Shown here: piece by piece, positions 1 through 64,000 of the stretch
Layout: the number at the start of each line of letters is the position of its first letter
Numbering within the stretch: position 1 is the first letter of the stretch
From: Escherichia coli
Lineage (GTDB): Bacteria > Pseudomonadota > Gammaproteobacteria > Enterobacterales > Enterobacteriaceae
Reading direction: 5' to 3' (one strand)
Length of the DNA stretch: 64,000 nucleotides
Assembly (NCBI RefSeq): GCF_051903065.1
Contig: NZ_CP178438.1
Program-made: the position numbers and the translations under genes
Notes under the pieces: generated by a model
The model's input: only the letters and a program-made list of their open reading frames with translations
The model's database searches: none
What the model was told of the DNA's origin: nothing

Positions 1-438
1 GGCTAGGACAAAACGTTGATGAATCACCTCCACCAGGCGGATGGATTCACTATCAAGCCCCAGAGATTCACGGCGTTGCCAGACAGCATCTACCCGCGCG
101 AATAATTCACCGTTCAGATAGATATCATTAGCCAGTTCCGCCAGTTCAGCGGAAAACTGCTCGTCAAGACGCTGTAATTCATCATTGGTATGCGCCGCAG
201 TCATCGCAAAAAAGACGCTGGTAACGCGGGTAAGTAATTCTCCGCTTTGTTCCAGTGCCAGAATAGTATTGTTGAAATCAGGTGTTTGCGGGTTAAGCGC
301 GATGGCAGCAATTTCTGCCCGCTTTTGCAGCATTCCCTCATCGAATGCCGGGCGATAGTGATGATTGGCAATTTGATCAAAATGGGGAGCCAAATACGGC
401 AGTGTGCTTTGCACAAGGAAAGGATTCATTGTTGTCAT
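1..438 (-). CDS. dcp: peptidyl-dipeptidase Dcp (M3 family), N-terminal part; gene continues past window start
   Basis: Minus-strand frame from ATG at 436-438 reads MTTMNPFLVQSTLPYLAPHFDQIANHHYRPAFDEG... with no stop down to position 1; matches remembered Dcp N-terminus. Confidence 0.85.
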   Translation of the reverse strand, partial: MTTMNPFLVQSTLPYLAPHFDQIANHHYRPAFDEGMLQKRAEIAAIALNPQTPDFNNTILALEQSGELLTRVTSVFFAMTAAHTNDELQRLDEQFSAELAELANDIYLNGELFARVDAVWQRRESLGLDSESIRLVEVIHQRFVLA

Positions 439-574
439 TTTCTTCTCCTGAACGCGAGGTGTTCCATAGCGTAGGCTTACTGATAACGGAGTGCAATCTT
501 GCAAACCAGTATTACCCGCTCTTAAGCATCACGTGCTATGTTATTGACACACAAAAGCGTTGAGGAACAGTGAG

Positions 575-1321
575 ATGATCGTTTTAGTAACTGGAGCAAC
601 GGCAGGTTTTGGTGAATGCATTACTCGTCGTTTTATTCAACAAGGGCATAAAGTTATCGCCACTGGCCGTCGCCAGGAACGGTTGCAGGAGTTAAAAGAC
701 GAACTGGGAGATAATCTGTACATCGCCCAACTGGACGTTCGCAACCGCGCCGCTATTGAAGAGATGCTGGCATCGCTCCCTGCCGAGTGGAGCAATATTG
801 ATATCCTGGTAAACAATGCCGGCCTGGCGTTGGGCATGGAGCCTGCGCATAAAGCCAGCGTTGAAGACTGGGAAACGATGATTGATACAAACAACAAAGG
901 CCTGGTATATATGACGCGCGCCGTCTTACCGGGTATGGTTGAACGTAATCATGGTCATATTATTAACATTGGCTCAACGGCAGGTAGCTGGCCGTATGCC
1001 GGTGGTAACGTTTACGGTGCGACGAAAGCGTTTGTTCGTCAGTTTAGCCTGAATCTGCGTACGGACCTGCATGGTACGGCGGTGCGCGTCACCGACATCG
1101 AACCGGGTCTGGTGGGTGGCACCGAGTTTTCCAATGTCCGCTTTAAAGGCGATGACGGTAAAGCGGAAAAAACCTATCAAAATACCGTTGCATTGACGCC
1201 GGAAGATGTCAGCGAAGCCGTCTGGTGGGTGTCAACGCTGCCTGCTCACGTCAATATCAATACCCTGGAAATGATGCCGGTTACCCAAAGCTATGCCGGG
1301 CTGAATGTCCACCGTCAGTAA
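575..1321 (+). CDS. ydfG: NADP-dependent 3-hydroxy acid dehydrogenase (SDR family)
   Basis: ORF 560-1321; likely start at internal Met (MIVLVTGATAGFGE, Rossmann TGxxxGxG motif); 248 aa. Confidence 0.9.
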   Translation: MIVLVTGATAGFGECITRRFIQQGHKVIATGRRQERLQELKDELGDNLYIAQLDVRNRAAIEEMLASLPAEWSNIDILVNNAGLALGMEPAHKASVEDWETMIDTNNKGLVYMTRAVLPGMVERNHGHIINIGSTAGSWPYAGGNVYGATKAFVRQFSLNLRTDLHGTAVRVTDIEPGLVGGTEFSNVRFKGDDGKAEKTYQNTVALTPEDVSEAVWWVSTLPAHVNINTLEMMPVTQSYAGLNVHRQ

Positions 1322-1409
1322 TTTTTATACCCGGCGTAACTGCCGGGTTATTGCTTGTCACAAAAAAGTGGTAGACTCATGCAGTTAACTCACTCACAAG
1401 CAAGAACGA

Positions 1410-2096
1410 ATGACCGTCGAAACGCAACTTAATCCCACACAGCCTGTCAATCAGCAAATTTATCGTATCCTTCGTCGCGACATTGTCCATTGCCTGATTG
1501 CCCCAGGCACACCGTTGTCGGAAAAAGAAGTTTCTGTTCGTTTCAATGTGTCACGCCAGCCGGTTCGTGAAGCCTTTATTAAACTGGCGGAAAACGGCCT
1601 GATTCAAATTCGTCCGCAGCGTGGCAGCTACGTCAACAAAATTTCCATGGCCCAGGTGCGCAACGGCAGTTTTATCCGTCAGGCCATTGAGTGCGCGGTG
1701 GCGCGTCGGGCGGCGAGCATGATTACCGAAAGCCAGTGCTACCAACTGGAACAAAATCTTCACCAGCAACGCATTGCCATTGAGCGCAAGCAACTGGATG
1801 ATTTTTTTGAACTTGATGACAACTTCCATCAACTCCTGACGCAGATTGCCGACTGTCAACTGGCGTGGGATACCATTGAGAACCTGAAAGCGACCGTTGA
1901 TCGCGTGCGCTATATGAGTTTCGACCACGTTTCTCCACCAGAAATGCTGTTACGCCAGCATCTTGATATTTTCTCTGCCCTGCAAAAACGTGATGGCGAT
2001 GCGGTAGAACGTGCAATGACGCAACATTTGCAGGAAATCAGCGAATCCGTGCGCCAGATCCGTCAGGAAAACAGCGACTGGTTTAGCGAAGAGTAA
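1410..2096 (+). CDS. ydfH: GntR/FadR-family transcriptional regulator (RspR)
   Basis: 228-aa ORF with N-terminal winged-HTH GntR signature; position upstream of ydfZ as in K-12. Confidence 0.85.
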
Positions 2097-2272
2097 TTCA
2101 TTTCCTCTCATCCCATCCGGGGTGAGAGTCTTTTCCCCCGCCTTATGGCTCATGCATGCATCAAAAAAGATGTGAGCTTGATCAAAAACAAAAAATATTT
2201 CACTCGACAGGAGTATTTATATTGCGCCCGTTACGTGGGCTTCGACTGTAAATCAGAAAGGAGAAAACACCT

Positions 2273-2476
2273 ATGACGACCTACGATCGTAACCGTAACG
2301 CAATCACCACTGGCAGCCGTGTTATGGTTAGCGGCACCGGTCACACTGGCAAGATCCTGTCGATTGATACTGAAGGTCTGACCGCTGAGCAAATCCGCCG
2401 CGGAAAAACCGTAGTTGTTGAAGGTTGTGAAGAGAAACTGGCACCTCTGGACCTGATTCGTCTCGGCATGAACTAA
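2273..2476 (+). CDS. ydfZ: small protein YdfZ (putative selenium-binding)
   Basis: 67-aa [20 protein letters not shown]...; followed by hairpin terminator. Confidence 0.85.
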
Positions 2477-2483
2477 GCGTGTG

Positions 2484-2512
2484 AATGCCGCCGATGGCGG
2501 CATTGCTTTTTT
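2484..2512. terminator. Rho-independent terminator between convergent ydfZ and ydfI
   Basis: GC stem AATGCCGCC-GAT-GGCGGCATT followed by GCTTTTTT. Confidence 0.7.
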
Positions 2513-3971
2513 ACTTCACGGAATATTTCGCCACGGTCGCTTTCGCACCATGCGCTAATAAAAACAAGTACGCTTCCGTCACTTTTGCAGTAAACAAGCT
2601 ATTGTCTGGCAAATCATCACCAAAGATCGCCTTAATCGCCAGCAATGACTGGACGCGCGCTTTCCCTTCGGCACTACTTTGTACAGCCTTCTGAATAACA
2701 GGTAACAGTGGGTCACTGATTTCAATCGGATTTCCCTGTTCATCAACACCACCGACATAACGCATCCAACCCGCGACGCCCAGCGCCAGCAGATCGAACT
2801 TGCTGTCATGCGCCAGATGCCAGCGAACAGAATCCAACATCCGCTGTGGCAATTTCTGGCTGCCATCCATCGCAATCTGCCAGGTTCGATGGCGTAACGC
2901 CGGGTTGCTATAGCGTGCAATTAATCGGTTAGCGTAATCTTGCAAATCAACGCCCTGCACTTTCAGCGTCGGCGCTTGTTCCTGCAACATCAAGCCATAC
3001 GCCGCATGACGATAATGTTCATCTTCCATACAGTCATTAATGTGCTGATATCCGGCAAGATAACCCAGATACGCCAGGAATGAATGACTGCCGTTGAGCA
3101 TGCGCAACTTCATCTCTTCATAAGGCAGTACATCGCTAACCAGTTCTGCTCCCGCTTTTTCCCATTCCGGACGTCCGGCAACAAAATTATCTTCGATTAC
3201 CCACTGGCGGAAAGGTTCACAGGCAACGCCAGCAGGATCGCGCACACCGGTAAGTTGTTCGATTTTCGCCAGCGTATCCTCTGTCACTGCGGGCACAATA
3301 CGGTCCACCATTGTTGATGGGAAAGTCACGTTATCTTCGATCCATTGTGCCAGTTTTACATCAACGGCTTGCGCGTAGGAAGTGACAACGTCACGCATAA
3401 CATGACCGTTTTCTGGCATGTTGTCACATGACATGACGGTAAATGCGGGAAGTCCTGCCGCTTTACGGCGAGCCAGCGCCTCAACAATCACCCCTGTTGC
3501 TGTTTTCGGCTGGTGGGGATTTTGCACGTCGGCAACGACCATCGGGTGATCGAGCATTAACTGTCCGGTCGCCGGAGAGTGGAAATACCCTTTTTCGGTG
3601 ATTGTCAGAGAGACAATCGCGATTTGTGGTTCACACATCGCAGCCAACACGGTTTCTAAGCCATCTATCTGTACGTGCAAGGCTTTTTTAACGACGCCAA
3701 CGACGCGAGCCGTCCACGCATCGGCCGACATTTCCGCAACGGTATAAAGATTATCTTGCTGTTGTAAATCGGCAATTTGCTGTTCGCCACCGATTAAGTT
3801 GACCTCATAATATCCCCAGTCACTGAAATGTTCTGTAGCAAGAATATCGGCATACACGCCCTGATGCGCACGGTGAAATGCACCAAAGCCTAAATGAACA
3901 ATTCTTGGGGCCAGGTTATTACGATCATAAACAGGGAGTGTCGCTTTTGCTGATAACAAATTATTTCCCAT
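2511..3971 (-). CDS. ydfI: mannitol dehydrogenase-family oxidoreductase (mannonate/altronate oxidoreductase-like)
   Basis: 486-aa ORF; family assignment from overall similarity to UxuB-type proteins by memory. Confidence 0.85.
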
Positions 3972-4059
3972 AACAATTCCTTAAATTTAAATATGGCAAG
4001 CTACATGTTTTGTTATATGAAGAAAAATCCCCTCTCCGGTAAGAGAAGGGATTGAGGAT

Positions 4060-5343
4060 TTAAAGACTTCTGGAAGGTTGCGCAGCTCTTACAACACGCG
4101 GTTGATCTTCCGCAGCGTCTTCCAGCGCACTTAAATCACGGTCTTTCACTTCTGGCATTTTCAGCGCAGAGATTAAACCAATCACTGAATATGCCATGAT
4201 CATAATGGCGATTGGATACCAGGATTCCGTCATGGTGCAGAAAATACCCGCCAGGATAGGACCAAAACCGGAAGCGATAAGACCACCAATTTCTTTAGAA
4301 ATAGCCATCCGGGTAAAGCGGTTTTTACAGCCGAACATTTCTGCCATGGTAATGTTTTCCAGAGCAAATAATCCCAGCACCGCACAGTTATGAATCACAA
4401 TCAGTGCAACCATAATGGTGCTCGGGGCATAGCTTTTATCTACGATGATAGAAAGCATTGGCCATGCCAGCACAATCGCGGAGGTATTCATAATAATATA
4501 CGGGATCCGGCGACCAATTTTATCGGATAACCAACCAAGGAACGGAATGGTCATAAAGCCGAGAATCGAACTAATCATCAATGCATCTGTTGGAATTGCT
4601 TTGTTAAACAATAACGTCTGCACTAAATAGCCTGCAAGGAAAGTCTGAATTAACCCGGAGTTACCCGCCTGACCAAAACGCAGCCCTGTTGCCAGCCAGA
4701 AGGATTTGCTCTGGAACATGCTACCAGCAGGTGCAGGTTTTGCTGTCGGTTGGTTGCTGTCGTTAACCTTCTCAAAGACCGGGCTTTCTTTCAGATTCAT
4801 ACGCAACCAGATAGCAAAGACCATCACGACAACGCTCGCCAGGAACGGTATACGCCATCCCCACGCCAGCAGTTCCTCTTTACTGAGAATGAAGAACATA
4901 AAGGCCCAGATTGCCGTTGCGCTTAAGGTTCCGCAGTTAGTTCCCATAGCCACAAATGAGGAGATAATTCCGCGCTTACCTTTTGGCGCATATTCCGCCA
5001 GCATCGTACCGGCACCGGAAATTTCCGCACCTGCACCCAACCCCTGAATAATACGCAGCGTCACCAGCAAGATGGGTGCAAAAACACCAATCTGTGCATA
5101 GGTCGGTAACACACCAATTAAGGTGGTACAGATCCCCATCATGGTGATGGTAATAAAGAGCACTTTTTTACGCCCTATTCTGTCGCCCATTTTGCCGAAA
5201 ATAAATGCTCCGACAATACGCGCCACATAACCTGCACCGTAGGTTCCCATTGCCAGAATTAACGCCATTGCCGTTGATGATTCAGGAAAAAATATTTCAT
5301 GAAACACTAACGCTGCGCCGAGTGAATATAACTGGAAATCCAT
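4060..5343 (-). pseudogene. ydfJ: MFS transporter YdfJ (ProP-like), 3' portion; first ~28 codons displaced to 34966-35058 by prophage insertion
   Basis: 427-aa ORF starts MDFQLYSLGAALVF...; upstream N-terminal codons are found at the other prophage end; att core overlaps the ATG. Confidence 0.8.
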
Positions 5344-5345
5344 AA
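5335..5345. repeat. att core copy at left prophage junction (attL-like)
   Basis: GAAATCCATAA identical to 34966-34976; lies at the ydfJ fragment junction. Confidence 0.7.
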
Positions 5346-5946
5346 TTCACAGGTGTTTTTTCCCATCCTGTGGTTTCCTTGGCGTTTTCTAGGTTTTTTC
5401 AGATAGTTGCATTTTTTAAAAAGCATCCTAAGTTCGATCTCAGTGTCTATCTGGGGCCTATTTCTGTCCCATATATGCCCCAAAAAAACTCCCCAACAGA
5501 TAAGTAGTTTTTTCATGGATTTATGCGTAAAATCAAGAACGGCTGGAAATCATTCAATACTCACACTATCGAAAAATTTACCAGCCAACCGCAGCACGTT
5601 CTTGCATAAGGCGTGTCTGCGTTTTTTCAACTATTCAGATACATCACTCCCATCACAGTCATTCCTCCGCATCAAAGGCATATAGGCTATATCACCTTGA
5701 TATTTTTCTTTTTCAGATAAAAACTGTTATCTATGTATACTTTTAAACCCAATCCGTGTAGAGTCTCTGCATAAGATAGTTTGCAGTTGCCGCTTCAGCT
5801 TGCGCCATAAACCGCCTGATTTTTGCTGCCACCTGCTAGCATTCCTGTATACCTGAAACGACAATGTTTATCTACGAACTTTAAAAACACCCAAGATAAA
5901 AATTGTCAACTATATCATATATAACACATTACTAATTCGAGGCTAT

Positions 5947-6060
5947 ATGAACAGCATACTGATAATCACTTCTCTCCTTATCATATTCAGCATTTTTAGT
6001 CATGCCCTAATAAAATTAGGGATTGGCATATCCAATAACCCAGACAAAACCGATGTATAA
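5947..6060 (+). CDS. possible small hydrophobic protein (37 aa, one predicted TM helix)
   Basis: ATG preceded by GAGG; [37 protein letters not shown]; no homology check possible. Confidence 0.3.
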
Positions 6061-6095
6061 GTCAACATATCCTGAATCAGACATACAATATCGCA

Positions 6096-6362
6096 ATGAA
6101 AATCAATAATATTTTAAGGAATATCTTCATGAAATCAAAAGACACCCTAAAGTGGTTCCCTGCGCAGCTTCCTGAAGTAAGAATTATCCTAGGGGATGCT
6201 GTAGTGGAAGTAGCAAAACAGGGAAGACCTATTAATACCAGAACATTGCTTGATTACATTGAAGGAAACATAAAGAAAAAATCATGGCTGGATAACAAAG
6301 AATTATTACAAACAGCGATATCAGTTCTTAAAGACAACCAAAATTTAAATGGTAAAATGTAA
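6096..6362 (+). CDS. ydfK: prophage cold-shock-induced protein YdfK (YnaE paralog); true start may be internal Met at 6129
   Basis: 88-aa ORF containing MKSKDTLKWFPAQLPEVRIILGDAVVEVAKQGRP... Confidence 0.8.
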   Translation: MKINNILRNIFMKSKDTLKWFPAQLPEVRIILGDAVVEVAKQGRPINTRTLLDYIEGNIKKKSWLDNKELLQTAISVLKDNQNLNGKM

Positions 6363-6679
6363 TATAATAAACTTACTTTTTTATCATTTTTCCACTTTAA
6401 CAACATTTTTCTCCACTTTTCCACGTCCAAACAACTTGAAATCTGGTTAAAATAACACGCAACACTATTCTTCTTCCTTGAGTCCGCCCGGAACTCGAAA
6501 AACAAACCGAGTTAAAGCCATTTTTCACAAAATCGATTTTGGGTCTCACCAAAAATTACGGGGTTGCATACGCATTCGTTTATTTTCGAACGTGTACATA
6601 CAAATATGCACAAAAATAATCATAATTATTTTCTGAGATGCATTATGATATGAACACCAATTTCGAATAGAGTCTCACT

Positions 6680-7270
6680 ATGTCTCGAATTTTTGCTTAC
6701 TGTCGGATATCAACGCTGGATCAGACCACCGAAAATCAACGCCGGGAAATCGAAAGTGCAGGTTTTAAAATCAAACCTCAGCAAATAATCGAAGAACACA
6801 TTAGCGGCTCAGCAGCAACCAGTGAGCGTCCTGGTTTTAACCGGTTGCTTGCTCGCCTGAAATGTGGTGATCAATTGATTGTGACAAAACTGGATCGCCT
6901 TGGTTGTAATGCAATGGATATCAGGAAAACAGTGGAACAACTGACCGAAACAGGTATCAGAGTGCATTGCTTAGCATTGGGTGGCATTGACCTGACCAGT
7001 CCAACAGGAAAAATGATGATGCAAGTAATTTCAGCAGTCGCTGAATTTGAACGAGACCTTTTACTTGAACGCACTCATTCCGGGATAGTAAGAGCCCGCG
7101 GCGCAGGGAAACGTTTTGGTCGACCACCTGTGTTAAATGAAGAACAGAAACAGGTGGTATTCGAACGAATTAAGTCAGGTGTAAGTATAAGTGCCATTGC
7201 CCGGGAATTCAAAACCTCGCGGCAAACCATTTTAAGAGCCAAAGCAAAACTTCAGACACCTGACATATAA
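6680..7270 (+). CDS. pinQ: serine-recombinase DNA invertase Pin
   Basis: 196-aa [23 protein letters not shown]... (resolvase/invertase N-terminal catalytic Ser motif) with C-terminal HTH. Confidence 0.9.
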
Positions 7271-7367
7271 AAAATAATCTCGGTGTGAGATGCTTTACGT
7301 GTTCCAAGCCCCCTTCCTTGCCGTAAATGGAAAGATACATCTAATTATAGAATTTATATGTTTTACC

Positions 7368-7943
7368 CTACGGCAGTGCTGGCCATTCAATATCCTGTGC
7401 AGTTGACGTATCAACACGGTTCAGCAATACCCGATACTTTTTCCATGCTTCCAGCAACGAGATTTCTTCCTCCGTTGCAATTTCCAGATCTGCAGCATCC
7501 TGAAGCGGCGCAATATGCTCACTGGCTACCTGCATCAGGTTGTTTTTTGTTTCTTCCGCCTCCCGGATCCGGAACAGTTTTTCTGCTTCCGTATCCTTCA
7601 CCCAGGCTGTGCCGTTCCACTTCTGAAACTCCCCTTCCGGCGATAACCAGGTAACATTTTCCGGTAACGGACCGAGTTCAGAAATAAATAACGCGTCGCC
7701 GGAAGCCACGTCATAGACGGTTTTTCCCCGATGATCTTCAACGAGATGCCACGATGCCTCATCACTGTTGAAAACAGCCACGAAGCCTGCCGGAATATCT
7801 GGCGGTGCAATATCGGTACTGTTTGCTGGCAGACCTGTATGAGGCGGAATATATGCGTCACCTTCACCAATAAATTCATTAGTTCCGGCCAGCAGATTAT
7901 AAATTTTTATGGTCTGTGGTTGTTCACTCATTCTGAATGCCAT
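7368..7943 (-). CDS. tfaQ: tail fibre assembly protein
   Basis: 191-aa ORF immediately downstream of tail fibre gene; Tfa-family organisation. Confidence 0.85.
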
Positions 7944-9127
7944 TATGCAAGCCTCACAATATAGTTAAATGCGATGTTTTTGACGGTGTTTTCCGCGTTA
8001 CCAGCAGCGTTAACGGTGATGGTGTGTCCATGTGAACCAATCGCAACGGAGTGCGTATGAGCACCAATACCGACAGTATGTGCATGTGCGCCTGCGCTTG
8101 CAGCAGTGCCGGACAGCGAGTGGGTATGAGCACCATCTGATGATGTCTTCCCTGCATTACGAGTCTGGCCACTACCGCTTGTTGTGCTCATAATCCCCGC
8201 GCTTAGATTTGAAATCGCGGTATAACCATTAGGGAAAATGCTCGTGTTCGTGCCACCAAATGCACCGGAACTCTTGTGTTGGTGCGCACCGGCACTATTT
8301 GCAGTCCCGCTAATACTATGGGTATGCGCCCCGGTGTTATTCGTGGATTTGGTTCCGTAATCAAACGACGATGTGTTTTTCGTCCCCAAATCCGTACTGG
8401 ATGCGCTGGCGCTGTGGGTGTGCGATTTAATGCCGTCCTGTTCCTGAGACAATACGGCACGACCACTGGCGGGTTTGCCCTTAATCGTCCAGCCACGCAT
8501 ATCAGGGATCACGGCTGACGGATAAGCGGCTGCAAGTTTCGGGTATGCAGATTTGTCAAAAGTCTGCCCCTGCATCAGGGCATAGCCAGACGGAACGGTA
8601 TCTGATGGCCACGGGATTGGTGCGCCAGGCGGATAAAACTGCTCTGATGGCGTATAGAGTGAATAAACTGTACCGTCCGTTAACCCTTCCGGCTTATTAG
8701 CAGAATATGCTGGTGACGTATGAATCGTCACGCTGGCATTACTGGTATAATCCCATTGAATATTTACACCAGTCGCATAATTTCCGATTGCAACGTAAAT
8801 ATCGTAAGTATCACCAGATGTATTGACCCAGGCAAAATTTGTAAACCCTGTCGATGTGCGCTGCCATAAAGCACCAGTAATCCCCTTCGGATTACCATTA
8901 CCTGCACGCAAAACAAGTTCAGATATACCTGCCTGTTGAGGTGACCCCACGTTAAATCCCGCGCCACCAATCAACGTAATTGAAACAACAGAACTCGCCT
9001 GTGGCATGGTTACCGTTGCTAATTTGAACCAACCAGCACCACCGCTGAATGACATTGTTGTTGAGTTAAGCGTACCAATATCTTTCGGCGTCAGTGTTAT
9101 ATCCGCTGAAAGCGCCTTACCATTCAC
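7943..9127 (-). pseudogene. stfQ: side tail fibre protein fragment (C-terminal part lambda Stf-like with His-rich GAHxHS repeats); N-terminal/constant region absent
   Basis: 394-aa ORF; C-terminus ...GAPIPWPSD...GAHTHS...[18 protein letters not shown] resembles lambda Stf C-terminus; in-frame TGA immediately 5' of ATG and IS903 32 bp upstream. Confidence 0.75.
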
Positions 9128-9159
9128 CTTACGGGCAGAAGGTACCCGACCATTCGCAT

Positions 9160-10216
9160 GGCTTTGTTGAATAAATCGAACTTTTGCTGAGTTGAAGGAT
9201 CAGATCACGTATCTTCCCGACAACGCAGACCGTTCCGTGGCAAAGCAAAAGTTCAAAATCACCAACTGGCCCACCTACAATAAAGCCCTCATCAACCGTG
9301 GCTCCATAACTTTCTGGCTGGATGATGAAGCTATTCAGGCCTGGTATGAGTCAGCAACACCTTCTTCACGAGGCAGACCTCAGCGCTATTCTGACCTTGC
9401 CATCACGACTGTGCTGGTCATTAAACGCGTATTCAGGCTGACCCTGCGCGCTGCGCAGGGCTTTATTGATTCCATTTTTTCTCTGATGAACGTTCCGCTA
9501 CGCTGCCCGGATTACAGCTGTGTCAGCAGGCGGGCAAAGTCGGTTAATGTCAGTTTCAAAACGCCCACCCGGGGTGAAATCGCACACCTGGTAATTGATT
9601 CCACCGGGCTGAAGGTCTTCGGTGAAGGCGAGTGGAAAGTCAAAAAGCATGGCCAGGAACGCCGCCGTATCTGGCGTAAGCTGCATCTCGCCGTTGACAG
9701 TAAAACACATGAAATCATCTGCGCTGACCTGTCGCTGAACAACGTTACGGACTCAGAGGCCTTCCCCGGGTTAATCCGGCAAACCCACCGGAAAATCAGG
9801 TCAGCCGCCGCCGATGGCGCTTACGATACCCGGCTATGTCACGATGAACTGCGGCGTAAGAAAATCAGCGCGCTTATCCCTCCCCGAAAAGGTGCGGGTT
9901 ACTGGCCCGGTGAATATGCAGACCGTAACCGTGCAGTGGCTAATCAGCGAATGACCGGGAGTAATGCGCGGTGGAAATGGACAACAGATTACAACCGTCG
10001 CTCGATAGCGGAAACGGCGATGTACCGGGTAAAACAGCTGTTCGGGGGTTCACTGACACTGCGTGACTACGATGGTCAGGTTGCAGAGGCTATGGCCCTG
10101 GTACGAGCGCTGAACAAAATGACGAAAGCAGGTATGCCTGAAAGCGTGCGTATTGCCTGAAAACACAACCCGCTACGGGGGAGACTTACCCGAAATCTGA
10201 TTTATTCAACAAAGCC
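9160..10216 (+). mobile_element. IS903-like insertion sequence (IS5 family), 1057 bp
   Basis: 18-bp terminal inverted repeats GGCTTTGTTGAATAAATC at 9160-9177 and 10199-10216 (reverse complement); single transposase ORF; no 9-bp target duplication. Confidence 0.85.
9192..10160 (+). CDS. IS903-type DDE transposase
   Basis: 322-aa [55 protein letters not shown]...; recognised as IS903/IS102-type by memory. Confidence 0.85.
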
Positions 10217-11317
10217 TTTATGACCTAAAAGAAGTTCGACAATATAAGGATCCGCCCCCATATCATTAAGCGTAGTGGAAAATGTGCGCCTGAAATCATG
10301 TATGCACCACAAGCCATTAGTATCATGACCAAGACACCTGCATATTCTGTTTGCAGCCCCTGTTATTGTCGCCCTTTGCAAAGCACAACCGACAACATAA
10401 CCGCGATTTTTTGTTTCTGCGTAAAGATTAACGATCCATTGTTTTATTCCGTCAGGAACAGGCCTTACTATAGCCTCCTTGTTTTTGCTGTGCTCTTTTG
10501 GGACTGTCCATACCCAGTTTTTTAAATCCCATTCGTCCCAGGTGGATAGCCTCGCCTCCTGCTGTCGGCAACCAAACACCAGGCAGATAACCATTATTCT
10601 TCGGTTATATATTGATGACAGAGTTAGCAAATTATTACCGTAAGCATAAGACCATACATCAGCGGTTTCATTGATATTAAGAACGCGATCCCTTATACCG
10701 GATGAGCGCCCGACATAACTTACGTTAATATCTCCAAAGGGATCGCACGCGATGTATTGCCTGACGCGACAAAAACGCAACGCCTGTTTGATATCAAGAA
10801 AAATTGCACCAGACATAACAGGCGCATTTTTTTTGATCCTGTCAAAGACGGTAAGCCATGTGTGTAATTTGCACTGTTCTATAGCCATATCACCGATATA
10901 GGGGAAGATATGCTTTTCAAATCGTTTTATTAAATATTCATGCTCTTTTCTGGCTGTTGTGGCGTGATTGTCGTACCAGTAAAACAGCGCATCCCTTACG
11001 GTCACTGGTTGCATAGTTTTTTCGGCAGCAAGTTTTATTTGCCTGCGGGGGTCCAGATTTTCAGCCAGCCATTCACGGCACTGATCACGCATGCGCCTGG
11101 CCGTTGCAAGAGACATGTCAGGATAGCGACCAAGTGTAAGCCATACCGGAGGGGATTCCCTGCCACCAAGACGATAGTAAAAAACAAAGCTGATCCCCCC
11201 AACCATGCTTACACGCACAGACAACCCGCGCCCATCCGCTATTGTTTTTTGTTTGTCCTGCCGTTTTCCGACAAGACTCTTTAACAGTTTGTCACTGAGT
11301 TTGTTTTCAATAGCCAT
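10202..11317 (-). pseudogene. P4-family tyrosine integrase, C-terminally truncated by IS903 (catalytic Tyr region missing)
   Basis: 371-aa ORF with HDFRRT and LLGH core motifs; reading frame ends FVE-stop inside the IS903 inverted repeat. Confidence 0.75.
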
Positions 11318-11335
11318 TAAAAGCCCTCAAGAGAT

Positions 11336-11389
11336 TTGCAATACACACCCATCCCGATCGCCAATTTGCAATACACATTGCAATACACA
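11336..11389. repeat. three direct copies of 12-bp motif TTGCAATACACA upstream of integrase start
   Basis: Copies at 11336-11347, 11366-11377, 11378-11389; 19-72 bp upstream of the int ATG (minus strand). Confidence 0.7.
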
Positions 11390-11465
11390 AAACCGCGAAA
11401 AACTGGAAGGGTGATGAACGGTCATCAAAAGCATGGAAAACGACATTCCAGACGCAGCAAGGGTT

Positions 11466-14446
<2,981 letters not shown>

Positions 14447-14472
<26 letters not shown>

Positions 14473-14992
14473 TCAGCAACCCCGGTATCAGTTCATCCAG
14501 CGCGGCTGCTTTGTTCATGGCTTTGATGATATCCCGTTTCAGGAAATCAACATGTCGGTTTTCCAGTTCCGGAAAACGCCGCTGCACCGACAGGGGGATC
14601 CCGTCGAGAATACTGGCAATTTCACCTGCGATCCGCGACAGCACGAAAGTACAGAATGCGGTTTCCACCACTTCAGCGGAGTCTCTGGCATTTTTCAGCT
14701 CCTGTGCGTCGGCCTGCGCACGCGTAAGTCGATGGCGTTCGTACTCAATAGTCCCTGGCTGGAGATCTGTCTCGCTGGCCTGCCGCAGTTCTTCAACTTC
14801 CCGGCGCAGCTTTTCGTTCTCAATTTCAGCATCCCTTTCGGCATACCATCTTATAACGGCGGCAGAGTCATAAAGCACCTCATTACCCTTGCCACCGCCT
14901 CGCAGAACGGGCATTCCCTGTTCCTGCCAGTTCTGAATGGTACGGATACTCGCACCGAAAATGTCAGCCAGCTGCTTTTTGTTGACTTCCAT
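14447..14992 (-). CDS. lambda-like terminase small subunit Nu1 (NohA-type)
   Basis: 181-aa ORF MEVNKKQLADIFGASIRTIQNWQEQGMPVLRGGGKGNEVLYDSAAV... Confidence 0.9.
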
Positions 14993-15215
14993 TGTTCATT
15001 CCACGGCCAAAAACAGAGAAAGGAAACGACAGAGGCCCAAAAGCTCGTTTTCAGCACCTGTCGTTTCCTTTCTTTTCAGAGGGTATTTTAAATAAAAACA
15101 TCAAGTTACGACGAAGAAGAACGGAAACGCCTTAAACCGGAAAATTTTCATAAATAGCGAAAACCCGCGAGGTCGCCGCCCCGTAACCTGTCGGATCGCC
15201 GGAAAGGACCCGCAA
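14993..15215 (-). other. lambda-type cos site (cosB, cosN and probable cosQ)
   Basis: Reverse complement reads ...CAGGTTACG GGGCGGCGACCT CGCGGGTTTTCGCTATTTATGAAAATTTTCCGGTTTAAGGCG...; 12-nt cohesive-end sequence at 15170-15181; matches lambda cos from memory. Confidence 0.8.
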
Positions 15216-15380
15216 AATGATAATAATTATCATCTGCATGTCACAACGTGCATCTACGCCATCAAACCACGTCAAATAATCAATTATGACGCAGATATCG
15301 TATTAATTGATCTGCATCAACTTAACGTAAAAACAACTTCAGACAATACAAATCAGCGACACTGAATACGGGACAACCTC

Positions 15381-15614
15381 ATGTCAACGAAGAACAGAAC
15401 CCGCAGAACAACAACCCGCAACATCCGCTTTCCTAACCAAATGATTGAACAAATTAACATCGCTCTTGAGCAAAAAGGGTCCGGGAATTTCTCAGCCTGG
15501 GTCATTGAAGCCTGCCGCCGGAGACTGTGCTCAGAAAAAAGAGTTTCTTCTGAAGCAAACAAAGAAAAGAGTGACATTACTGAATTGCTCAGAAAACAGG
15601 TCAGACCAGATTGA
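15381..15614 (+). CDS. ynfO: prophage small protein YnfO
   Basis: 77-aa ORF, position between cos and ydfO. Confidence 0.65.
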   Translation: MSTKNRTRRTTTRNIRFPNQMIEQINIALEQKGSGNFSAWVIEACRRRLCSEKRVSSEANKEKSDITELLRKQVRPD

Positions 15615-15656
15615 AGCAATTTAGATAATCGTGCAGACTACGCCCCCTCATATCAC

Positions 15657-16082
15657 ATGGAAGGTTTATCTATGGATCAGGTAGTCATTTTTAAACAAAT
15701 ATTTGATAAAGTTCGAAACGATTTAAACTATCAATGGTTTTATTCTGAGCTAAAACGTCACAATGTCTCACATTACATTTACTATTTAGCCACAGAGAAT
15801 GTTCATATTGTATTAAAAAATGATAATACAGTGTTATTAAAGGGCCTAAAAAACATTGTGTCTGTCAAATTTTCAAAGGATAGGCATCTTATAGAAACGA
15901 CCTCTAATAAGCTGAAATCCAGAGAGATCACATTTCAGGAATACAGAAGAAACCTTGCTAAAGCAGGAGTTTTTCGGTGGGTTACAAATATCCACGAACA
16001 AAAAAGATATTACTATACCTTTGATAATTCATTACTATTTACTGAAAGCATCCAGAAAACTACACAGATCTTACCACGCTAA
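15657..16082 (+). CDS. ydfO: prophage protein YdfO (DUF1398 family)
   Basis: 141-aa ORF; position as in K-12 Qin. Confidence 0.75.
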
Positions 16083-16233
16083 ACCATAACGTCCGGCTTC
16101 TCTCACTCCTGAGCCGGACTGCATTGGTTTAATAAAAACCATCAACAATTGTGATTTAGATATTCGGAACCATTCAAATATAACAAAACCCCGTAAAAAC
16201 GAGGTTTATGGATAAATTTTATTATTGAATACA

Positions 16234-16407
16234 TCAGATTAAATTAATCTTGACATCATAGCTTTCAAGACCCGTCATTTTTTCCCGTGCGGTAAACTGA
16301 ATACTGGTAACTTCTTTCCCGGTCTTTTTCTTAAGTTCAATAATTTTTTTTGTTATATATTCAGAAATATCTGCTTCTGCTTTTGTTTTTAAGTTTTCAA
16401 TATTCAT
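16234..16407 (-). CDS. gnsB: GnsB (suppressor of secG/fabA phenotypes), 57 aa
   Basis: Hand translation of minus strand: MNIENLKTKAEADISEYITKKIIELKKKTGKEVTSIQFTAREKMTGLESYDVKINLI; not in supplied ORF list (below length cut-off). Confidence 0.8.
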   Translation of the reverse strand: MNIENLKTKAEADISEYITKKIIELKKKTGKEVTSIQFTAREKMTGLESYDVKINLI

Positions 16408-16578
16408 CATTTCCTCTTTTAGTCTGTTATGACTTTCCAGTTACACAGTAAGTCGATTATATGGTGCAAACGTGTAAAAGATAAGATGAAACATCGCAAT
16501 AATCAACATACGATAGTCTAAATTTTACACAAACAGACAAAGAGAATTTTCCTGAATTATCAATGCAATAGCATCAAA

Positions 16579-16809
16579 TCAACTCAAGAGCCTTATTGCT
16601 GCTTCCAGAATTTCTTCTGAAGTAACATGTCGATCCGCGGCTACATAAATGACTTTATGATCTCCGGTCAGAGATGGAAACCCTGCGGCCATTACAGTAA
16701 GGTGTGTTTTTTCGCCATTTGGATATTCACGCATGATGGTGTTAACTCCAGTCATCGCTGGCACTACCACTGCTGGTTCAGAGTTAAAAAAAACTATGAT
16801 TTTTTTCAT
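16579..16809 (-). CDS. ynfN: prophage small protein YnfN
   Basis: ORF 16579-16851; likely start at MKKIIVFFNSEPAVVVP... Confidence 0.65.
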   Translation of the reverse strand: MKKIIVFFNSEPAVVVPAMTGVNTIMREYPNGEKTHLTVMAAGFPSLTGDHKVIYVAADRHVTSEEILEAAIRLLS

Positions 16810-17080
16810 GATGTTACCGTAGTATGTGAGTATCCATCGAATAGACACCAAGCAAAAAAGCTCCCGAAGGAGCCTTCATTTTCACTTTTTTAAATCCAAC
16901 GACAGACGGCTGGCATTTAAGTATTGTGAAATATTATCAAATGTAATCATCATTGATTTACAAAAGATACATTTTGCCCCGAAAGGATTCATGTCAGAAA
17001 CATCAAAAGATGATGTTCTATACTGGGAACCATGACAACACGGGCATCTAAAGTGAATATGGTTTGTAATATTGTCTACC

Positions 17081-17293
17081 TCAAAGCGCCACTACATGAA
17101 CAGCGGCAGGACCTTTAGGTCCGTTCTCAATACCAAATTCAACTTCCTGATTCTCAGTTAATGTTTTGAAATCGTTGCTCTGAATTGCTGAGAAATGGAC
17201 AAACACATCTTTGCTGCCATCTTTCGGCGTGATGAAACCAAAACCTTTTTCAGGGTTAAACCATTTCACTAAACCAGTCATTTTGTTAGACAT
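17081..17293 (-). CDS. cspI: cold shock protein CspI (CspA family)
   Basis: 70-aa [26 protein letters not shown]... cold-shock domain RNP motifs. Confidence 0.9.
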
Positions 17294-17655
17294 AATTATT
17301 ACCTTTTGAAGAAATTAGCCCTTGGGCAGAATGGTCCGAAAAAAAATATCAGAGAGAAAAACCAACAAGGAAATCTCAAGAGGTACAAATAATAAAATTA
17401 TAACAATGACTGCTTCAGATAAATTTGTAACAAACCAGAACACCATTAACGCATGATTAACCACCCATAGCAAGGATTACTTTTGTAAAGAAAAACACAG
17501 CAATGAAAGAATAGCTTTATTTATTAATAAAACGTGTCATTCTGATTAAGACCTTTTATCTTACCCTTAAGATTTCAGGAATTTTGGCTCATGGAAGAGT
17601 CCTTTTTATTTAAATTTTACATTCCGCGATGTAAATGTTCCGATTTAATATTACC

Positions 17656-18679
<1,024 letters not shown>

Positions 18680-18683
<4 letters not shown>

Positions 18684-18991
18684 AGATATTTATGATGAGG
18701 ACGCTCGTGCTTATTGGCAGGATTTTCAATCTTAAAGGAGTACTGATGCTGCAGATAAGACTCAACTTTTTCTGACAATTTTTCTGCTACTTCCAGGAAG
18801 ACTTGCCGGACGCTCCTTCTGGCTGCTGCCTCATAAAACTCCAGCGCAGCTCCTTCAACACGGTCCATGGCGACATCCAGGTCAAAAATTTCACCGTCAA
18901 AGCGTTCTTTGTCCTGTAAGGCTACAGTTACCGTAACTTTATTCTCAAAATTACGGACTCCTTTCACAACCAGTTCATAGTCTTGAGTCAT
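18680..18991 (-). CDS. ydfR: prophage protein YdfR
   Basis: 103-aa ORF between holin and lysozyme genes. Confidence 0.7.
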
Positions 18992-18995
18992 TGGA

Positions 18996-19211
18996 TTACT
19001 CTCCTCTCGCAGCCTTACGCCTGTCTTCTTTAATCTTGAAATAAAGATTTGTCAGATACGTCAGCAGGCAAAAAACCAGGCTACCCAGCACACCGATTGC
19101 AGCCCACTGTGACGGAGTTACTTTATCGAGTAACTGCAATGCCCAGAAACCAGCATTACCCGCCGATGTGCCATAGGCAACACCTGTTGTTAACTTATCC
19201 ATTGATTTCAT
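18996..19211 (-). CDS. essQ: holin (S-like)
   Basis: ORF 18996-19286; likely start [28 protein letters not shown]... with TM segment. Confidence 0.75.
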
Positions 19212-19429
19212 ATCCTCACCCCGATGTACACGGATGGTGCAATATGTTTGAAAAGATCGGAGTCTACGGGGTAGTTTTGACAGCACACGTTGTTCTCAAC
19301 GGCGCTAAAAAACATACACATTAAAAATGTGGGTAATTATTTTGAAAGAAAATCATATATAAAATAATAATACGAGAAATGTTTTCATATTTAGTGTACT
19401 GTATACGGCCATTTATACAGGAAATGCCT

Positions 19430-19600
19430 ATGTCAGAACGTAAAGACTCAAAATCACGCCGTAATTATCTCGTTAAATGTTCCTGCCCAAACTGCACCCA
19501 AGAGTCAGAACACAGTTTTTCAAGAGTACAAAAAGGTGCCCTTTTGATCTGCCCTCATTGCAACAAAGTATTCCAGACAAATCTTAAAGCTGTAGCCTGA
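19430..19600 (+). CDS. small zinc-ribbon protein (56 aa, CxxC...CxxC); possibly the K-12 small protein YnfU
   Basis: ATG at 19430 with AGGA upstream; MSERKDSKSRRNYLVKCSCPNCTQESEHSFSRVQKGALLICPHCNKVFQTNLKAVA. Confidence 0.55.
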   Translation: MSERKDSKSRRNYLVKCSCPNCTQESEHSFSRVQKGALLICPHCNKVFQTNLKAVA

Positions 19601-19963
19601 TTGATTTTATTAGTAACAAGTATTTTTTATATTTTAATAATATATTTAAAGCAGATAATAAAAAACCCGCCTGAGCGGGTTTGAGATTGTGGTGCTTTTT
19701 GTGGGAGTCATCCACTTACGCACTTTGTTTTGCGATGCCAGCAGTTAGCTTCTGCTGTGAAACTATTCATGCAGCAAACCTGCACTTCACCACAATGGTT
19801 AGCATACTTTTCCTGATTAAGATTTTGCCAAATATGCTGGCCATTGTTTCATGTATTGGACCTCCTTACTTTTTATTAAAGAGATCCAATATTCACTACT
19901 CTGTCCGTATCTCTACTCAGGCATCAGCCTTCTTCGTTATCGTATACAGACGAGCGATGAATT

Positions 19964-20179
19964 TTAATCAGTAATGATGACATTTACTGCTGCAGGACCT
20001 TTAGCACCACTCTCTATAGAGAAGGTAACCTTTTGACCTTCAAATAAGGTTCGATAATTATCATTCTGAATCGCAGAAAAATGCACAAACACATCTTTAC
20101 TACCATCAACAGGAGAAATAAAGCCGAAACCTTTATCAGCGTTAAACCATTTTACTAAACCAGTCATTTTATTTGACAT
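19964..20179 (-). CDS. cspB: cold shock protein CspB
   Basis: 71-aa [26 protein letters not shown]... Confidence 0.9.
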
Positions 20180-20489
20180 TCTACATTCCTTAACTTGAGC
20201 CTTTCGGCATAAATGGTTTGCATAACAGAAACGACTTCGTACTTAATTGGAGAGACTCAAAGAAGGAATAAGTGAATAACACCTGAAATGAGAACTGCTT
20301 TAGTAAACTACTTCGTATATCGTCTGTTCTTCAAACCGACGCAGTCATTAACTCATAGTTGAACATATGAAGCAATGTTTATTTTAGACATCCAGCCACC
20401 TTCAATCCTATCAAAAAAGTAGTTTTCTCCAGGAACGTGTGTATGGTGCACCAGGTTATCAGTATTAAGGAGTTTTTCTGTCCCCTAAA

Positions 20490-20690
20490 ATGACAGGAAT
20501 TGTCAAAAACTTTGACGGCAAAAGCGGCAAGGGTCTTATCACCCCATCCGATGGTCGTATCGATGTCCAGCTTCATGTTTCAGCGCTCAATCTCCGCGAT
20601 GCAGAAGAAATTACCACCGGATTACGCGTGGAATTTTACCGGATAAATGGTCTGCGTGGCCCTTCAGCTGCCAATGTTTACCTTTCATGA
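20490..20690 (+). CDS. cspF: cold shock protein CspF (start may lie slightly upstream at a non-ATG codon)
   Basis: 66-aa [39 protein letters not shown]... Confidence 0.8.
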
Positions 20691-20744
20691 GCTATATTAA
20701 AGCTTTAATTTCAGGCCCCATCGGATCACACATGGAGAGTTTTT

Positions 20745-20834
20745 ATGAATAACCCCGTCTGTCTTGATGACTGGTTGATTGGCTTTAAAATCTTATGCTG
20801 TACTTTGGCCGTAATAGCTCTGCTAATAATATAA
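20745..20834 (+). CDS. possible tiny hydrophobic protein (29 aa)
   Basis: GGAGAG 6 nt upstream of ATG; [29 protein letters not shown]. Confidence 0.3.
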
Positions 20835-20983
20835 TAAGCAGACTCATTGTGTTTAGGGACATTGTACTGGAAGAAAACATTTTAAACATCAGGCAAATAA
20901 CCAAGTCACCAGCTAAATAATAAGTTAACAGACATGAGTCCCGGGATGAGATTCAACATTACCATTGCCCCATTTAAAGCACA

Positions 20984-21015
20984 AAACCCGCTCATCAGCG
21001 GGTTTTCTACTTTTT
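20984..21015. terminator. bidirectional hairpin terminator between cspF and quuQ
   Basis: AAAACCCGCTCATCAGCGGGTTTT stem-loop flanked by T/A runs on both strands. Confidence 0.6.
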
Positions 21016-21111
21016 CTTAACGTCGGGTATACAAAGCCCATCGTTGAAAAAATTTTATCCATATTTTTTGAAAAATGCAAACATCATGTCGCCATCTTCA
21101 GCAAAAATCAT

Positions 21112-21864
21112 TTATCTCGTCACCTTCCTCAATTGCGCTTCCGCGTATGCTTCTTCCTGCCAGCACTTTGTTACCAGTTTACCAATGACGTCCGCATACC
21201 CCTTATACCACTGATAATCGGTCAGGTCTGGTACCAGCTTCTGGACATGACGTCGTGCCAGCGTGGTCGGTAAACGACTAAACCGGTTTCCATTACAACG
21301 CCCACAAATCTTATATACCGGTACGCCATGAAACCGGGTTCTTTTTTCATCCAGAACAATCCCTTTACCCTTACACCCTCTGCACGCTGTGCTGGCTTCG
21401 CCCTTACCATGGCAATGCTGACATAGTTCCTTCACCCATTCTTCCTTGATTACAGATTCCCCGCGTCTGTAGTGTTTCACCACTTCGCGCAATACATTAT
21501 AAAATCCCGTACCTGAACAATGCTCACAGCGAGCCTTACTTGCCGCAGACCTGGAGTAATCAGCAAAGGCAAAACTCACGAGGTAAGGAATAATCTGTAA
21601 CCGGATTTCTTCACTCAATTTGTTCAATGTCGGGTTATCCAGTGCCATCGCGTAATTTAGCAGGCCTTCAATCGCAAACTGAGGGTCCTGAACACCAACT
21701 TTTGCCAGAAATAAGGCCAACCCAAGTGGTGCTTTCGACTGCACCATCCCCTGCGCTGCCATTACATCCGTAATTGTTAAACAACCGGTGCCTGTCGCTG
21801 GAGCGTCATCGCTCAATTTTGGAGATTTTGGGGAGTAATATTTTGGTAAGGCTTCAAGGTTCAT
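21112..21864 (-). CDS. quuQ: lambdoid late-gene antiterminator Q-like
   Basis: ORF 21112-21894; Cys-rich zinc-binding motifs (CxxC); upstream of lysis cassette. Confidence 0.8.
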   Translation of the reverse strand: MNLEALPKYYSPKSPKLSDDAPATGTGCLTITDVMAAQGMVQSKAPLGLALFLAKVGVQDPQFAIEGLLNYAMALDNPTLNKLSEEIRLQIIPYLVSFAFADYSRSAASKARCEHCSGTGFYNVLREVVKHYRRGESVIKEEWVKELCQHCHGKGEASTACRGCKGKGIVLDEKRTRFHGVPVYKICGRCNGNRFSRLPTTLARRHVQKLVPDLTDYQWYKGYADVIGKLVTKCWQEEAYAEAQLRKVTR

Positions 21865-21877
21865 GCTCGTTCTCCAC

Positions 21878-22966
21878 TTACGCCAGTACGCCAATTGCCA
21901 GCGCGCGATCGATAAAACGAAATATCAGCTCCAGTTGGGAGCCATACTTATCTTCAAATGCCACTGTATCCGTATGCAGCTCGTTGTGATGCTTTCTGCA
22001 CAAAGGCAACACAAAGAGATCATGTGCTTTTGTTCCCATTCCGCCCTGCCCGTGACCAATCAGATGATGCGGATCGTCGGCTGGCATACCGCAGCAAGCA
22101 CACGGCTGTGTCTTAACCCAACGTGTGTATTTCTCCTTAACCCAGCGGCGACGTTTAGGCAGCTTCATGAAAGATTCCGGAGACTCTGGATCAACGGTGA
22201 TGCTTACCACCGTCTTTTCCTGTGGTGATTTTTGTTGCTGGTGGGCGTAAGGCAACGGTGCAAGATTTTTTGTGCGTTGTTTCAATATGCTGGTGGCGGT
22301 CTGCTCTCCCGGTACGATGTCGCTTTCGCGGTACACCGAGCAGATTTTTTCCGCTGGTAATCCCAGCGAACGACGCGATACAGCCTCAGGTAGTGCATCC
22401 ACCACCTGATTGCAGACCGCCCACCAGGATAATTCAGCCAAAGATAATTCCCGCTCCTGCGTACCGCTTATTGCGTGACGGATGACGTCAATCACCCATG
22501 CTGTCAGATTTTGTTGAGCAAGCAGCTCCAGTGATTCCGATGTCTGGTCACGCAGTTGGTTGTCGCAGTGCCAGCACAACACCATTGCGCCGGTACCATA
22601 ACGGTGAATGACTGTTTCAGTGTGATGGTAATCGCCATTAGGCCACTGGCAGGATGTAACATGACGTAATAGCCAGTCGGACAATGCGCCAACGCCGCCA
22701 GCAGCACGAATCACCCGTTCGTTACTAAAAAACGGCAGCAATGTTTTGTCTTCCGCCAGCGGCTGGCGAACGGCAGGAACGACTCCGGATGGCAGATTAC
22801 GCATGCTTTTTGGTTCCGGTTCCACCAGCACTCGAGGATTATGAAATATCTGTATGGATTCACGGCCCGGCTTAAGGACCACCAGCCCAAGCTCAGGCAC
22901 CAGAACAGGTCTAAGTAATACCCGCACGTTACCTCCAGATCCGTTGCTGGAAAGTGCGGGACGCAC
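21878..22966 (-). CDS. ydfU: prophage protein YdfU with C-terminal HNH-type motif
   Basis: 362-aa ORF; C-terminal CACCGMPADDPHHLIGHGQGGMGTKAHD...CRKHHNELH. Confidence 0.75.
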   Translation of the reverse strand: MRPALSSNGSGGNVRVLLRPVLVPELGLVVLKPGRESIQIFHNPRVLVEPEPKSMRNLPSGVVPAVRQPLAEDKTLLPFFSNERVIRAAGGVGALSDWLLRHVTSCQWPNGDYHHTETVIHRYGTGAMVLCWHCDNQLRDQTSESLELLAQQNLTAWVIDVIRHAISGTQERELSLAELSWWAVCNQVVDALPEAVSRRSLGLPAEKICSVYRESDIVPGEQTATSILKQRTKNLAPLPYAHQQQKSPQEKTVVSITVDPESPESFMKLPKRRRWVKEKYTRWVKTQPCACCGMPADDPHHLIGHGQGGMGTKAHDLFVLPLCRKHHNELHTDTVAFEDKYGSQLELIFRFIDRALAIGVLA

Positions 22967-23207
22967 GTGGTGGGCGTTCGGAATAAGGCAGCCTGACAGA
23001 GATTATCCAGTGCCGATAGTCGAGACTGAGAGCTTTCTTAACCTCGAACCCGCGCCTGCGGTAAGAATGAATCAGCCATTCGGCCTGTTCTGCAGTGCAT
23101 GGAGGGTGCTGGAACCATTCAGACTTGAATGCGTGAGAATACCGCCCGTGCGTGCAGGCAAGAACGGGCGAATTATCAGAATTGTAATATTTTGCGTTGC
23201 GTGCCAT
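22929..23207 (-). CDS. hypothetical prophage protein (92 aa)
   Basis: ORF with protein-like composition overlapping predicted ydfU start by ~38 nt; no family assigned. Confidence 0.4.
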   Translation of the reverse strand: MARNAKYYNSDNSPVLACTHGRYSHAFKSEWFQHPPCTAEQAEWLIHSYRRRGFEVKKALSLDYRHWIISVRLPYSERPPRASRTFQQRIWR

Positions 23208-23273
23208 CGGTTTTCTCCGGTGGCACGGTGTTACTCAGCGGGAGTTCAGCCCCGCGCAAGATTGTAGATGAGT

Positions 23274-23525
23274 TTATTCTCCTGAAAAAGCAGAAAAGCC
23301 AGCTTTTATTCCGATCTCTTTCAATGCCTGTAATGAAGTGACAAACTCACCTTCGCGCAAGATAAATCCGTCCGTGACCCGAGCATCCACAAAATTAATT
23401 AACGCAGCCCCATTCTTTCGCAAACACATAATGCGGTAATGACTAACAAGATTTCCATTTTCAACGCACACAGCATAGAGGCCATCTTCACAAAAAATTT
23501 TACGCAGTTCTTCGATGTTCATCAT
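23274..23525 (-). CDS. rem: prophage protein Rem
   Basis: 83-aa ORF MMNIEELRKIFCEDGLYAVCVENGN... Confidence 0.8.
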   Translation of the reverse strand: MMNIEELRKIFCEDGLYAVCVENGNLVSHYRIMCLRKNGAALINFVDARVTDGFILREGEFVTSLQALKEIGIKAGFSAFSGE

Positions 23526-23640
23526 CAGAATCCTTCCGGATAATTAGCTCTCCCCTTTAAGGGACCATCCCTCTTATCCCTGCGCGCTACTTAAGTATTT
23601 TTGATTCTATTCCGGCACCGTCCAGAACTTCAAACGCGTT

Positions 23641-23673
23641 GAAAATAAAAACAAAAACCCGCCGAAGCGGGTT
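23641..23673 (-). terminator. Rho-independent terminator downstream of relBE-hokD
   Basis: Stem AACCCGCTTCGGCGGGTT followed by T-rich run on minus strand. Confidence 0.65.
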
Positions 23674-23741
23674 AAGTGCGGGTGCGTTGAGGATGCCTGC
23701 CACATCAGAGGTGGCGAGGGATTTCTCCCCCGCCGGGTCTC

Positions 23742-23897
23742 TTACTCCTCAGGTTCGTAAGCTGTGAAGACAGCGACCTCCGTCTGGCCGGTTCGGATTC
23801 GTACCTCGCAGAGGTCTTTCCTCGTTACCAGTGCCGTCACTATGACGGTTAAACAGATGACGATCAGGGCGATTAACATCGCCTTTTGCTGCTTCAT
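23742..23897 (-). CDS. hokD: Hok-family small membrane toxin (RelF)
   Basis: Hand translation: MKQQKAMLIALIVICLTVIVTALVTRKDLCEVRIRTGQTEVAVFTAYEPEE (51 aa); not in supplied ORF list. Confidence 0.85.
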   Translation of the reverse strand: MKQQKAMLIALIVICLTVIVTALVTRKDLCEVRIRTGQTEVAVFTAYEPEE

Positions 23898-23968
23898 AGC
23901 CTGCTTCTCCTGTCAACGCAAAGCAGAAGTGTCACCTTCGGTGCGAAACAGAGATGTCATGCTTTGGT

Positions 23969-24256
23969 TCAGAGAATGCGTTTGACCGCCTCGCTATATA
24001 CTTCCGAGCGTTCTCTTTTCCCAACAGAAATCACGAAAACGACAACTTTCTCGTCTATAACCTGGTATACAAGGCGATAGCCTGAAGACCGGAGCTTAAT
24101 CTTGTAACAATCAGGCATACCACGGAGCTTGTTTGCTTCAATCCGGGGTGACTCAAGTACTTCAACCAGCTTCTTTTTCAACTGTTCACGTACCGTCGAG
24201 CCCAGCTTTCGCCATTCCTTTAGTGCCCGCTCGTCAAAATCCAGAAAATACGCCAT
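23969..24256 (-). CDS. relE: RelE mRNA interferase toxin
   Basis: 95-aa ORF MAYFLDFDERALKEWRKLGSTVREQLKKKL... Confidence 0.9.
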   Translation of the reverse strand: MAYFLDFDERALKEWRKLGSTVREQLKKKLVEVLESPRIEANKLRGMPDCYKIKLRSSGYRLVYQVIDEKVVVFVISVGKRERSEVYSEAVKRIL

Positions 24257-24495
24257 CAGAGTTCATCCAGCGTCACACGTACTGGCTTAGGATTACGAAG
24301 CCGTTCTTTCACTATCTCCACAAGTTCAGCATCTTCATCACTCAGGAGTGTCTGTTTGAACGGCAAGCGTTCATTGTCAGCGATATACTCGAGCATGAGA
24401 CGAAGCGCTTCAGAAGGAGTTACACCCATTTTTTCAAGCGCGGCGTAAGAACGCGCTTTAAGTTCATCGTCAATACGCAGGTTAATGCTACCCAT
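24256..24495 (-). CDS. relB: RelB antitoxin
   Basis: 79-aa ORF MGSINLRIDDELKARSYA...; overlaps relE start. Confidence 0.9.
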   Translation of the reverse strand: MGSINLRIDDELKARSYAALEKMGVTPSEALRLMLEYIADNERLPFKQTLLSDEDAELVEIVKERLRNPKPVRVTLDEL

Positions 24496-24504
24496 GTCTT
24501 ACAC

Positions 24505-24535
24505 CTCTTGTAATTACAAATGTCATTACAAGTAT
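24505..24535. promoter_or_regulatory. relBE operator-like inverted repeats
   Basis: CTTGTAATTACAAATGTCATTACAAG: palindromic TTGTAAT/ATTACAA elements just upstream of relB. Confidence 0.55.
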
Positions 24536-24825
24536 CGCACTACAACATGCTTAGGGCAAGTCACGAAGGAAGTCAGAAAGTAGTCGTAAGAACGGTGATC
24601 ACTGTCCGCTTTGTGCCAGGAGCAGCCATTGCTAAGTCCATCCTGTATTGTGCAGGTCAGCTCGTTTTTAAAGAGTCCGGCCATCATCTTACTGGTACAG
24701 ACACCATATACTTTGTGACGGTCAGGCTACATATGCACAACTCAACTTATTCATCTATTTTTTGCTTTAGCATGTCAGTGTTGCTTTCTCGTCGGCGGGT
24801 GAGCGGTGACCTGACCTGTCGATAA
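24520..24825 (+). CDS. ydfV: prophage protein YdfV
   Basis: 101-aa ORF divergent from relB. Confidence 0.6.
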   Translation: MSLQVSHYNMLRASHEGSQKVVVRTVITVRFVPGAAIAKSILYCAGQLVFKESGHHLTGTDTIYFVTVRLHMHNSTYSSIFCFSMSVLLSRRRVSGDLTCR

Positions 24826-24977
24826 AGGAACGTAACACGTTTTATGCAACACCCGCATGCGGCAGAAAATTATTGCCGAACGTTTACCCCTGTCAACAAG
24901 CTTTACTTTCTGAGGCGCGCCAGCCCGCGAGGAAAACAATCTGAACATCAAACAATTAATGACACAAGAAATACGAT

Positions 24978-25004
24978 TAAAGATTTTTTTGTACATGCCG
25001 ATAG
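24978..25004 (+). promoter_or_regulatory. sigma-28 (FliA) type promoter upstream of flxA
   Basis: TAAAGATT-N11-GCCGATAG versus consensus TAAAGTTT-N11-GCCGATAA, 24 bp upstream of flxA ATG. Confidence 0.7.
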
Positions 25005-25027
25005 TGCTTTTTTAAAAGGAGAAATCT

Positions 25028-25360
25028 ATGTCTGTCACAATTCAGGGAAATACCTCAACCGTTATTTCAAACAACTCCGCCCCGGAAGGAACATCAGAAA
25101 TAGCCAAAATCACAAGACAAATTCAGGTGCTGACTGAAAAGCTTGGGAAAATCTCATCGGAAGAGGGGATGACGACACAGCAGAAAAAAGAAATGGCTGC
25201 ATTGGTACAGAAGCAAATTGAAAGCCTCTGGGCTCAACTGGAGCAGTTGTTAAGGCAGCAGGCAGAGAAAAAGAATGAAGACGCGACAGTTCAGCCTGAT
25301 AAAAAAGAAGAGAAAAAAGACGATACAAATACCGCTGGCACCATTGATATTTACGTCTAA
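25028..25360 (+). CDS. flxA: FliA-regulated protein FlxA
   Basis: 110-aa ORF MSVTIQGNTSTVISNNSAPEGTSEIAKITRQIQ... Confidence 0.85.
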   Translation: MSVTIQGNTSTVISNNSAPEGTSEIAKITRQIQVLTEKLGKISSEEGMTTQQKKEMAALVQKQIESLWAQLEQLLRQQAEKKNEDATVQPDKKEEKKDDTNTAGTIDIYV

Positions 25361-25374
25361 GTGACAGCCGTATT

Positions 25375-25397
25375 GTGGCCCTCATCGGGCCACTTTT
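25375..25397 (+). terminator. Rho-independent terminator after flxA
   Basis: GTGGCCC-TCATC-GGGCCAC followed by TTTT. Confidence 0.7.
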
Positions 25398-25796
25398 CGC
25401 CATCAGCCTTTTCTTTAAAGACATATTATCTTTGTATCATTTCTGATAGTTAACATTACAAGATATAAGTAATGGACGCACTCCCAATTAGTCTATTTAA
25501 ATCGCCACGAGTTTAACTGACAACCCATGATCAATTATGAATTGCAACTATTTCTGTAGTCACTTTTGTGGGGACAGTCCACAAAACTGCCAACTTCCGC
25601 TTCTTGCTCTTAGCGGACATTAGCATAGGCTATTTACCATAACGCCTCATTACGCACACCGCCCAGACTGACTCAGCGCGTTTCTGGCATATCCCCGGTA
25701 AAACAAGTAACAAACCACCCGAAAATGAACACCAGAAACGCGACTTAAGAATCTACCCTATGAATGGATATGCACTCAACCGAATCGATCTTGGTT

Positions 25797-27110
25797 TCAA
25801 TCTTTTTTATCGGGATCAGGCTTCTTTTTAGGTAACTTCGGGGGCTTAACTTGCTGATGACTTTGCGTTCGGCGCGTAAGCCAGGGATGGTCAGCTTTAG
25901 GTTTAACATAGTATTTTGAGCGTAAATCAATACGGGCATTATCCACTCGTTCATGGACACTCTTTTCATCATCCGGTGGTATAGGCTCCGGGCCATCAAC
26001 ATACTTTTCCCAGCCCAGCGCTTTCCCGTCATACAGAACGTTAATTTCACCGTCAAAGTTCTCGCATACAGTAACAACCGAATGCCTAAGTCGATATCCC
26101 CGGCCCTCACTGCGTACCTGAAACGCACTGCTTTTGTACTGGAAAGTGAGATTTTTAGACAGAACGCGCTTCGCCTGTAGGCTGAAGATATAACCCAGTT
26201 CCTCTTCAGAATGGTGCACATCAAGATGAGCATTATCAGTAGTACGAGGCGACGTAGCGAACCGGTTGTTATAGGCTTCAATAAAGGTCGGCAACCATGC
26301 ATTTGCTGTTTCAATATCACTGATATTCTGAAGCCGCATTTCTTTGACCAGCCTGTCCTGTAGTGTCTGATTGGCGCGCTCTACCCGCCCTTTTGCCTGC
26401 GGGCTGTTGGCATGGATTGGCTCGATGCCCAGTGTCTTTATCGCACGAGTGAACTGGGTCAGCTCACCTTCCCGCTCTGGGTTATTTACCCTGAATATAC
26501 TGTGTCTATCAGAGTAGAGAGCGAGCGGTACGCCATGATCATTAAGGTAACCCCGGAGGGTTTCCATGTAAGCCCGGGTTGTTTCAGCAGGCACAAAACG
26601 CAACGCCATCAACGCACTGGTGGCATCATCAATGAAAACGATCAGTGTACATCTGGGGCCTCGATTTTCAAACCAGTCATGAGATGAGCCATCAATCTGG
26701 ATCAGTTCACCGTAAGATGGTCGTCGCATGCGGCGTTGATATATACGGGCAATTTTACGACGGCGTTCACGCCATAACCCCTCTTCTATCATCCACTTTC
26801 TGAGAGTTTCAACGGATAAAGATAAACCGTGTATCTCGCGCAATTTTTCGCACGCAAACGTAGGTCCAAAATCAGCGTAACGGCCTTTGAGGAGTGAAAT
26901 TACTGTTGCTCTGAATTCAGTAGAAAAGGAATTATTAGGACGCTTTCCACGTCGGTGGGAAACCAGACCAGAAGGCCCTTCATTTCTATACCGTTGCACC
27001 AGACGTTTAACCTGCCGAATAGAAATGCCAATGCGTGCCGCAGCTTGTTCCTGAATAATCTGAAGTCGGTGGAGTTCCTTATGACTCATCGTAACAGTCT
27101 CTTTGATCAT
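25797..27110 (-). CDS. DDE transposase/integrase with N-terminal HTH and rve (retroviral-integrase-type) core; IS481/ISNCY-like, family not confirmed
   Basis: 437-aa ORF; motifs ...IQIDGSSHDWF..., ...VFIDDATS..., ...HANSPQAKGRVERANQTLQDRL...; element ends not identified. Confidence 0.7.
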   Translation of the reverse strand: MIKETVTMSHKELHRLQIIQEQAAARIGISIRQVKRLVQRYRNEGPSGLVSHRRGKRPNNSFSTEFRATVISLLKGRYADFGPTFACEKLREIHGLSLSVETLRKWMIEEGLWRERRRKIARIYQRRMRRPSYGELIQIDGSSHDWFENRGPRCTLIVFIDDATSALMALRFVPAETTRAYMETLRGYLNDHGVPLALYSDRHSIFRVNNPEREGELTQFTRAIKTLGIEPIHANSPQAKGRVERANQTLQDRLVKEMRLQNISDIETANAWLPTFIEAYNNRFATSPRTTDNAHLDVHHSEEELGYIFSLQAKRVLSKNLTFQYKSSAFQVRSEGRGYRLRHSVVTVCENFDGEINVLYDGKALGWEKYVDGPEPIPPDDEKSVHERVDNARIDLRSKYYVKPKADHPWLTRRTQSHQQVKPPKLPKKKPDPDKKD

Positions 27111-27444
27111 GAAAAATCCCCCAGAGAATTGTCTGGGGACATTTTAGAATGGTTCAAAGGGGACATTACAGCTTGGTGTTAACAATAGCCTGCTTCTCCG
27201 TGCCTTTCGGCACGTAAGAGGCTAACCTACATGTGTCTAGCATGAAATTGGCCTCAGATTAATGTTAAGCGTCTTGCAGGACGCGTAATGTTAACTGGGG
27301 CTTTTCTCTATCTGCCGTTGGTGTCCATGCCCGAGGCAGATAGCCTCAAGCACCCGCAGTCATTCTACTTAACTAAGATTTCCCCGCAAACCGTTTTTGT
27401 CCAGCACAGTAAATATCCAACTAAACCAATGGAGTTCGCTGTAT

Positions 27445-27624
27445 TTACCGCCAGTATTCAATGCACATGACCGCCATGAACACCCCTAAAAAAAGGGCAT
27501 TTATATATCCAAATATTAATATCAAAACATCAACTTTTTCCATATACCTTGCTGTGAAGATGATGGGCATACATGATGCGAACAACCAGAACGCAACAAA
27601 CAAAAACTGCAATGCGTTTTTCAT
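27445..27624 (-). CDS. small membrane protein, 59 aa, two predicted TM helices, unknown function
   Basis: AGGAGG 4 nt upstream of ATG; MKNALQFLFVAFWLFASCMPIIFTARYMEKVDVLILIFGYINALFLGVFMAVMCIEYWR. Confidence 0.5.
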   Translation of the reverse strand: MKNALQFLFVAFWLFASCMPIIFTARYMEKVDVLILIFGYINALFLGVFMAVMCIEYWR

Positions 27625-27878
27625 TATTCCTCCTACAATCAATGTGCAATTACATTTAAACACACCTCAATTTGGCCGGACATATAAATATCTAAACCAG
27701 AAAAAATCACTTACATAGCGTTACAAACTCTTTAGTCTAAAGGTTCATCGTAAAACATTCCCCATACTTATCAGTCCGTTCCGCGCCAGGTAGCTCATTG
27801 CCTTATCTGGCAACCTGTAATCAGGTTTCCGCTTTTTCAGTTGGCTGGTCGTTTAACCGACATAGTTAATCCATTAAT

Positions 27879-28166
27879 CTAGTTGCCGGATGTTGGTGGA
27901 TTTTCGCGTTTTAGTTGTTCATAAAAGTGCACAGCTTTAACCAGTTCTTCTGATGTAACTGGGACTGGTGAGGCAGTGAATAAGGCCTGAATTTGATAGT
28001 TCGGCCTGTCGTTACAATCCTCTTTTTTCGGTACATATTTCCAGTCACCAGACCACTACTTCCCCTGAAAGTCCGTAACGCCTTTTTTCACGTAGCGATA
28101 TCGCCATGCCACTGGTTTTGCTTGCCCCGCCGTTTCATGCCCTTCCTGATAATTAATCTCGCTCAT
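27879..28166 (-). pseudogene. small prophage ORF (95 codons) interrupted by one in-frame TAG at 28056-28058
   Basis: Hand translation MSEINYQEGHETAGQAKPVAWRYRYVKKGVTDFQGK-TAG-WSGDWKYVPKKEDCNDRPNYQIQALFTASPVPVTSEELVKAVHFYEQLKRENPPTSGN. Confidence 0.45.
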
Positions 28167-28354
28167 TCATCGCCCCACTCATCACAATATGCTTCGACCG
28201 GAGTTTTTCCCGCTTCATAGTCATCACGCTAGGATTCGACATCAGCAGCACTTCCACCGCGTAACTCACCATAGTCCATTAATAGTTCATCCCGCTCTTC
28301 AAAACTGATGTTATATTTAGCTGAACAAAAATCAGCCACTTTGTTCTTCCTCAT
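28163..28354 (-). pseudogene. small prophage ORF (63 codons) interrupted by one in-frame TAG at 28229-28231; stop overlaps next ORF start (ATGA)
   Basis: Hand translation MRKNKVADFCSAKYNISFEERDELLMDYGELRGGSAADVES-TAG-RDDYEAGKTPVEAYCDEWGDE. Confidence 0.45.
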
Positions 28355-28403
28355 CGTCTTTTATTTCGTGGTATGAGTAATTGCAGTAGTTAAAGAAAAT
28401 TTC

Positions 28404-28514
28404 TTATGCTCCGTCATGAATTTCCTCAGGTGTTGCGTCATCGTCCACTTCGAATACATCCTCAAAATCTCCACCAGCTATTCCCGTTTCAATAATAATT
28501 TTGAACTTTCGCAT
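28404..28514 (-). CDS. possible small acidic ORF (36 aa) at head of degenerate small-gene cluster
   Basis: MRKFKIIIETGIAGGDFEDVFEVDDDATPEEIHDGA; may itself be a fragment. Confidence 0.25.
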   Translation of the reverse strand: MRKFKIIIETGIAGGDFEDVFEVDDDATPEEIHDGA

Positions 28515-28776
28515 TTCACTACCGCCCTTTCGGGCGGCCTCCTGATGTTCTGAGGGTGCAGAAATCCATCCGGTTAAGGATTAAATTTTATTTACAGAAC
28601 TGAATTTAATTATTCAGATATACGTATCTGTAGCCTTACGAATCTACTCACTGGATGCCTCTTTCATAAAAATAATCCAGTGGGTTTTATCGTTTTTTCC
28701 CTGTTCGTTGACAGATAACAGGTTTTCTGTCTGTCAGTGCCAGAATCTGGCTTACCGGTATTTGCGTTTCATTCCA

Positions 28777-29133
28777 TTAAAAAATCAGAACGCCGTGCGG
28801 CCTCAACACCCGAAAGGCTTCTTTAAATCTCTGTCGCGAATCATCACGCCAGGCATCTTTATTCAGCCGTCCATATTTCTTTCCCATCCAGGCGTTATCA
28901 CCAACACTCTCAAGATGCGGAGGGTCTAATACAACCATCGAAAAAGATGCGTCTGCAAATGATAATGCACGAAAATCTGCGATAATGTCAGGGCTGATAA
29001 TCAAGCGTCTCCCATTGCGTAATGTGTATCCTTCTTTTCTGATATCGCTGAATATCGCCCGTTCGTCAGACTTATCGAACCAGAACATGCGGCTGCCACA
29101 GCACATATCAAGAATGGTTGCCGGTGCACTCAC
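28777..29133 (-). CDS. SAM-dependent methyltransferase-like protein, probably truncated (118 aa)
   Basis: Motif I-like LDMCCGSRM and motif IV-like VVLDPPH; ORF too short for a complete DNA methyltransferase. Confidence 0.5.
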   Translation of the reverse strand: MSAPATILDMCCGSRMFWFDKSDERAIFSDIRKEGYTLRNGRRLIISPDIIADFRALSFADASFSMVVLDPPHLESVGDNAWMGKKYGRLNKDAWRDDSRQRFKEAFRVLRPHGVLIF

Positions 29134-29552
29134 TGCGCCACGTCCTGAAAATTACCCTGATAGAAAGCCAGTATGCGCTGCATAACTTCGCTCTTCCGGC
29201 ACTCGCGACAGATTATGTTTAGGCGACTGTCGTAGCGACGTATTTCTCCGTCAGGTGATGACCAGATAAGGTCCGGATCAACCACAGCAGGTTTCTTCAC
29301 CTTTGCCCTCGAGAGTTTTTTGCGGGCGTTTTGCCAGTCCTTACGCGCCTGTTCAGAGGGGAATAACCCGTAGCCGGAGTTGTATACATCGCCACTGGCT
29401 ACCAGCTCTCTGGCAAGAACGCTCATCAGATATCTAGTCGCACCTGTTTTAGCTTCCAGTTGCCGTAACGTCTCACGGCCGCTCTGGCGCACGAGTTCCA
29501 CCACCTGCCATTTAATTTTTTCCCGCTCTTCTTGTGTAAAAACTTTTGCCAC
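29130..29552 (-). CDS. hypothetical protein (140 aa), translationally coupled to downstream methyltransferase-like gene
   Basis: Stop overlaps next start (ATGA at 29130-29133); HTH-like segment TLRQLEAKTGATRYLMSVLARELV. Confidence 0.5.
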   Translation of the reverse strand: MAKVFTQEEREKIKWQVVELVRQSGRETLRQLEAKTGATRYLMSVLARELVASGDVYNSGYGLFPSEQARKDWQNARKKLSRAKVKKPAVVDPDLIWSSPDGEIRRYDSRLNIICRECRKSEVMQRILAFYQGNFQDVAQ

Positions 29553-29592
29553 AAGTCCCCCTTAAAATTACCTCATGACCTGAAATCAACAC

Positions 29593-30558
29593 TTATCCTC
29601 TGAAACCAGGCGGAATTTCTGTATCCGGTTCAGAAATATGATTAACACAACGCTGTACAGGTGAACGTCCCAGGCGGATGACCAGTTCGTCCCATTTTTC
29701 GAGGAGCTTTGACGGGCTCATGATGTTTTTTACCCAGAATGGATCTCGCTGAACCCGACCAAACATTTCGCAAATTTGTCTGTGGCTTCTGCCATCCAGC
29801 ATCCGCATTGTGCGCACGTCATTGGCCCAGGCAGTCCAGTTAGGCTCTTTTGGTCGCATGATCTCGCCATCATCACTGGCTGCCTGTTCGTAGAGACCCA
29901 CGATCCGCCCCCAGATCCACTGCGCACACGCCAAATCCTCCCTGCTACCCCACTGGCGTTTTTTCGCACTAAACACAACCGCGTCGGAGTTCCGGGTTAA
30001 AAAATCCTGTTCAGTCGTCTGCGGGTCCGGTTGCGAAGCTTCCGGACGAAAAGTGTTTTTATTCTCTGTAGTAATCTCTGTTGTATTCTCTGTAAGATCA
30101 TCAGGCCATTTTGACCCGATGACATTGGGTCGTTTTGAACCAATGGAGCGTTTCATTTTGACCTCTTCCATCGTGTCATTTTGACCTGATGGAGCGGCGC
30201 ATTTTGAACCGATGGATTCGCTCAATTTGCCACCATCTAAAAGCTCGCTCCCATAGTTGATCGTGTAGAAATTGGTCATATCGCGCTTTGATTTATTGAG
30301 CTTTTCACAACGCAAAAGCCCCAGCGTTTTCAGACTTGCAAACGCGCGCTTTAACGTTGACTCTGACCAGAATGGGAACTGTTCCAGCCATTGTTCCGTT
30401 GTGTTATAAATCCAGCGAACACCATCACATTCCATGCCGGAGTTGGTATCTCTCAACCAGTAGTGCAGTTGTTGCAAAACAATGGCTTCGTTTAAGCCAA
30501 TTTTCATTGCCAGCTGCGTGTTTATAACCAGTGGGCGTTCAGCAAAAAGAAGGCTCAT
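29593..30558 (-). CDS. lambda O-like replication initiation protein
   Basis: ORF 29593-30612 (start probably Met at 30558); C-terminal region ...WANDVRTMRMLDGRSHRQICEMFG... resembles lambda gpO; iterons inside gene. Confidence 0.75.
   Translation of the reverse strand: MSLLFAERPLVINTQLAMKIGLNEAIVLQQLHYWLRDTNSGMECDGVRWIYNTTEQWLEQFPFWSESTLKRAFASLKTLGLLRCEKLNKSKRDMTNFYTINYGSELLDGGKLSESIGSKCAAPSGQNDTMEEVKMKRSIGSKRPNVIGSKWPDDLTENTTEITTENKNTFRPEASQPDPQTTEQDFLTRNSDAVVFSAKKRQWGSREDLACAQWIWGRIVGLYEQAASDDGEIMRPKEPNWTAWANDVRTMRMLDGRSHRQICEMFGRVQRDPFWVKNIMSPSKLLEKWDELVIRLGRSPVQRCVNHISEPDTEIPPGFRG
30105..30240. repeat. iteron array (5-6 copies, ~23-24 bp period) inside O-like gene: candidate replication origin
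   Basis: Repeated CATTTTGACC/CGTTTTGAACC...GATGGA units at ~30107, 30131, 30154, 30177, 30201, 30224; flanked by AT-rich TCTCTGT repeats. Confidence 0.7.
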
Positions 30559-31060
30559 AATTCCATCCAGCTTTTTGTTGGTATTGCTGTCGATACGCAA
30601 GTTTGAAAGCAATTGCTTTTTCTATAAGTTCGTCAGTTTCACGATCCACTACGGCAGGATCAGCAAAAAGCAGTCCGGACTCCACCACATCGCCATATTC
30701 TTTGTTTAACCCGGCGATCATGCACGTGATGCTTTTTCCGTCAGTAATTTCACGATACAACCTGAAATCATTAATCCGGATAGCCTCCATAATTGCAGGC
30801 ACTAGCGCCGTGAACTTTTCACGCTTATCCCTGGTGTCGATAGCCTTCCAGCGTTCAAATATCTTCACTCGATTAACGCCAAGCGCTCGCTGATCAATCG
30901 CGCCACCTTCATATGTGACACGCTGAACATCGATGTTCGGGCGCTCTTTCAAAGCCCAGAATGCTTCAGTGATTAATATCGTCGCCTGCTCCTGTGTCAT
31001 TCCTGGTCGACATATCCAGGCATCCAGAGCCTCACGAGCCTGTTCAGGAGTGATTTTCAT
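30539..31060 (-). CDS. YdaT-like protein (cII-position regulator analog)
   Basis: 173-aa ORF downstream of cro-like dicC; ...DKREKFTALVPAIMEAI... resembles Rac YdaT by memory. Confidence 0.55.
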   Translation of the reverse strand: MKITPEQAREALDAWICRPGMTQEQATILITEAFWALKERPNIDVQRVTYEGGAIDQRALGVNRVKIFERWKAIDTRDKREKFTALVPAIMEAIRINDFRLYREITDGKSITCMIAGLNKEYGDVVESGLLFADPAVVDRETDELIEKAIAFKLAYRQQYQQKAGWNYEPSFC

Positions 31061-31274
31061 TGTTCAACCGCCCCGCCCGCTTCGTCTTACGATATTCATC
31101 ATAAACTTTGGGATCATACTGAAGCTCCCCGCCAGATGCCTCCTGTAGACGCATCGCGCGACCTTCGGGAACTAAATCCCCTTTCCAGCTATAAAGCGAA
31201 GCCAAACGAATACCTGCTGCTTGTGCAAGTTTTGTTTTTGAACCGAAATACAAAAGAGCGTCAGTTTTAAGCAT
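31044..31274 (-). CDS. dicC: Cro-like repressor DicC
   Basis: 76-aa ORF MLKTDALLYFGSKTKLAQAAGIRLASLYSWKG...; divergent from dicA. Confidence 0.85.
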   Translation of the reverse strand: MLKTDALLYFGSKTKLAQAAGIRLASLYSWKGDLVPEGRAMRLQEASGGELQYDPKVYDEYRKTKRAGRLNNENHS

Positions 31275-31357
31275 TTAAAACACCTTTATTGTTAGCCATA
31301 ACTAACAAGATAGATGTTAACAAAAACATAGTCAATACGATTTAGCATTAGCTAACT

Positions 31358-31765
31358 ATGGAAACAAAAAATTTAACTATCGGCGAACGCATCAGGTATC
31401 GTCGGAAAAACCTCAAACACACCCAAAGGTCTCTTGCTAAAGCCCTGAAAATCTCCCATGTGTCTGTATCACAATGGGAACGGGGTGATAGTGAACCTAC
31501 AGGGAAGAACCTTTTTGCCCTCAGCAAAGTATTGCAATGCTCACCAACATGGATTCTATTTGGCGATGAAGACAAGCAACCAACACCACCTGTTGAGAAG
31601 CCAGTTGCCTTATCCCCCAAAGAACTAGAGCTCCTTGAGCTGTTTAATGCACTGCCAGAATCAGAACAGGATACCCAGCTCGCCGAAATGCGAGCTCGAG
31701 TAAAAAACTTCAATAAACTCTTTGAAGAATTACTAAAAGCCCGTCAGCGGACAAATAAAAGATAA
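31358..31765 (+). CDS. dicA: CI-like repressor DicA (HTH_XRE)
   Basis: 135-aa ORF METKNLTIGERIRYRRKNLKHTQRSLAKALKISHVSVSQWERG... Confidence 0.9.
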   Translation: METKNLTIGERIRYRRKNLKHTQRSLAKALKISHVSVSQWERGDSEPTGKNLFALSKVLQCSPTWILFGDEDKQPTPPVEKPVALSPKELELLELFNALPESEQDTQLAEMRARVKNFNKLFEELLKARQRTNKR

Positions 31766-31931
31766 CATCATCAATGAGTTATCTTTTACCACATCAATTA
31801 TGTTAGCTATAGCATACAAAATCACTTGACCGATATGTTAGTCATGGCTAATCTTGTTTGCATCAACACACCGCACGGTGTTCTCAGCAAACAGTTCCGC
31901 TACCCCAGCGTTAAGGGGAAATGAGGTCAGC

Positions 31932-32087
31932 ATGGATACTATCGATCTTGGCAACAACGAATCTCTGGTGTACGGCGTGTTTCCAAACCAGGACGGCACG
32001 TTCACCGCAATGACGTATACCAAAAGCAAAACGTTTAAAACCGAAAATGGTGCCCGTCGCTGGCTGGAAAGAAACTCAGGTGAGTGA
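31932..32087 (+). CDS. ydfA: small prophage protein YdfA
   Basis: ORF 31854-32087; likely start MDTIDLGNNESLVYGVFPNQDG... Confidence 0.7.
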   Translation: MDTIDLGNNESLVYGVFPNQDGTFTAMTYTKSKTFKTENGARRWLERNSGE

Positions 32088-32088
32088 T

Positions 32089-32217
32089 ATGGATTTCGAC
32101 ACAATCATGGAAAAGGCTTACGAAGAATACTTCGAAGGCCTTGCCGAAGGCGAAGAAGCTCTCAGCTTCAGTGAGTTTAAACAGGCGCTTTCCAGTTCGG
32201 CAAAATCTAACGGCTGA
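32089..32217 (+). CDS. ydfB: small prophage protein YdfB (42 aa)
   Basis: Hand translation MDFDTIMEKAYEEYFEGLAEGEEALSFSEFKQALSSSAKSNG. Confidence 0.7.
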   Translation: MDFDTIMEKAYEEYFEGLAEGEEALSFSEFKQALSSSAKSNG

Positions 32218-32246
32218 TAAGCGAAACAGCACCGCGAGGAATCAGT

Positions 32247-32465
32247 ATGCAGAAACGAGAACCCGTCATCATCGCGCCAGACTATACCGATGATGAACTT
32301 TATGAGTGGATGCGCCAGAAAATTAATGCAGCGCAGGATCTGAAATGGGCTAATGAAGCCAGGGCTAAGCAGGCTGAAAATCTGTCCGCTCTGGAGCAGG
32401 ATATCACCAATCTGGAAAAAGCAGCGGCATTAAGCATTGCCAGAATGATTACATACCCGCGTTAG
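32247..32465 (+). CDS. ydfC: small prophage protein YdfC
   Basis: 72-aa ORF MQKREPVIIAPDYTDDELYEWMRQKINAAQDLK... Confidence 0.8.
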   Translation: MQKREPVIIAPDYTDDELYEWMRQKINAAQDLKWANEARAKQAENLSALEQDITNLEKAAALSIARMITYPR

Positions 32466-32805
32466 TAGCTAATCAACAAAGCTAAGGTTAGTAATTAAGG
32501 AGTTCTCCACGGGTGAGGTGGAGTGCGTGCGCCGGACACGGGTGCGCATCCGGAACTGACAGTTTACTGAAAGGATATTTCCCTGAAAAGTCAGACCATA
32601 ACGCGAAAGCGCACGGCGAGGTAGCTGGTTCATAGATAGCCTGTCGTTAAATTTTCATCGACCGTGCGCTTCCGGTTGTGGCAACCCGCGAAATGGCGCG
32701 GCGGTAAGTATGGCGGGGTTATTCCTTCCCCGTTGAGGACACCGGGTTGTCAGGTTGACCATACGCTTAAGTGACAACCCCGCTGCAACGCCCTCTGTTA
32801 TCAAT

Positions 32806-32863
32806 TTTCTGGTGACGTTTGGCGGTATCAGTTTTACTCCGTGACTGCTCTGCCGCCCTTTTT
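32806..32863 (+). ncRNA. dicF: DicF small regulatory RNA (ftsZ-targeting)
   Basis: TTTCTGGTGACGTTTGGCGGTATCAGTTTTACTCCGTGACTGCTCTGCCGCCCTTTTT matches remembered DicF with intrinsic terminator; ends approximate. Confidence 0.8.
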
Positions 32864-33032
32864 AAAGTGAATTTTGTGATGTGGTGAATGCGGCTGAGCG
32901 CACGCGGAACAGTTAAAACCAAAAACAGTGTTATGGGTGGATTCTCTGTATCCGGCGTTAATTGTTAACTGGTTAACGTCACCTGGAGGCACCAGGCACT
33001 GCATCACAAAATTCATTGTTGAGGACGCGATA

Positions 33033-33056
33033 ATGAAAACGTTATTACCAAACGTT
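33033..33056 (+). pseudogene. dicB: dicB (cell-division inhibitor) first 8 codons only; interrupted by IS1
   Basis: ATG AAA ACG TTA TTA CCA AAC GTT (MKTLLPNV) then IS1 left end at 33057. Confidence 0.75.
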
Positions 33057-33071
33057 GGTAATGACTCCAAC

Positions 33072-33575
33072 TTATTGATAGTGTTTTATGTTCAGATAAT
33101 GCCCGATGACTTTGTCATGCAGCTCCACCGATTTTGAGAACGACAGCGACTTCCGTCCCAGCCGTGCCAGGTGCTGCCTCAGATTCAGGTTATGCCGCTC
33201 AATTCGCTGCGTATATCGCTTGCTGATTACGTGCAGCTTTCCCTTCAGGCGGGATTCATACAGCGGACAGCCATCCGTCATCCATATCACCACGTCAAAG
33301 GGTGACAGCAGGCTCATAAGACGCCCCAGCGTCGCCATAGTGCGTTCACCGAATACGTGCGCAACAACCGTCTTCCGGAGCCTGTCATACGCGTAAAACA
33401 GCCAGCGCTGGCGCGATTTAGCCCCGACATAGCCCCACTGTTCGTCCATTTCCGCGCAGACGATGACGTCACTGCCCGGCTGTATGCGCGAGGTTACCGA
33501 CTGCGGCCTGAGTTTTTTAAGTGACGTAAAATCGTGTTGAGGCCAACGCCCATAATGCGGGCTGTTGCCCGGCAT
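33072..33575 (-). CDS. insB: IS1 InsB (expressed as InsAB' by frameshift)
   Basis: 167-aa ORF overlapping insA 3' end. Confidence 0.9.
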
Positions 33576-33769
33576 CCAACGCCATTCATGGCCATATCAA
33601 TGATTTTCTGGTGCGTACCGGGTTGAGAAGCGGTGTAAGTGAACTGCAGTTGCCATGTTTTACGGCAGTGAGAGCAGAGATAGCGCTGATGTCCGGCGGT
33701 GCTTTTGCCGTTACGCACCACCCCGTCAGTAGCTGAACAGGAGGGACAGCTGATAGAAACAGAAGCCAC
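33494..33769 (-). CDS. insA: IS1 InsA
   Basis: 91-aa [46 protein letters not shown]... Confidence 0.9.
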
Positions 33770-33824
33770 TGGAGCACCTCAAAAACACCATCATACACTA
33801 AATCAGTAAGTTGGCAGCATCACC

Positions 33825-34928
33825 GCAAAACAGTTTCCCTCCTCACGCAATCTGGAAAAATTTGGTGAGGCCCGACAAGATTTAACCATAAAAGAACTGG
33901 CTGAAAAATTTCTGGCACTGAAAGAAACTGAAGTCGCCAAAACATCACTCAACACATACCGTGCCGTCATCAAAAATATCCTAAGCATAATCGGTGAAAA
34001 AAATCTTGCCTCATCGATTAATAAAGAAAAATTACTGGAGGTTCGTAAAGAGCTACTGACTGGATACCAGATCCCCAAAAGTAACTATATTGTTACACAA
34101 CCAGGGAGATCGGCTGTAACTGTAAATAATTACATGACAAATCTTAACGCCGTGTTCCAGTTTGGTGTTGATAACGGTTACCTGGCAGATAATCCGTTTA
34201 AGGGGATCTCGCCATTAAAGGAATCAAGAACCATTCCGGATCCTCTTTCGCGGGAGGAATTTATCCGTCTTATCGATGCGTGCAGAAATCAGCAAGCAAA
34301 AAATTTATGGTGTGTTTCTGTTTATACTGGCGTTCGCCCTGGTGAGCTGTGTGCACTTGGATGGGAGGACATAGATCTGAAAAATGGAACAATGATGATC
34401 AGGAGAAATTTAGCAAAAGACCGTTTCACGGTACCAAAAACACAGGCGGGAACCAATCGGGTCATTCATCTTATTAAGCCAGCAATCGACGCTCTCCGGA
34501 GTCAGATGACATTAACGAGACTGAGCAAAGAGCATATCATTGATGTTCACCTCAGAGAGTATGGCAGAACAGAAAAACAAAAATGCACCTTTGTTTTTCA
34601 ACCTGAAGTATCAGCGAGAGTAAAAAATTATGGTGACCATTTTACCGTTGACTCAATAAGGCAGATGTGGGACGCAGCGATAAAACGTGCCGGACTCCGC
34701 CATCGAAAATCATATCAGTCGAGACATACTTATGCCTGCTGGTCGCTGACTGCTGGTGCTAACCCGGCATTTATAGCAAACCAGATGGGCCATGCAGATG
34801 CGCAAATGGTATTTCAGGTATACGGAAAATGGATGTCTGAAAACAATAATGCACAGGTAGCTTTGTTAAATACACAGTTAAGCGAGTTTGCCCCAACCAT
34901 ACCCCATAACGAAGCAATGAAAAATTAA
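33825..34928 (+). pseudogene. intQ: lambda-type tyrosine integrase lacking its N-terminus (5' end replaced by IS1)
   Basis: Frame open from IS1 junction to 34928; C-terminal ...HTYACWSLTAGANPAFIANQMGHADAQMVFQVYGKW... (His/Tyr catalytic region); adjacent to att core. Confidence 0.75.
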
Positions 34929-34965
34929 TTTAATATTTATCAAATAGTTGACACGTATGACTCTT

Positions 34966-34976
34966 GAAATCCATAA
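34966..34976. repeat. att core copy at right prophage junction (attR-like)
   Basis: GAAATCCATAA identical to 5335-5345. Confidence 0.7.
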
Positions 34977-35058
34977 ATTCAAGCGCAGTGCCCAGCCATC
35001 CCGATACTGCTGCTTTCACCAAATCCTTAGTGCTTCTTTCGTGTTTTTCTATTGTCAT
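34966..35058 (-). pseudogene. ydfJ: ydfJ 5' fragment (first ~28 codons) separated from rest of gene by prophage
   Basis: Minus strand from ATG 35056-35058: MTIEKHERSTKDLVKAAVSGWLGTALEF then MDF entering the att core. Confidence 0.7.
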
Positions 35059-35115
35059 AATGGTTATCTCTAAAAAAGAGGTAAGATGCGTACTACTTAC
35101 TCGCCGTTATTGGTA

Positions 35116-36135
35116 TTATTCAGAAAAAGTGAGTAAGACTTTGCAGCAATGTTTTTGATCCTGTTCAAATAAACTAATGGCATCAGCAACATGCTGGAAA
35201 TCAAACGTATGGGTAATTAATTTTTCTGGTTTAATTAACCCTTTACTTAACCAGTCGATAACGACCGGAAATTTATTTGCATTTAAGCGTGAAGAGAAAA
35301 TAGAGAGTTCTTTTCCGGTAATTCCTTGCTGAATCACTTCAGACGGTTCACTGGAGAAGCCCATCAATACAATACGTGCCGCTGGAGAAGCCAGCGTTAC
35401 GGCCTCTTTCAGGATAGAAGGATGACAAGCCGCATCAATAATTAATGTCGGCTTTATGCCTTTTTCAGCGAAAATCTCGCCAAGCGGTGTCTGGCTGTTA
35501 TTAATCACCCAGTCAGCCCCGCTCTCTTTCGCTTTTTCCAGTCGTTCATCAATGCGATCGGCAACAATCACATTTTTAACGTTATAGACGCCTTTTAATA
35601 CCTGAACGATCGTCAGGCCGATTGGACCGGCACCATAAACCAGAACGGTATCATTTTCAGTCGGTTGACCATGTCCGGTTACGTTAGCCGCAATGGTAAA
35701 AGGTTCGATCATCACCGCATATTGATCGGCCACTGCTTCAGGAATTTTCCACGCATTTTTTGCCGGAACCACAGCATATTCACTGAAACCACCGTCAACA
35801 TGCACACCTAATACAGCGAGTGTCGTACAAACGTTCGGCTTACCTATAGAGCACGGATAGCAATGACCACAGCTGACCACCGGATCGACAGCAACACGTT
35901 CACCGACTCTGGCGCTTTCCACACCTTCACCCACCGCATCAATGACGCCAAAGAATTCATGTCCAATGACGCGCGGATATTTCGCAAAAGGATTATGCCC
36001 ACGATAAATATGGCTATCTGAACCACAAATTCCGGCAAGTTTTACTTTTACTCGAACTTCACCCGCTGACGGGGTGGGTATTTCACGTTCGATAATCGCC
36101 AGTTGATTCGGTTTTTCAATTAAAATGCTTTTCAT
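35116..36135 (-). CDS. rspB: starvation-sensing protein RspB (zinc alcohol dehydrogenase family)
   Basis: ORF 35116-36159; start at MKSILIEKPNQL...; GHEFFG and Cys ligand motifs. Confidence 0.9.
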   Translation of the reverse strand: MKSILIEKPNQLAIIEREIPTPSAGEVRVKVKLAGICGSDSHIYRGHNPFAKYPRVIGHEFFGVIDAVGEGVESARVGERVAVDPVVSCGHCYPCSIGKPNVCTTLAVLGVHVDGGFSEYAVVPAKNAWKIPEAVADQYAVMIEPFTIAANVTGHGQPTENDTVLVYGAGPIGLTIVQVLKGVYNVKNVIVADRIDERLEKAKESGADWVINNSQTPLGEIFAEKGIKPTLIIDAACHPSILKEAVTLASPAARIVLMGFSSEPSEVIQQGITGKELSIFSSRLNANKFPVVIDWLSKGLIKPEKLITHTFDFQHVADAISLFEQDQKHCCKVLLTFSE

Positions 36136-36146
36136 TAACTTACTCC

Positions 36147-37361
36147 TTACCAGTTCCACAGCGTGCCATCTTCCAGACGTGCGACTGGTAGATAAGCAGG
36201 TTCATAGGGATATTTCGCCGCCAGCTTTTCATCGAATTCGATACCAAGACCCGGTTTGTCTCCCGGATGCATATAGCCGTTATCGAAAGTCCAGTTGTGC
36301 GGGAAGACTTCGAGCATTTGTTCGGAATAACCCATGTATTCCTGGACACCGAAATTGGGGACCCACAGATCAAAGTGCAGCGCCGCAGCCATGCAGACTG
36401 GTGACAAATCGGAAGGACCGTGTGAGCCAGTACGTACCTGATACAACGAAGCAAAATCGGCAATCCGGCGCATACCGGTAATTCCGCCTGCATGGGTCAG
36501 CGTGGTGCGGATATAATCGATGAGTTGCTCTTCAATCAGTTGTTTGCAGTCCCAGATGCTGTTGAAGACTTCACCCACAGCGATGGGTGTGACGGTATGT
36601 TGGCGAATGAGACGGAAGCATTCCTGGTTTTCCGCAGGCGTCGGGTCTTCCATCCAGAACATGCGATAATCTTCAATGCTTTTACCAAAGCGCGCCGCTT
36701 CAATAGGCGTTAAGCGATGGTGCATGTCATGCAGCAAATGTTCATTAAAACCAAACTTGTTACGTACCGCGTCAAACAATTTCGGCATGAAATCGAGGTA
36801 TTTCTCCGTCGACCACAGCTGCTCTTCCGGCCACTGTCCTTTGGTTGCGGGTTCATAAGCCAGACCTTTACCTTTCGACATGCCGTAGGTGGTTTTCATA
36901 CCAGGGATTCCGCACTGCACGCGGATGGCTTTGAATCCCAGCTCCTGATGACGGGCATAATCATCCAGAGCTTCATCAATACTGTGACCGGTGGTATGGC
37001 AATAAACCATCACCCCTTCACGAGATGCGCCGCCGAGTAACTGGTAAAGCGGCATGTTGGCAGCTTTGGCTTTAATATCCCACAGCGCCATATCAACCGC
37101 TGAAATGGCCGACATCGTAACCGGACCGCGACGCCAGTAAGCACCTTTATAGAAAAACTGCCAGATATCTTCGATACGGTGCGCATCGCGACCAATAAGC
37201 TGCGGACAAAGGTGATCCTGCAAATAAGAGGCCACGGAAAGCTCACGTCCATTGAGGGTGGCATCCCCAAGGCCCGTAATACCGTCCTCAGTGGTGATTT
37301 TTAATGTGACGAAATTACGCCCCGGACAGGTAACAAAAACTTCAGCCTTTACGATCTTCAT
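36147..37361 (-). CDS. rspA: starvation-sensing protein RspA (mannonate dehydratase-like enolase superfamily)
   Basis: ORF 36147-37394; start at [17 protein letters not shown]... Confidence 0.9.
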
Positions 37362-37566
37362 GTTCGATTCCTTGCATCGCTTGTCGTGATGCATGAAATC
37401 TACGCAACTGAGCTACTACCATACAAGTATGAAGATCAAAAAAAGCCAGAGTGATCACAAAAAAAGGCGTATATTTGCGCTGTGAATGGTTGACAAAAGA
37501 TGAAATAGAATACCTTTTATCAGCTGACACTTCCTCGTATCTTATTGATAAAATGGATTTATGTTC

Positions 37567-37893
37567 CTACGTACGCCCCCAGCCCGCAACAATGATCAAC
37601 ATGCCGCAAAGCGCAATCAACGCCCCCGTCCAGTCATAAAGAGTCAGTTTCACGCCATCCACAACGCGCAGCCACATCAACGCCGTGCAGACATAAACGC
37701 CACCATAAGCCGCGTAAACACGCCCACTCGCCGCAGGATGCAACGTTAACAACCAGACAAACAGAGCCAGTGAAATCCCCGCCGGAAGCAACAGCCAGAT
37801 ACTGGCGTTTCGTTTTAACCACAACCAGGGCAGAAAGCATCCAATAATTTCACACAGCGCAGTAGCAAAAAATAGTAACGTTGTTTTAATCAT
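37567..37893 (-). CDS. ynfA: UPF0060 inner membrane protein YnfA
   Basis: ORF 37567-37902; start [18 protein letters not shown]... Confidence 0.85.
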
Positions 37894-38027
37894 CTTTGTC
37901 ACTTATTGACATCATGTATAGTTATAGGGCGACATAATATCATCAATATAAACACCCTCTTGGTACGTTTTGCGTCCGCAGTGGATGGTGTAGAATCACC
38001 TTTAATCATTCACACAGGGAATGAATT

Positions 38028-38369
38028 ATGAAAATCACTCTCAGCAAACGAATCGGCCTGCTCGCTTTTCTGCTGCCTTGCGCACTGGCATTGAGCACAA
38101 CTGTTCATGCCGAAACTAACAAACTGGTGATTGAGTCTGGCGACAGTGCACAAAGCCGCCAGCACGCCGCTATGGAAAAAGAGCAATGGAATGACACGCG
38201 CAATCTGCGTCAGAAAGTGAATAAACGCACTGAAAAAGAGTGGGATAAAGCCGACGCCGCTTTTGATAACCGCGATAAATGTGAGCAAAGCGCCAACATC
38301 AATGCCTACTGGGAGCCCAATACTTTGCGCTGCCTGGACCGTCGAACTGGCCGCGTTATTACCCCCTAA
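38028..38369 (+). CDS. ynfB: secreted protein YnfB (signal peptide)
   Basis: 113-aa [31 protein letters not shown]... Confidence 0.85.
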
Positions 38370-38403
38370 CCTGTTATTGATTTAAGGAATGTAAGGACAC
38401 GTT

Positions 38404-38964
38404 ATGCCAAGCGCCCACAGTGTTAAGCTACGCCCGCTGGAGCGTGAAGATTTACGCTATGTACATCAACTCGACAATAACGCCAGTGTGATGCGTTACT
38501 GGTTTGAGGAACCCTACGAAGCCTTTGTTGAACTCTCTGATCTGTATGATAAGCATATTCACGATCAGAGCGAACGACGCTTTGTGGTGGAATGTGACGG
38601 CGAAAAAGCCGGTCTGGTGGAGTTGGTGGAAATTAACCATGTACATCGCCGCGCAGAATTTCAGATAATTATCTCCCCGGAGTATCAGGGGAAAGGTCTG
38701 GCAACCCGTGCCGCCAAATTAGCAATGGACTATGGCTTCACCGTTCTCAATCTCTATAAGCTGTATCTGATCGTCGATAAAGAGAATGAAAAAGCGATTC
38801 ACATTTACCGCAAGCTTGGCTTTACGGTTGAAGGTGAATTGATGCATGAGTTCTTTATTAATGGTCAATATCGTAATGCCATTCGCATGTGTATATTCCA
38901 GCATCAGTATCTGGCAGAGCACAAAACACCGGGTCAGACTCTCCTGAAGCCGACCGCACAATAG
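38404..38964 (+). CDS. speG: spermidine N-acetyltransferase (GNAT)
   Basis: 186-aa [42 protein letters not shown]... Confidence 0.9.
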
Positions 38965-38966
38965 CA

Positions 38967-39677
38967 TTAATAATAATCGATTGTATTTTTGATGGTGTAA
39001 ACCCGTTCGACGGCGGGTTTTACTCCTTCATCAACAATGATTAGCTGACAGTCCACCGGATTGGCGTGACTGTCATATTCACAGCTCTGTTTTACATTAC
39101 CAACCCGTTGATTGTTCAGTAAAGTAACCGCTGTGTAATCTAATTTTTTGATCGGATCCGTTGATGGCGTGGCGCTGACAGATAATGTTTTGTCGTTACT
39201 TTTCGTGGTTTTACCTAGCGGATACCCCTGATCATCATAGCGATATTCCATCTGCATCTGTTTGCTGCTGGCTTTAATCACGAAGCCATTATCATCGGTT
39301 TCCCAACTCACCCCGGCGGAAGGTAATTCCGCTAGCTGGCATTTTCCCTGTAAACGTACTCTCTTCTCCAGCGTCTCAGCATCACGGTAATAATTGGCGT
39401 CCAGTACCAGAGCGACCACGGTATTATTTTCCAGATCCAGTAATTCGAGTGAATCAAAACAGCCTTCTTCCGACAAAGTCCCCGAAACACGTTTCGTCAC
39501 TTCACCTTGCTCATCCATTAATGTCTGAGTGAAATCTTTTACCGGACCACGCAGCGGATCAAAATCGAATTCATTAGAGAAACTGGCCATCTCAGGGGTA
39601 AATGAAAGTGTTACCTCTGTGCGGTCACATCCTGTGAGGAATATCGCGAGTAAGCATGGTAGTAATTTGTATTTCAC
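38967..39677 (-). CDS. ynfC: lipoprotein YnfC (UPF0257); probable GTG start
   Basis: ORF 38967-39713; lipobox LTGC after KYKLLPCLLAIF. Confidence 0.8.
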   Translation of the reverse strand: MKYKLLPCLLAIFLTGCDRTEVTLSFTPEMASFSNEFDFDPLRGPVKDFTQTLMDEQGEVTKRVSGTLSEEGCFDSLELLDLENNTVVALVLDANYYRDAETLEKRVRLQGKCQLAELPSAGVSWETDDNGFVIKASSKQMQMEYRYDDQGYPLGKTTKSNDKTLSVSATPSTDPIKKLDYTAVTLLNNQRVGNVKQSCEYDSHANPVDCQLIIVDEGVKPAVERVYTIKNTIDYY

Positions 39678-39784
39678 AACAGTCACCAGAGAGTAGAGAT
39701 GATTCTCAATCATAGTAGCAAATACAGTACTTTACACGTTAAATGCTATGCTTAAAGAAGTTATCTTCGCGTAAGGAGCTTATG

Positions 39785-40090
39785 ATGAAACTCTCAACCT
39801 GCTGTGCCGCGCTTCTGCTCGCCCTCGCCTCACCCGCGGTACTCGCCGCGCCGGGATCCTGTGAGCGCATACAGAGCGATATATCACAGCGCATTATCAA
39901 TAATGGCGTACCCGAAAGCAGCTTCACGTTAAGTATTGTACCCAATGACCAGGTTGATCAGCCTGATTCCCAGGTCGTCGGGCATTGTGCTAATGATACG
40001 CATAAAATTCTCTACACCCGCACCACCAGCGGTAACGTCTCTGCTCCCGCGCAGTCTACCCAGGATGGCGCGCCTGCCGAACTGCAGTAA
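39785..40090 (+). CDS. ynfD: secreted protein YnfD
   Basis: ORF 39743-40090; start MKLSTCCAALLLALASPAVLA (signal peptide) with AGGAG upstream. Confidence 0.8.
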   Translation: MKLSTCCAALLLALASPAVLAAPGSCERIQSDISQRIINNGVPESSFTLSIVPNDQVDQPDSQVVGHCANDTHKILYTRTTSGNVSAPAQSTQDGAPAELQ

Positions 40091-40287
40091 TACATTATCG
40101 ACTGAACGCCGGATACGACGCATCCGGCGATTTGAACATATAACATAACCCACCTTATTACTCATACCCTTCTATTGATATGGATTAATAATTCTTAACC
40201 CAAAATGGGTAGACTCCCTCTATTGTTAGCGCGCTAAATATTCAATATATAAACTTTTATATAACGATAAAGAACAGGGAGTGAGTT

Positions 40288-42714
40288 ATGTCCAAAAATG
40301 AACAAATGGTGGGCATCAGCCGCAGAACACTCGTTAAATCTACCGCGATAGGTTCTCTGGCGCTGGCTGCAGGCGGTTTTTCTTTACCGTTTACCCTGCA
40401 CAGTGCAGCAGCAGCGGTACAACAGGCCCGCGAAAAAGTGGTCTGGGGTGCCTGTTCTGTCAACTGTGGTAGCCGCTGTGCACTTCGTCTACATGTTAAA
40501 GATAATGAAGTGACCTGGGTGGAAACTGACAATACCGGCAGCGATGAGTACGGCAACCATCAGGTACGCGCCTGTTTGCGCGGTCGCTCCATCCGCCGGC
40601 GTATTAATCATCCCGATCGCTTGAATTACCCAATGAAACGCGTGGGCAAACGCGGCGAAGGCAAATTCGAACGGATTAGCTGGGATGAAGCCCTGGATAC
40701 TATCGCCAGTAGCCTGAAGAAAACCGTCGAACAATATGGCAATGAGGCTGTATATATTCAGTACTCTTCGGGGATCGTTGGCGGCAATATGACCCGCTCT
40801 TCGCCATCAGCCTCGGCGGTCAAACGCCTGATGAACTGCTACGGCGGTTCACTCAATCAGTATGGCTCCTACAGCACCGCACAAATTTCCTGTGCCATGC
40901 CCTACACCTACGGCAGTAATGATGGCAACAGCACCACGGATATTGAAAACAGCAAGCTGGTCGTGATGTTTGGTAACAACCCGGCAGAAACCCGCATGAG
41001 CGGCGGTGGCATCACTTATCTTCTTGAAAAAGCGCGCGAGAAATCGAACGCCAAAATGATTGTTATCGATCCGCGATATACCGATACGGCTGCTGGTCGT
41101 GAGGATGAATGGCTTCCTATTCGCCCGGGCACCGATGCCGCGCTGGTTGCGGGGATTGCCTGGGTATTGATTAACGAAAATCTCGTTGATCAACCTTTTC
41201 TCGATAAATACTGCGTCGGCTATGACGAAAAAACCTTACCCGCAGATGCACCCAAAAATGGTCACTATAAAGCCTATATTCTTGGTGAAGGTGATGATAA
41301 CACAGCGAAAACGCCGCAGTGGGCTTCGCAAATTACCGGTATCCCGGTGGACCGTATCATCAAACTGGCGCGTGAAATTGGCACAGCAAAACCCGCTTAT
41401 ATCTGCCAGGGCTGGGGGCCGCAACGCCAGGCAAACGGCGAGCTGACTGCACGCGCTATTGCTATGTTGCCTATTTTGACGGGCAATGTCGGCATCAGCG
41501 GCGGAAATAGTGGCGCGCGTGAATCGACCTATACCATTACCATAGAGCGACTGCCGGTGCTGGATAATCCGGTCAAAACGTCAATTTCCTGCTTCAGTTG
41601 GACAGATGCTATCGATCATGGTCCGCAAATGACGGCAATCCGCGACGGCGTCCGCGGCAAAGATAAACTGGATGTGCCCATTAAGTTCATCTGGAACTAC
41701 GCGGGAAATACCCTGGTTAATCAGCATTCTGACATCAACAAAACGCATGAAATTCTGCAAGACGAATCGAAATGCGAAATGATTGTGGTCATCGAAAACT
41801 TTATGACCTCATCGGCAAAATATGCCGACATTCTGCTGCCAGACCTGATGACCGTTGAGCAGGAAGATATTATTCCTAACGACTACGCCGGTAACATGGG
41901 ATATCTCATTTTCCTCCAGCCTGTCACCAGCGAAAAATTCGAACGCAAACCGATTTACTGGATCCTGAGTGAAGTCGCGAAACGTCTTGGACCTGACGTC
42001 TATCAAAAGTTCACAGAAGGTCGTACGCAGGAACAATGGTTACAACATCTGTACGCCAAAATGCTTGCCAAAGATCCGGCGTTACCGTCTTACGACGAAC
42101 TGAAAAAAATGGGTATCTATAAGCGTAAAGATCCCAATGGTCATTTTGTCGCCTACAAAGCATTTCGTGACGACCCCGAGGCAAATCCACTTAAAACACC
42201 TTCCGGTAAGATTGAAATTTATTCCAGCAAGCTGGCGGAAATTGCCCGTACCTGGGAACTGGAAAAAGATGAAGTGATAAGCCCACTGCCAGTTTATGCC
42301 TCTACCTTTGAAGGCTGGGACTCACCTGAACGTAGAACCTTCCCACTGCAACTGTTTGGTTTCCATTACAAATCCCGTACTCACTCGACCTACGGCAATA
42401 TTGATCTCCTGAAGGCTGCCTGCCGTCAGGAGGTGTGGATCAACCCTATAGATGCGCAGAAACGTGGGATTGCCAACGGCGATATGGTGCGGGTGTTTAA
42501 CCATCGTGGCGAAGTTCGGCTACCAGCCAAAGTGACACCACGTATTCTCCCTGGAGTTAGCGCTATGGGCCAGGGAGCCTGGCACGAGGCCAATATGTCT
42601 GGCGATAAAATCGACCATGGAGGCTGTGTGAATACGCTAACCACTCTGCGCCCTTCACCACTGGCGAAGGGAAACCCGCAGCATACGAATCTGGTCGAGA
42701 TCGAAAAAATATAA
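40288..42714 (+). CDS. ynfE: DMSO-reductase-family molybdoenzyme catalytic subunit (putative selenate reductase) with Tat signal
   Basis: 808-aa ORF; twin-arginine motif SRRTLVK; Cys cluster CSVNCGSRC. Confidence 0.9.
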   Translation: MSKNEQMVGISRRTLVKSTAIGSLALAAGGFSLPFTLHSAAAAVQQAREKVVWGACSVNCGSRCALRLHVKDNEVTWVETDNTGSDEYGNHQVRACLRGRSIRRRINHPDRLNYPMKRVGKRGEGKFERISWDEALDTIASSLKKTVEQYGNEAVYIQYSSGIVGGNMTRSSPSASAVKRLMNCYGGSLNQYGSYSTAQISCAMPYTYGSNDGNSTTDIENSKLVVMFGNNPAETRMSGGGITYLLEKAREKSNAKMIVIDPRYTDTAAGREDEWLPIRPGTDAALVAGIAWVLINENLVDQPFLDKYCVGYDEKTLPADAPKNGHYKAYILGEGDDNTAKTPQWASQITGIPVDRIIKLAREIGTAKPAYICQGWGPQRQANGELTARAIAMLPILTGNVGISGGNSGARESTYTITIERLPVLDNPVKTSISCFSWTDAIDHGPQMTAIRDGVRGKDKLDVPIKFIWNYAGNTLVNQHSDINKTHEILQDESKCEMIVVIENFMTSSAKYADILLPDLMTVEQEDIIPNDYAGNMGYLIFLQPVTSEKFERKPIYWILSEVAKRLGPDVYQKFTEGRTQEQWLQHLYAKMLAKDPALPSYDELKKMGIYKRKDPNGHFVAYKAFRDDPEANPLKTPSGKIEIYSSKLAEIARTWELEKDEVISPLPVYASTFEGWDSPERRTFPLQLFGFHYKSRTHSTYGNIDLLKAACRQEVWINPIDAQKRGIANGDMVRVFNHRGEVRLPAKVTPRILPGVSAMGQGAWHEANMSGDKIDHGGCVNTLTTLRPSPLAKGNPQHTNLVEIEKI

Positions 42715-42771
42715 CCCACTACAACCATAAATTCTGGCATGACATTTTGTTTGAAAAGCAATAAGTGAGTA

Positions 42772-45198
42772 ATGATGAAAATCCATACCACAGAGGCGCT
42801 CATGAAGGCTGAAATCAGCCGTAGAAGTCTGATGAAAACCTCCGCACTTGGCAGTCTTGCGCTGGCAAGCAGTGCTTTCACTCTGCCATTTTCCCAAATG
42901 GTCCGGGCGGCACAGGCTCCGGTAGAAGAGAAAGCGGTCTGGAGTTCCTGCACCGTTAACTGCGGGAGCCGCTGTCTGTTACGTTTGCATGTGAAAGATG
43001 ACACCGTGTACTGGGTGGAGTCTGATACGACAGGTGACGACGTCTACGGTAATCATCAGGTTCGAGCGTGTTTACGCGGGCGCTCTATCCGCCGACGGAT
43101 GAATCATCCTGATAGGTTGAAATATCCCATGAAGCGCGTCGGCAAGCGCGGTGAAGGTAAATTTGAACGGATAAGTTGGGACGAAGCCCTGGATACCATC
43201 AGTGATAATCTTCGGCGGATCCTAAAAGATTACGGCAATGAGGCTGTACATGTCCTGTACGGAACAGGTGTAGATGGCGGAAACATCACCAACTCAAACG
43301 TCCCGTACCGTCTGATGAACTCTTGCGGTGGTTTTCTCAGTCGCTATGGCAGCTACAGTACCGCACAGATCAGTGCCGCAATGAGTTATATGTTCGGTGC
43401 CAATGATGGCAACAGCCCGGATGATATCGCCAATACGAAACTGGTCGTTATGTTCGGAAATAACCCGGCAGAAACGCGGATGAGCGGTGGTGGTGTCACT
43501 TACTACGTCGAGCAAGCCCGCGAACGTTCAAACGCACGCATGATCGTCATCGATCCACGTTATAACGACACAGCTGCCGGGCGTGAAGATGAATGGCTGC
43601 CCATTCGCCCTGGCACCGATGGCGCACTGGCCTGTGCGATTGCCTGGGTGCTGATTACTGAAAACATGGTCGATCAGCCATTTCTCGACAAATATTGTGT
43701 TGGTTACGATGAAAAAACGCTGCCCGCCAACGCACCACGTAACGCGCATTATAAAGCCTATATTCTGGGCGAAGGGCCTGACGGCATAGCTAAAACGCCG
43801 GAATGGGCAGCAAAAATCACCAGCATTCCGGCAGAAAAAATTATCCAGTTGGCACGAGAGATCGGTTCAGCAAAACCTGCTTATATTTGTCAGGGTTGGG
43901 GGCCACAACGACATTCCAACGGCGAGCAAACATCCCGCGCTATTGCCATGCTTTCCGTTCTCACCGGTAACGTCGGCATAAACGGCGGCAACTCAGGTGT
44001 ACGCGAAGGTAGCTGGGATCTGGGGGTAGAATGGTTCCCGATGCTTAAGAATCCTGTTAAAACGCAGATTTCCGTCTTTACATGGACAGATGCCATCGAC
44101 CATGGTACGGAAATGACCGCGACCCGTGATGGTGTTCGTGGAAAAGAAAAACTGGATGTCCCCATCAAGTTTTTATGGTGCTACGCCAGTAACACATTGA
44201 TCAATCAACATGGCGACATCAATCACACCCATGAGGTGCTTCAGGATGACAGCAAGTGCGAGATGATTGTTGGCATTGACCACTTCATGACGGCCTCGGC
44301 TAAGTATTGCGATATCCTGTTGCCCGACCTGATGCCAACAGAGCAAGAAGACCTTATCTCTCATGAATCTGCAGGGAATATGGGCTATGTGATCCTCGCC
44401 CAACCCGCAACCTCAGCAAAATTTGAACGCAAACCCATCTACTGGATGCTGAGTGAAGTCGCCAAACGCTTAGGACCGGACGTTTATCAAACCTTTACTG
44501 AAGGTCGCAGTCAGCATGAATGGATCAAATATCTCCATGCGAAAACGAAGGAACGTAACCCTGAGATGCCCGACTACGAGGAGATGAAAACGACCGGGAT
44601 CTTTAAGAAAAAATGCCCGGAAGAACACTACGTCGCTTTCCGCGCATTCCGTGAAGATCCACAGGCAAACCCGTTGAAAACACCTTCGGGGAAAATCGAA
44701 ATTTATTCTGAACGACTGGCGAAGATTGCAGATACCTGGGAATTGAAAAAAGATGAAATTATTCATCCCCTTCCTGCGTATACCCCAGGTTTTGATGGCT
44801 GGGACGATCCCCTGCGGAAAACCTATCCACTGCAGTTAACGGGCTTCCACTACAAAGCGCGTACCCACTCCAGCTACGGCAATATTGATGTGTTACAGCA
44901 GGCCTGCCCACAAGAGGTGTGGATCAACCCCATTGATGCTCAGGCTCGCGGTATCCGTCATGGCGATACCGTGCGGGTATTTAACAATAATGGAGAAATG
45001 CTGATTGCCGCAAAAGTGACTCCGCGTATTCTGCCTGGCGTTACCGCCATCGGGCAAGGTGCGTGGCTTAAAGCGGATATGTTTGGTGACCGGGTCGATC
45101 ACGGCGGCAGTATTAATATTCTGACCTCTCACCGCCCTTCACCGCTGGCAAAGGGAAACCCGTCGCACAGCAATCTTGTCCAGATCGAAAAGGTTTAA
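42772..45198 (+). CDS. ynfF: DMSO-reductase-family molybdoenzyme catalytic subunit, paralog of ynfE, Tat signal
   Basis: 808-aa ORF; SRRSLMK; CTVNCGSRC. Confidence 0.9.
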   Translation: MMKIHTTEALMKAEISRRSLMKTSALGSLALASSAFTLPFSQMVRAAQAPVEEKAVWSSCTVNCGSRCLLRLHVKDDTVYWVESDTTGDDVYGNHQVRACLRGRSIRRRMNHPDRLKYPMKRVGKRGEGKFERISWDEALDTISDNLRRILKDYGNEAVHVLYGTGVDGGNITNSNVPYRLMNSCGGFLSRYGSYSTAQISAAMSYMFGANDGNSPDDIANTKLVVMFGNNPAETRMSGGGVTYYVEQARERSNARMIVIDPRYNDTAAGREDEWLPIRPGTDGALACAIAWVLITENMVDQPFLDKYCVGYDEKTLPANAPRNAHYKAYILGEGPDGIAKTPEWAAKITSIPAEKIIQLAREIGSAKPAYICQGWGPQRHSNGEQTSRAIAMLSVLTGNVGINGGNSGVREGSWDLGVEWFPMLKNPVKTQISVFTWTDAIDHGTEMTATRDGVRGKEKLDVPIKFLWCYASNTLINQHGDINHTHEVLQDDSKCEMIVGIDHFMTASAKYCDILLPDLMPTEQEDLISHESAGNMGYVILAQPATSAKFERKPIYWMLSEVAKRLGPDVYQTFTEGRSQHEWIKYLHAKTKERNPEMPDYEEMKTTGIFKKKCPEEHYVAFRAFREDPQANPLKTPSGKIEIYSERLAKIADTWELKKDEIIHPLPAYTPGFDGWDDPLRKTYPLQLTGFHYKARTHSSYGNIDVLQQACPQEVWINPIDAQARGIRHGDTVRVFNNNGEMLIAAKVTPRILPGVTAIGQGAWLKADMFGDRVDHGGSINILTSHRPSPLAKGNPSHSNLVQIEKV

Positions 45199-45208
45199 GG
45201 AGTAGCCC

Positions 45209-45826
45209 ATGACCACACAATATGGATTTTTTATCGATTCCAGCCGCTGTACTGGCTGTAAAACCTGCGAACTGGCGTGCAAAGATTTTAAAGATCTTGG
45301 CCCGGAAGTCAGTTTCCGCCGTATTTATGAATATGCTGGCGGCGACTGGCAGGAAGATAATGGCGTCTGGCACCAGAACGTGTTCGCTTATTATCTCTCC
45401 ATCTCCTGTAACCATTGCGATGACCCCGCATGTACAAAAGTCTGCCCCAGCGGCGCAATGCATAAGCGTGAAGATGGCTTTGTGGTGGTTGATGAAGATG
45501 TTTGTATCGGCTGCCGCTACTGCCACATGGCTTGTCCGTACGGCGCACCACAGTACAATGCTGAAAAAGGGCACATGACGAAGTGCGATGGTTGTTATTC
45601 GCGCGTCGCCGAGGGGAAACAACCCATATGTGTCGAATCCTGCCCGCTGCGTGCACTTGAGTTCGGTCCAATTGAAGAGCTGCGCCAGAAGCACGGCACT
45701 CTTGCTGCCGTCGCGCCACTGCCGCGCGCGCATTTCACAAAACCCAATATCGTTATCAAACCTAACGCCAACAGCCGCCCGACCGGCGATACCACTGGTT
45801 ATCTGGCTAATCCGGAGGAAGTGTAA
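45209..45826 (+). CDS. ynfG: 4Fe-4S ferredoxin-type subunit (DmsB-like)
   Basis: 205-aa ORF with four CxxCxxCxxxCP clusters. Confidence 0.9.
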   Translation: MTTQYGFFIDSSRCTGCKTCELACKDFKDLGPEVSFRRIYEYAGGDWQEDNGVWHQNVFAYYLSISCNHCDDPACTKVCPSGAMHKREDGFVVVDEDVCIGCRYCHMACPYGAPQYNAEKGHMTKCDGCYSRVAEGKQPICVESCPLRALEFGPIEELRQKHGTLAAVAPLPRAHFTKPNIVIKPNANSRPTGDTTGYLANPEEV

Positions 45827-45827
45827 A

Positions 45828-46682
45828 ATGGGAAATGGATGGCATGAATGGCCACTGGTTATCTTTACCGTATTGGGTCAATGCGTAGTAGGCGCGCTGA
45901 TTGTTAGCGGAATTGGCTGGTTCGCCGCCAAAAATGACGCAGACCGTCAGCACATTGTTCGTGGCATGTTTTTCCTCTGGCTGTTGATGGGCATCGGGTT
46001 TATTGCCTCTGTCATGCACCTGGGATCGCCACTGCGGGCGTTTAACTCGCTGAATCGAATCGGAGCTTCTGGTCTGAGTAACGAGATTGCTGCCGGTTCC
46101 ATATTTTTTGCCGTTGGCGGACTATGGTGGCTGGTGGCGGTCATCGGTAAAATGCCGCAAGCGTTGGGGAAACTCTGGTTACTTGTCAGCATGGCGCTCG
46201 GCGTCATTTTCGTCTGGATGATGACCTGCGTGTATCAAATCGACACTGTGCCAACCTGGCATAACGGTTACACTACGCTGGCTTTCTTCCTGACGGTATT
46301 GTTGAGTGGTCCAATACTTGCTGCCGCAATTCTGCGGGCAGCCCGCGTTACATTTAATACCACACCATTTGCCATCATTAGCGTTCTGGCGCTGATCGCT
46401 TGTGCCGGGGTGATTGTGCTGCAAGGTTTGTCTCTGTCGTCTATTCACTCATCCGTGCAACAAGCCAGCGCACTGGTACCAGATTACGCCTCCTTACAGG
46501 TCTGGCGTGTGGTATTGTTATGCGCAGGTCTAGGATGCTGGCTTTGTCCGCTCATACGTCGCCGTGAACCTCACGTTGCCGGACTTATTCTGGGGTTAAT
46601 CCTCATTCTTGGCGGTGAGATGATCGGGCGTGTGCTCTTTTATGGCCTGCACATGACGGTAGGAATGGCTATTGCAGGTTAA
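45828..46682 (+). CDS. ynfH: membrane anchor subunit (DmsC-like)
   Basis: ATG 1 nt after ynfG stop; MGNGWHEWPLVIFTVLGQ... polytopic membrane protein. Confidence 0.85.
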   Translation: MGNGWHEWPLVIFTVLGQCVVGALIVSGIGWFAAKNDADRQHIVRGMFFLWLLMGIGFIASVMHLGSPLRAFNSLNRIGASGLSNEIAAGSIFFAVGGLWWLVAVIGKMPQALGKLWLLVSMALGVIFVWMMTCVYQIDTVPTWHNGYTTLAFFLTVLLSGPILAAAILRAARVTFNTTPFAIISVLALIACAGVIVLQGLSLSSIHSSVQQASALVPDYASLQVWRVVLLCAGLGCWLCPLIRRREPHVAGLILGLILILGGEMIGRVLFYGLHMTVGMAIAG

Positions 46683-46724
46683 CAAATTGGTGCGGGGCAA
46701 CCCGCACATTTCAGGATGTTAGGA

Positions 46725-47339
46725 ATGACCCATTTTTCACAGCAAGATAATTTTTCTGTCGCGGCGCGCGTGTTGGGCGCGCTGTTTTATTACGCTCCAG
46801 AGAGTGCTGAAGCCGCACCTCTGGTTGCGGTACTCACCAGTGACGGCTGGGAAACTCAGTGGCCTCTACCAGAAGCGTCATTAGCGCCGCTGGCGACGGC
46901 TTTTCAGACACAGTGTGAAGAGACTCTCGCCCAGGCCTGGCAGCGTTTGTTTGTCGGCCCGTGGGCACTGCCGTCTCCGCCGTGGGGATCGGTCTGGCTG
47001 GATCGCGAATCTGTGCTGTTTGGCGATTCAACATTGGCACTTCGTCAGTGGATGCGCGAGAAAGGCATTCAGTTTGAAATGAAGCAAAATGAACCGGAAG
47101 ATCATTTTGGTTCATTGCTGTTGATGGCTGCGTGGTTGGCGGAGAATGGTCGCCAGACAGAATGCGAAGAATTGCTGGCATGGCACCTTTTTCCCTGGTC
47201 AACACGTTTTCTTGACGTTTTTATCGAAAAAGCAGAACACCCTTTCTACCGTGCACTGGGTGAACTGGCTCGCTTAACGCTGGCGCAATGGCAATCACAA
47301 CTGTTAATTCCTGTCGCGGTTAAACCATTCTTTCGATAG
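46725..47339 (+). CDS. dmsD: Tat proofreading chaperone DmsD
   Basis: ORF 46716-47339; start MTHFSQQDNFSVAARVLGALFYYAPES... Confidence 0.9.
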   Translation: MTHFSQQDNFSVAARVLGALFYYAPESAEAAPLVAVLTSDGWETQWPLPEASLAPLATAFQTQCEETLAQAWQRLFVGPWALPSPPWGSVWLDRESVLFGDSTLALRQWMREKGIQFEMKQNEPEDHFGSLLLMAAWLAENGRQTECEELLAWHLFPWSTRFLDVFIEKAEHPFYRALGELARLTLAQWQSQLLIPVAVKPFFR

Positions 47340-47532
47340 GATCACTGTAATATTGCCGGATGGTGACGATTACGCGCGATTCGGCAACAATACGTTACAG
47401 TGTCACGTTTTTTGTCTCTTAAAGCACGCACTGCTTTTGCAGCTGGCCTCTTTTGCCGCAAAATAGTCGCCCGTGTTTCATTGCCCATTTCTGCTCATGC
47501 ATCATCTACACACCTATCCGGATCTGCGCACT

Positions 47533-48789
47533 ATGTTCCGCCGTCTGCTTATCGCAACAGTCGTCGGTATTCTCGCGGCCTTTGCCGTTGCCGGGTTTCG
47601 TCATGCGATGCTGCTACTGGAGTGGTTGTTCCTCAATAATGACTCCGGCAGTCTGGTCAATGCAGCGACAAACCTTTCCCCTTGGCGACGGCTGCTAACT
47701 CCGGCGCTCGGCGGACTGGCGGCGGGTTTGTTGCTGATGGGCTGGCAGAAATTTACCCAGCAACGCCCTCATGCGCCGACCGATTATATGGAAGCGTTGC
47801 AAACCGAGGGTCAGTTTGATTACGCAGCAAGCCTGGTTAAATCGCTTGCCTCTCTGCTGGTAGTAACCAGCGGCAGTGCAATTGGTCGCGAAGGTGCGAT
47901 GATTCTTTTAGCTGCCCTTGCCGCCTCCTGTTTTGCCCAACGTTTTACGCCACGCCAGGAGTGGAAATTATGGATCGCCTGTGGGGCCGCGGCGGGAATG
48001 GCTGCGGCCTATCGTGCCCCGCTTGCTGGCAGTTTATTTATAGCCGAAGTGCTGTTTGGCACTATGATGTTGGCCTCTCTCGGCCCGGTGATTATTTCCG
48101 CCGTCGTGGCATTGCTGGTTAGCAATCTGATTAATCATAGCGACGCGTTACTCTACAGCGTACAACTCTCAGTGACGGTTCAGGCTCGTGACTATGCGCT
48201 GATTATCAGTACAGGTGTGCTGGCAGGTCTGTGCGGACCACTGTTGTTAACGTTAATGAACGCCTGTCATCGTGGATTTGTAAGTCTCAAGCTTGCGCCG
48301 CCCTGGCAACTGGCACTGGGCGGCTTAATCGTGGGTCTGCTTTCCCTGTTCACACCTGCAGTGTGGGGCAACGGCTATAGCACCGTACAATCCTTTTTAA
48401 CCGCCCCGCCACTGTTAATGATCATTGCCGGGATCTTCCTCTGTAAACTGTGTGCCGTGCTGGCGAGTAGTGGTTCCGGCGCGCCCGGTGGTGTCTTTAC
48501 ACCGACGCTATTTATCGGTCTTGCCATTGGCATGTTGTATGGTCGTAGCCTGGGATTATGGTTCCCTGATGGCGAAGAAATTACGCTTTTACTCGGATTG
48601 ACCGGGATGGCGACACTGTTGGCGGCAACCACGCACGCGCCGATTATGTCGACGTTGATGATATCTGAAATGACCGGGGAGTATCAGCTACTCCCCGGTT
48701 TATTGATTGCCTGCGTAATTGCGTCGGTAATTTCGCGGACGTTACACCGTGACTCTATCTACCGCCAGCACACTGCGCAGCATAGCTAA
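47533..48789 (+). CDS. clcB: ClC-type voltage-gated chloride channel
   Basis: ORF 47473-48789; start [17 protein letters not shown]...; GSGIP/GREG-type motifs. Confidence 0.85.
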
Positions 48790-49437
48790 GCGGATGTATT
48801 GCCCCAGTTCACGCTGTTCGGCGCGCGGCAGATAAGGCAGTTCACCAATGAGCGGTGCCGGAAGTTTTTTACCGAGCACATCAATGATTTCCGCATAATG
48901 CGCCAGTCCTGGGTTGATTCGGTTAGCCACCCAGCCAATGAGCGGCAGCCCGTCGTTGGCAATCGCCTGAGCTGTTAGCAGTGCATGGTTAATGCAACCT
49001 TCCTGAATACCGACAACCATCAACACCGGCAGTTGTTCCTGCACCACCCATTCAGAGAGTGGACGCAAATCATTCATCAGACTGCGCCAGCCGCCAGTCC
49101 CTTCTACCACGACATGATCGACTTTTTCGGTCAGGTTTGCCAGGCCGTTTGAAATGAGGGTGTAATTGATTGGGCAACTGTGCGCCACGCTACTTTCTTC
49201 TTCGCTTAACGCGATAGGATTAACTGCTTCATAAGGCAGTTCGATGGTTGAAACACTCTGCAACACCAGGGCATCTTTATTACGCAGCCCTTCGGGTGTC
49301 TCTTTGCTCCCCTTCGCTACGGGTTTATATCCCGCAACCGTTTTTCCCTGGGAGGCTAACGCTTGTAGCAATGCGCGGGAAACCACCGTTTTCCCTACAG
49401 AAGTGTCTGTACCGGTAATAAAGAAACGCTTCAGCAT
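48742..49437 (-). CDS. ynfK: dethiobiotin synthetase paralog (BioD2)
   Basis: ORF 48742-49449; start [19 protein letters not shown]... P-loop. Confidence 0.85.
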
Positions 49438-49561
49438 CACTAACTCCACCGTTATGCTTCACAAATATAAACCAGGAAAATAATTAACCTTGAAAGTCTA
49501 AGTTATGCTTTCCTGGCCCAAATTGAGATAGCGCAAATTTTGGTAGAACAGTTAAAAAATG

Positions 49562-50782
49562 TTAACCCTGCAACAGACGAATCAACAAAGAACCGTTATA
49601 CATCGCGTCTTTTACCAGCGCAGCGCCTGCCATCGTACCCTGGTTAGAAAACTGAGTACTCTCAACGCTAATGTGCTGACTATACGCAGGAAGGGCCTGC
49701 TGACGGATGCTATCTGAGATGACCGGGAAGAGGATATCTGCCGCTTTACTTAACGGTGAGCCAATCAGTATTTTTTGTGGGTTAAATAAATTCACCATGA
49801 TGGCAAGAATGCGCCCTACATGCGCGCCCACCCCGGTAATGATGTCTTTTGCCAGCAGATCGCCGCGCAATGCCGCCTGACACAATGAGTCCACGGTTAA
49901 CGGTTGCCCATGTAACATCGAGCTCATGGATTGATTGAGACGCAGCTGTGCCAGCTCAAGAATACTGTCCACACTGGCGATGGTTTCGAGGCAGCCGTGG
50001 TTCCCGCAATAACAGCGTTTACCATATGGGTCTACCTGTGTGTGACCTATTTCCACGAGGCTACTGCTGCCTGCGTGTAGCAGATGACCATCGGTAATGA
50101 CGCCCGCCCCCACGTTGTGATCGATAACCACCTGAATCACATCGCGCGCCCCGCGTGAGGCACCAAACAAGGCCTCTGCCATCGTCCATGCGCTGATATC
50201 ATGCTGTATATAAACCGGAACGCCGGTATGCTGCTCCAGAGCCTCGCCGAGCGGCATCTCTTTTACATCCTCGTAGAACGGCATGCGATGTACAATGCCA
50301 TTTTCCGTATCAATAATTCCCGGCAGGGTTATGGCAATCGAAGTTAGACGCTCAAGTTTTTTCTGGTGGCGGATAAAAAACTGATCGATATGGGAAATGA
50401 TACGATCCAGCAATGGCGAGTCATCTTTTAACGCCAGTTCCTGCGACTCTTCCACCACCAGTTTGCTGCTCAGATCGCGCAGAGCAAGGAAAATCTCCCC
50501 GCGACTAATGCGCAGAGAAAGATAGTGCCAGGCTTCAGTTTCAACCACCAGCCCCACCGCCGGACGGCCACGGTTCCCCGCTTCTTTGATTTCCAGCTCT
50601 TGCACCAGGTGTGCTTCGAGCATCTCACGGACAATTTTAGTGATACTGGCAGGAGCCAGCTGCGCCAGACGGGAAAGATCGATACGCGAGACTGGACCAA
50701 GCTGATCAATCAGGCGATAAACCGCGCCCGCGTTGGTCTGCTTTATTTGATCAATGTGCCCAGGCTGGTTTTCAGCAACCAC
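49562..50782 (-). CDS. mlc: ROK-family global regulator Mlc (DgsA)
   Basis: 406-aa ORF; ROK motifs and Cys cluster CYCGNHGCLE. Confidence 0.9.
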   Translation of the reverse strand: MVAENQPGHIDQIKQTNAGAVYRLIDQLGPVSRIDLSRLAQLAPASITKIVREMLEAHLVQELEIKEAGNRGRPAVGLVVETEAWHYLSLRISRGEIFLALRDLSSKLVVEESQELALKDDSPLLDRIISHIDQFFIRHQKKLERLTSIAITLPGIIDTENGIVHRMPFYEDVKEMPLGEALEQHTGVPVYIQHDISAWTMAEALFGASRGARDVIQVVIDHNVGAGVITDGHLLHAGSSSLVEIGHTQVDPYGKRCYCGNHGCLETIASVDSILELAQLRLNQSMSSMLHGQPLTVDSLCQAALRGDLLAKDIITGVGAHVGRILAIMVNLFNPQKILIGSPLSKAADILFPVISDSIRQQALPAYSQHISVESTQFSNQGTMAGAALVKDAMYNGSLLIRLLQG

Positions 50783-50916
50783 CGCATACTCCCTATATTT
50801 TCGCGCTCCGAAATAATCTGTAGGCTATGGTGAAGCACTTCAATACGTGTCGTCAAATTTTTACTTAGGCATGTGATTAACAGCACATTTTTCGGGCTTT
50901 TTCGCTGAAATTTCCC

Positions 50917-51810
50917 TCACCTGAGAGCATTCAGCAGATGAATACGAAAGTTACGCGCAGCTGGACTTTGTTCATGATGTTTCGGCCAGACCAACCACAT
51001 TTCAGAAACCGCATCCTCTTCAGCAATCGGCACCCAGCGCATTTCGTTGAGCTGAACACGTTTAAATGACGCAGGCAAAATTGAAACACCCAGACCGGCG
51101 GAAACCAGACCGATGATGGTCATTGCCTCGCCCACCTCCTGAGTGATGACGGGCGTCAAATGGTAACGTCGCATCAGCCCGAGAATATCGTCATACAGCC
51201 CTGTCCCGACGTGCGGATCAAAAAAGACAAAGGGTTCTTTCGCCAGTTCAGCCAGCGTTACATTCGGGTTATTTGCCAGGGGATGATCGTGCGGGATCAT
51301 CGCCATAAGCGGTTCATGGACGATGACTGCGTGTTCAAGCGTCTCCGGTAACGCTGTGTTACGCAGCAATCCCATATCCAGCGTTCCTTCAATGAGCGGA
51401 GCGATTTGCTCGCGAGTGTTCATTTCGCGGGTTTGTAAATGGACATCGGGATAATCTCGGCGAAACAGCGATAACGTATCGGACACCGCCCGAATAAAAG
51501 GAGCCGACGAAGTAAAACCAATGCGCAACTCCCCCGCTTCACCCTGATGCAGTCTTTCAGCGCGAGCGGCAGCGTCATCCACCATAGACAGGATTTGCCG
51601 ACTATCTGCAAGAAACTGTTTTCCTGCTGCCGTCAGCAATACACTGCGATTGGTTCGTGCCAGCAGTCGGGCACCAATTTGTTGCTCCAGCGCCTGAATC
51701 TGCTGACTTAGCGGCGGTTGCGAAATATTCAGGCGGGCAGCGGCGCGCCCGAAATGCAGCTCTTCCGCAACAGCAACAAAGTAACGCAGATGACGAAGTT
51801 CAATATTCAT
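50917..51810 (-). CDS. ynfL: LysR-type transcriptional regulator
   Basis: 297-aa ORF MNIELRHLRYFVAVAEELHFGRAAARLNISQPPLSQQI... Confidence 0.9.
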   Translation of the reverse strand: MNIELRHLRYFVAVAEELHFGRAAARLNISQPPLSQQIQALEQQIGARLLARTNRSVLLTAAGKQFLADSRQILSMVDDAAARAERLHQGEAGELRIGFTSSAPFIRAVSDTLSLFRRDYPDVHLQTREMNTREQIAPLIEGTLDMGLLRNTALPETLEHAVIVHEPLMAMIPHDHPLANNPNVTLAELAKEPFVFFDPHVGTGLYDDILGLMRRYHLTPVITQEVGEAMTIIGLVSAGLGVSILPASFKRVQLNEMRWVPIAEEDAVSEMWLVWPKHHEQSPAARNFRIHLLNALR

Positions 51811-51916
51811 ATTTAAAACATCTTATTTGAGATTATTAATATATTAGACAGAACAATTCGATTTTCCTACCCTATGTATAAGCCTGATCCACAGGCACAT
51901 TTAGCAAGGATTTCAA

Positions 51917-53170
51917 GTGAGCCGTACTACAACTGTTGATGGCGCTCCGGCAAGCGACACTGACAAGCAAAGCATTTCTCAGCCAAATCAATTTATTAAA
52001 CGCGGTACGCCGCAATTTATGCGCGTCACCCTGGCGCTGTTCTCTGCCGGACTGGCAACATTTGCACTTCTCTATTGTGTGCAGCCTATCCTTCCGGTGC
52101 TTTCGCAGGAGTTTGGCTTAACGCCCGCGAACAGTAGTATTTCACTGTCCATTTCCACGGCGATGTTGGCTATTGGTTTGCTGTTTACTGGCCCCCTATC
52201 CGATGCCATTGGTCGCAAACCAGTGATGGTCACGGCGCTACTGTTGGCCTCCATTTGTACGTTACTTTCGACAATGATGACCAGCTGGCACGGCATTTTG
52301 ATTATGCGCGCCTTGATTGGGCTTTCGTTAAGTGGCGTGGCAGCTGTTGGCATGACTTATCTTAGCGAGGAAATCCATCCCAGTTTCGTGGCCTTTTCGA
52401 TGGGGTTGTATATCAGCGGCAACTCAATTGGCGGCATGAGCGGACGCTTAATTAGCGGTGTCTTCACGGACTTTTTCAACTGGCGAATTGCTCTGGCGGC
52501 TATCGGTTGTTTCGCGCTAGCCTCGGCGTTGATGTTCTGGAAAATCCTCCCGGAATCACGCCATTTTCGCCCGACTTCGCTGCGACCTAAGTCGTTGTTT
52601 ATCAACTTTCGTCTGCACTGGCGTGACCGGGGATTACCGTTATTGTTCGCAGAAGGCTTTTTGCTGATGGGGTCGTTCGTCACGCTGTTTAATTACATCG
52701 GCTATCGGTTGATGCTCTCCCCCTGGCATGTCAGTCAGGCCGTGGTTGGCTTATTATCGCTGGCTTATTTGACCGGTACATGGAGCTCACCCAAAGCCGG
52801 AACCATGACCACCCGCTATGGGCGTGGTCCAGTGATGTTGTTTTCGACGGGGGTTATGCTGTTTGGTTTACTGATGACCTTATTCAGCTCGCTGTGGCTG
52901 ATCTTTGCCGGAATGTTACTCTTCTCAGCAGGATTCTTCGCAGCCCACTCAGTTGCCAGCAGCTGGATCGGCCCCCGCGCAAAACGCGCTAAAGGCCAGG
53001 CCTCCTCGCTGTATCTGTTCAGTTACTATCTGGGGTCGAGTATTGTCGGGACGCTGGGTGGTGTTTTCTGGCATAACTATGGCTGGAACGGCGTCGGCGC
53101 ATTTATTGCTCTGATGCTGGTCATTGCTCTGCTGGTCGGGACGCGTTTGCATCGTCGTCTGCACGCCTGA
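51917..53170 (+). CDS. ynfM: MFS transporter YnfM
   Basis: 417-aa ORF, 12-TM MFS-like. Confidence 0.85.
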   Translation: MSRTTTVDGAPASDTDKQSISQPNQFIKRGTPQFMRVTLALFSAGLATFALLYCVQPILPVLSQEFGLTPANSSISLSISTAMLAIGLLFTGPLSDAIGRKPVMVTALLLASICTLLSTMMTSWHGILIMRALIGLSLSGVAAVGMTYLSEEIHPSFVAFSMGLYISGNSIGGMSGRLISGVFTDFFNWRIALAAIGCFALASALMFWKILPESRHFRPTSLRPKSLFINFRLHWRDRGLPLLFAEGFLLMGSFVTLFNYIGYRLMLSPWHVSQAVVGLLSLAYLTGTWSSPKAGTMTTRYGRGPVMLFSTGVMLFGLLMTLFSSLWLIFAGMLLFSAGFFAAHSVASSWIGPRAKRAKGQASSLYLFSYYLGSSIVGTLGGVFWHNYGWNGVGAFIALMLVIALLVGTRLHRRLHA

Positions 53171-53593
53171 AAAATAAGTCCGGACTGCGGTAAATACCCG
53201 TCCGGACTTATTGCCTACTCAAACCAACGTTAATAGCCATCCTAAAATAGACGAAGCGCCAGCCAATTCCCGCAGCGCGTCTAGCGTCATCAGGATTATA
53301 AGTACCCAAATAAACGGATTCATTTTGCTGTGTGTCATTTATTACTGATGCGCAGTTATTCTACCGCTTTGTAAGTAGTAAAATAGTTAACCCGATCAAG
53401 ACTACTATTATTGGTAGCTAAATTTTCCTTAAGTCACAATACGTTATTATCAACGCTGTAATTTATTCAGCGTTTGTACATATCGTTACACGCTGAAACC
53501 AACCACTCACGGAAGTCTGCCATTCCCAGGGATATAGTTATTTCAACGGCCCCGCAGTGGGGTTAAATGAAAAAACAAATTGAGGGTATGACA

Positions 53594-53902
53594 ATGAAAA
53601 AAGTATTAGCTCTGGTTGTTGCCGCTGCTATGGGTCTGTCTTCTGCCGCCTTTGCTGCAGAGACTGCGACCACACCTGCTCCGACTGCGACGACCACCAA
53701 AGCAGCACCGGCGAAAACTACACATCATAAAAAACAGCATAAAGCAGCACCTGCCCAGAAAGCGCAGGCGGCTAAAAAGCATCATAAAAATGCGAAAGCT
53801 GAACAGAAAGCCCCAGAACAAAAAGCGCAGGCAGCGAAGAAACACGCCAAGAAACACAGCCATCAGCAACCGGCAAAACCTGCTGCACAACCCGCAGCGT
53901 AA
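53594..53902 (+). CDS. asr: acid shock protein Asr (low-complexity Ala/Lys/His/Gln-rich periplasmic protein)
   Basis: ORF 53567-53902; start [21 protein letters not shown]...; repeated AAKKH motifs. Confidence 0.85.
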
Positions 53903-53994
53903 GTTTTCAACAGTAATGCTGGCGCGCCCCCTCGCGCCTGAAAATTACGGTGCTAAGCGGGTAACGTTTAGCACCGCCTTTAGCGGAGGGTAGT

Positions 53995-54078
53995 ATGGTG
54001 GGCCGTTATCGCTTTGAGTTCATTCTTATCATCCTTATTTTATGCGCACTGATTGCCGCCCGTTTTTATCTTTCCTGA
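53995..54078 (+). CDS. ydgU: small membrane protein YdgU (27 aa)
   Basis: Hand translation MVGRYRFEFILIILILCALIAARFYLS; known small protein by memory. Confidence 0.6.
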   Translation: MVGRYRFEFILIILILCALIAARFYLS

Positions 54079-54177
54079 CTGTAGTTATCTGATTTTACTC
54101 CCACTTTCATCCCGTCCCGTCTATAGTATTTATGAGGGTTTGCTTTTAATAATCATAATTACCCACCAGAGTGTGAT

Positions 54178-54999
54178 ATGCGTACAACCATTGCTGTAGT
54201 GTTGGGTGCAATTAGTTTGACGTCTGCTTTTGTGTTTGCAGATAAACCAGACGTTGCCAAATCGGCAAACGATGAGGTCAGCACCCTGTTTTTTGGTCAT
54301 GATGATCGTGTGCCAGTGAATGACACGACCCAATCACCGTGGGATGCGGTTGGGCAACTGGAAACGGCCAGCGGCAATTTATGTACGGCGACGCTGATTG
54401 CACCCAATCTGGCATTAACGGCAGGACACTGTTTATTGACACCTCCAAGGGGTAAAGCCGATAAAGCAGTGGCGCTGCGTTTTGTGTCAAATAAAGGTCT
54501 TTGGCGCTATGACATCCACGACATAGAAGGCCGCGTTGATCCGACACTGGGAAAGCGGTTAAAAGCAGATGGGGATGGTTGGATTGTACCTCCCGCAGCC
54601 GCGCCGTGGGACTTCGGATTGATTGTGCTACGTAATCCCCCTTCTGGCATTACGCCGTTGCCGTTATTTGAGGGAGATAAAGCCGCGCTTACCGCCGCAT
54701 TAAAAGCGGCAGGTCGTAAAGTGACTCAGGCAGGATACCCTGAAGATCATCTCGATACGTTGTACAGTCATCAAAACTGTGAAGTGACTGGCTGGGCGCA
54801 AACGTCGGTGATGTCACATCAGTGCGATACCTTGCCGGGTGACAGCGGTTCGCCTCTGATGTTGCATACCGATGACGGCTGGCAATTAATTGGGGTGCAA
54901 AGTTCGGCTCCTGCCGCGAAAGATCGCTGGCGCGCCGATAACCGGGCCATTTCTGTTACCGGTTTTCGCGACAAGCTGGATCAACTGTCGCAAAAATAA
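54178..54999 (+). CDS. ydgD: trypsin-like serine peptidase YdgD
   Basis: 273-aa ORF with signal peptide; TAGHC and GDSGSP catalytic motifs. Confidence 0.85.
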
Positions 55000-55037
55000 T
55001 GTTCAAACGCTGCCCGACTGTGCGGGCAGCGTGTTCA

Positions 55038-55367
55038 TCAGGCAAGTTTCACCATGATCATTCCAGCCAACAGCAAGACCAGGCCAATCCAGCCTTTACG
55101 ATTTAACCGTTGACCAAACAAGATCCAACCTGCGGCTAACGTGGCGGCAATACCAAACCCGCCCCACAATGCATAAGCGACAGACAAGTCGATCCCTTTA
55201 ACGGCCTGAGAAAGCGCACTAAAGGCAGCCAGCACCGCCGCCAGGGAGAGCAAGCCAAATATTTTGCGACGAAAGCCGTCAGAAAATTTCAAAAAGACGT
55301 TAGCAACGATTTCCAGCACGATTGCCAATGCCAGCCAGGCGGCGTGAACCCATTCAAACTGCACCAT
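55038..55367 (-). CDS. mdtI: SMR-family spermidine exporter subunit MdtI
   Basis: 109-aa ORF, 4-TM SMR. Confidence 0.85.
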
Positions 55368-55719
55368 GGTTCACCTCCAGTTCAGGTTTACGCGCTTTAC
55401 GGGTACCTGATTTTATCAACACAATCCCGGCGACCAGGGTGGTTAACCCGGCAATTTTCATCAGCGATAAACTTTCGTCGAATAACAAAACGCTAAACAA
55501 GGTAATAAATAAAATACCGATACCTTCCCACAGCGCATAAGCTACGCCTAAGGCGATTTTTTTAACGGCGAAAGAGAGAAATATATACGACAGAGAAATC
55601 ATCACCAGCATTAAAATAAAGCCGCCATTTCCCTCACTGACGCTCGCCCATTTCATGGACAGCGTACCGGTAATTTCTGTAGCAATAGCCAGACCTAATA
55701 AAATCCAATAAATATACAT
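55354..55719 (-). CDS. mdtJ: SMR-family spermidine exporter subunit MdtJ
   Basis: 121-aa ORF overlapping mdtI start. Confidence 0.85.
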
Positions 55720-56130
55720 TGTCCTTCTCCTGCAAGAGAATTATTTTAATTTTCGCTTAATTCAGCGAAACCAAAGTAAAGTGGTCAAGCCCCGCGCTTA
55801 GCGCAAGCTTTGGCAGAAGAAAGGACTAAAGCGCGTTGCGCCAGTGCTGCTCACCTACGAGCAAGATAGTGGATGAGGTACGAAGATGGGTAAATGTAGA
55901 AAATAACGTCCTGAACAAATTGTCCATAATATTACAATTATCCGCAGTGTTGCTTCTCGTCATCGCGGATGATAATTGTCCTCGGTAGTTGAACACGCCT
56001 GATTTGTATCATAGCTTAAGAATTAACTCAAAATATTTTCATTTCTTTACCTGAGCGGTTTGATTTTCGTTATGATGACGGAGCGAAAAAGACATTATTA
56101 TTAGCAAAGGAAGAAAAAACGGGGACAAGC

Positions 56131-57165
56131 ATGGCAAAGCCGATCATCACGCTCAATGGCCTAAAAATCGTCATTATGTTGGGAATGCTGGTCATTATTC
56201 TCTGCGGTATCCGTTTTGCCGCCGAGATCATCGTGCCGTTTATTCTCGCATTATTTATTGCTGTTATTCTTAACCCGCTGGTGCAACACATGGTCCGCTG
56301 GCGAGTGCCGCGTGTACTGGCGGTGTCGATTTTGATGACCATCATCGTGATGGCTATGGTGTTGCTGTTAGCTTATCTGGGTTCCACGCTCAACGAGTTG
56401 ACGCGGACGTTACCGCAATATCGCAACTCTATTATGACGCCGCTGCAAGCTCTTGAGCCGTTGTTGCAACGCGTAGGGATTGACGTCTCAGTTGACCAAC
56501 TGGCGCATTACATTGATCCGAACGCGGCGATGACGTTGCTCACCAACTTATTGACGCAGTTATCTAATGCCATGTCATCAATATTTTTATTGCTGCTGAC
56601 GGTGCTGTTTATGCTGCTCGAAGTGCCACAATTGCCCGGAAAATTTCAGCAAATGATGGCGCGTCCGGTTGAAGGGATGGCGGCGATTCAGCGTGCGATT
56701 GACAGTGTGTCTCATTATCTGGTGCTGAAAACAGCCATCAGCATCATCACCGGCCTGGTCGCATGGGCGATGCTCGCCGCCCTCGATGTTCGCTTCGCTT
56801 TTGTCTGGGGATTGCTGGCCTTTGCGCTTAATTACATCCCTAATATTGGTTCAGTTCTCGCGGCAATCCCCCCTATCGCTCAGGTACTGGTGTTTAATGG
56901 CTTCTACGAAGCGTTGTTGGTGCTGGCGGGATATCTGCTGATTAATCTGGTCTTCGGCAATATTCTGGAGCCACGCATCATGGGGCGTGGGCTGGGACTT
57001 TCCACATTGGTGGTATTTTTGTCGTTGATTTTTTGGGGATGGTTGTTAGGACCGGTGGGTATGCTGCTTTCCGTGCCGTTAACAATTATTGTCAAAATTG
57101 CGCTTGAACAAACAGCGGGAGGTCAAAGCATCGCCGTTCTGTTAAGCGATCTCAATAAAGAGTGA
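56131..57165 (+). CDS. tqsA: AI-2 exporter TqsA (YdgG)
   Basis: 344-aa polytopic membrane ORF. Confidence 0.85.
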
Positions 57166-57185
57166 CGGCCTCCGCAGAGGCCGTC
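57164..57185. terminator. bidirectional hairpin between convergent tqsA and pntB
   Basis: GACGGCCTC-CGCAG-AGGCCGTC. Confidence 0.6.
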
Positions 57186-57189
57186 AGGG

Positions 57190-58581
<1,392 letters not shown>

Positions 58582-58588
58582 TTACCCC

Positions 58589-60184
<1,596 letters not shown>

Positions 60185-60644
60185 TCATGTACGAGCTAAA
60201 TGTTACTCCGTTAAAATAAATTAGTAACAAACGCCCTATAACGTACTGAAAATTATGCCTGTGATCTAGCGCCAAAAATCAGTATTTCGGCGTGAACTCG
60301 CAAAATATTAACGATTCAGCCGTGATAGTGGGATAAACACCTTAGAACGCCGGATAAAGACTGATAATTGTCTTCGACGGTCGGGTAAAACGAGACATCG
60401 CCCCGGCACGAATCACTACTTAACATTAAATTAACTTATACAATTCAGTTGCTTCAGTAGTAATGATGCTGATACGGCTGTTTTTTAAGCATAGACGGTC
60501 ATTTGAGCAGGATTAAAAATGACTTAAGGAATGTGATATGAAAAATGACGCAGACAGTTACACCGTTTAAATGCAATAATCAGCCACGTTTCTCGTTAAT
60601 AACAATACCAGTACCTGGTTTGCGCAAGGCGAAGGATTATTTTT

Positions 60645-61589
60645 ATGAAGCTTAAGAACACCCTCCTGGCGTCGGCACTGCTTTCTGCTACGGCATTCTC
60701 CGTTAACGCAGCAACAGAACTGACACCGGAGCAAGCGGCAGCGGTTAAACCTTTTGACCGTGTAGTGGTTACCGGTCGTTTTAATGCTATTGGCGAAGCG
60801 GTGAAAGCCGTTTCTCGTCGCGCAGATAAAGAAGGTGCCGCCTCTTTTTATGTTGTCGACACTTCTGATTTTGGTAACAGCGGTAACTGGCGTGTGGTCG
60901 CTGACCTCTATAAAGCCGATGCTGAAAAAGCAGAAGAAACAAGTAATCGCGTAATTAACGGTGTTGTCGAACTGCCGAAAGATCAGGCTGTTCTGATTGA
61001 ACCGTTTGACACGGTCACCGTCCAGGGCTTCTATCGTAGCCAGCCAGAAGTCAATGATGCCATCACCAAAGCGGCAAAAGCGAAAGGTGCCTACTCTTTC
61101 TACATCGTTCGTCAAATCGATGCCAACCAGGGCGGCAACCAGCGTATTACTGCATTCATCTATAAAAAAGATGCTAAGAAACGTATCGTCCAGAGCCCGG
61201 ATGTGATCCCGGCAGATTCCGAAGCAGGACGTGCAGCTCTGGCTGCCGGTGGCGAAGCCGCGAAGAAAGTTGAGATCCCGGGTGTTGCGACTACCGCATC
61301 ACCAAGTTCTGAAGTCGGTCGCTTCTTTGAAACCCAGTCATCAAAAGGCGGGCGTTACACCGTCACGCTCCCGGATGGCACTAAAGTCGAAGAACTGAAC
61401 AAAGCGACCGCAGCGATGATGGTCCCGTTCGACAGCATCAAATTCTCTGGCAACTACGGCAACATGACCGAAGTCTCCTATCAGGTTGCGAAACGTGCCG
61501 CGAAGAAAGGTGCTAAGTATTACCACATCACCCGCCAGTGGCAGGAACGTGGTAATAACCTGACCGTCAGCGCAGATCTGTATAAATAA
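60645..61589 (+). CDS. ydgH: periplasmic DUF1471-repeat protein YdgH
   Basis: 314-aa ORF with signal peptide and three internal repeats. Confidence 0.85.
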   Translation: MKLKNTLLASALLSATAFSVNAATELTPEQAAAVKPFDRVVVTGRFNAIGEAVKAVSRRADKEGAASFYVVDTSDFGNSGNWRVVADLYKADAEKAEETSNRVINGVVELPKDQAVLIEPFDTVTVQGFYRSQPEVNDAITKAAKAKGAYSFYIVRQIDANQGGNQRITAFIYKKDAKKRIVQSPDVIPADSEAGRAALAAGGEAAKKVEIPGVATTASPSSEVGRFFETQSSKGGRYTVTLPDGTKVEELNKATAAMMVPFDSIKFSGNYGNMTEVSYQVAKRAAKKGAKYYHITRQWQERGNNLTVSADLYK

Positions 61590-61607
61590 CTATTCAGTTA
61601 CTCCTAT

Positions 61608-61633
61608 AAGGCGGCTTGATGCCGCCTTTCGCA
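61608..61633 (+). terminator. Rho-independent terminator after ydgH
   Basis: AGGCGGC-TTGAT-GCCGCCT followed by TTCGCATTTTT. Confidence 0.6.
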
Positions 61634-61774
61634 TTTTTAGTCACAAATTTCCCTGCGACCATTGCATGCAGACACATCTCTTCGTAAAATCCCGCGCTTC
61701 AGTGGCAAACTCCATTTTTATGCGTTTTGCCCTAATATTTATTCTTCTTATCACGTTTTAATCACTGGATATCG

Positions 61775-63157
61775 ATGGAAAAGAAACTGGGACTGAGCGC
61801 ACTCACCGCGCTGGTATTAAGCTCAATGCTGGGCGCGGGTGTTTTCAGTCTGCCGCAAAATATGGCGGCAGTTGCCAGCCCGGCAGCACTGCTCATCGGC
61901 TGGGGTATTACTGGCGCTGGCATTTTATTGCTGGCCTTTGCCATGCTGATCCTCACGCGCATTCGTCCCGAACTTGACGGCGGTATCTTTACCTATGCCC
62001 GCGAAGGGTTTGGCGAGCTAATCGGCTTTTGTTCCGCATGGGGATACTGGCTGTGCGCGGTCATCGCCAACGTCTCCTATCTGGTGATCGTTTTTTCCGC
62101 GTTAAGCTTTTTTACGGACACGCCGGAATTGCGCCTGTTTGGCGATGGTAATACCTGGCAATCGATAGTCGGTGCATCGGCTTTATTGTGGATTGTTCAC
62201 TTTTTGATCCTGCGCGGGGTGCAAACCGCTGCCAGCATTAACCTGGTGGCGACACTGGCAAAATTGTTGCCGCTGGGTCTGTTTGTTGTGCTGGCGATGA
62301 TGATGTTCAAACTGGATACCTTCAAGCTCGACTTCACCGGACTTGCACTTGGCGTACCCGTGTGGGAACAGGTGAAAAACACCATGCTGATCACCCTGTG
62401 GGTTTTCATTGGTGTGGAAGGTGCCGTGGTTGTTTCTGCGCGTGCGCGTAATAAACGTGATGTTGGCAAAGCGACACTGCTGGCGGTTCTCTCCGCTCTG
62501 GGCGTTTACTTGCTGGTAACGCTGCTTTCGCTGGGAGTGGTGGCACGTCCTGAACTGGCTGAAATTCGTAACCCGTCAATGGCCGGTCTGATGGTGGAAA
62601 TGATGGGACCGTGGGGCGAAATCATCATCGCTGCCGGTTTGATCGTTTCCGTTTGCGGCGCGTACTTAAGCTGGACCATCATGGCGGCAGAAGTTCCGTT
62701 CCTGGCTGCCACTCATAAAGCATTCCCACGCATTTTTGCGCGCCAGAACGCACAAGCTGCGCCATCCGCCTCACTGTGGTTGACCAACATCTGCGTGCAA
62801 ATTTGTCTGGTACTCATCTGGCTGACCGGTTCCGATTACAACACGTTGCTGACCATCGCCTCAGAAATGATTCTGATGCCCTATTTCCTGGTGGGCGCGT
62901 TCTTGCTGAAAATCGCAACCCGTCCACTGCATAAAGCGGTAGGTGTCGGTGCCTGCATTTATGGCTTATGGTTATTGTACGCCTCTGGTCCAATGCACTT
63001 GCTGTTATCCGTTGTTCTGTATGCACCGGGGCTGCTGGTTTTCCTGTATGCGCGCAAAACGCATACACATGATAATGTACTGAACCGTCAGGAAATGGTG
63101 CTGATTGGCATGCTGTTAATTGCCTCAGTTCCGGCGACCTGGATGCTGGTGGGATAA
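61775..63157 (+). CDS. ydgI: APC-family amino acid antiporter (putative arginine:ornithine antiporter)
   Basis: 460-aa polytopic membrane ORF. Confidence 0.85.
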   Translation: MEKKLGLSALTALVLSSMLGAGVFSLPQNMAAVASPAALLIGWGITGAGILLLAFAMLILTRIRPELDGGIFTYAREGFGELIGFCSAWGYWLCAVIANVSYLVIVFSALSFFTDTPELRLFGDGNTWQSIVGASALLWIVHFLILRGVQTAASINLVATLAKLLPLGLFVVLAMMMFKLDTFKLDFTGLALGVPVWEQVKNTMLITLWVFIGVEGAVVVSARARNKRDVGKATLLAVLSALGVYLLVTLLSLGVVARPELAEIRNPSMAGLMVEMMGPWGEIIIAAGLIVSVCGAYLSWTIMAAEVPFLAATHKAFPRIFARQNAQAAPSASLWLTNICVQICLVLIWLTGSDYNTLLTIASEMILMPYFLVGAFLLKIATRPLHKAVGVGACIYGLWLLYASGPMHLLLSVVLYAPGLLVFLYARKTHTHDNVLNRQEMVLIGMLLIASVPATWMLVG

Positions 63158-63193
63158 CGTTCATCCCATCGTTGGATAGCAAAGGAGATAACG

Positions 63194-63916
63194 ATGGGTA
63201 AAACCCAGCCCTTGCCAATATTAATTACTGGCGGAGGTCGTCGCATCGGCCTCGCCCTCGCATGGCATTTCATTAATCAAAAGCAACCGGTGATTGTCAG
63301 CTATCGGACACACTATCCAGCCATTGATGGACTGATTAATGCAGGTGCGCAGTGTATTCAAGCTGATTTTTCGACCAACGACGGTGTGATGGCGTTTGCC
63401 GATGAAGTACTAAAAAGCACCCATGGTCTGCGTGCTATTTTGCATAACGCCAGTGCGTGGATGGCGGAAAAACCGGGTGCGCCACTGGCCGACGTACTGG
63501 CTTGCATGATGCAGATCCACGTTAATACCCCATACCTGCTCAACCATGCGCTGGAAAGATTACTGCGTGGGCACGGACACGCCGCCAGCGATATCATTCA
63601 CTTTACCGATTATGTAGTGGAGCGCGGTAGCGACAAACATATTGCGTATGCTGCAAGCAAAGCGGCACTGGATAATATGACCCGCTCGTTTGCCCGCAAG
63701 CTGGCACCGGAAGTGAAAGTGAATTCTATTGCGCCATCGCTGATCCTGTTTAATGAACATGATGATGCCGAATATCGACAACAGGCGCTGAATAAATCAC
63801 TGATGAAAACCGCGCCTGGCGAGAAAGAAGTGATCGACCTGGTCGATTACTTACTTACCAGTTGCTTTGTCACCGGACGCAGTTTCCCACTTGATGGCGG
63901 TCGTCATCTGCGTTAA
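63194..63916 (+). CDS. folM: dihydromonapterin reductase (SDR family)
   Basis: 240-aa ORF MGKTQPLPILITGGGRRIGLALAWHF... Confidence 0.9.
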   Translation: MGKTQPLPILITGGGRRIGLALAWHFINQKQPVIVSYRTHYPAIDGLINAGAQCIQADFSTNDGVMAFADEVLKSTHGLRAILHNASAWMAEKPGAPLADVLACMMQIHVNTPYLLNHALERLLRGHGHAASDIIHFTDYVVERGSDKHIAYAASKAALDNMTRSFARKLAPEVKVNSIAPSLILFNEHDDAEYRQQALNKSLMKTAPGEKEVIDLVDYLLTSCFVTGRSFPLDGGRHLR

Positions 63917-64000
63917 TGCAGCTTTATCCAGCATATAATCAACACCCATGCGCTTATCCCCCAACACGCAACAGAACCAACAAAAGCGGCGGGCAAGCGC
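63913..64000 (-). CDS. ydgC: GlpM-family membrane protein YdgC, C-terminal part; gene continues past window end
   Basis: Minus-strand frame ends ...WVLIICWIKLH-stop with stop overlapping folM stop by 3-4 bp. Confidence 0.7.
   Translation of the reverse strand, partial: RLPAAFVGSVACWGISAWVLIICWIKLH

Follow-up and report, generated by a model that had tools for sequence, protein, structure and literature searches.

The DicA and DicC proteins of the Qin prophage of Escherichia coli K-12 constitute a functional bistable switch of the CI/Cro type, in which DicA has the role of the repressor and does not contain a RecA-cleavage bond (PMC10448788). Binding of DicA to the Oc operator and activation by DicA of its own expression were established experimentally in K-12; Om and Oa were designated solely by their sequence, and DicA did not bind either of them in an in vivo assay (PMC3441716). 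DicA also represses dicBp, the promoter of the dicB operon, where three operators were reported, and the K-12 switch flips spontaneously in a subpopulation of cells (PMC10448788). The studies of this switch use K-12, in which only a truncated remnant of the CII analogue, ydfX, is left.

A CII-like family has been described from other prophages, notably YdaT of Rac (b1358) and CP-933P (PDB 8bt1, 3c4r), and was characterized structurally and genetically between 2021 and 2025. In CP-933P, YdaS and YdaT act as analogues of Cro and CII, respectively (PMC8630535, PMC9986795). A truncated CP-933P YdaT consisting of residues 1–96 was monomeric and did not bind DNA.

Organization of the immunity region

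We analyzed a 64-kb stretch of E. coli DNA, referred to here as the window, containing the lysis/lysogeny control (early-right) region of a Qin-type lambdoid prophage. Comparison of the list of open reading frames with RefSeq annotation identified four genes, which are annotated alike in near-identical RefSeq genomes:

31358–31765, + strand: dicA, 135 aa (open reading frame; Pfam HTH_3; NCBIfam NF007257)
31044–31274, − strand: dicC, 76 aa (Pfam P22_Cro; NCBIfam NF007282)
30539–31060, − strand: gene for a YdaT-family (CII-analogous) regulator, 173 aa, full length
29593–30558, − strand: gene for an O-like replication initiator, starting with the ATG at 30558 and encoding 321 aa (phrog_391; PGAP coordinates)

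The divergent pair of CI-like and Cro-like genes reported in the preliminary description of this DNA was confirmed, and both proteins are identical to their K-12 counterparts. [quoted passage not shown] DicC matched P22_Cro (E = 1.7e-11) and scored 159.5 bits against NF007282 (cut-off 130). From these data we identify dicA as the gene for a CI-analogous repressor and dicC as the gene for a Cro analogue belonging to the P22 Cro family.

The YdaT-like gene begins within dicC, whose last 17 nt it shares, and its end overlaps the O-like gene by 20 nt. The overlap of dicC with the gene that follows leaves no space for a nutR/tR1 region, unlike the situation in lambda. The 321-aa protein had no match in Pfam or NCBIfam profile searches and matched phrog_391, 'replication initiation O-like', with an E value of 7.3e-91. 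Most records give its gene as 'hypothetical', and two name it 'phage replication protein O'. The resulting order of Cro-like, CII-like, O-like and Ren-like (DUF977, phrog_142) genes is lambda-like, except that the O-like and Ren-like genes have no P homologue between them, unlike in the cro-cII-O-P-ren arrangement of lambda. The order repressor, cro-like gene, ydaT and replication genes was present in all eight of the diverged loci listed with called genes (in one of them, L004, the cro-like open reading frame itself was not called). This synteny and the profile matches described below bear out the earlier assignment: the position of cII is taken by a YdaT-family gene, and the O-like gene comes next.

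Operators of the DicA/DicC switch

The intergenic region between dicA and dicC is about 83 bp long and differs from that of K-12 by a single base, located in the Oc spacer (C versus T at 31296). Operator searches in this region and in the remainder of the window gave the following elements:

31289–31308: Oc operator, TTGTTAGCCATAACTAACAA, a perfect TGTTAG-N6-CTAACA palindrome adjoining dicC
31335–31307, − strand: candidate dicC promoter, TTGACT-17-TATCTT, promoter-like by scan
31313–31357: Om- and Oa-like operator sequences, weaker, assigned by position to the names used in the literature
31340–31357: Oa-like sequence, ATTTAGCATTAGCTAACT, with three mismatches, ending at the dicA start codon
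31801–31818 and 31836–31853: operator-like sites downstream of dicA, TGTTAGCTATAGCATACA and TGTTAGTCATGGCTAATC, at the dicB-operon promoter

Oc was the only match without mismatches to TGTTAG-N6-CTAACA in the 64-kb window. Oc borders directly on the −10 hexamer of the putative dicC promoter, with which it has one base in common (31307), and this promoter overlies the Om region. The two sites downstream of dicA were the sole matches with two mismatches in the 64 kb. The dicB-operon promoter at which they lie, dicBp, is the PL analogue of this prophage.

The 173-aa protein is a full-length member of the YdaT family

RefSeq names the product of the 173-aa gene 'toxin YdaT family protein'. The protein passed the Pfam PF06254 threshold narrowly (24.2 bits; gathering score 21), and a phmmer search against the YdaT chains in the PDB was marginal (E = 0.06–0.08). 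Pairwise similarity to Rac YdaT was also weak, with 12 identities in 29 positions of one local segment, and overall identity was about 20% in an 11-sequence alignment. As the search against PDB chains was marginal, we relied on the PHROG profile and on a comparison of folds to decide on family membership. Residues 1–155 matched PHROG 163, 'CII-like transcriptional activator', with an E value of 5.5e-40; Rac YdaT matches the same profile (E = 2.2e-37). The AlphaFold2 model (pLDDT 85) contains a POU-like, all-alpha helix-turn-helix domain with a long α2–α3 loop, followed by a C-terminal helical region. The resemblance to YdaT that had been noticed earlier is therefore clear at the level of profile and fold, and we conclude that the protein is a full-length YdaT-family regulator.

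The modeled C-terminal helices span residues 111–130 and 135–164 and, by analogy with characterized YdaT proteins, most likely serve in oligomerization. Arg70 and Trp71, located in the recognition helix, do not vary among the 11 aligned sequences, where they correspond to R57 and W58 of Rac YdaT. Mutation of Rac R57 together with H56 showed a requirement for DNA binding, and W58 was proposed to maintain the fold (PMC11879457). The CP-933P residue Arg60, the counterpart of Rac R57, is the only recognition-helix residue that is fully conserved across the YdaT family (PMC9986795). Glu69 of the 173-aa protein stands at the position of Rac His56, and because of this replacement its DNA specificity may differ from that of Rac YdaT.

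The Qin-type protein also departs from its characterized relatives in several respects. It is about 20–30% identical to the Rac and CP-933P proteins, which are 140–141 aa long, and its α2–α3 loop is longer. Rac and CP-933P YdaT have one long α6 where the model of the Qin-type protein predicts two C-terminal helices, and they are paired with a Cro protein of the YdaS type rather than with a P22-Cro-type protein such as DicC. No Pfam match of the 173-aa protein to lambda CII (PF05269-type) was found, nor was there a CII structure among its PDB fold matches. Its relation to lambda CII is one of functional analogy only.

The corresponding gene of K-12 Qin is truncated

The preliminary description treated the YdaT-like gene as one not known from K-12 Qin. 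K-12 does contain the 5' half of the gene as ydfX (b1568, 96 aa), the product of which is 100% identical to residues 1–93 of the 173-aa protein and which overlaps dicC by 17 nt in K-12 as well. YdfX was already named 'Qin prophage YdaT homolog' in a 2025 paper (PMC11879457). Comparing the K-12 locus with the window by BLAST identified the missing stretch:

25982–30780: 4.8 kb present here and deleted in the Qin prophage of K-12 MG1655

The suggestion that this prophage keeps a larger part of the early region than its K-12 counterpart was thus correct. The extra 4.8 kb contain the 3' half of the YdaT-like gene, the O-like gene, the DUF977/Ren-like gene and a short methyltransferase gene, as well as a sok RNA match and an ISNCY transposase fragment. 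The deletion junction in K-12 lies between the short imperfect repeats GGTATAGGCTCC and GGATAGCCTCC, and DNA identity to K-12 is 99.8% over the YdfA/YdfB stretch. YdfX is accordingly the same gene reduced by the 4.8-kb deletion to a 96-aa truncation without C-terminal helices. Since the oligomerization helices are gone YdfX is probably inactive, and by analogy with YdaT 1–96 it should not bind DNA. Because K-12 has only this remnant, conclusions on the stability of the K-12 switch may not transfer to strains or phages with the full-length gene.

A YdaT-box-like element spans the start codon of the YdaT-like gene

A candidate regulatory element was found at the junction of dicC and the YdaT-like gene:

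31050–31067, − strand: TTGAAC-AATGAA-AATCAC, a YdaT-box-like element that includes the start codon of the YdaT-like gene (ATG, 31060–31058)

The Rac box, ATGATTCATGAAAATCAA, was footprinted in the same position and register as the Qin-type element (PMC11879457), and the boxes footprinted at this place in Rac and CP-933P are both required for activation of a reverse promoter. By analogy, we propose 31050–31067 as a candidate binding site for a tetramer of the YdaT-like protein. Its half-sites are TTGAAC and AATCAC, compared to (A/T)TGATT and AATCAA in Rac and CP-933P. Relative to the published TTGATT-N6-AATCAA the element has three mismatches, and the window contains 40 such matches versus 46 expected by chance; a degenerate core pattern gave four matches versus three expected. 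As a lone pattern match in the window is at chance level, support for the box comes from its conservation across loci.

A TGAWY-N7-ATCA core was present over the start codon in 10 of 10 diverged loci examined, with 2.0 bits in each of the TGA and ATCA columns. The flanks further upstream mostly reach 1 bit or less, apart from one purine-rich column at 1.5 that probably reflects the ribosome-binding site. The spacing of the box is fixed even in two loci in which the ATG is shifted by 3 nt, and the box is kept in 79 of 80 near-identical viral contigs. As the right half corresponds to codons 2–4 (K-I-T), part of this conservation could be coding. The palindrome is poor, TTGAAC and GTGATT agreeing at three of six positions. 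Whereas Rac has additional sites between its repressor and cro-like genes, no YdaT-box-like site with three or fewer mismatches was found in the dicA–dicC intergenic region. The target of YdaT is an inverted repeat, in contrast to the direct repeat TTGC-N6-TTGC that is recognized by lambda CII. The presence of this box-like element over the start codon in the 10 loci is our own addition to the known picture.

Distribution and state of the prophage

The module is common and already annotated, and the feature itself is known. At least 80% of the YdaT-like gene is present in about 2,120 of 5,426 complete E. coli genomes; half or all of it has been lost in K-12 and many other strains. Phage PhiR42_1, in which the immunity genes are annotated cI, Cro, cII and O, encodes an identical 173-aa protein labelled cII, and its DNA is 99.9% identical to positions 26542–33056 of the window over 6.5 kb. 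HannyBb and mEp460 carry a YdaT-like protein that is 97.7% identical. These three were deposited as complete phage genomes, whereas the prophage in the window is defective, having lost the N-terminus of its integrase and acquired an insertion in dicB:

33057–33824: IS1, inserted after 24 nt of dicB and replacing everything from there up to and including the integrase N-terminus

An ISNCY fragment and pseudogenes are also found nearby. As the prophage is defective, the YdaT-like gene may be carried without use.

Proposed control of the early-right region and alternative explanations

We consider it probable that this region operates by lambda-like early-right control with the YdaT-family protein as the CII arm. 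In this scheme DicA binds Oc and the dicBp operators, keeping dicC and the dicB operon off while favoring its own synthesis. Once DicA is relieved, transcription from the dicC promoter covers dicC, the YdaT-like gene and the O-like gene as one tightly overlapped unit. On the model of YdaT from Rac and CP-933P, the 173-aa protein would then act as a functional analogue of lambda CII, forming a tetramer via its C-terminal helices and binding the inverted-repeat-like box at 31050–31067 over its own start codon. The bound protein may stimulate transcription of the + strand (leftward in the phage) through dicC towards dicA, which would return the switch to lysogeny with DicA on. Lambda CII has the same position and the same proposed job, namely to switch on synthesis of the repressor from a promoter that lies antisense to cro. 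A promoter scan and a relaxed hexamer scan gave no credible sigma-70-like promoter on the + strand inside dicC, so a PRE analogue is hypothetical here. Two 8/12 matches from the relaxed scan lie in the intergenic region or in dicA and have 19-bp spacers. The downstream effect of YdaT appears to differ between prophages, as CP-933P YdaT reportedly leaves the CI analogue unaffected.

The database names (YdaS_toxin, YdaT_toxin and the RefSeq product name) would make the DicC/YdaT-like pair a toxin–antitoxin system, with the 173-aa protein a toxin rather than a transcription factor. We rejected this reading on the basis of the literature and the fold, and regard it as highly improbable. It was tested in CP-933P, where no toxicity was observed and the two proteins behaved as Cro and CII analogues (PMC8630535, PMC9986795). 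In Rac, over-expressed YdaT causes filamentation and death, but this toxicity is described as a consequence of transcriptional activation of rcsA (PMC11879457). The sequence offers no support for a toxin: the protein has a POU-like helix-turn-helix fold, and its gene occupies the slot of cII in phages, between cro and O. The label 'toxin YdaT family protein' shared by RefSeq and Pfam is therefore misleading for this gene.

Two further explanations accept a DNA-binding protein or an intact gene and dispense with activation of repressor synthesis or with function altogether. The location of the box between the ribosome-binding site and codon 4 in every locus would suit an autoregulatory block, by which the YdaT-like protein mainly limits read-through from the dicC promoter into its own gene and the O-like gene. 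A reverse promoter is not recognizable in dicC, and YdaT was described as functional 'as a repressor' in the structural study (PMC9986795). We nevertheless think it unlikely that blocking is its main role, as CP-933P YdaT switched on the otherwise silent PRE933P (PMC8630535). We also regard it as quite improbable that the gene, though intact, is a passenger that has no role in this host and stays silent under constant repression of the dicC promoter by DicA. The decay of the prophage and the loss of the gene from K-12 and many other strains would fit such a passenger, but the open reading frame is full length and 100% identical to the PhiR42_1 copy, and it is retained in the roughly 2,120 genomes mentioned above. 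Moreover, as the K-12 switch flips spontaneously in a subpopulation (PMC10448788), genes driven by the dicC promoter are expressed at times. Control by a CII-like activator thus is the explanation that we favor. As a textbook lambdoid immunity module whose CII-like component comes from a characterized family, the locus matters little beyond correct annotation.

A more tentative suggestion, which we hold to be possible although doubtful, concerns the box itself. It may be a conserved family-wide element, embedded in the start codon and travelling with ydaT across cI/cro alleles, and might have a dual job, combining antisense activation directed at the repressor with a block on read-through into ydaT and the replication genes. 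If so, K-12 with its truncated YdfX would represent a bistable switch without the CII arm, and the intact switch, found in about 40% of complete E. coli genomes, would flip and reset unlike the K-12 model. When viral contigs were scanned with the subfamily alignment, all copies recovered were 95–100% identical, and they showed mosaic pairing with other immunity alleles.

Organization of the immunity region

The four genes of the immunity region were confirmed from the ORF list, the sequence and RefSeq annotation of near-identical chromosomes.

Genes of the immunity region (from the ORF list and sequence)
31358-31765, + strand: dicA, 135 aa
31044-31274, - strand: dicC, 76 aa, divergent from dicA
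30539-31060, - strand: YdaT-like ORF, 173 aa, with its ATG 17 nt within the end of dicC
29593-30558, - strand: O-like ORF, 321 aa, with its ATG 20 nt within the end of the 173-aa ORF

A 3-kb query spanning these genes matched many complete E. coli chromosomes at 99.9-100% identity, in which RefSeq names the products DicA, DicC, 'toxin YdaT family protein' and then either 'hypothetical protein' or 'phage replication protein O'. DicA and DicC are the same protein sequences as in K-12, and both exceeded the NCBIfam cut-offs for their families. The 321-aa protein matched phrog_391, 'replication initiation O-like' (E 7e-91); the next gene encodes a DUF977 ('Ren-like') protein and is followed by a short DNA methyltransferase gene. 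As these matches follow the YdaT-like gene, the order is CI-like/Cro-like, CII-like, O-like and Ren-like, and the lambdoid early-right layout proposed in the preliminary description holds, but without a P homologue. The order repressor, cro-like gene, ydaT and replication genes was found in all eight diverged loci (Citrobacter, Raoultella and metagenomes) whose called genes were listed, the cro-like ORF being uncalled in one of them (L004). The methyltransferase ORF (28777-29133, - strand) encodes only 118 aa, aligns to positions 52-165 of a PHROG profile with 229 positions and may therefore be a truncated or naturally short version; phage PhiR42_1 has the same 357-nt gene.

The 173-aa protein is a member of the YdaT family

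Pairwise evidence for the noted resemblance to YdaT was weak: BLASTP against Rac YdaT aligned a single 29-residue segment at 41% identity, and phmmer gave E 0.06-0.08 for PDB chains 3c4r and 8bt1. The Pfam YdaT_toxin model was passed narrowly (24.2 bits against a gathering threshold of 21). PHROG 163, 'CII-like transcriptional activator', covered residues 1-155 with E 5.5e-40, and Rac YdaT matched the same profile (E 2.2e-37). Exhaustive searching also recovered intermediates (31-36% identity) with N-termini resembling canonical YdaT. An AlphaFold2 model built from an 11-sequence alignment had a mean pLDDT of 85, and its top PDB match by Foldseek was CP-933P YdaT (8bt1; probability 1.00). The recognition-helix Arg-Trp pair, R70 and W71, is invariant in the alignment and aligns with Rac R57 and W58. 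DNA binding by Rac YdaT requires R57, as tested in a double mutant with H56, and W58 has been suggested to preserve the fold (PMC11879457); CP-933P Arg60 is the sole fully conserved residue of the recognition helix (PMC9986795). From the profile and structural evidence we conclude that the 173-aa protein clearly belongs to the YdaT family. It exceeds the characterised members by about 30 residues, its alpha2-alpha3 loop, a segment known to differ among family members, is longer, and Glu69 occupies the position of Rac His56. Whereas characterised YdaT proteins have one long alpha6, the model predicts two C-terminal helices. A toxin role was rejected on the basis of the fold and the literature.

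A YdaT-box-like element over the start codon

YdaT of Rac and of CP-933P is a tetramer. Its target is an inverted repeat where ydaS meets ydaT, ATGATTCATGAAAATCAA or TTGATT-N6-AATCAA, whose spacer contains the ydaT ATG (Rac: PMC11879457). Bound there, it switches on a promoter that runs antisense to the cro-like gene and is an analogue of lambda PRE (CP-933P: PMC8630535). The window contains TTGAAC-AATGAA-AATCAC at 31050-31067 (- strand) in exactly the same register. This box is not significant by itself, and its right half doubles as codons 2-4. When ten diverged loci were anchored on ATCA, TGA (-12 to -10) and ATCA were invariant (2.0 bits each); positions further upstream mostly carried at most 1 bit, apart from one purine-rich column (1.5) that is probably the ribosome-binding site. 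The start codon lies 3 nt closer in two of the ten loci while the TGA-ATCA spacing remains constant, which argues that the DNA element itself is constrained.

By analogy, we propose that the 173-aa protein binds the box and from there promotes transcription of the + strand in the direction of dicA. This proposal is weakest in that neither the built-in promoter scan nor a relaxed hexamer scan found a recognisable reverse promoter inside dicC. Such a result is expected for an activator-dependent promoter, yet it is no evidence for one. In the main rival explanation, the protein bound at the box would be a roadblock or an autorepressor.

Matches to the core pattern TGAWY-N7-ATCA occur in the window at chance level (4 against 3 expected). 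One of them, ATGAATTATGAAAATCAC at 38021-38038 (+ strand), lies at the ynfB start codon (MKIT...), placed as the box is on the YdaT-like gene. As ynfB belongs to the host and control of a host gene by Rac YdaT is known, this match may merit a brief look.

Operators and promoters

The palindrome TGTTAG-N6-CTAACA has one perfect match in the 64 kb, at 31290-31307, within the published DicA operator Oc (PMC3441716). Relative to K-12 one spacer base of Oc differs (31296, C here and T in K-12) and the half-sites are the same. The only two matches with two mismatches, at 31801 and 31836, lie at the dicB-operon promoter, and an operator-like site with three mismatches ends at the dicA start codon. 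Since the total count at three mismatches is at chance level, only the clustering of the best matches is meaningful. A dicC promoter-like site, TTGACT-17-TATCTT (31335-31307, - strand), adjoins Oc with one base in common and lies over the operator-like Om region. No promoter or Shine-Dalgarno sequence was recognisable for dicA, in agreement with published remarks (PMC3441716). The stop codon of dicA falls within a perfect 11-bp inverted repeat (TAAAAGATAAC ... GTTATCTTTTA, 31756-31788), which lies shortly before the operators of dicBp. The repeat is without a T-run and could be a tImm-like terminator of the dicA transcript or a site for a protein.

K-12 ydfX is a deletion remnant

The preliminary description did not count the YdaT-like gene among those of K-12 Qin; K-12 does carry a remnant, ydfX (b1568, 96 aa), which immediately follows dicC and overlaps it by 17 nt, as here. 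YdfX residues 1-93 match the window protein at 100% identity. The deletion junction is flanked by two short repeats that match imperfectly, GGTATAGGCTCC and GGATAGCCTCC. As alignment of the two loci shows that K-12 lacks window positions 25982-30780 (4.8 kb), the proposal that this prophage keeps more of the early region stands: the YdaT-like 3' half, the O-like and Ren-like genes, the methyltransferase gene, a sok RNA match and an ISNCY fragment are retained here. YdfX is probably inactive, because it lacks the C-terminal helices and CP-933P YdaT cut to a comparable length (1-96) is a monomer that fails to bind DNA.

The sok antitoxin RNA match (27184-27355, - strand; Rfam score 104 bits, gathering score 59) lies inside the stretch absent from K-12 Qin and would constitute a second hok/sok-type locus besides hokD; nearby, RefSeq has only frameshifted 'hypothetical' pseudogenes. 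Between ydfW and the methyltransferase gene (26067-27089), the annotation of the near-identical strain MS1665 has a fragment of an ISNCY-family transposase together with two disrupted ORFs, further signs of a defective prophage.

Distribution and exchange between immunity types

The box was kept in 79 of 80 near-identical copies on viral contigs, only 23 of which were paired with dicA/dicC alleles at least 95% identical. In EDL933 (L013, 3190-3275) and the other 57 contigs, the YdaT-like gene and box (89-100% identical) are joined to different cI/cro alleles, with the recombination boundary in the 3'-terminal part of the cro-like gene, and the EDL933 operator palindrome is instead CCTTAG-N6-CTAAGG. 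The gene and box are therefore exchanged together, as a module, among immunity types, and this allele mixing is typical lambdoid mosaicism.

Publications already describe the YdaT family, with its structure and CII-like role, and YdfX has been named the Qin YdaT homolog (PMC11879457). Phage PhiR42_1, whose region is 99.9% identical to window 26542-33056, encodes an identical protein annotated cII, and at least 80% of the YdaT-like gene is present in about 2,120 of 5,426 complete E. coli genomes. The feature is ordinary and already known, and its initial interpretation is supported. Our additions are small: the explicit demonstration of ydfX as a deletion remnant, and the conservation of the box across loci in this subtype.

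The IS1 junction

An IS1 element at 33057-33824 (insA/insB ORFs, 33072-33769) replaces codon 9 of dicB through the middle of the integrase gene. The window agrees with K-12 and MS1665 as far as 33056 and again from 33825, within intQ/int; missing as a result are dicB, ydfD, the exonuclease gene, xis and the N-terminus of int. The DicF RNA (32807-32858) is intact. The exact IS1 junction was found as a single contiguous match in only four of the 5,426 complete genomes, two at 100% and two at 98.8% identity.

Follow-up and report, generated by a model that had tools for sequence, protein, structure and literature searches.

A dicF-retaining, dicB-truncated allele at an IS1 junction in a Qin-type cryptic prophage of Escherichia coli

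In the stretch of Escherichia coli DNA analyzed here (64,000 nucleotides, hereafter the window), the gene for the small RNA DicF is followed by the first eight codons of dicB, an IS1 element and a fragment of a phage integrase. How did this arrangement arise, which genes were lost with it, and was the loss of dicB with retention of dicF a selected step or a part of prophage decay?

The dicBF region and its junction with IS1

The window holds a Qin-type cryptic prophage at the K-12 chromosomal position between ydfJ and rspB. We mapped the annotation of 23CRST027, a near-identical complete genome, onto the window. In this annotation the order is dicC (minus strand), dicA, ydfA, ydfB, ydfC, partial DicB, IS1A transposase (minus strand), partial tyrosine recombinase, rspB and rspA, and public records thus already list the components as partial genes (Table 1). 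The upstream genes of the dicBF operon, ydfA, ydfB and ydfC, together occupy positions 31932–32465. A gene for the antirepressor Rem is annotated in the corresponding part of the sister genome. Further IS-associated damage was seen in the same Qin-type prophage.

Table 1 Features of the dicBF region and of the adjoining prophage end in the window
Feature	Position	Strand	Evidence
dicC (intact), coding for a Cro-like regulator in the Qin immunity region	31044–31274	−	Pfam P22_Cro; dicC annotated at the matching position of 23CRST027
dicA, repressor of the dicBF promoter, intact	31358–31765	+	Pfam HTH_3 and CI repressor; 23CRST027 annotation; 99.8% colinear with K-12
ydfA; ydfB; ydfC	31932–32087; 32089–32217; 32247–32465	+	Annotation of the sister genome; DUF1391 match for YdfA; K-12 colinearity
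dicF small RNA, 53 nt	32806–32858	+	Rfam RF00039; exact K-12 match; fold
dicB remnant, codons 1–8 (MKTLLPNV)	33033–33056	+	Equals K-12 dicB nt 1–24; K-12 alignment stops at 33056
Chimeric reading frame, 8 dicB codons, 26 IS1 codons and stop	33033–33137	+	Translation
Left 9-bp flank CCAAACGTT	33048–33056	.	Unlike right flank
Complete IS1A, 768 bp	33057–33824	−	Terminal repeats; Pfam; A6C motif; IS1A in 23CRST027 annotation
Right 9-bp flank GCAAAACAG	33825–33833	.	Unlike left flank
5′-truncated Qin integrase (intQ-type), codons 60–426 and stop, without start codon	33825–34928	+	K-12 intQ identity; alignment to E8 and TUM17668 integrases; Pfam
rspB, first chromosomal gene past the prophage end	35116–36135	−	23CRST027 annotation; K-12 colinearity

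Upstream of the IS1, the window is nearly unchanged compared with K-12. Positions 30781–33056 correspond to positions 3358–5633 of the K-12 Qin locus (L004) with 99.8% identity. The four SNPs found in this stretch all lie before position 32658, i.e., none is found past 32657, and the SNP-free part between 32658 and 33056 spans the inferred 190-nt DicF precursor. An exact sequence search found all 53 nucleotides of K-12 dicF (53/53), and the covariance model Rfam RF00039 matched on the plus strand at 32807–32858 over its full length (model positions 1–52) with 76.7 bits, compared with a gathering score of 48. A stem-loop at 32821–32857 (GGCGG...CCGCC) is followed by the U-run UUUUU at 32859–32863. 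Moreover, dicF keeps its place in the K-12 order with dicC, dicA, ydfA, ydfB and ydfC all upstream. DicF is known to be processed to a 190-nt product by RNase III and to a 53-nt product by RNase E (10.1101/2023.04.14.536235). Judged from the sequence, all that DicF production needs would thus have been kept unchanged, i.e., dicA and dicC, the promoter region, ydfABC, the precursor region and the terminator.

The dicB gene, in contrast to dicF, is a stump. Its ATG lies at 33033, its first eight codons are the same as in K-12 DicB, and K-12 colinearity ends right after codon 8. From there the frame enters IS1 for 26 codons up to a stop at 33137; we claim no function for the resulting 34-residue product. 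K-12 DicB matches the DicB domain (PF05358) across residues 1–62, of which residues 1–8 remain, and the domain is absent from the window. Searches with tblastn and blastn detected no second dicB or ydfD in the 64-kb window; the 24-nt dicB remnant was their sole match. On the whole chromosome of 23CRST031, another carrier of this junction, there is likewise a single dicF/dicB place.

The IS1 element itself is complete. Both terminal inverted repeats are present (GGTAATGACTCC... and GGTGATGCTGCC...), with IRR on the left, facing dicB, and IRL on the right, facing int. On the minus strand it carries insA (33494–33769) and the insB frame (33072–33575), with the A6C frameshift motif AAAAAAC at IS1 position 307, and the Pfam domains Zn_ribbon_InsA, HTH_Tnp_IS1 and DDE_Tnp_IS1 were found. 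Compared with IS1A copies of other strains, 766–767 of 768 bases are identical. The 9-bp target-site duplication of IS1 is not present, the left flank reading CCAAACGTT and the right flank GCAAAACAG. We read such unequal flanks as the signature of a later rearrangement; they are no argument against the identity of the element. The end coordinate 33833 in the initial annotation corresponds to the IS1 end plus the 9-bp right flank.

Beyond the IS1, K-12 colinearity resumes, and window positions 33825–38000 correspond to L004 positions 7606–11781, with 98.85% identity in intQ. The integrase fragment is open for 367 codons up to 34928, and residues 142–333 of this 367-residue fragment match the catalytic domain Phage_integrase (PF00589, E = 2.8e-18). 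Relative to the 426-aa integrases of strains E8 and TUM17668, it lacks the first 59 of 426 codons (177 nt). A complete integrase with start codon and N-terminal region was hence not found, and xis is absent too.

These results bear out in full what the initial annotation had described at this locus, i.e., DicF RNA and its terminator as intact, the eight codons MKTLLPNV as those of dicB running straight into IS1, and the IS1 flanks as different and without target duplication. It had also described the sequence beyond IS1 as an in-frame integrase fragment. The fragment is there and open, but that it is in frame makes no difference, as this frame is closed by stops within IS1.

Extent of the missing interval

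Alignment to the K-12 dicB–intQ region, as had been suggested with the initial annotation, was colinear up to dicB codon 8 and resumed in intQ at 33825. K-12 colinearity thus breaks exactly at both IS1 ends, and since kilobases of near-identity with K-12 end at these two points, the junction is not a chance arrangement. K-12 was rejected as a model of the ancestral layout because an IS2-associated deletion of its own lies there. What K-12 has as ydfE is the remnant of a 2.47-kb exonuclease gene that IS2E has interrupted, and its intQ is truncated at the 5′ end.

In intact relatives, dicB is followed by ydfD, a 2,472-nt gene for a 3′-5′ exonuclease, xis, the 426-codon integrase and rspB. We measured the size of the deletion against strain TUM17668, which has the layout dicB-ydfD-exo-[IS1 with TSD GAGCAGTTA]-xisR-int-rspB. 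In this strain 4,230 bp separate the two window breakpoints, and subtraction of its own IS1 and 9-bp TSD (777 bp) leaves 3,453 bp, i.e., about 3,450 bp were lost. Strain E8 was tried as ancestor proxy for this sizing and dropped; it has its own IS1 without clean duplication, and its exonuclease gene is 5′-truncated.

The lost interval comprises dicB codons 9–62, ydfD (lysis protein), the 2.47-kb exonuclease gene, xis and int codons 1–59, and dicB codon 8 is now joined to integrase codon 60. The earlier proposal that the remainder of dicB and the genes downstream of it had been lost beside IS1 is confirmed by this comparison, but the K-12 ydfD–ydfE layout on which it drew is not the ancestral one. 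Taken together, an IS1-associated deletion at the right end of a Qin-type prophage very probably gave this dicF+ dicB-null allele.

Route of the deletion

IS1 junctions in other strains lie close to both breakpoints. In strains 23CRST022 and 22F46 a simple IS1 insertion is found in dicB, 2 bp from the window breakpoint and with a clean 9-bp duplication, TACCAAACG. As in the window, the element is IS1A in the same orientation, with dicF and ydfABC upstream. It differs from the window allele in its clean duplication and in retaining the remainder of dicB along with ydfD, exo, xis and int; moreover, it resides in another prophage (at potC) with another immunity region and another attachment site. 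At the integrase, strain a7 has the junction IS1B|ATGCAAAACAG 2 bp upstream of the window's int breakpoint, and its left flank adjoins ydfK. This ydfK-IS1B-'int junction is likewise an IS-bounded deletion that removed the N-terminus of the same integrase and arose independently, but it involves IS1B and another left endpoint and is larger, with nearly the whole prophage gone. As IS1 has thus formed junctions independently, in unrelated backgrounds, at a distance of 2 bp from either breakpoint, we conclude that both are sites of the kind chosen by the IS1 transposase. Breakpoints at IS1 targets fit adjacent deletion or IS–IS recombination and argue against a random, transposase-independent deletion.

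IS1 has inserted repeatedly in the dicB–int interval elsewhere, i.e., in strains E8, TUM17668, 33-6/58-3, 94EC, FORC_031 and PEC422. An apparent bias of these copies toward the same orientation was discarded as an ascertainment effect, the search joining pieces on one strand only. No precursor, i.e., no IS1 with matching duplication at either breakpoint, came up when 5,426 complete E. coli genomes were queried for the junctions; the queries returned only the allele of 23CRST027 and 23CRST031 and the 2-bp-offset junctions in 23CRST022/22F46 and a7. Also, exact searches of metagenome contigs for the predicted precursor junctions, GGCAGCATCACC+CCAAACGTTAATACG and CGACTATGCAAAACAG+GGTAATGACTCC, found none. 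The absence of a precursor from these collections does not exclude one.

Deletions without target duplication are typically explained by adjacent deletion or by IS–IS recombination (PMC11708052). In an adjacent deletion, a resident IS1 would transpose intramolecularly into another site of the molecule that carries it; a single IS1, now linked to this new target, would stay in the chromosome, and the sequence in between would be lost. IS1 is noted for frequent adjacent deletions, and IS1 deletions in the gal region are classic cases of IS-associated deletion without target duplication. On balance, we infer that the route was probably an IS1 adjacent deletion rather than recombination between two direct IS1 copies, because the former takes two events instead of three and because adjacent deletions are frequent with IS1.

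Recombination between two direct copies is nevertheless a serious possibility, if a less probable one. It would start from same-orientation IS1 copies in dicB (duplicating CCAAACGTT) and in int (duplicating GCAAAACAG), and RecA-dependent recombination would delete the interval together with one copy. The end product would be identical to the one observed, both sites are IS1 targets, as the independent junctions of other strains at 2 bp from them show, and IS1 recurs in the dicB–int interval of other strains. IS1 is also abundant in the sister genome, where a query including the whole element had 37 matching places. Against this route stand the third event that it requires and the searches described above, in which neither a genome with either single insertion nor one with both copies appeared among the 5,426, and no precursor junction among the metagenome contigs. 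No mosaic was seen in the window IS1, but IS1A copies differ by 1–2 of 768 bases and are too alike to reveal one. According to the initial annotation, IS1 itself had probably deleted the interval. Its placing of IS1 at the deletion junction holds, but an adjacent deletion by the element is indistinguishable in the sequence from recombination between two direct IS1 copies.

It is very unlikely that the deletion happened in one step, i.e., that the arrival of IS1 was coupled to it and neither site had harbored a copy before. For IS5 and IS481, one-step movements of this kind that leave no target duplication have been proposed (PMC11708052), and a one-step event agrees with the finding of no precursor in the complete genomes or the metagenome contigs. 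However, in the long-term evolution experiment all IS150 cases associated with a deletion were traced to adjacent deletions that had occurred stepwise (PMC11708052), and nothing in the present sequence specifically demands a single step.

The dicB'-IS1-'int double junction occurs in 2 of the 5,426 complete E. coli genomes, 23CRST027 and 23CRST031, both human faecal isolates from Ecuador. The window represents a third, distinct relative, lacking the IS903B that splits the gene for replication protein O in 23CRST027 and differing in the arrangement of its left end. IS1 is multicopy and repeats are the classic cause of misjoins, but an assembly artefact, in which a collapsed IS1 repeat misjoined dicB to int, has a practically negligible probability given that the junction is identical in two closed chromosomes and in the window, whose sequence departs from both at other places, and given flanks that are colinear with the expected prophage order. 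As three separate assemblies carry it, the junction is inherited in a small lineage of the two Ecuadorian isolates and the window strain.

Consequences, selection and relation to known systems

In an induced dicBF operon, deletion of dicB largely relieved growth inhibition and cells were not filamentous; deletion of dicF helped little. DicB is the more potent toxin of the operon, but overexpression of DicF alone is toxic as well (PMC5069750). Infection by phages that depend on ManYZ is likewise inhibited by DicB (10.1101/708461). In the window strain, DicF would still be made but DicB would not when DicA repression is lifted, either by the Rem antirepressor or by spontaneous derepression. Much less filamentation and killing would be expected on such derepression, and DicB-dependent inhibition of ManYZ or phage protection would be missing. 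Loss of xis and of the int 5′ end would moreover lock in an already defective prophage, with excision no longer possible.

Was the loss of DicB with retention of DicF selected, so that the host domesticated the small RNA and discarded the more toxic protein, and so that IS1 recurs at dicB codons 7–8 through selection and not through target preference? We consider this unlikely. In its favor, two independent IS1 hits lie 2 bp apart in dicB in different prophages, DicF and its whole upstream processing context are untouched, and it was the more potent toxin that was lost (PMC5069750). However, the int breakpoint shows the same 2-bp recurrence at a place where no toxicity argument applies, which points to IS1 target preference. 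IS1 prefers AT-rich targets, and the start of dicB fits this preference, with a G+C content of 33% around the left IS1 junction and of 40% across dicB–ydfD. Moreover, the intact dicF–dicB region is retained in 3,927 of 5,426 complete E. coli genomes (72%; 4,636 have the locus in some form), and the 5′ dicB junction has received only two independent IS1 hits (two lineages, four genomes). Since DicA normally keeps the operon repressed, dicB would cost the cell little. Other IS-associated damage in the same prophage and the recurrence of IS1 across the dicB–int interval in other strains also speak against selection. Some genomes have dicF without a K-12-like dicB after it, e.g., with matches over query positions 1–253 only.

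We therefore found no evidence of selection for dicB loss, and an adaptive value is unsupported. The initial annotation had spoken of the removal of a toxic function; this is apt as a description of the consequence, DicB being the more potent toxin (PMC5069750), but not as a statement on selection, in view of the many genomes with intact dicF–dicB. A more far-reaching proposal would be that IS1 has sequence-specific hot spots at dicB codons 7–8 and int codon 59, and that the recurrent IS1-driven loss of DicB, sparing DicF, was selected as a step in the domestication of the Qin immunity region. We think this quite improbable. If it were true, natural dicF+ dicB-null lineages would keep a host-regulating small RNA and shed the stronger toxin together with a phage-exclusion function.

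The window locus is ordinary IS-driven decay of a cryptic prophage, and its significance beyond annotation is small. It adds one more example of IS elements eroding the exo–xis–int end of Qin-type prophages and, with IS1 recurring at a distance of 2 bp from each of the two breakpoints, a minor observation on the target preference of IS1. A literature search found no described dicB::IS1 allele. A natural dicF+ dicB-null ydfD-null allele could serve to separate the effects of DicF from those of DicB on division, ManXYZ and phage entry.

Compared with the dicBF operon of K-12 Qin, the window has the same gene order and 99.8% identity from upstream of dicC through dicB codon 8, the same DicF (53/53) and the same chromosomal site beside rspB. 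In contrast to K-12, it lacks dicB codons 9–62 and ydfD and has IS1 after codon 8, whereas K-12 has the junction ydfE'-IS2E-'intQ further downstream. This K-12 junction is itself an independent IS-bounded deletion that removed the N-terminus of the same integrase, with its breakpoint 56 nt upstream of that in the window; it differs in the element, IS2, in its left endpoint and in the retention of dicB and ydfD. With the IS-associated deletions without TSD described earlier (PMC11708052), the window shares one IS copy at the junction, unmatched flanks and an interval missing compared with colinear relatives, but it offers no time series or precursor.

A further close counterpart is the engineered F+B− strain, Plac-ydfABC-dicF with dicB deleted (Balasubramanian et al. 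2016, PMC5069750), in which dicF is likewise present and dicB absent in the operon context. The window allele differs from it in being natural, in its native DicA-repressed promoter, in the additional lack of ydfD and in having IS1 in place of dicB where the engineered strain has an FRT scar. By analogy, the window strain, as a natural dicF+ dicB-null ydfD-null allele, would be expected to act like the F+B− strain.

IS1 insertions and integrase truncations between dicB and int

The dicB-ydfD-exo-xis-int interval of Qin-like prophages has repeatedly been a landing site for IS1 in unrelated strains, i.e., E8, TUM17668 and the strains of matches H41-H50 and H101-H106. These IS1 copies are a mixed set: some are flanked by a clean duplication (TUM17668), others lack one and come with a small deletion (E8). 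Within dicB, the target region (33040-33056) holds the hexamer ATTACC, which reads GGTAAT on the opposite strand, as do the six opening bases of the IS1 end. ATTACC directly adjoins both independent IS1 insertion points in the gene, that of the window and that of 23CRST022/22F46. Hot spots of IS1 have been described in older reports as looking like the element's own ends. Judged from sequence, ATTACC beside the dicB insertion points may bear on this resemblance. At the other end of the interval, the same integrase N-terminus has undergone three independent IS-bounded truncations, all at most 56 nt apart.

Features in the window and in comparison loci
Feature	Genome	Position	Strand	Details
IS1	TUM17668	L005 6333-7100		clean duplication GAGCAGTTA
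IS1	strain E8	L006 7510-8277		without clean duplication; small deletion; exonuclease 5'-truncated
Integrase truncation by IS2E	K-12 (intQ)	L004 7513-7606
Integrase truncation by IS1B	strain a7	L003 6768
Integrase truncation by IS1A	window	33825
IS903B, complete	window	9160-10216		1,057 bp; perfect 18-bp terminal repeats
sok antitoxin RNA match	window	27184-27355	-	Rfam, 104 bits
Replication-protein-O gene	window	29593-30612	-	uninterrupted

DicB start and dicF-dicB spacer

In the NCBI annotation of the sister genome 23CRST027, the truncated DicB starts at a GTG 105 nt 5' of the K-12 ATG (window 32928-33056, + strand; L001 6329-6457), which implies naming by a DicB model or variant of greater length. 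The dicF-dicB spacer (32870-33010, + strand) matched STnc100, a Salmonella sRNA candidate, in Rfam with 34.1 bits (E = 7e-5), below the gathering score of 47.

IS903B junction and sok match

The flanks of the window IS903B, CATTCGCAT vs TTTATGACC, do not match. One side is ydfJ-side chromosome and the other, as judged from 23CRST027, the integrase-gene interior of a satellite-like element of about 9 kb; in 23CRST027 itself, both of the two IS903B copies have clean 9-bp duplications. The window junction looks like a second IS-bounded deletion. The sok match directly adjoins an ISNCY-type transposase ORF (25797-27110, - strand). It is probably a hok/sok remnant distinct from the annotated hokD, since no Hok-like ORF was found among the listed reading frames.

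Relation to 23CRST027

In 23CRST027, IS903B splits the replication-protein-O gene (duplication CCAGAATGG), whereas the gene is unbroken in the window. The window strain is hence a distinct relative, and the dicB-int deletion is older than that IS903B insertion.

Follow-up and report, generated by a model that had tools for sequence, protein, structure and literature searches.

Recognition of ynfE and ynfF, the tandem catalytic-subunit genes of the ynfEFGH–dmsD operon, in an Escherichia coli chromosome sequence

Positions 40288–45198 of the window (the whole stretch of 64,000 nucleotides that was analysed) hold, with a probability of about 0.95, ynfE and ynfF of E. coli, with which the ynfEFGH–dmsD operon begins. 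They are ancient tandem paralogues, and the product of each is the catalytic (A) subunit of a membrane-bound molybdoenzyme that resembles DmsABC and faces the periplasm. The region is 100% identical to the annotated ynfE–ynfF genes (selenate/tellurate reductase subunits) of E. coli chromosomes, and the stretch is found in 5322 of the 5426 complete E. coli genomes. In a 100%-identical RefSeq record the neighbours are ynfD upstream and ynfG, ynfH, dmsD and clcB downstream, and the layout ynfD–[A genes]–ynfG–ynfH–dmsD–clcB is common to 14 loci of Escherichia, Salmonella, Citrobacter, Pseudocitrobacter, Enterobacter and Phytobacter. The gene names proposed in the earlier note are thus confirmed by the sequence identity and by the genes downstream. 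None of the analyses run contradicted this identification. Gene identity, domain and motif content, paralogy, duplication age, operon layout and distribution were all observed here. The finding is correct but ordinary: a textbook operon, described since 2003 and tied to selenate and tellurate reduction between 2009 and 2021, has been re-identified, and the window itself contains nothing new. The earlier note had called it known biology, in agreement with the prior work as represented in later papers (Lubitz & Weiner 2003, Guymer et al. 2009 and Fujita et al. 2021, via PMC5203670, PMC12096835 and PMC12724226). Its practical use is as a positive control, in which Tat-dependent molybdoenzyme paralogues were rightly recognized from raw sequence. 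The features of the locus are as follows.

40175–40188, plus strand: FNR-type box, TTGATatggATTAA, with one mismatch to TTGAT-N4-ATCAA, upstream of ynfE (pattern search).
40288–42714, plus strand: ynfE, 808 aa, Tat-exported Mo-bisMGD/[4Fe-4S] catalytic subunit (100% match to annotated ynfE, NF041885, Pfam domains, motifs).
42715–42774, plus strand: ynfE–ynfF spacer, 60 nt (sequence read), with an SD-like GTGAG at 42765–42769.
42775–45198, plus strand: ynfF, 807 aa (808 aa from the ATG at 42772), paralogous catalytic subunit (100% match to annotated ynfF, NF041884, Pfam domains, motifs).
45209–45826, plus strand: ynfG, 205 aa, electron-transfer subunit whose 16 Cys form four ferredoxin-type groups (TIGR02951, PF13247).
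45828–46682, plus strand: ynfH, 284 aa, DmsC-family membrane anchor and quinol-oxidizing subunit (PF04976, annotation).
46725–47339, plus strand: dmsD, 204 aa, Tat proofreading chaperone for DmsA, YnfE and YnfF (NF008632, PF02613, annotation; role from PMC5203670 and PMC10609526).

The listing of open reading frames gives two adjacent plus-strand frames of 808 aa each, at 40288–42714 and 42772–45198, as the earlier note had reported. The coordinates are exact; however, the RefSeq ynfF begins at the second of two adjacent ATGs (42775) and is 807 aa long. Between the GTGAG element and the first ATG there are 2 nt, whereas the second ATG is at a distance of 5 nt; this spacing favours the start at 42775. 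Neither frame in the window contains a frameshift or a stop codon. The gaps after ynfF, ynfG and ynfH are 10, 1 and 42 nt, respectively, and the dmsD frame is open from 46716.

Each catalytic protein passes its own family model, and neither reaches the cut-off of the other. YnfE scores 1795 bits on NF041885 (cut-off 1675) and 1475 bits on the YnfF model NF041884 (cut-off 1650), whereas YnfF scores 1775 bits on NF041884 and 1482 bits on NF041885; both are NCBIfam exception models with curated cut-offs. The broader model TIGR02166 (dmsA_ynfE; whole-protein cut-off 777.7 bits) is passed by both, with 1399.6 bits for YnfE and 1286.5 bits for YnfF, and both fail the DmsA model NF011566 (1343 and 1318 bits; cut-off 1600). 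YnfE and YnfF are DmsA paralogues and not DmsA itself. Both proteins exceed the gathering scores of PF04879 (Molybdop_Fe4S4), PF00384 (Molybdopterin oxidoreductase) and PF01568 (Molydop_binding). The genes downstream, in which the earlier note had seen an Fe–S protein, a membrane anchor and the DmsD chaperone, also pass their family models: YnfG reaches 264.8 bits on TIGR02951 (cut-off 214.1) and matches PF13247, YnfH matches PF04976 (DmsC) with E = 4.5e-128 and has multiple hydrophobic segments, and DmsD scores 347.4 bits on NF008632 (cut-off 162) and matches PF02613.

The sequence motifs that had been noticed at the outset are all present in the respective proteins. The twin-arginine motif is SRRTLVK at residues 11–17 of YnfE and SRRSLMK at residues 15–21 of YnfF (807-aa numbering), each followed by a hydrophobic stretch that ends in LPF. 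The CxxNCGSRC cluster occurs as CSVNCGSRC and CTVNCGSRC, and belongs to a C-x3-C-x3-C-x31-C pattern (Cys56, Cys60, Cys64 and Cys96 in YnfE; Cys59, Cys63, Cys67 and Cys99 in YnfF); these [4Fe-4S] cysteine columns are identical in DmsA. Both proteins also contain the heptapeptide GSYSTAQ, with Ser196 of YnfE and Ser195 of YnfF as the candidate Mo ligands. By a position counted by hand from the alignment, Ser195 of YnfF corresponds to the Mo-ligand Ser147 of Rhodobacter sphaeroides DMSO reductase (1eu1). A sequence search of the PDB found no structure of YnfE, YnfF or DmsA; the best matches, at about 260 bits, were the Rhodobacter DMSO reductase and TMAO reductases. Mo-bisMGD binding and reductase activity are predicted properties, for which the support is genetic evidence in the literature.

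The earlier note had proposed a pairwise alignment and named low identity as the outcome that would speak against a duplication. BLASTP aligned YnfE and YnfF with 565 identities in 799 residues (71%), 85% positives, 5 gaps and E = 0, a similarity much too high to arise by chance. The "near-identical architecture" claimed for the two proteins applies to the domain layout; the sequences themselves are only 71% identical. YnfE and YnfF share 70.6% of residues, compared with 67.4% (YnfE) and 66.6% (YnfF) shared with DmsA. In a neighbour-joining tree of 40 homologues, the only tree method used and with a sample seeded with YnfF peptides, the YnfE and YnfF clades were each recovered in 200 of 200 bootstraps; the two clades were sisters, apart from DmsA, in 161 of 200, and YnfF grouped with DmsA in none of the 200. 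The closer mutual identity and the sister clades fit the view of a duplicated catalytic subunit in a dms-like operon. At the nucleotide level ynfE and ynfF are 69.2% identical. In a codon alignment (Nei–Gojobori pS and pN in sliding windows) the synonymous sites are saturated, with pS 0.72, and no 50-codon window of low pS was found, the value being about 0.72 throughout; the longest in-register stretch common to the two genes measures 17 nt. The saturated synonymous sites and the lack of a conversion tract mark the duplication as ancient and not recent. dN is 0.22 against a saturated dS, and both copies are under purifying selection. Within the YnfF clade, 82–92% identity is kept across five genera.

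Regarding regulation, FNR activation and NarL repression of the ynfE promoter have been reported (Xu et al. 2009, as cited in PMC6561318). The FNR pattern is not enriched across the window (six matches against 3.6 expected), so the support for the box upstream of ynfE comes from this literature and from its conservation in orthologous promoters; Salmonella and two Citrobacter loci have an FNR-type box at the corresponding position ahead of ynfE. A putative −10 element, TAGACT at 40210–40215, would possibly centre the box near −41.5. A consensus promoter and terminator scan of 39700–47600 yielded fewer promoter-like sites than shuffled sequence; it returned no site in the region upstream of ynfE, and no promoter-like or terminator-like site in the 60-nt spacer between ynfE and ynfF.

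How the genes are regulated, which cofactors the enzymes contain, how they are exported, what they reduce and how YnfE and YnfF share the work are points taken from the literature or deduced; together they give the following proposal. Under anaerobiosis FNR would activate the promoter upstream of ynfE, and nitrate would repress it via NarL. YnfE and YnfF would be synthesized with twin-arginine signal peptides, to which DmsD would bind during insertion of Mo-bis(molybdopterin guanine dinucleotide) and the N-terminal [4Fe-4S] cluster; DmsD is required for DmsA, YnfE and YnfF (PMC10609526). The folded A subunit, presumably together with the four-cluster YnfG, would then be exported by Tat and dock on the anchor YnfH. 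Electrons would pass from menaquinol through YnfH, the YnfG clusters and the A-subunit cluster to Mo, ligated by Ser196 (YnfE) or Ser195 (YnfF), where selenate or tellurate, and probably some S- and N-oxides too, would be reduced. YnfE–GH and YnfF–GH are most likely alternative isoenzymes that use one common set of G and H subunits, with most of the selenate activity probably coming from YnfE. In Salmonella and E. coli the ynfEFGH–dmsD operon has been described as the selenate reductase, with a small contribution from YnfF, 71% identical to YnfE (PMC5203670), and an E. coli ΔynfEF strain loses selenate reduction (PMC12724226). The substrates rest on genetics, because no direct biochemical selenate-reductase assay was developed for the Salmonella enzyme (PMC5203670).

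We considered whether the operon specifies another DMSO reductase, equivalent in function to DmsABC, and not a selenate/tellurate reductase. The operon was first described as encoding DmsABC paralogues (Lubitz & Weiner 2003, as cited in PMC5203670 and PMC12096835), the three-subunit layout is the same, and YnfE and YnfF are 67% identical to DmsA and YnfG 94% identical to DmsB. However, YnfE and YnfF fall below the DmsA cut-off and outside the DmsA clade, E. coli has a separate dmsABC locus, and genetics tie ynfEF to selenate and tellurate reduction (PMC5203670, PMC12096835, PMC12724226); functional equivalence to DmsABC is accordingly unlikely. The current annotation of the enzyme is selenate/tellurate reductase, not DMSO reductase. 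The high similarity of YnfG to K-12 DmsB (94.1% of residues) is accompanied by 81% nucleotide identity and a pS of 0.73. These values rule out gene conversion as its source, and strong purifying selection explains it.

Another explanation is that only one copy is functional, ynfF (or ynfE) being a decaying relic and not one of two working isoenzymes. For Salmonella, PMC5203670 states that YnfF "does not contribute greatly" to the reduction of selenate; E. albertii ynfF carries an in-frame stop, and the YnfE type is the only one in Enterobacter, Phytobacter and Kosakonia. In E. coli, at least 80% of ynfF is covered in 4739 of 5316 genomes, compared with 5111 of 5318 for ynfE, and a pseudogene allele of ynfF with two deletions (581 and 274 bp) occurs in 546 of the 5426 complete genomes (10%), an ST131 strain among its carriers. 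Because of this allele, the contribution of ynfF may be dispensable. Several observations speak against decay: the ynfF of the window is an intact gene with all its motifs and exceeds the cut-off of its curated model, dN is much lower than dS, and the YnfF clade is conserved across five genera as described above. Several Citrobacter genomes, moreover, have lost YnfE and keep only a YnfF-type body, a pattern contrary to that expected of a relic. A relic is thus quite improbable, and two working isoenzymes remain the preferred reading.

Both genes are kept in Escherichia, Salmonella and some Citrobacter; only the E gene is found in Enterobacter, Phytobacter and Kosakonia, and only the F gene in some Citrobacter. 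In three Citrobacter genomes we observed a hybrid in which the ynfE promoter and Tat signal are joined to a YnfF catalytic body; C. youngae CCUG 30791 carries such a gene. One tentative and rather doubtful interpretation is a fusion by unequal recombination exactly at the junction of signal peptide and mature protein, with YnfE and YnfF as an ancient, partly redundant isoenzyme pair that different lineages have resolved differently. If this is true and not yet described, YnfF would have a physiological substrate of its own, and the driving promoter and signal peptide would matter. These side results may be of interest for selenium and tellurium respiration, Tat proofreading and paralogue evolution, and none of them alters the verdict on the locus.

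A recent duplication, ongoing conversion between the tandem copies or an assembly artefact that doubled one gene, suggested by two adjacent frames of equal length on the same strand, can be dismissed as having a negligible chance, since more than 5100 independent complete genomes contain the pair, each copy has separate orthologues in Salmonella, Citrobacter and Pseudocitrobacter, and the 69.2% nucleotide identity, saturated synonymous sites, lack of a low-pS window and short longest run described above rule out both recent duplication and conversion.

The window was also compared with other E. coli chromosomes. The K-12 genes ynfE (b1587) and ynfF (b1588) are the same genes in the same synteny, ynfB–speG–ynfC–ynfD–ynfEFGH–dmsD–clcB. 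Compared with the K-12 derivative DH5alpha, nucleotide identity is 98.4% for ynfE and 99.4% for ynfF, a difference that is allelic only. The window allele of ynfE is rare (eight genomes at 99% identity or higher) and that of ynfF is common (3383 genomes at the same threshold). Conversion from ynfF as the origin of the rare ynfE allele was ruled out: the 38 SNPs relative to DH5alpha are evenly spread, and the upstream flanking genes are equally diverged, by about 1.5%. The allele is a product of ordinary mosaic recombination. Strain ECNB21-M121 matches the window only over 33825–64000, with 6 SNPs, and the prophage part differs.

Among related systems, Salmonella enterica ynfEFGH–dmsD is the same tandem arrangement, with E and F side by side in two loci, 71% E/F identity (PMC5203670), a conserved FNR-type box, and E and F proteins that are 87 and 91% identical, respectively, to those of the window. 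Between its E and F genes the spacer has a GC-rich hairpin, which E. coli lacks. In Enterobacter cloacae SLD1a-1, SrnA of the SrnABCD system is the YnfE orthologue, with a reported identity of 86% to the E. coli protein; srnA complements an E. coli ΔynfEF mutant, and the genes for B, C and D come after it in the order of the ynf operon (PMC12724226). Unlike E. coli, this strain has a single catalytic gene and no ynfF, and one YnfE-type gene is likewise present in the syntenic loci of Enterobacter, Phytobacter and Kosakonia. E. coli DmsABC shares with the ynf enzyme the A–B–C layout, a DmsD-recognized Tat signal on the A subunit, the cysteine group and the serine ligand motif, with identities of 67% for A, 94% for B and 57% for C. 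In the dms locus, in contrast, there is only one A gene and a chaperone gene is missing, and the reported substrates of the ynf enzyme are selenate and tellurate. Thauera selenatis SerABC, a soluble periplasmic Mo-bisMGD enzyme of the DMSO reductase superfamily, also reduces selenate; however, it is a member of the NarG/chlorate-reductase-like branch and no close relative. Selenate reductases have been argued to have multiple origins (PMC12724226).

Two adjoining plus-strand ORFs of 808 amino acids each, at 40288-42714 and 42772-45198, were found in the ORF listing, exactly where the earlier note had placed a tandem of paralogous Tat-dependent molybdoenzyme genes, ynfE and ynfF. The 808-residue length stands for the first; the second has 807 residues, not 808, by the RefSeq start, which is the second of two neighbouring ATGs (42775). 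A Shine-Dalgarno-like GTGAG at 42765-42769 lies 2 nt before the first ATG and 5 nt before the second, and this spacing favours the RefSeq start. The features of the locus are as follows.

40175-40188, FNR-type box TTGATatggATTAA, upstream of ynfE
40210-40215, TAGACT, putative -10 element
40288-42714, + strand, ynfE, catalytic (A) subunit
42775-45198, + strand, ynfF, catalytic (A) subunit
45209-45826, ynfG, Fe-S (B) subunit
45828-46682, ynfH, membrane anchor (C)
46725-47339, dmsD, Tat chaperone

The motifs that the note had quoted are present in both ORFs: SRRTLVK at residues 11-17 of YnfE, SRRSLMK at residues 15-21 of YnfF (807-aa numbering), and CxxNCGSRC as CSVNCGSRC and CTVNCGSRC across the two. 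The pairwise alignment it proposed upholds the pairing, with 565/799 identities (71%), 85% positives, 5 gaps and E = 0 in BLASTP; chance is excluded as the source of this similarity. The cluster motif C-x3-C-x3-C-x31-C comprises C56/60/64/96 in YnfE and C59/63/67/99 in YnfF, and DmsA shares these cysteine columns in the alignment. The serine of GSYSTAQ in YnfF aligns by phmmer to chain residue 147 of the Rhodobacter sphaeroides DMSO reductase 1eu1, counted by hand on the printed alignment, on which Tyr114 and Trp116 of 1eu1 land where expected. Ser147 of 1eu1 is the Mo-ligand serine. The heptapeptide is identical in YnfE, with the serine at 196. For YnfE, YnfF and DmsA alike, a sequence search of the PDB returned no solved structure.

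The family models distinguish the two proteins from each other and from DmsA. YnfE scores 1795 bits on the NCBIfam model NF041885, whose cut-off is 1675, and YnfF reaches 1775 bits on NF041884, whose cut-off is 1650; each falls under the other's cut-off. Both fall under the cut-off of 1600 on the DmsA model NF011566 (1343 and 1318 bits, respectively), as expected since they are paralogues of DmsA, and both pass the broader model TIGR02166 (dmsA_ynfE). The Pfam domains Molybdop_Fe4S4, Molybdopterin and Molydop_binding occur in each. The Fe-S, membrane-anchor and DmsD chaperone genes reported downstream are likewise confirmed: the ynfG product passes TIGR02951, the DMSO/selenate B-subunit model, and has 16 cysteines in four ferredoxin-type groups; the ynfH product is a DmsC-family anchor (PF04976, E = 4.5e-128); and the dmsD product scores 347 bits on NF008632. 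By megablast, 40288-45198 is present in 5322 of 5426 complete E. coli genomes, in 5126 of them at a coverage of at least 80%, and three records are 100% identical. Their annotation reads 'ynfE: selenate/tellurate reductase subunit YnfE | ynfF: selenate/tellurate reductase subunit YnfF'. In an identical record the genes run rspA, ynfA, ynfB, speG, ynfC, ynfD, ynfE, ynfF, ynfG, ynfH, dmsD, clcB, bioD. The gaps from ynfE to dmsD measure 60, 10, 1 and 42 nt, and a consensus scan of the E-F spacer gave no promoter-like or terminator-like site, which is consistent with one operon. All testable defining features of the ynfEFGH-dmsD operon were found; the locus is this described operon and, as the note had said, already known biology.

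Within the 42-nt ynfH-dmsD spacer lies a GC-rich hairpin, GTGCGGGGCAACCCGCAC (46690-46707), without a T run after it on the + strand; the scan calls it terminator-like on the - strand only. Mechanical ORFs and RefSeq genes differ only in start-codon choice for ynfC (38967-39713; 248 versus 236 aa), ynfD (39743-40090; 115 versus 101 aa), dmsD (46716-47339; 207 versus 204 aa) and clcB (47473-48789; 438 versus 430 aa).

PMC5203670 describes the ynf operon of Salmonella and E. coli as encoding their membrane-bound selenate reductase, with YnfE as the main catalytic subunit and YnfF (71% identical) adding little (citing Guymer et al. 2009). Selenate reduction is lost in E. coli ΔynfEF and restored by SrnA, the Enterobacter YnfE orthologue, and the electron donor is menaquinone (PMC12724226). 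As cited in PMC12096835, ynfEF are tellurate reductase genes too (Fujita et al. 2021). DmsD binds the signal peptides of DmsA, YnfE and YnfF, and all three enzymes require it (PMC5203670, PMC10609526). On the model of DmsABC, the electron path would start at menaquinol, cross YnfH and the clusters of YnfG, and reach Mo by way of the A-subunit cluster. The promoter of ynfE is switched on by FNR and repressed by NarL, according to Xu et al. (2009) as cited in PMC6561318. The box upstream of ynfE came from a pattern search, and the FNR pattern alone is not significant in the window (6 matches versus 3.6 expected); the box itself is kept at the matching position upstream of ynfE in Salmonella and two Citrobacter loci. 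With TAGACT as the putative -10, the box would lie near -41.5.

To date the duplication, we compared the pair with K-12 dmsABC. Identities are 70.6% (amino acid) and 69.2% (nucleotide) for YnfE-YnfF, 67.4% and 66.7% for YnfE-DmsA, and 66.6% and 66.2% for YnfF-DmsA. Between ynfE and ynfF, pS is saturated at 0.716 with a pN of 0.188, no 50-codon window of low pS was found, and identical runs in register are at most 17 nt long; thus the copies are old, with no sign of recent gene conversion. Both genes are under purifying selection. A genome-contig scan with a YnfF seed gave 56 loci, and a neighbour-joining tree of their A subunits was built from Kimura distances for 40 taxa over 795 columns, with 200 bootstraps.

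Bootstrap support in the A-subunit tree
YnfF clade: 200/200
YnfE clade including Rahnella/Rouxiella: 200/200
YnfE clade with the first Mesocricetibacter gene: 174/200
YnfE and YnfF as sisters: 161/200
DmsA clade: 154/200
YnfF nested in Enterobacteriaceae YnfE: 0/200
YnfF with DmsA: 0/200

This support bears out the proposal of a duplicated catalytic subunit inside a dms-like operon. The YnfE/YnfF split appears older than the Enterobacteriaceae-Yersiniaceae divergence in this tree, which is neighbour-joining only and whose sample is biased by the YnfF-derived seed peptides; fast evolution of YnfF could place it artificially deep.

Within E. coli, coverage of at least 80% is found in 4739 of 5316 genomes for ynfF versus 5111 of 5318 for ynfE. 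In isolate 30859_5#96 (L061 4001-5570), ynfF is a pseudogene with two internal deletions, nt 714-1294 (581 bp) and nt 2069-2342 (274 bp), next to an intact ynfE. The first deletion junction, probed with L061:4654-4773, occurs in 546 of 5426 complete genomes, an O25b:H4-ST131 strain among them, and IS-mediated truncations are seen too. Elsewhere in Escherichia, codon 291 is an in-frame stop in ynfF of E. albertii NBRC 107761 (L006 635-3055), and ynfE of Escherichia sp. MOD1-EC7003 (L005 3525-5937) is in two frames, split near codons 220-236; these are possibly pseudogenes or assembly errors. The ynfE allele of the window is rare (8 complete E. coli genomes at at least 99% identity) and its ynfF allele common (3383 at the same threshold). 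Compared with DH5alpha, ynfA-ynfE diverge by about 1.5% and the sequence from ynfF on by about 0.6%, a step suggestive of a recombination boundary close to the ynfE/ynfF junction.

The window from 1 to about 34.9 kb holds the ydfG-rspR-ydfZ-ydfI-ydfJ region, followed by a Qin-type prophage that is degraded and carries IS903B and IS1A; the IS903B copy at 9160-10216 links a tail-fibre end to a truncated integrase. Rfam matches are IS009 RNA (7402-7600), two cspA-type thermoregulator leaders (17054-17439 and 19917-20340), sok (27184-27355) and DicF (32807-32858). In the closest complete genomes (23CRST027 and 23CRST031) this left part is longer by about 28 kb, and the extra DNA includes a satellite-like element bearing genes for integrase, primase, capsid and small terminase.

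Among relatives, the A genes vary within the conserved gene order ynfB-speG-ynfC-ynfD-[A genes]-G-H-dmsD (L-numbers denote comparison loci).

A genes at the ynf locus
E and F: Escherichia, Salmonella, C. amalonaticus S646, Pseudocitrobacter
YnfE type only: Enterobacter, Phytobacter, Kosakonia (L014-L016, L049, L056)
YnfF only, right behind ynfD: C. amalonaticus ku-bf3, a Citrobacter MAG (L008, L046)
Single hybrid: Citrobacter sp. wls619 (L010 5974-8394), C. youngae CCUG 30791 (L011 about 3790-6210), Citrobacter sp. Cu233 (L012 5974-8397)

In the Citrobacter hybrid the promoter region, with the FNR-type box TTGATATGCATTAA, is that of ynfE, and the Tat signal peptide is likewise YnfE-type. Its first ~45 residues are 78-83% identical to YnfE versus 50-56% to YnfF, and the remainder is YnfF-type (80-100%); the crossover is at the signal-peptide/mature junction. 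From its sequence, the hybrid looks like a product of unequal recombination between tandem ynfE and ynfF. In Rahnella (L017, L018, L037, L041, L053) and in Mesocricetibacter of the Pasteurellaceae (L043), a tandem of YnfE-type and DmsA-type A genes is followed by one B gene, one C gene and dmsD; in Kluyvera cryocrescens and a relative (L034, L036), a ynfF-type A-B-C set comes immediately after dmsABC. Finally, YnfG (45209-45826) is 94.1% identical in amino acids to DmsB of the K-12 dms locus (L002 5415-6032). Gene conversion as the origin of this likeness is ruled out by a saturated pS of 0.73 and a nucleotide identity of 81%, and the near-identity thus reflects very strong purifying selection. 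In contrast, YnfH is just 57% identical to DmsC.
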